A stretch of 7,093 bases of DNA, taken from IMG/VR virus record IMGVR_UViG_2563366937_000008; one strand, written 5' to 3'. The stretch is from a virus (taxonomy: Duplodnaviria; Heunggongvirae; Uroviricota; Caudoviricetes). Positions 1 through 7,093 of this stretch are shown one piece after another. Positions within the stretch are counted from its first letter, which is position 1, and every line of letters begins with the position of its first letter. The position numbers and the translations under genes were made by a program. The notes beneath the pieces were generated by a model. That model worked only from the letters and a program-made list of their open reading frames with translations, searched no databases and was not told the origin of the DNA.

Positions 1-147
1 CACACCCTGCACCCATTCATGCAAAATCAACGTGTCCCCGCGCTCATAATTACGATCTTTTTTCCGAAACTCTGCGCGTTTCTTTCCTTCCAGTACAAGG
101 TCGAAATATTTTGCGTGCAGCTTTACCTCGTGAATTTTTGCCATCAT
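1..147 (-). CDS. N-terminal fragment of a small protein immediately downstream of A, possibly ASCH/PUA-like; runs off the window edge
   Basis: My own translation of the minus strand from the ATG at 147..145 (or 144..142) gives MMAKIHEVKLHAKYFDLVLEGKKRAEFRKKDRNYERGDTLILHEWVQGV with no stop before position 1. GGAG sits 5 nt upstream of the ATG, and the start overlaps the A stop codon (ACATGATGG). The pattern hydrophobic-x-x-L-x-G-K-K-x-x-E-x-R ... G-D-x-L resembles ASCH-type small domains; this assignment is tentative. It is absent from the ORF track because no stop lies in the window. Confidence 0.45.
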   Translation of the reverse strand, partial: MMAKIHEVKLHAKYFDLVLEGKKRAEFRKKDRNYERGDTLILHEWVQGV

Positions 148-2429
148 GTCCACTCCATTACTGTTGAGAATCCCGGCCACTCATCAGCGACCGGATACGT
201 GAATTTTTTCCCGTCATAATTTACGGTTGCTCCACGCGCCAGCGCCTCAAGTTCCCATCGCTGAGGCCTGATACCGTTCTGAGCAAGGTCAACGCGGATA
301 CGGGTGATCTGCAATCGTTCAGACCTGGTCAGTCTGGCAGATGGTGCAATTTCATGCGGTTTTAACGGGCTTCCGTTTCTTTGCTGACGGTTTGGCGTTC
401 TCATGTCGTATTTTAATGCGCCCCTGAGCGCCCTCACGACCTCCGGTTCATTCCATTCAATAACACCGTCATCAACCAGATTAAGCACTGCTGCGGCGTG
501 CTCAGAAGGTGTGGGAGCCGGTAACGAAGTATCACCACCGGTGAGCTTTCCACAGTTATTGACAGGACTCCGAGGCGCGGCGATGCCGCTTTTTAAAGTC
601 AGAGGCTCAACGACCGGAACTTTCGGCACAATGCGCCAGTCCGTCGTTCTGGTGATATGAATATGACGCGCGCCGAGATGCGGCGCGTAAATGCCGACCA
701 CTCTCTCGACTTCTTCCTCGTACTCGTTAACTTCATCCGACGGACTACGGGCGACCCTGACAGTCTGACAATCGCGCGGGACATTTGCCCCACCCTGCGC
801 GCTGATATACAACGCAAAATCACCACTGTCTGCGGCGGCGCGTGCAGCCTCGACGCGCTCGTCAAACTCATCAGCAATGCTGACGCCGCGAGGCAATTTG
901 CGTAGTTCACGGTAAGCCCCCATTGTCGGCAGACCAACCGTTTTAAATTGTGGGATGCGCCACGTTGACGCCCATGCGGTAACAGCCGCAGCAGTGTCTT
1001 TCAGCGGTCTGCCGGTATCGTTATCGAGCTGACCATCCAGTGCATAGCCATCGATGTTTTTTGAGATGTATTTCGCGATATACCCCGCAGCACCGCCCTG
1101 GTTAAGGTGTTTTGCCTGAAAACGGTTTCGCGCGGCTCCTCTTTCGTCGCCATCCTCTTTGAGCGCATAGCGACGCATGATTTCGATAATCTGGTTACGC
1201 TGGCGTGGATTACAAAAAAGCATCATATGCCAGTGCGGCGTTCCGTCGTGGTGTGGCTCGACGACACGCAAACCGTAGACCTGTAAATCATTATCTTTGA
1301 ATGCCGTGCGCATCAGGCTCCAGATATGGCAGAGATAACGCTGCGCATCCTTTGGATTAAATGCCTCATCGTTCCAGCCGTGATTTAGCTGGACGGTTTT
1401 ACTTTCGCCTTTTCCGACCTGACGTGTCGGGTGATACTTTGAAGGCGCGGTAAGCGTGATAAACATCCCCACATCACCCTCTGCGGCGGCGTAACGCTCA
1501 ATACCGGCAATGGTGTTCATCAGCTCCATCCGGCGAATTTCAGGATTAGAAATACTGCCCATCACCTTACTGATAAGGTCGATGCGCTCGCCGGTTTCCC
1601 TGTTTTCAAGGTCACACGATTTAAGAAATTCCAGATTTGCCTGGCGGCGTGCACGCACATCACGAATGGCATGTTTACTGGCATAAGGAGAACGGTCTTT
1701 ATTCACCTCCCCGACAGCAATCAGTAACGCCTCATGCCAGCGCATACGCTGGCCTTTGAGCTGATGAGTCCACCACTCATCGTTAAACAGACGGGCAATG
1801 GCAGAATATGCCTGCCTCGTGGTCATCTGTCCTTTACGGTATTTTTTCCAGTAAAGCGGGGAAATATTGAAAGCACGTGCAGCGCCAGCAACATGACCAT
1901 AGAGGTGAGCCTGCGCCTCATCCGTAAACAGCGATTCTTTTTCGCCATGTGCATCCACCCAGGCATCGCTGAGTTCCTCATACATCATGAAAAGCTGCGA
2001 TGAGATACGGGCGGCAAACTTTTTCAGCTCCTTGTCATTCATTCCCGGCAGGCGCGCATAGTGGTCACGCTCTGCCAGAAACAGCAACGACGCGTCGGTG
2101 TTCATTTCATGGCGCTGATTCACACGCTCAATGCGCGGCCATAAACGACGCTGAAAAGTGGATGTGAGGAAATAAAACCCGTGCACCGGGCTTTTATTGC
2201 GCCGGATGTAGTCATAGCGTGAAGTAAACAGCGAGCGCAAAAAGTAAGGCAGGCGGTTAATCGTGGATAAAACACCTTGCATCTGACGCATCTCGTCACG
2301 TGTAAGGGGTCTTTCGCGCCCGACGGCCTCGCGTGGCGCGTTCCATGCATAAGCACCGGTAAACATCTTACCGGTGCCTGCGGCAAATGCTGACGGAGGG
2401 ACAAAACGCCCGGAGGCTTTAACGGCCAT
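144..2429 (-). CDS. A: Replication initiation protein A, a rolling-circle HUH-type endonuclease (761 aa from the first ATG)
   Basis: Track ORF 144..2471 begins at a TTG (plus-strand caa at 2469..2471). The first in-frame ATG is at 2429..2427 (MAVKASGRF...), giving 761 aa. HUH motif PHWHMML (HWH at nt 1227..1235) and paired tyrosines in YIAKYISK (Tyr codons at 1080..1082 and 1068..1070) are hallmarks of the phiX174 A / P2 A initiator family. Stop TGA at 146..144. Confidence 0.9.
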   Translation of the reverse strand: MAVKASGRFVPPSAFAAGTGKMFTGAYAWNAPREAVGRERPLTRDEMRQMQGVLSTINRLPYFLRSLFTSRYDYIRRNKSPVHGFYFLTSTFQRRLWPRIERVNQRHEMNTDASLLFLAERDHYARLPGMNDKELKKFAARISSQLFMMYEELSDAWVDAHGEKESLFTDEAQAHLYGHVAGAARAFNISPLYWKKYRKGQMTTRQAYSAIARLFNDEWWTHQLKGQRMRWHEALLIAVGEVNKDRSPYASKHAIRDVRARRQANLEFLKSCDLENRETGERIDLISKVMGSISNPEIRRMELMNTIAGIERYAAAEGDVGMFITLTAPSKYHPTRQVGKGESKTVQLNHGWNDEAFNPKDAQRYLCHIWSLMRTAFKDNDLQVYGLRVVEPHHDGTPHWHMMLFCNPRQRNQIIEIMRRYALKEDGDERGAARNRFQAKHLNQGGAAGYIAKYISKNIDGYALDGQLDNDTGRPLKDTAAAVTAWASTWRIPQFKTVGLPTMGAYRELRKLPRGVSIADEFDERVEAARAAADSGDFALYISAQGGANVPRDCQTVRVARSPSDEVNEYEEEVERVVGIYAPHLGARHIHITRTTDWRIVPKVPVVEPLTLKSGIAAPRSPVNNCGKLTGGDTSLPAPTPSEHAAAVLNLVDDGVIEWNEPEVVRALRGALKYDMRTPNRQQRNGSPLKPHEIAPSARLTRSERLQITRIRVDLAQNGIRPQRWELEALARGATVNYDGKKFTYPVADEWPGFSTVMEWT

Positions 2430-2694
2430 ATGAGCCAAAAGCCTCTGAACAACGCTTGCTGAGTTGCTCAACCTGCACGTTTAAATCAGCAAAAGACTTT
2501 GCGCTTCCGGTCAGAATATCGTGATGCATCAGGCCTGAAACGAGCTGGCTTAATTTCGGGTAATAACCAACCACCGCCAGCCATTCCTGACCGGCGTTTT
2601 TACCGCTTTCCGCTCTCTTTTTCTCGTGGAGAATAAACTGAAAGCTGTCACTGGTAACGACATAACGTTCGCCAATTTCAATACGAATACTCAT
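2419..2694 (-). CDS. Hypothetical small protein (91 aa), last small ORF before A
   Basis: ATG at 2694..2692 with GGAGA about 6 nt upstream. The start overlaps the upstream ORF stop (ATGA). Its 3' end overlaps the A start region by 11 nt. No recognisable motif. Confidence 0.6.
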   Translation of the reverse strand: MSIRIEIGERYVVTSDSFQFILHEKKRAESGKNAGQEWLAVVGYYPKLSQLVSGLMHHDILTGSAKSFADLNVQVEQLSKRCSEAFGSYGR

Positions 2695-2915
2695 GCCGTT
2701 CTCCGGTAATGTTTGTTTTTTGCTTCAAAGACTGACTGACAGGAAACACAACGCGTGGCTGACGGGTAAGCCGCACGACGGGCAGCAGGTATTGGCGCGT
2801 CACACTCTTCGCAAACCAGCGCAGAAGCACCGCAATGTTTTACCCTTGCCGCGTTAATCTGGCGCTCCAGTAATTCAGCCTGTTGTTCCTGAATAAAATC
2901 TACGTTGTCCGGCAT
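2691..2915 (-). CDS. TraR/DksA-family C4 zinc-finger protein (74 aa)
   Basis: Two CxxC pairs 17 residues apart (C35-E-E-C38 and C56-V-S-C59) preceded by an acidic N-terminal helix (DNVDFIQEQQAELLERQ), the typical phage TraR-like layout. ATG at 2915..2913 with AAGGA upstream; start overlaps the upstream ORF stop (TAATG). Confidence 0.75.
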   Translation of the reverse strand: MPDNVDFIQEQQAELLERQINAARVKHCGASALVCEECDAPIPAARRAAYPSATRCVSCQSVFEAKNKHYRRTA

Positions 2916-3217
2916 TACCAGTTCCTTTTGTCGTTCAGTTTTTTAAATTCATCAGCGCAATAGCTGGCGATTTCTGTCGTTAATTTCGTCAGTTCATCCA
3001 CGGAGGAAATTTGCTTGTGAAATACAGCGCGTTTAACAAGTAAATTGACCACATCAGACAGGAGGTTTAATTCACTCTGATAAATCGCGATAACAGATTC
3101 AGTTATTTCGCGTTTTTCTTTATCAAGACCAAGTTGAATAAGAGACAAATCGCCATTTTTCATAACGGCGATTTTTAAGGCGTTATTCAGTAATACAACT
3201 GCACGAGAACAGAACAT
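2915..3217 (-). CDS. Hypothetical acidic helical protein (100 aa from the ATG at 3217), AT-rich
   Basis: Track ORF 2915..3220 starts at a TTG. The adjacent ATG at 3217..3215 has GGAGG 9 nt upstream and overlaps the upstream stop by 1 nt (TGATG). By manual count the coding sequence is about 37% GC over 2941..3180, against about 55% in a sampled A segment. An alternative internal start at 3163 (82 aa) lacks an SD. Confidence 0.55.
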   Translation of the reverse strand: MFCSRAVVLLNNALKIAVMKNGDLSLIQLGLDKEKREITESVIAIYQSELNLLSDVVNLLVKRAVFHKQISSVDELTKLTTEIASYCADEFKKLNDKRNW

Positions 3218-3441
3218 CAAAGCACCTCCCCGCGAGACAATCCGATATTGTGAAATTTTTCCGACTCCTGACTGAGCAGCTCGACTATCTCCACGCGGGA
3301 TAACTCCGCCTTTGTGATGTGGCGAATCATGGCATCAAGATGAGAAGAAAAGCGCGTCGCAGCGTCGGCCTGTGCTTCGGTTCTGGCCTGTTGCAGCAGT
3401 AATGCGTATATACCGCACTGATTTTCAGAAACTGTATGCAT
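3217..3441 (-). CDS. Hypothetical small protein (74 aa from the ATG at 3441), first ORF downstream of B
   Basis: Track ORF 3217..3474 starts at a TTG with no SD. The in-frame ATG at 3441..3439 is preceded by GGAGA with 5-6 nt spacing (MHTVSENQ...). Stop TGA at 3219..3217. Confidence 0.5.
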
Positions 3442-3504
3442 AACTTTCTCCAGGCAAAAAGAAGCCCCGCACAATTAAGTGCGTTAAAAACTCTGGTTAA
3501 TTAC

Positions 3505-4005
3505 TTAATGCAGATATTGCTCCGGTTTTACCGACGTCAGAATTGTCGGTGCATACTCAAACAGACTGAATAATTCACGTAATGCACGGAATAAAGCATC
3601 ACGCCAGTAACATGACTCTTCATTAATTCGCCAGTATGGCTGGTTGAATTCTTTTTCAGTCAATCCGGCATGCATAAATAAAGTACGACGCTGACTGACT
3701 GTTAAAAAACTAATATATGCATACTCACTTGCGCCAACCTGACGGCGTTTTGAGAATGCACCACGCAATTCATCAATTGCACATACCAGTCGTTCACGTT
3801 CGACGTCGTTCATTTCTTCAAAACACATCGTTGCGTGACGCTGTTTTAACTGAGCATGGAAGCAAACCGTTAACCGTTCGCGCTCCATCATCTGATTATA
3901 ATAATCACATGTATCCTGCCAGCGAGGAACGGCAAGATGCTTACCAATTATCCGGCGCATAGCTGCTGGCTGTTTTTCAACGAGATTGAGCGTCATCACT
4001 GTCAT
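3505..4005 (-). CDS. B: Replication protein B (166 aa), P2 B-like
   Basis: Track ORF 3505..4011 is 168 aa. The ATG at 4005..4003 (MTVMTLNL...) has GGAGG 8 nt upstream and gives 166 aa, the size I recall for P2 B. It sits between cox and A in the leftward early operon. Start overlaps the upstream small ORF stop (ATGA). Confidence 0.7.
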   Translation of the reverse strand: MTVMTLNLVEKQPAAMRRIIGKHLAVPRWQDTCDYYNQMMERERLTVCFHAQLKQRHATMCFEEMNDVERERLVCAIDELRGAFSKRRQVGASEYAYISFLTVSQRRTLFMHAGLTEKEFNQPYWRINEESCYWRDALFRALRELFSLFEYAPTILTSVKPEQYLH

Positions 4006-4172
4006 TTCCATACCCTCCGGCTTTTCAGAAAGGTCAGAGCCTTTTTTAACGGACTCTGTTTTTTGGTGCGGATAATGATTCCCTTACGCCCCTTACCGTG
4101 GGTGATGGTGAAGTCAATCGCCCTGGGGCTTTCGTTACGCAGTAACTGAGCAATACAACGAGGCTCATTCAT
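4002..4172 (-). CDS. Small basic protein (56 aa) between cox and B
   Basis: Track ORF 4002..4196 starts at a GTG inside cox. The ATG at 4172..4170 has a strong SD (AAGGAG, 6-nt spacer) that begins right at the cox stop. Product MNEPRCIAQLLRNESPRAIDFTITHGKGRKGIIIRTKKQSPLKKALTFLKSRRVWK is very K/R-rich at the C-terminus. Confidence 0.45.
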   Translation of the reverse strand: MNEPRCIAQLLRNESPRAIDFTITHGKGRKGIIIRTKKQSPLKKALTFLKSRRVWK

Positions 4173-4182
4173 ACGGTTCTCC

Positions 4183-4458
4183 TTAACGTGGTTCACCGAG
4201 ACCTAACCACATCAACCAGCCGTCACGAATCTCTTTAGGGCGGCTTTCATAAGCCAGTTTTAGTCCGTTATTCCATGCCGGAAGGTATACCCAATATTCA
4301 CCTGCACGACCTGAAGCTGATTGTGGATCGGTCATATCAATTACAGGCAGCTTTCCTTTATCGATCATCCGACGAACCGCTCCTGTCGATTTTCCTATTA
4401 GTTTTGCGAACTCCTGATAAGGAATCGCATCAGTCATGAGTGTTACTTGCTTGCTCAT
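4183..4458 (-). CDS. cox: Cox-like protein (91 aa): repressor of Pc and excision directionality factor in P2
   Basis: ATG at 4458..4456, stop TAA at 4185..4183. First gene downstream of the leftward Pe promoter and divergent from C. Contains an HTH-like segment (YQEFAKLIGKSTGAVRRMIDKGKLPVI). Size and N-terminal sequence match my memory of P2 Cox. Confidence 0.85.
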   Translation of the reverse strand: MSKQVTLMTDAIPYQEFAKLIGKSTGAVRRMIDKGKLPVIDMTDPQSASGRAGEYWVYLPAWNNGLKLAYESRPKEIRDGWLMWLGLGEPR

Positions 4459-4539
4459 GTCGTCCTCTAGCCCTCATGAATTGCGTTTAATGTCTTATAA
4501 TGCCTTTTAGTGCCCACATCCAAGCACTAAACAATCTAC

Positions 4540-4569
4540 ATCTAAACTAAATACTATTGAGATCTAAAC
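4540..4569. promoter_or_regulatory. Operator: two 8-bp direct-repeat half-sites (GTTTAGAT on the minus strand) spaced 22 bp, flanking the Pe -10
   Basis: Plus-strand atctaaac at 4540..4547 and 4562..4569; a partial third copy (GTAGAT) lies at 4534..4539. Direct repeats flanking the -10 of Pe are the described binding architecture of P2 C repressor. Confidence 0.6.
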
Positions 4570-4579
4570 ACCATGTCAA
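4551..4579 (-). promoter_or_regulatory. Early promoter Pe (leftward, drives cox-B-A operon)
   Basis: Minus-strand TTGACA (4579..4574), a 17-nt spacer, then TAGTAT (4556..4551). The -35 overlaps the C start codon. Transcription is convergent with the C transcript, as in the P2 face-to-face Pe/Pc arrangement. Confidence 0.7.
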
Positions 4580-4872
4580 ACACGATAAGCGAGAAGATAG
4601 TCTTAATGCGAAAATCAGAGTATTTGAGCAGACAACAACTTGCTGATTTAACAGGGGTTCCGTATGGCACGCTGAGTTACTATGAAAGTGGTCGTTCAAC
4701 ACCTCCAACAGATGTCATGATGAACATCCTGCAGACCCCACAATTCACCAAATACACTTTATGGTTCATGACCAATCAGATCGCTCCTGAGTCCGGGCAA
4801 ATTGCGCCCGCTCTCGCACACTTTGGGCAAAACGAAACAACGTCGCCCCACTCCGGTCAAAAGACTGGTTAA
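4573..4872 (+). CDS. C: Immunity repressor C (99 aa)
   Basis: ATG at 4573, stop TAA at 4870..4872. HTH-like segment LSRQQLADLTGVPYGTLSYYESG. Located between the switch region and int, on the same strand as int. Size and sequence match my memory of P2 C. Confidence 0.85.
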   Translation: MSNTISEKIVLMRKSEYLSRQQLADLTGVPYGTLSYYESGRSTPPTDVMMNILQTPQFTKYTLWFMTNQIAPESGQIAPALAHFGQNETTSPHSGQKTG

Positions 4873-4987
4873 CAATTCATCGTGAATATATTCATCACAA
4901 GTGCCTACTATTGGTGGCTAAATTTCAGCCACCACGAAAAAAGCGATTAGTAGTCGCAAAAAAACACACCACTCGGAGGGTTTTCTG

Positions 4988-6001
4988 ATGGCAATCAAAA
5001 AACTCGATGATGGTCGATATGAAGTGGACATCCGCCCTACTGGACGTAATGGAAAACGCATCCGTAGGAAGTTTGATAAGAAAAGCGAAGCTGTCGCTTT
5101 CGAGAAATACACGTTGTACAACCACCACAATAAAGAATGGCTATCAAAACCAACAGACAAGCGACGTCTGTCGGAGCTGACACAGATCTGGTGGGATTTA
5201 AAGGGTAAACACGAAGAGCATGGGAAATCTAATCTTGGAAAAATTGAAATCTTCACAAAAATAACGAATGACCCATGCGCATTTCAAATTACGAAATCGC
5301 TTATCAGCCAGTACTGCGCCACCCGAAGAAGTCAGGGTATTAAACCTTCGAGTATCAATCGTGATTTAACATGTATTAGCGGCATGTTTACAGCCCTGAT
5401 TGAAGCGGAGTTATTCTTTGGTGAGCACCCTATCAGAGGGACAAAAAGGCTTAAGGAGGAAAAACCAGAAACAGGCTATCTAACACAGGAAGAAATTGCC
5501 TTACTGCTTGCAGCACTTGACGGCGACAATAAAAAGATTGCGATTCTTTGCCTGAGTACAGGAGCACGTTGGGGAGAAGCAGCTCGTTTGAAAGCAGAAA
5601 ATATCATCCATAACCGCGTCACGTTTGTTAAAACGAAAACAAACAAACCACGCACCGTCCCGATCTCAGAGGCTGTTGCCAAAATGATCGCGGATAACAA
5701 ACGAGGTTTTTTATTCCCTGATGCTGATTACCCTCGCTTCAGACGAACAATGAAAGCAATAAAACCGGATTTGCCAATGGGGCAAGCCACACATGCACTA
5801 AGGCACAGCTTTGCCACTCATTTCATGATTAATGGAGGAAGTATTATCACGCTACAACGGATACTAGGTCACACGCGGATTGAGCAAACTATGGTTTACG
5901 CTCATTTTGCGCCAGAGTACCTTCAGGACGCCATTTCTCTTAATCCGCTAAGAGGTGGTACTGAGGCCGAGAGTGTCCACACAGTGTCCACAGTAGAGTA
6001 A
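4988..6001 (+). CDS. int: Tyrosine integrase (337 aa), P2 Int-like
   Basis: ATG at 4988 with GGAGG 8 nt upstream. Tyrosine-recombinase motifs are present: Arg in LSTGARWGEAARL, the H-x-x-R box in HALRHSFATH, and the catalytic Tyr in QTMVYAHF. The 3' end lies about 80 bp from the att core. Confidence 0.92.
   Translation: MAIKKLDDGRYEVDIRPTGRNGKRIRRKFDKKSEAVAFEKYTLYNHHNKEWLSKPTDKRRLSELTQIWWDLKGKHEEHGKSNLGKIEIFTKITNDPCAFQITKSLISQYCATRRSQGIKPSSINRDLTCISGMFTALIEAELFFGEHPIRGTKRLKEEKPETGYLTQEEIALLLAALDGDNKKIAILCLSTGARWGEAARLKAENIIHNRVTFVKTKTNKPRTVPISEAVAKMIADNKRGFLFPDADYPRFRRTMKAIKPDLPMGQATHALRHSFATHFMINGGSIITLQRILGHTRIEQTMVYAHFAPEYLQDAISLNPLRGGTEAESVHTVSTVE
5972..5992. repeat. Tandem 10-bp direct repeat AGTGTCCACA x2 (11-bp periodicity) inside the 3' end of int; candidate integrase arm-type binding sites
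   Basis: Perfect copies at 5972..5981 and 5983..5992, both within the int coding sequence (encoding SVHTVSTV). The position about 90-110 bp from the core, direct orientation and helical-turn spacing are typical of arm sites. Assignment is by analogy, not verified. Confidence 0.5.
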
Positions 6002-6080
6002 CGTTTAAGGGCTTTCAGTGGTAATTTATGCCGCTCAAACCCGCATTGTACCGTTGAAAGCCCCTACTGGTGACACCCTA

Positions 6081-6107
6081 AATCTCCCTTACACGGGCTT
6101 ATTTTTT
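6081..6107. repeat. Attachment-site core (prophage/host junction), 27 bp: AATCTCCCTTACACGGGCTTATTTTTT
   Basis: This is the reverse complement of the P2 att core as I recall it (AAAAAATAAGCCCGTGTAAGGGAGATT), and is identical to the 3' terminator end of the enterobacterial sRNA CyaR (RyeE) as I recall it. Sequence to the left is phage (int); sequence to the right leads into host yegS. The body of cyaR is not in this window. Confidence 0.8.
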
Positions 6108-6193
6108 TGTACCACGACTTTCATCCTGTTCTGACACCGCCTTTTCTTTTCTGCTCTACACTATCTACAGACCAATCATAAAGGCATACGACC

Positions 6194-7093
6194 ATGGCAG
6201 ATTTCCCCGCCAGCTTACTGATTCTTAACGGCAAAAGTACTGACAATGAAACATTACGCGAAGCAATTATGCTGCTGCGTGAGGAAGGAATGACTATCCA
6301 TGTGCGGGTTACCTGGGAGAAAGGTGATGCTGCGCGTTTTGTTGAGGAAGCCCGCCAGCTTGGCGTGGCAACGGTGATTGCCGGCGGTGGCGATGGCACT
6401 ATTAATGAAGTCTCCACGGCGTTGATTCAGTGTGAGGGCAATGAAATTCCTGCTTTGGGAATATTGCCGCTAGGTACAGCGAACGATTTTGCCACCAGTG
6501 TGGGTATTCCTGAGGCGCTGGATAAGGCACTTAAACTGGCAATTGCTGGTAACGCTATTGCAATTGATATGGCACAGGTCAACAAACAAACCTGTTTTAT
6601 CAACATGGCAACGGGCGGATTTGGAACACGCATCACCACCGAAACGCCAGAGAAATTAAAAGCCGCGCTGGGTGGCGTCTCTTACATCATTCACGGCTTA
6701 ATGCGCATGGATACGCTGCAACCGGATCGCTGTGAAATCCGTGGTGAAAATTTTCACTGGCAAGGCGATGCGCTGGTTATTGGTATTGGCAACGGGCGTC
6801 AGGCTGGTGGCGGTCAACAACTGTGCCCAAATGCGCTGATCAATGATGGTTTGTTACAACTGCGTATTTTCACCGGCGATGAAATTCTTCCAGCTCTCTT
6901 TTCAACCTTAAAACCTGACGAAGAAAATCCGAATATTATTGAAGGCGCTTCGGCATGGTTCGAAATACAAGCGCCTCATGAAATCACCTTTAATCTTGAT
7001 GGAGAACCGTTAAGCGGGCAACGTTTTCATATCGAAATACTTCCGGCAGCATTGCGTTGCCGGCTACCACCAGATTGCCCGTTATTGCGTTAA
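6194..7093 (+). CDS. yegS: Lipid kinase YegS (299 aa), host gene
   Basis: Complete ORF, ATG at 6194 and TAA at 7091..7093. Carries the GGDGT signature ([13 protein letters not shown]) of the DAGK catalytic domain. The sequence is recognisable as enterobacterial YegS. Confidence 0.9.

What the first reader, a model, noticed from the sequence alone, without database searches (positions are those of the whole stretch)
1..147. Left edge sits at the entry to the phage family's variable cargo locus
A small ORF starts overlapping the A stop and runs out of the window. In P2 the genes after A (orf91, tin, old) form a locus that published work has shown to be a hotspot for diverse anti-phage defence cargo in P2-like prophages. 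If there is an undescribed system in this prophage, the DNA immediately left of this window is the most likely place. Nothing inside the window demonstrates it.
Basis: partly seen in the sequence, partly recalled or inferred. Interest (0 to 1): 0.45.

Follow-up and report, generated by a model that had tools for sequence, protein, structure and literature searches.

The report
Edge of phage P2's tin–old locus
The small gene cut off at the left edge is orf91 of bacteriophage P2 itself, and the DNA beyond it is almost certainly P2's long-known tin and old anti-phage genes, so nothing new is hiding there.

Summary
On the minus strand an ORF starts at 147, overlaps the A stop in an ATGA (144-147), has a GGAG 5 nt upstream and runs off the window. 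It is a real gene (Pfam DUF3850/ASCH).

The prophage is P2 itself, not just P2-like. Window 1-6107 has 3 mismatches to NC_001895 and none to E. coli EC50's prophage. The host is Escherichia ruysiae, with the phage integrated at a perfect 27-nt attB core beside yegS.

I could extend leftward only by proxy. Scaffold KB976076.1 (GCA_000398885.1) matches the window 100% in all non-gap sequence, including attR and yegS. Its next 3,089 nt are 100% identical to P2: the rest of orf91, then tin, then old, ending 42 nt short of cosR. Every contig read that encodes the window's exact gpA shows A-tin-old-portal, with orf91 called in most.

The hotspot premise is true and published (Rousset 2022). Sister prophages at this site carry a type VI retron, Lamassu or an uncatalogued three-gene set.

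One small extra: P2 Orf91 is chimeric. Homology to other orf91 genes stops at codon 75, where the AT-rich tin-old cassette begins.

Verdict: already known, low interest.

The parts
1..147 (-). First 49 codons of P2 orf91 (109 aa in full), the N-terminal two thirds of its DUF3850/ASCH (PUA-like) domain. It is the last gene of the early Pe operon.
   Evidence: Translation. Pfam DUF3850 E 4.3e-13. 100% identical to P2 orf91. Full-length protein: DUF3850 over residues 5-75, and PDB 3IUW at E 5e-11 over residues 4-75.
144..147 (-). ATGA overlap of the orf91 start (147..145) with the A stop (146..144). This arrangement implies translational coupling (inferred).
   Evidence: Sequence read directly. 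The P2 annotation places orf91 at 30316-30645 and A at 28034-30319.
153..156 (-). GGAG Shine-Dalgarno, 5 nt upstream of the orf91 ATG, inside the last codons of A.
   Evidence: Minus strand 175..130 reads CGGGATTCTCAACAGTAATGGAGTGGACATGATGG.
162..177 (.). Main recombination boundary of the variable locus. Most P2-like prophages and phages stop being homologous to the window here, in the last ~10 codons of A.
   Evidence: Spread sample of 1,685 E. coli records: only 353 align through orf91, and most alignments start at 162-177. L089 starts at 171 and L093 at 166. Phages P22H1 at 164 and P24C9 at 177.
144..2429 (-). Gene A (replication endonuclease gpA, 761 aa). The P2 ori nick site falls at window 571.
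   Evidence: Pfam Phage_GPA E 2e-124. P2 annotation, nick at 29892 = window 571. The three differences from reference P2 all lie here: 732 and 1641 synonymous, 1730 T234A.
2419..4458 (-). Rest of the P2 early operon: orf83, orf82 (DksA-type zinc finger), orf81, orf80, B, orf78, cox.
   Evidence: Pfam hits. P2 annotation. 100% identity to P2 over this stretch.
4573..6001 (+). Immunity repressor C (4573-4872) and integrase int (4988-6001).
   Evidence: Pfam HTH_3 and Phage_integrase. P2 annotation.
6081..6107 (.). attR core, 27 nt, identical to the P2 attP core and to the unoccupied attB of the same host lineage.
   Evidence: Window, P2 attP and empty site L090 compared side by side. P2 attP annotated at 24356-24382.
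6194..7093 (+). Host gene yegS (lipid kinase, 299 aa, complete). It identifies the host as Escherichia ruysiae.
   Evidence: 99% amino-acid identity to the E. ruysiae representative. Host DNA 97.4% identical to it and at most 88.5% to other Escherichia species representatives. About 89% identical to every E. coli.

Best explanation
The window is the right arm of a bacteriophage P2 prophage (Peduovirus P2 itself), integrated by Int at a perfect 27-nt attB core next to yegS in an Escherichia ruysiae chromosome.

The ORF at 147..1 is orf91, the last gene of the early Pe operon (cox-orf78-B-orf80-83-A-orf91). Because of the ATGA overlap with A and the operon position, it should be made only during lytic growth or induction (inferred). 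It encodes a small PUA-like/ASCH (DUF3850) domain protein of unknown function. By family, it is most likely a nucleic-acid (RNA or modified-base) binder (inferred).

In P2 this gene is chimeric. Codons 1-75 are the conserved DUF3850 domain. Codons 76-109 are an unrelated tail encoded by the start of an AT-rich foreign cassette.

That cassette, lying immediately left of the window, is tin-old. It is transcribed convergently from its own promoter beside cos and expressed in the lysogen. Old is an ATPase-TOPRIM nuclease that excludes lambda. Tin blocks T-even phages. After old come cos and the portal gene Q.

So the hotspot is occupied by its textbook cargo and by nothing else.
For: Identity of the phage:
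- Window 1-6107 has 3 mismatches to NC_001895 and 0 in 6108 nt to E. coli EC50's prophage.

Left flank by proxy:
- L092 (GCA_000398885.1, KB976076.1) matches the window at 100.000% in all 6,029 non-gap bases, including attR and yegS.
- Its 3,236 nt ending at window position 147 are 100.000% identical to P2. Orf91, Tin and Old have zero amino-acid differences.
- All 10 places shown (24 contigs read) that encode the window's exact gpA show A-tin-old-portal. Orf91 is called in 6 of the 10. Tin is 200 aa instead of 253 aa in L004.
- EC50 has 1 mismatch in the flank, then 383 nt, then the portal gene.

Gene identities:
- PADLOC Tin E 7e-98 and Old E 1e-214. Pfam AAA_15, AAA_21 and OLD-like_TOPRIM on Old.
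- The P2 record annotates the old-tin transcript starts and the phenotypes of both genes.

Literature:
- PMC9122126 names this locus a hotspot, states that reference P2 carries old and tin there, and re-tested old-tin experimentally.

Orf91 chimerism:
- 73 of 74 residues identical to a 150-aa DUF3850+DUF7415 protein up to codon 75, and nothing after.
- All other orf91 carriers break at L092 position 3013.
- GC is 0.46 in the DUF3850 part, 0.41 in the tail, and 0.33-0.35 in tin and old.
Against: The window's own record was never read beyond position 1. L092 has three scaffold gaps whose sizes differ from the true sequence, so it is a different assembly or strain of the same lineage, not the source.

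Cassettes at this locus swap often: 1,650 arrangements are reported. Three E. coli prophages (GF47, GF50, GF54) are 99.0% identical over the A 3' end plus DUF3850 yet carry the Wphi-type Dcm/ParB cargo instead of tin-old. The 147 nt inside the window are therefore not diagnostic on their own.

Orf91's biochemical function, its expression timing and the translational coupling are inferred, not shown.
Confidence: 0.95

Rival explanations
1. The source strain has undergone a cassette swap at the orf91 codon-75 junction or beyond. It would then carry cargo other than tin-old left of the window, possibly an uncatalogued defence system.
For: The locus is highly mosaic. GF47, GF50 and GF54 show a 99%-identical A 3' end plus DUF3850 joined to a different cassette. 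Sister prophages at the same E. ruysiae site carry a type VI retron, Lamassu, or an unknown three-gene set.
Against: Those sister prophages are only 96-98% identical to the window and lose homology before orf91, at window 166-481. The window is identical to tin-old carriers over 6.1 kb. The only record with the same junction and host sequence at 100% carries tin-old. Every contig read that encodes the exact gpA carries tin-old. The one documented swap (GF54) leads to the common, already described Wphi-type cargo.
Confidence: 0.04
2. The ORF at 147..1 is a chance open frame or a read-through of A, not a gene.
For: It is short, truncated by the window edge, and overlaps an antisense ORF on the plus strand (19-219).
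Against: Pfam DUF3850 at E 4e-13 on only 49 residues. PDB 3IUW homology. Conserved and annotated in 353 E. coli genomes and 27 phage records. Proper SD and ATG.
Confidence: 0.01

Closest known systems
Bacteriophage P2 (NC_001895 / AF063097), genes A-orf91-tin-old (the 'TO region')
   Same: 99.95% nucleotide identity over the whole phage part of the window. Same gene order, the same ATGA overlap and the same attP core. The proxy flank is 100% identical, including Orf91, Tin and Old.
   Different: Three substitutions in gene A, one of them non-synonymous (T234A). The host is E. ruysiae rather than E. coli, and there is no yegR between int and yegS.
P2-like gpA-gpQ defence hotspot (Rousset et al. 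2022, PMC9122126; earlier called the 'TO-region', PMC3091744)
   Same: Same locus, defined as lying between gpA and gpQ next to cos. The window's left edge is its gpA-side border. Variation among relatives was confirmed here.
   Different: This instance holds the reference cargo (old and tin), not a new arrangement.
Wphi gp91 / L-413C orf91: 150-aa DUF3850+DUF7415 proteins of other P2-like phages
   Same: Codons 1-75 are 96-99% identical. Same position and the same overlap with A.
   Different: They have a DUF7415 C-terminal domain and are followed by a small ORF, a Dcm-type cytosine methyltransferase and a ParB-like pair. P2's version loses all of this after codon 75 and has a 34-aa unrelated tail.
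PDB 3IUW, 'activating signal cointegrator' (ASCH domain, 83 aa)
   Same: Sequence homology at E 5e-11 over Orf91 residues 4-75, so the same PUA-like/ASCH fold is expected.
   Different: It is a structure of 83 aa with no function listed in the search result, so it gives a fold, not a mechanism. It has no counterpart of the P2 tail.

Membership tests
Bacteriophage P2 (species Peduovirus P2) | Near-identical nucleotide sequence to the reference genome | tested here: met
   6104 of 6107 nt identical to NC_001895. Only the right arm of the genome could be tested.
Bacteriophage P2 (species Peduovirus P2) | Gene order int-C / cox-orf78-B-orf80-83-A-orf91, with the P2 attP core at the junction | tested here: met
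   ORFs and Pfam hits. P2 annotation overlay. The 27-nt core at 6081-6107 is identical.
P2-like gpA-gpQ defence hotspot (TO region) | Lies between replication gene A and portal gene Q, next to cos | tested here: met
   The gpA end is in the window. In proxies L006 and L002 the order is A-orf91-tin-old, then 383 nt, then portal. L092 reaches 42 nt short of cosR.
P2-like gpA-gpQ defence hotspot (TO region) | Gene content varies among otherwise homologous prophages | tested here: met
   Five different contents at the same site in the same YegS lineage. Of 1,685 E. coli records, 353 keep orf91 and only 17 genomes keep tin-old.
   The proxy flank is 100% P2 orf91-tin-old. Tin and Old are catalogued in PADLOC.
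DUF3850 / ASCH (PUA-like superfamily) | Pfam score above the gathering threshold | tested here: met
   Window fragment 49.7 bits and full length 61.2 bits, against a cut-off of 22.9. ASCH 36-42 bits against 21.2.
DUF3850 / ASCH (PUA-like superfamily) | RNA or modified-nucleic-acid binding activity | not testable with these tools
   Only inferred from the superfamily. Preprint 10.1101/2025.10.10.680097 calls DUF3850 PUA-like and phage-enriched.
OLD-family nuclease (P2 Old) | N-terminal ABC-type ATPase plus C-terminal TOPRIM domain | tested here: met
   On L092 172-1932, which lies outside the window: PADLOC Old E 1e-214, and Pfam AAA_15, AAA_21 and OLD-like_TOPRIM.
Tin (P2 T-even exclusion protein) | Sequence match to the Tin model or to P2 Tin | tested here: met
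   On L092 2107-2868, which lies outside the window: PADLOC Tin E 7e-98, and 253 of 253 residues identical to P2 Tin.

The most novel reading that the evidence does not exclude
Despite the 100% match to tin-old carriers, the window's actual source could have swapped the cassette at the orf91 codon-75 junction and could carry an uncatalogued anti-phage system between orf91 and the portal gene.

A weaker but likelier novelty is that DUF3850 (Orf91) proteins are functional early-lytic nucleic-acid binders with a counter-defence or DNA-modification role. In other P2-likes they sit next to a Dcm methyltransferase, and P2 keeps only a truncated copy.
Probability: 0.04. Interest if true: 0.5.

Novelty: already known. 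Interest (0 to 1): 0.07.

Why it matters
It matters little for discovery. This is reference phage P2 carrying its classical lysogenic-conversion genes, so the finding can be closed.

Three modest points remain:
- It documents P2 sensu stricto as a natural prophage of Escherichia ruysiae, at an attB with a perfect 27-nt core.
- It pins the two recombination joints of the P2 hotspot to the base: the last ~10 codons of A, and codon 75 of orf91. It also shows that P2's Orf91 is a truncated chimera, which is relevant to anyone trying to assign a function to DUF3850.
- It points to sister prophages at the same site as better places to look for unknown cargo, in particular the three-gene set in L094 and L095.

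Tried and rejected
- Looked for the source among complete E. coli genomes. Rejected, because the host DNA is only ~87-89% identical to any E. coli.
- Asked whether ≥99% identity of the left end predicts tin-old. Not strictly: 12 of the 17 tin carriers are ≥99%, but GF47, GF50 and GF54 are 99.0% identical without tin. This argument was therefore not used as proof.
- Asked whether the N runs in L092 are deliberate masks of the window. Rejected, because their lengths (553, 664 and 565) differ from the true sequence they replace (198, 644 and 222 nt). They are scaffold gaps.
- Scanned the flank for RNA families (Rfam, E ≤ 0.1): no matches.
- Scanned for promoter and terminator consensus sites around the orf91/tin junction. 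The counts did not exceed the shuffled controls: 4 promoter-like sites against 13 expected, and 2 terminator-like sites against 2.2 expected. The one terminator-like hairpin nearby lies inside the tin 3' end (2819-2833).
- PADLOC and NCBIfam on Orf91: no hits.
- Odegrip 2006 (PMC1367236) is not held in the library.
- The 2026 NAR survey (PMC13586616) mentions neither orf91 nor DUF3850.
- Structure prediction of full-length Orf91 was not attempted.

Full report
**1. The observation**

The minus strand of the left edge reads …GGAGTGGACATGATGGCAAAA…. An ATG sits at 147..145, and the A stop codon TGA at 146..144 overlaps it (ATGA). A GGAG lies 5 nt upstream. The frame stays open for 49 codons to position 1.

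The fragment alone scores 49.7 bits on Pfam DUF3850 (cut-off 22.9, E 4e-13) and also hits ASCH. The upstream gene is the replication endonuclease gpA (E 2e-124).

**2. What the window is**

Reading right from the left edge, the window holds:
- orf91' and A;
- orf83, orf82, orf81, orf80, B, orf78 and cox, all on the minus strand;
- C and int on the plus strand;
- a 27-nt att core;
- a complete host yegS, whose stop codon is the last base of the window.

Window 1-6107 matches bacteriophage P2 itself (NC_001895 24356-30462) with three substitutions. All three are in A: two synonymous and one T234A. It matches the prophage of E. coli EC50 with none in 6108 nt.

The host side is not E. coli:
- It is about 87-89% identical to all 5,423 E. 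coli genomes that match.
- It is 97.4% identical to the Escherichia ruysiae species representative, and at most 88.5% to any other Escherichia representative.
- Unoccupied sites in the same YegS lineage (L086-88, L090) carry an attB whose 27-nt core is identical to attP.

This is therefore an ordinary Int-mediated P2 lysogen of E. ruysiae.

**3. Extending to the left**

The window's own record is not available, so I used exact-protein look-ups.

(a) *The window's exact gpA.* It occurs in 527 blocks of the collection. All 10 places shown (24 contigs read) show A, tin (253 aa, or 200 aa in L004), old (586 aa) and the portal gene. The 109-aa orf91 is called in 6 of the 10.

(b) *The window's exact YegS.* This led to L092 (GCA_000398885.1, scaffold KB976076.1). 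L092 matches the window at 100.000% in all 6,029 non-gap bases, including the attR junction and yegS. The scaffold has three gaps whose sizes differ from the real sequence. It is therefore another assembly or strain of the same lineage, not the source itself.

Window position 1 equals L092 position 3090. L092 1-3236 is 100.000% identical to P2. Orf91, Tin and Old have no amino-acid difference, and the locus reaches 42 nt short of cosR. In EC50 the same flank has one mismatch and is followed by 383 nt and the portal gene.

PADLOC recognises Tin (E 7e-98) and Old (E 1e-214). Pfam shows the ATPase and OLD-like TOPRIM domains of Old.

It is met, with the caveat that the evidence comes from proxies.

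**4. Is the hotspot premise right?**

Yes. Rousset et al. 2022 (PMC9122126) define the gpA-gpQ locus as a hotspot, with 1,650 arrangements in 18,150 loci. They note that reference P2 carries old and tin there, and they re-confirmed old-tin activity. The older name 'TO-region' appears in PMC3091744, where Orf91 is listed as 'unknown'.

I reproduced the variability at this very site. In hosts with the identical YegS, the site holds one of the following after A:
- nothing (the site is empty);
- P2 with tin-old (L092);
- a type VI retron (L089; RT_VI E 2e-106 and HTH_VI);
- Lamassu LmuB/LmuC with a 78-aa LmuA remnant (L091);
- about 1 kb without called genes (L093);
- three uncatalogued genes (L094 and L095).

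**5. Where the borders are**

- Of 1,685 E. coli records that match window 1-700, only 353 align through orf91. Most alignments begin at 162-177, in the last codons of A, and some begin at 194-486.
- Only 17 of 5,426 genomes carry tin-old.
- Among 50,697 phage records, only P2 itself carries it.
- Every other orf91 carrier (Wphi, L-413C, the Yersinia phages and about 360 E. coli prophages) loses homology at the same base. That base is L092 3013, which lies 76 nt left of the window edge, at codon 75 of orf91.

**6. Orf91 itself**

The full-length protein has DUF3850 over residues 5-75 and matches PDB 3IUW (ASCH domain) at E 5e-11 over residues 4-75.

In other P2-likes the gene encodes 150 aa (DUF3850 plus DUF7415). 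On the same strand it is followed by a small ORF and a Dcm-type methyltransferase, then by a ParB-like pair. P2 Orf91 is 73/74 identical to that protein up to codon 75 and unrelated afterwards.

GC falls at the same point: 0.46 in the DUF3850 part, 0.41 in the tail, and 0.33-0.35 in tin and old. It returns to about 0.55 at the portal gene.

So P2's Orf91 is a truncated chimera created where the AT-rich tin-old cassette joins.

*Inferences, not shown.* Its position, ATGA-coupled to A in the Pe operon, implies lytic-phase expression. That contrasts with tin and old, which have their own promoter by cos. The fold suggests nucleic-acid binding. Neither point was tested here.

**7. Residual doubt**

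Three E. coli prophages (GF47, GF50, GF54) are 99.0% identical over the A 3' end plus DUF3850 but carry the Wphi-type cargo. The 147 nt in the window therefore cannot by themselves prove what follows. The case rests on three things:
- the 6.1-kb perfect identity to tin-old carriers;
- the identical junction and host sequence in L092;
- the constant A-tin-old-portal linkage in every contig read that encodes the exact gpA.

I put the tin-old reading at about 0.95.

**8. Verdict**

This is reference phage P2 with its classical, experimentally characterised cargo: already known, interest low.

Noticed in passing
L092 2907-3236 (orf91); the junction at L092 3013 lies 76 nt left of window position 1: P2 Orf91 is a chimera. 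Codons 1-75 are the conserved DUF3850 domain, 99% identical to the 150-aa DUF3850+DUF7415 protein of Wphi-like phages. Codons 76-109 are an unrelated tail that starts exactly where GC drops into the tin-old cassette. All non-P2 orf91 carriers break at this same base.
   Followed up: yes
L094 1775-3934 and L095 1767-3926 (sister prophages at the same yegS site): A three-gene cargo of 376, 129 and 220 aa. The only domain hits are a weak HATPase_c_2 match and a DUF4325 (STAS-like) match. There are no PADLOC 2.0 or NCBIfam hits. It occurs in 15 of 5,426 complete E. coli genomes. It may or may not be the three-gene, P1-protecting system of Rousset 2022. This is the best lead for uncatalogued cargo near this finding.
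   Followed up: partly
L010, L011, L012, L099 and many hits (record coordinates 1730-2429, 2283-2506, 1586-2506): Many 'complete' E. coli and E. ruysiae chromosome records begin exactly at the start codon of a P2-like gene A. The assembly was presumably rotated by a start-gene tool that mistook the prophage replication gene for a replicon start. This splits the prophage across the record ends.
   Followed up: partly
L091 9227-9326, compared with window 4437-5519: The Lamassu-bearing sister prophage lacks about 1.08 kb covering C and the 5' half of int, and its LmuA is reduced to a 78-aa fragment. It looks like a decaying, locked-in prophage.
   Followed up: partly
window 6081-7093; L086-L090: E. 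ruysiae lacks yegR between the P2 attachment site and yegS, whereas E. coli has it. Its empty attB carries a perfect 27-nt match to the P2 attP core. P2-like prophages of at least five cargo types use this site in this lineage, including the species representative (L012).
   Followed up: partly
window 1730 (gene A codon 234): The window's gpA has Ala234 where the reference P2 record has Thr. The Ala form is the exact protein found in 527 blocks of public assemblies, so the reference (laboratory) P2 may carry the minority allele.
   Followed up: no
window 4437-4742: L012 and L095 align on both sides of this stretch (the Pe/Pc operator region and the 5' part of C) but not across it in megablast. 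This suggests a different immunity type in those sister prophages.
   Followed up: no
window 19-219 (+): A 66-aa antisense ORF overlaps the orf91/A junction. No evidence was seen that it is a gene, so it is probably spurious.
   Followed up: no

Follow-up and report, generated by a model that had tools for sequence, protein, structure and literature searches.

The window analysed here (the whole stretch of 7,093 nucleotides) matches phage P2 with 100% nucleotide identity at positions 2300–3600 (1301 nt) and with 99.95% identity at positions 1–6107, where there are three mismatches in 6.1 kb and none within 2300–3600. It is a P2 prophage copy, and its four small ORFs are exactly orf80, orf81, orf82 and orf83 of P2. 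All lie on the minus strand, as do the genes that flank them. Gene B (3505–4005, 166 aa), a replication protein in the P2 annotation, is upstream of the block; orf80 (3217–3441, 74 aa, 100% identical to P2), orf81 (2915–3217, 100 aa), orf82 (2691–2915, 74 aa) and orf83 (2419–2694, 91 aa) follow, and gene A (144–2429, 761 aa), the rolling-circle replication initiator, is directly downstream, as given by the P2 annotation and the ORF list. According to the reference list of PMC9239242, the gene A region of P2 was sequenced by Liu, Saha and Haggård-Ljungquist in 1993. The P2 GenBank annotation (AF063097 / NC_001895) shows the identical order and CDS lengths of 225, 303, 225 and 276 nt for orf80, orf81, orf82 and orf83, identical to those in the window. 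The first-pass annotation had taken the sizes to be unlike those of P2 orf80–83; since the window is P2 and the gene sizes match, that claim was wrong.

Between B and orf80 is a gap of 63 nt containing a terminator-like hairpin (3456–3483, minus strand; feature 26980–27007 of the P2 record), which matches a pattern scan and is labelled 'putative rho-independent terminator' in the P2 record; its fold is weak (z = -1.08). The genes then overlap by 1 nt at orf80/orf81 (TGATG), by 1 nt at orf81/orf82 (TAATG) and by 4 nt at orf82/orf83 (ATGA), so that the coordinates and overlaps first reported for the ORFs of 74, 100, 74 and 91 aa are confirmed, and the overlap of orf83 with the ATG of gene A is 11 nt. 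Ahead of each start codon is a Shine-Dalgarno-like motif, namely GGAGA, GGGAGGTG, AAGGAA or GGAGAA; the overlapping stops and starts, with a ribosome-binding site for each gene, indicate that translation of orf80–orf83 is linked. All four are accessory genes, sited between the replication genes B and A, and their transcription is from the early promoter Pe. They are real genes rather than chance ORFs, as each passes its Pfam gathering threshold and all four remain intact in the related IMG/VR loci, about 75–80 of them, at piN/piS values of 0.007–0.36. That sample was chosen for an identical Orf82, so the orf82 value is biased and the others may be too. A search of the window for structured RNA gave no Rfam match, and a hairpin inside orf81 was rejected as a conserved element because its alleles show one-sided changes only and zero compensatory pairs. 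None of the four proteins matched a PADLOC defence-system profile at E ≤ 1.

Orf82, a TraR homologue, is the one member of the block with a demonstrated mechanism, that of an RNA polymerase regulator. It matches PF01258 with 43.6 bits (cut-off 24.9, E = 3e-11) and the NCBIfam model TIGR02419 with 78.3 bits (cut-off 59.7), and matches by sequence the F-plasmid TraR found in the RNA polymerase complexes 5W1S and 6N57. A C4 zinc finger of the dksA/traR type (C35, C38, C55 and C58) is visible in the sequence as CxxC-x16-CxxC. Of the N-terminal DxxDxA motif, which in this family extends to the RNA polymerase active site, D3 and D6 are present and position 8 is Ile instead of Ala, a missing A8 that was also remarked on by the authors of PMC9239242. 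The four ORFs had been described as having no assigned function, which is outdated for Orf82: a study of 2022 (PMC9239242) measured how it binds RNA polymerase and affects transcription. In that work, carried out in vitro and by plasmid expression rather than during P2 infection, P2 Orf82 bound RNA polymerase and competed for it with DksA, inhibited rrnB P1 with an IC50 of 250 nM and complemented a dksA deletion; the same paper cites growth arrest on Orf82 overexpression. Orf82 inserts, as F-plasmid TraR does, into the secondary channel of the host RNA polymerase, and it is reported to act on initiation at ribosomal RNA promoters without ppGpp (PMC9239242); shutting these promoters down would divert host resources to the phage. 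The suggestion that small early proteins of this block are host-takeover factors holds for Orf82, and Orf80, Orf81 and Orf83 may be anti-defence factors.

Orf81 and Orf83 both belong to DUF5405 (PF17399, cut-off 21.6), with 119.5 and 50 bits, respectively, and each covers nearly the whole 88-position model. BLASTP gave no alignment between the two; hhalign of Orf83 against the Orf81 family gave 87% probability and E = 3.7e-6 over 85 columns at 13% identity. The AlphaFold2 models (pLDDT 87.4 for Orf81 and 82.6 for Orf83) both show strand-strand-strand-strand-helix-helix, with the elements at matching positions, and on these results together the two proteins are remote, very divergent homologues sharing one predicted fold. 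The fold appears to be a beta-meander of four strands with a helical hairpin after it, and to be specific to phages: every match returned by BFVD was an uncharacterised phage protein, 85–108 aa long, and the hosts of these phages are many. Orf83 is the widespread form, matched by tblastn in 177 phage records that span several virus families, whereas only 20 relatives of Orf81 were found among 1.84 billion cluster representatives, and a profile search for distant Orf81 relatives had only close ones among the matches listed. In lambdoid, Schitoviridae and Herelleviridae phages, DUF5405 homologues lie in an early or accessory region and at a distance from replication initiators. At about 90 aa, the DUF5405 fold is widespread and confined to phages, and the two P2 copies flank the TraR homologue.

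Sequence and profile searches of the PDB with Orf80, Orf81, Orf83 and their family profiles gave matches at chance level only, and we rejected oligoribonuclease (E = 0.01 over 38 residues), DR_1245 (E = 0.02) and galectin-8 as such. In the literature on DUF5405, DUF2732 and orf80–83 we found no functional study of Orf80, Orf81 or Orf83. Pfam, NCBIfam and sequence properties gave no enzymatic, DNA-binding or transmembrane signature for Orf81 or Orf83, and their pI is near neutral. On these grounds, we infer that both would be small and soluble and would bind a protein of the host or the phage; we do not regard them as enzymes, as replication initiators that bind DNA or as membrane proteins. As a separate observation, an apparent natural Orf81–Orf82 fusion is occasionally seen, in which an extra A in an A6 run near the end of orf81 gives cluster P0212 (74 members); we regard this fusion as a weak hint of a functional link between the two proteins.

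Orf80 matches DUF2732 (PF10809) with 40 bits (cut-off 25), and its profile search found no solved relative. The distribution of the four genes was compared in 41 prophage loci, P2-like and 186-like, of genomes that each represent a species; among these loci, which were retrieved by an Orf83 alignment query because the Orf81 alignment lacks any conserved stretch, orf80 is present in 41 of 41, orf82 in 28 and orf81 in 15. The absences of orf81 cover all 14 of the 186-type loci and 12 of the 27 P2-type loci, and all four combinations of presence and absence of orf81 and orf82 occur. The B–A interval of relatives holds other cargo as well: an RNase T-type exonuclease, a PAPS-reductase-domain protein, a C5 DNA methylase and DUF3850. 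The constant frame of the module in P2-like and 186-like prophages is thus orf80 with orf83, whereas orf81 and orf82 are cassettes, each optional independently of the other, in an interval that takes other cargo too; orf81 is limited to P2-type prophages of Enterobacterales. Within the P2 group, the region is carried by 75 of 75 matching phage records. About 1600 E. coli genomes have orf81 and about 1600 have orf83, which indicates that the two travel together, and the module is found in about 30% of complete E. coli genomes, with the four genes essentially always together. The proposal that the B–A interval varies among P2-like phages is borne out, though not for the reason given there, across genera (the 41 loci) but not within the P2 group (the 75 records).

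The most variable gene of the block is orf81. Among the IMG/VR loci, with the Orf82-based choice of sample already described, it is near full length in 79 of 80, its piN/piS of 0.355 is the highest in the operon, and its piN is 0.061 against 0.006–0.007 in orf80 and orf83, about tenfold higher. In E. coli, 37% of orf81 records fall below 95% nucleotide identity, compared with about 0% for orf83. The orf81 alleles include a 100-aa class and a 96-aa class. These diversity values argue that orf81 is functional, under purifying selection and faster-evolving than its neighbours. They would also fit a protein that counters host defence and is locked in an arms race with a host immune system, which would explain both the patchy distribution of orf81 and its high allelic diversity. 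Such a role would be in keeping with the excess of amino-acid diversity, the many allelic classes in E. coli, the optional status of the gene among the 41 loci, and the C5 DNA methylase and PAPS-reductase-domain gene in the interval of relatives, which are typical anti-restriction-type cargo. We consider it unlikely, however, because none of the four quarters of the gene reaches a piN/piS of 1 (0.27–0.60) and the variation is evenly spread, so positive selection in part of orf81 is rejected; because orf81 is essentially fixed in E. coli P2-type prophages; and because synonymous diversity is raised too (0.17), from which we conclude that the variation comes in large part from old alleles that recombine, and not from positive selection. 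Quite unlikely, in our judgement, is a further proposal, that both DUF5405 copies act on one host target, or on RNA polymerase with Orf82, and that Orf81 is the specificity-variable copy; were it true, Orf81 would be tracking how a host factor or a defence system varies.

The families of Orf81 and Orf83, PHROG 265 and PHROG 154, are labelled 'replication initiation protein', and RefSeq repeats the PHROG label for Orf81. Taken at face value, the label would make Orf81 and/or Orf83 auxiliaries of replication, acting at the P2 origin together with gpA or gpB, and the position of both genes between B and A, with orf83 overlapping the start of A and usually abutting it, would fit. We judge this very unlikely. 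Searches of Pfam, NCBIfam and PDB folds gave no replication-initiator, nickase or helicase-loader domain for either protein, and none of the DUF5405 homologues in HK446, phiEt88, FSL SP-058 and Bacillus phage Riley is beside a replication initiator, their neighbours being recombination, nucleotide-metabolism or unknown early genes. Moreover, orf81 is missing from 26 of the 41 related prophage loci that retain A, and several lineages have 0.2–1 kb of unrelated cargo between orf83 and A. The P2 mini-chromosome work of Liu et al. in 1993 and the studies of phage 186 replication are said to have assigned replication solely to A and ori. In one source the label reads 'Relication initiation protein', which points to copying between annotations rather than to experiment. 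The database label is unsupported for both families, and we flag it as such on the present comparison.

The low GC content of orf81 noted in the first-pass annotation (about 37%, below that of A) was confirmed by measurement: orf81 has 37.3%, A has 53.3%, and the figure over the phage part of the window is 48.1%. The orf81 value is the lowest in that part, where only 0.2% of 303-nt windows are equally low. The deficit sits mainly at codon position 2 (GC2 0.277); GC3, at 0.376, is the same as in B (0.383) and cox (0.370), so that a windowed GC analysis of 2915–3217 does show a deviation but synonymous-site composition is no outlier. As the deficit is not at synonymous sites, GC alone does not show a foreign origin. 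In other genera, too, the GC3 of orf81 homologues is similar to that of neighbouring genes, and in Scandinavium it is 0.51–0.55. The earlier argument for independent acquisition stands insofar as orf81 looks like a cassette gained or lost on its own, but its compositional part is weak, given the ordinary GC3. That orf81 is a recent gain from an AT-rich donor, with low GC as the signature of transfer, accords with its having the lowest GC and with its absence from 186-type and many P2-type prophages, but is highly improbable given a GC3 that matches B and cox and, in Scandinavium, resembles its neighbours, an outlying GC2 that reflects amino-acid content, a family shared with the resident orf83, and homologues at the same position in prophages of Escherichia, Kosakonia, Scandinavium, Pseudescherichia, Buttiauxella and Serratia, which point to long residence in the lineage or possibly to repeated transfer between prophages.

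The reading we favour, and think reasonably probable, is that the block consists of four known P2 accessory genes in which Orf82 is the regulator, Orf81 and Orf83 are divergent DUF5405 protein binders, orf80 and orf83 are the frame, and orf81 and orf82 are optional. These are already annotated genes of a model phage, ordinary overall, and the new comparative detail is modest. The shared fold of Orf81 and Orf83, the constancy of orf80 and orf83 and the optional nature of orf81 and orf82 nevertheless narrow the choice of useful experiments, and the reach of the module in E. coli is the reason that the block matters.

Compared with known systems, the interval is without differences from that of P2 (AF063097 / NC_001895), in sequence, sizes, order and overlaps alike. 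The 186-like phages (Eganvirus, such as EtG and SW9) likewise have homologues of orf80, orf82 and orf83 in the order DUF2732 – TraR – DUF5405 – A, directly upstream of A; unlike P2, they have no orf81 and no B, and their junction inserts are an RNase T exonuclease, a 276-aa protein and a methylase. With the RNA polymerase secondary-channel regulators F-plasmid TraR and lambda Orf73, Orf82 has in common the C4 zinc finger, D3 and D6; it differs in lacking A8 of the DxxDxA motif (I8) and in reaching half-inhibition at about five times more protein than TraR (250 nM versus about 50 nM).

The four small ORFs between B and A are exactly the orf80–83 set of bacteriophage P2 (AF063097 / NC_001895), since window 2300–3600 is 100% identical to that phage and the P2 record lists orf80 (225 nt), orf81 (303 nt), orf82 (225 nt) and orf83 (276 nt) at the same sizes and in the same order. 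The first-pass annotation had held that the sizes do not match the P2 set, which proved false. All four are on the minus strand (orf80: 3217–3441, 74 aa; orf81: 2915–3217, 100 aa; orf82: 2691–2915, 74 aa; orf83: 2419–2694, 91 aa), as are A (144–2429, 761 aa), B (3505–4005, 166 aa), orf78 (4002–4172, 56 aa) and cox (4183–4458, 91 aa); C, int and the host yegS are on the plus strand. The TGATG and TAATG junctions (1-nt overlap each) and the ATGA junction (4-nt overlap) are found in the sequence as that annotation described, orf83 overlaps the ATG of A by 11 nt, and every start codon of the four has a Shine-Dalgarno-like motif of its own. Window 1–6107 as a whole has 3 mismatches to P2 (99.95% identity), and the match stops at the attP core. 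For the yegS flank (6108–7093), identity to any of 5,426 complete E. coli genomes reaches only about 90%, so the host probably belongs to a non-coli Escherichia species or is closely related to one, with a nearly reference-identical P2 beside yegS.

The P2 record, mapped to the window, annotates a ‘putative rho-independent terminator’ at 3456–3483, between B and orf80, which is a weak hairpin of 5 bp. Read mechanically, the orf80 ORF reaches a TTG at 3474 (minus strand, 3441–3474), giving 85 aa and crossing this terminator-like hairpin, and the 11-residue extension peptide can also be read in Kosakonia and Scandinavium loci. Because it is the annotated ATG at 3441 that has a good ribosome-binding site, the likeness probably reflects conserved hairpin and Shine-Dalgarno DNA, not coding sequence.

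The interval had also been proposed to vary between P2-like phages. This holds across genera, but not among close relatives and not for the reason given. The whole region is present at at least 90% identity in all 75 of 75 matching phage records, tblastn finds Orf80 in 76 records and Orf81 in 75, and orf81 and orf83 occur in 1601 and 1613, respectively, of 5426 complete E. coli genomes. For the wider comparison, species-representative genomes were scanned with an Orf83 profile (46 loci, 39 usable) and two 186-like phage loci (EtG and SW9) were added, giving 41 loci whose ORFs were classified with profiles built in this analysis. Presence of orf83 in 41/41 is by design, as it was the query; orf80 accompanies it in all 41. 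Between orf80 and A, the P2-type loci (with B) carry all four genes (13 loci), orf80 and orf83 (10), orf80, orf81 and orf83 (2) or orf80, orf82 and orf83 (2), and the 186-type loci (without B) carry orf80, orf82 and orf83 (13) or orf80 and orf83 (1). Thus orf81 (15/41, P2-type prophages only) and orf82 (28/41) are optional independently of each other. Other cargo at the junctions comprises an RNase T-type exonuclease, a PAPS-reductase-domain protein, a C5 DNA methylase, DUF3850 and several proteins without a Pfam match. In several 186-like prophages, a conserved 276-aa protein, also without a Pfam match, lies between the orf83 homologue and A (3783–4613 in locus L004; equivalent positions in L110, L113 and L116). 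It may belong to a DNA-modification function, because the PAPS-reductase-domain protein or the C5 DNA methylase uses the same slot in other lineages.

The suggestion that orf81 is unusually AT-rich is borne out: at 37.3% GC it ranks lowest among the 303-nt stretches of the window's phage part, a level matched by only 0.2% of them. Its phyletic distribution is consistent with gain or loss as a cassette inside the P2-type lineage, but the GC argument for a foreign origin is weak, since orf81 has the same GC3 (0.376) as B (0.383) and cox (0.370), it is GC2 (0.277) that stands out, which reflects amino-acid content, and Scandinavium homologues have GC3 of 0.51–0.55, similar to their neighbours. 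An exhaustive HMMER search of 1.84 billion cluster representatives found 20 Orf81 relatives; nearly all of those assigned to an organism come from Enterobacterales (Escherichia, Citrobacter, Scandinavium, Pseudescherichia, Edaphovirga, Buttiauxella and Serratia), and one is in a metagenome bin labelled Acinetobacter.

Among 80 IMG/VR loci chosen for identical or nearly identical Orf82, orf81 has the highest piN/piS of the operon (0.355; piN 0.061, piS 0.17), compared with 0.136 for orf80 (0.0069, 0.05) and 0.185 for orf83 (0.0058, 0.03). This diversity is consistent with long-standing allele classes that recombine and are less constrained, and the many Orf81 protein clusters in E. coli, at 77–97% identity, agree with such classes. 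Clear positive selection does not fit, as piN/piS is below 1 overall and in each quarter of the gene (0.27–0.60).

Within the orf81 coding sequence, there is a perfect 11-bp stem with a 6-nt loop (3147–3174, minus strand: AAATCGCCGTT-ATGAAA-AATGGCGATTT), which as RNA folds at -13.8 kcal/mol (z = -4.06; 0/200 shuffles fold as well). Alleles differ on one side of the stem only (G-C to G-U, or to an A·C mismatch), and in one allele class the stem is missing entirely, so the alleles do not support conservation of the structure. Near the 3′ end of orf81, an A6 run (TTTAAAAAACTG, about 2930–2945) would, with one added A (equivalent to a -1 shift), place orf81 in frame with orf82. Exactly such an Orf81–Orf82 fusion makes up a 175-aa protein cluster (P0212; 74 member sequences, 10 contigs), which could be either an artefact of homopolymer sequencing or a true allele; no A7 run was seen among the loci compared, of which only 11 carry the exact motif.

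Orf81 and Orf83 both pass the Pfam gathering cut-off for DUF5405 (PF17399; 119.5 and 50 bits, cut-off 21.6), and BLASTP sees no similarity between them. When the two families are compared profile to profile, the probability is 87% (E = 3.7e-6, 85 columns), and the AlphaFold2 models (pLDDT 87.4 and 82.6) both place four strands before two helices at matching positions. By profiles and predicted folds, the two proteins are thus distant homologues. PHROGs and RefSeq name both families ‘replication initiation protein’, a label for which we found no support: Pfam and NCBIfam profile searches detect no replication domain in either protein, and in unrelated phages Orf83 homologues do not adjoin replication initiators. 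They lie after abc2 in the leftward early operon of lambdoid HK446, among accessory genes flanked by the recombination genes and xis/int in phiEt88, downstream of a dUTPase among early genes mostly of unknown function in schitovirus FSL SP-058, and next to dihydrofolate reductase in Bacillus phage Riley. One source misspells the label as ‘Relication initiation protein’, which points to copied annotation. Our best inference is that both DUF5405 proteins are small accessory factors that bind other proteins and do not serve in replication, with Orf81 the optional, faster-evolving copy.

All four proteins are near-neutral and soluble, and none matches a PADLOC defence profile. Profile searches assign Orf80 to DUF2732 (PF10809) and Orf82 to the dksA/traR zinc finger and, above its cut-off, to a TraR subfamily model; F-plasmid TraR, whose structure in complex with RNA polymerase is solved, aligns with Orf82. 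The earlier statement that the ORFs have no assigned function is outdated for Orf82, since the P2 protein was assayed directly by Gopalkrishnan et al. 2022 (PMC9239242). Orf82 complements a dksA deletion and competes with DksA for RNA polymerase, and in the absence of ppGpp it inhibits rrnB P1 (IC50, 250 nM); according to the authors, it lacks A8 of the DxxDxA motif (PMC9239242). The same paper attributes to Liu et al. 1993 a growth arrest upon Orf82 overexpression. The mechanism of Orf82 is therefore experimentally supported. The four ORFs are genes already annotated in a model phage; the comparative details are modest additions to the known P2 genes.

Follow-up and report, generated by a model that had tools for sequence, protein, structure and literature searches.

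The window, i.e., the whole analysed stretch of 7,093 nt, carries phage DNA up to position 6107 and ends in the host gene yegS. Its positions 1..6107 correspond to bacteriophage P2 (AF063097 24356..30462, minus strand) with 100% identity in a megablast search against phage records. Positions of P2 features were taken from the GenBank annotation of AF063097, where the window coordinate equals the coordinate in L003 minus 1500 (L numbers are our handles for the sequences used). The following features are relevant for the junction between the integrase gene int and yegS, with the strand given where it applies.

4476..4501, + strand: Pc promoter (-35 and -10), annotated in AF063097 (L003 5976..6001), source of the C-int transcripts
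4573..4872, + strand: C immunity repressor gene, 99-aa ORF with HTH_3 domain, annotated as gpC
4988..6001, + strand: int, tyrosine integrase of 337 aa, ORF with Pfam Int_N and Phage_integrase domains, annotated as Int
5967..5993: Int arm-type binding sites (P' arm), GenBank protein_bind feature
5973..5981 and 5984..5992: direct repeats GTGTCCACA in the P' arm
5991..6064: Cox-binding region of attP, kept at the junction, GenBank protein_bind feature for Cox
5999..6001, + strand: int stop codon TAA
6009..6063, + strand: stem-loop 3' of int with a 15-bp outer stem and no U-tract, -24.8 kcal/mol, z -4.52
6064..6193, + strand: candidate Rho utilisation zone, untranslated and weakly structured, C 41 and G 16 of 130 nt
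6081..6107: 27-bp att core, annotated attP core, matching the cyaR 3' end and the empty-site genome
6099..6108, + strand: orphan T-run TTATTTTTTT left from the CyaR terminator, the stem ahead being reduced to 3 bp (CCC/GGG), -3.5 kcal/mol vs. -15.9 kcal/mol when intact
6108..6193, + strand: native yegS 5' region of 86 bp, identical to the empty-site sequence L082
6125..6135, + strand: conserved motif CCTGTTCTGAC upstream of yegS, recurring in Escherichia, Enterobacter, Lelliottia and Citrobacter spacers
6156..6162, + strand: putative sigma-S-type -10 element of yegS, CTACACT, 31 nt before the ATG, assigned by conservation
6180..6184, + strand: yegS Shine-Dalgarno sequence AAAGG, assigned from the sequence, 9 nt before the ATG
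6194..7093, + strand: yegS, host gene for a lipid kinase of 299 aa, ORF with Pfam DAGK_cat and YegS_C domains

The identity to P2 breaks off precisely at position 6107. The att core of 27 bp (6081..6107) was mapped from the GenBank-annotated P2 attP core (AF063097 24356..24382) and equals the final 27 nt of the sRNA gene cyaR (27/27 to K-12, L001 2675..2701), i.e., the CyaR terminator contributes its loop, 3' stem arm and T-run to the core. The genome L082 (GCA_024733345.1) shows trhP, cyaR and yegS in a row without a phage and is 100% identical to window positions 6081..7093. Thus, the homology breakpoints coincide with both core edges (phage until 6107, empty-site host from 6081), and the overlap of phage and host is exactly the 27-bp core. 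Since an intact cyaR precedes the identical part of L082, the integration site is the 3' end of cyaR, 86 bp upstream of yegS, and the host flank from core to yegS covers 6108..6193 (86 nt). These alignments identify the region as the int-proximal junction of a genuine P2 prophage within a 27-bp core common to the cyaR 3' end. The P2 literature names this junction attL; it is the right end as drawn here. The boundaries stated in the initial annotation agree with these results, i.e., the ORFs at 4988..6001 and 6194..7093 (+ strand) reproduce the int stop at 6001 and the yegS start at 6194, while the stop of the P2 identity and the annotated attP core reproduce the core end at 6107 with its distance of 86 bp to yegS. 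Its location of the junction at cyaR also stands, given that the aligned prophage-free locus of L082 has cyaR at this place, with the core as the CyaR 3' end.

Int-mediated recombination into the 27-bp core of cyaR placed the prophage at the ancestral locus trhP(yegQ)-cyaR-86 bp-yegS. Full-length CyaR (Rfam RF00112) is found with 99 to 102 bits in the comparison loci of K-12, E. whittamii and Escherichia sp. E1V33, and the Rfam model gives no match in the window even at E<=1. The window holds just the last 27 nt of cyaR, which is too short for this model, and the locus was therefore established via the empty-site genomes.

With regard to the host, the YegS protein shows 99% amino acid identity to Escherichia ruysiae, the best match among the species-representative genomes, and 94 to 96% to the E. 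coli representatives. The best-matching E. ruysiae genome also has a P2-like prophage at the identical junction. Judged by yegS, the host resembles E. ruysiae and not E. coli proper. An E. coli host was considered and rejected: the yegS DNA is only 85 to 90% identical in 5418 matching complete E. coli genomes, and the int-yegS junction is absent from all of them. The exact YegS sequence occurs with both allele types, i.e., at phage-occupied as well as phage-free sites. We find a phage-free trhP-cyaR-yegS arrangement with the same YegS protein in L078, L079, L080 and L082, and the int-core-yegS junction matches base for base in the occupied alleles L081, L084 and L085. An unoccupied, continuous site is also present in E. 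whittamii and Escherichia sp. E1V33. In most Enterobacteriaceae genera (loci L006 to L076), the end of cyaR and the yegS ATG downstream are 75 to 95 bp apart, and adjacency of cyaR and yegS is, from the loci compared, the ancestral arrangement.

Contiguity of cyaR and yegS is essentially missing (1 borderline case) in 5426 complete E. coli genomes, and an insertion at this site appears to be fixed in E. coli sensu stricto. As both genes are almost never contiguous there, an int-yegS adjacency is limited to lineages with the ancestral empty site. MG1655 has the order cyaR, PR-X (ogrK and the pseudogene yegZ), yegR on the opposite strand, and yegS, in agreement with the initial annotation, and no yegR is found within the window, also as stated there. 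The K-12 remnant PR-X (ogrK, yegZ) with yegR has its attachment site in common with the window, and K-12 cyaR keeps an intact core. In contrast to the window, int and nearly all of the phage are lost in K-12, the core copy next to yegS carries mutations, and yegR is interposed on the opposite strand. The arrangement of cyaR, core, P arm and ogr at the far prophage end is present in K-12 for its remnant.

A degenerate version of the P2 int 3' end, the Cox region and the att core is located directly upstream of yegS in K-12 (L001 4070..4126) and in E. coli M160133 (L002 3001..3117). Given its position beside yegS, the old prophage footprint spans from cyaR to yegS with yegR inside, i.e., it is wider than the RefSeq feature 'cryptic prophage PR-X' (2167183..2167811). 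The PHROG match of yegR (L001 3490..3807, minus strand; phrog_21109, E 4e-71) was considered as evidence for a phage gene and rejected as such, since the host gene yegS (6194..7093) also has a PHROG family (phrog_8777, E 7e-134). PHROGs evidently includes host genes from over-called prophage ends at this locus, such that PHROG matches are no proof of phage origin.

The initial annotation had claimed that the core carries the T-run of the CyaR terminator while the upstream stem partner is swapped for phage sequence. Both parts are borne out: the 27/27 match to the cyaR end includes the T-run, and the CyaR 5' stem arm CCTGTGT is replaced by the phage sequence ACACCCTA at the junction. The intact CyaR terminator hairpin has a folding energy of -15.9 kcal/mol in K-12 and -16.2 kcal/mol in E. 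whittamii, compared to -3.5 kcal/mol for the junction (6066..6110), where a 3-bp CCC/GGG stem alone remains before the T-run. To define an intrinsic terminator, we used a G+C-rich hairpin 0 to 2 nt before a U-tract. On the + strand of 4400..6500, including the interval from C to int, the pattern scan finds no such arrangement, while it detects both positive controls, the CyaR terminator of L082 with 11 pairs and, in free P2, the int-strand ogr terminator. A custom scan for a hairpin plus T-tract does not go beyond -3.1 to -4.5 kcal/mol at the junction, compared to -12.6 and -15 to -18 kcal/mol for the controls. That is, no intrinsic terminator is located between int and yegS, and the respective claim of the initial annotation holds in both scans. 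This is to be qualified in one respect: a very stable hairpin is present at 6009..6063, but it has no U-tract of its own and is thus not a canonical terminator.

One further terminator fold was discarded. Here, AAGCCC (6058..6063) pairs with GGGCUU (6096..6101) across a 32-nt loop with -7.4 to -11 kcal/mol, which matches shuffled sequences (z about 0). This fold also competes with the much stronger and earlier-transcribed hairpin at 6009..6063.

In free P2, the int strand carries the bidirectional-looking ogr/F-operon terminator ~70 nt past the core, with a hairpin of -15 to -20 kcal/mol and CTGTTTG as its tail. Integration would carry this int-strand terminator of P2 to the other prophage end. 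The intact CyaR terminator would also stay at the far prophage end, and the loop, 3' arm and T-run present here are joined to non-pairing phage DNA. Elements that target sRNA/tRNA 3' ends routinely leave such an orphaned half-terminator on one side, which is already known, and the junction illustrates how phages in sRNA/tRNA terminator hairpins rebuild the terminator at one end and leave an orphan U-tract at the other. The CyaR terminator is leaky, with 41% read-through in a double-terminator reporter construct (PMC9765468). Since yegS lies ~86 bp behind this leaky terminator at the empty site, transcriptional input from upstream is nothing new for yegS.

The hairpin at 6009..6063 begins 8 nt past the int stop, ends 38 nt ahead of the orphan T-run, and is not reached in stability by any shuffled sequence (0/200). 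Each of its arms is a cox-box-like TGAAAGCCC, and the two copies are opposed to each other within the footprinted Cox site. The cox-box consensus is TTAAAG/CNCA, and boxes are found in both orientations at attP (PMC3936717). Because the arms fit this consensus within the Cox site, the palindrome is explained at the DNA level, and we infer that the hairpin is mostly a by-product of opposed Cox boxes at the RNA level. The post-int hairpin is kept in Klebsiella phages of the genus Reipivirus, another genus of Peduoviridae, at ~75% overall identity. Both G.U pairs of the P2 hairpin are Watson-Crick pairs there (A-U and C-G), which provides, from two informative positions, a weak hint at RNA-level selection. 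In one of these sequences (L086, Klebsiella phage ST16-OXA48phi5.4, ~468..526), the stem arms hardly differ from P2, and the loop varies.

Another hairpin is found in the C-int spacer (4912..4934). It is G+C-rich with 8 bp (GGUGGCU-N7-AGCCACC) and followed by an A-run rather than a U-run. None of 200 shuffles folds as well as the 126-nt spacer (z -2.9), and its hairpin may be linked to int translation or mRNA processing.

Beyond the post-int hairpin, the untranslated region 6064..6193 is composed of 31.5% C and 12.3% G, and the C/G ratio ranges from 2 to 3.4 in 78-nt windows across 6030..6200. Untranslated, unstructured RNA with C>G over ~80 nt (rut) is the usual signature of Rho loading. By composition, 6064..6193 could be assigned as such a rut and might load Rho.

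For the promoter of yegS, a sigma-70 consensus scan of 4400..6500 yields no + strand candidate, and the assignment is therefore based on conservation instead of a consensus match. In 56/66 species loci, TACACT precedes the yegS ATG by 29 to 38 nt. As criterion for a sigma-S -10 element, we used CTAYRCT at a fixed distance to the gene together with RpoS-dependent expression; yegS is 112-fold RpoS-dependent in EDL933 according to microarray data (PMC2907692). CTACACT is thereby the putative -10 element of an own sigma-S-type promoter of yegS, while CCTGTTCTGAC is possibly an upstream promoter or regulator site. Both are located within the host flank and thus untouched by integration.

The structural reading of the initial annotation is thus fully supported, whereas the read-through of C-int transcripts into yegS that it suggested is allowed by the sequence; we consider such read-through plausible and likely small. 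It is tempered by four points absent from that annotation, namely the C-rich tract, the promoter-like element of yegS, the leaky CyaR terminator at the empty site and the restriction of the int-yegS adjacency to certain lineages. We infer co-transcription of int from Pc based on the GenBank annotation of P2, in which Pc is the only promoter upstream of C-int, and on Yu et al. 1994, who are said to have found C and int co-transcribed from Pc. In the lysogen, Pc-C-int transcripts would pass position 6001, with no intrinsic terminator on their way to yegS. Once the ribosome has come off at the int stop (6001), the 6009..6063 hairpin would form in the RNA. Next, ~130 nt of C-rich, G-poor untranslated RNA would be exposed, where Rho probably stops part of the transcripts. 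The remaining ones would enter yegS and provide a low, C-autoregulated and RpoS-independent input, which would add to the sigma-S-type promoter of yegS itself (CTACACT, 6156..6162). We hold this explanation as a whole, i.e., a P2/cyaR junction without intrinsic terminator, partial termination by Rho and low read-through atop the own promoter of yegS, with good confidence.

Pc is a weak, C-autoregulated promoter. For this reason, and since yegS keeps its own promoter, the effect on YegS is expected to be small. We see a roughly even chance for detectable int-yegS co-transcripts and a chance well below even for a physiologically meaningful effect on YegS. A literature search returned nothing usable on read-through for the P2 prophage, cyaR or yegS or on RNA-seq of P2 lysogens, and PMC3448106 contains no statement on terminators or cyaR.

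Several other readings of the same region were weighed against this one. The junction could be an assembly chimera or a chance match instead of a real prophage-host boundary, for which the only oddity to be named is the 100% P2 sequence in a non-coli Escherichia. However, the junction is base-for-base identical in the independent assemblies L004, L081, L084 and L085, a recurrence that rules this out, and the breakpoints lie exactly at both edges of the experimentally defined 27-bp core, such that we assign it practically no credence. Read-through might also be prevented altogether, i.e., Rho-dependent termination within the 192-nt untranslated gap would fully insulate yegS, and the missing intrinsic terminator would be inconsequential. 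The 130 nt of weakly structured, C-rich/G-poor RNA point in this direction, in particular since the tract is ribosome-free as it comes after a stop codon; furthermore, Rho preferentially silences untranslated, horizontally acquired transcription. On the other hand, the support is one of composition, the ribosome binding site of yegS at 6180 leaves Rho only a small space, being ~115 nt past the hairpin, and complete Rho termination is rare. We thus regard full insulation as doubtful, though conceivable.

The post-int hairpin, finally, could be a functional element of the int mRNA with little transcription beyond it. It could serve as a 3' stabiliser, as a processing (RNase III) site, or as a non-canonical pause/termination site that sets the int 3' end. 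The fold is very stable (-24.8 kcal/mol, z -4.5) and conserved in Reipivirus, where the A-U and C-G substitutions fit RNA pairing on the int strand only. In addition, P2 int is reportedly subject to post-transcriptional autoregulation that involves the attP region, a finding ascribed to Yu et al. 1994. Nevertheless, the hairpin arms coincide with the opposed cox-box-like TGAAAGCCC in the footprinted Cox site, there is no U-tract, just two substitutions are informative (with a probability of about 1 in 4 by chance), and the hairpin is decayed in the E. coli remnant copies. Such a function is therefore improbable in our view, and we keep to partial read-through past a hairpin that would mainly mirror the Cox boxes.

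One variant extends low read-through to int itself, and we consider it very improbable. Here, integration would act as a 3'-UTR switch for int with less Int in the lysogen, and low yegS transcription coupled to Pc would be a by-product. In the circular phage, the int mRNA would end at the ogr/F-operon terminator beyond attP and be stable. In the prophage, with terminator-free host sequence in place of this terminator, the int message would either be stopped by Rho and keep an unprotected 3' end or run on into yegS. If true, this would bear on the old observation that the P2 prophage expresses int poorly.

The lambda sib element is an RNase III site beyond attP that destabilises the int mRNA in the non-integrated state. 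P2 is similar in that integration alters the sequence 3' of int, i.e., the ogr terminator beyond attP is uncoupled, but differs in that the 6009..6063 hairpin belongs to the int side and remains attached to int in both states. Since the separated P2 element is a terminator and not an RNase III site, the polarity is expected to be opposite to sib, and the 3'-UTR switch of P2 would be its inverse counterpart. Induced lambda lysogens furthermore show escape synthesis of gal/bio via N-antiterminated PL transcripts. As would be the case for int-yegS read-through, phage-promoted transcripts cross the att junction into host genes on the same strand, while the P2 case would rely on unmodified, weak Pc transcription in a stable lysogen.

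Compared to classical P2 integrated at locI of E. coli C, its preferred site at the 3' end of cyaR/ryeE, the phage is identical (100% over 6107 bp), and the 27-bp core, the Int P' arm and Cox boxes beside int, and the neighbourhood trhP(yegQ)-cyaR are shared. In contrast, the host is E. ruysiae-like, and the site was truly empty before integration, such that int directly abuts the promoter region of yegS, whereas in E. coli sensu stricto, cyaR and yegS are separated by other DNA (remnant, yegR).

P2, its attP core and arm sites, the integration beside cyaR/ogrK as well as prophage read-out into host genes are long established. New are only two details, i.e., the E. ruysiae-like host with its truly empty ancestral site and the explicit terminator accounting. 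The main value is that the exact empty and occupied alleles are documented, with the putative yegS promoter retained. If the read-through holds true, low and RpoS-independent expression of the lipid kinase YegS would be expected in a P2 lysogen. Any CRP-dependent input that reaches yegS in non-lysogens by leakage of the CyaR terminator would be lost at the same time, which would make the locus a small case of lysogenic rewiring of a host gene. Neither this case nor the one-sided rebuilding of the terminator alters what is understood about P2, cyaR and yegS.

Among the related prophages, a P2-like one at the same site of a metagenome scaffold (L083) carries 98 bp (9228..9325) in place of window positions 4437..5519. 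This prophage thus has neither the C repressor gene nor the 5' half of int, which makes it a grounded defective element or else an artefact of the assembly. P2-like phages have a variable hotspot for defence genes. At the position of P2 old/tin, L081 (1111..3313) holds a reverse-transcriptase-like gene set and L083 (2130..4848) genes with AAA_23 and MC4 domains, and this cargo is consistent with the known hotspot.
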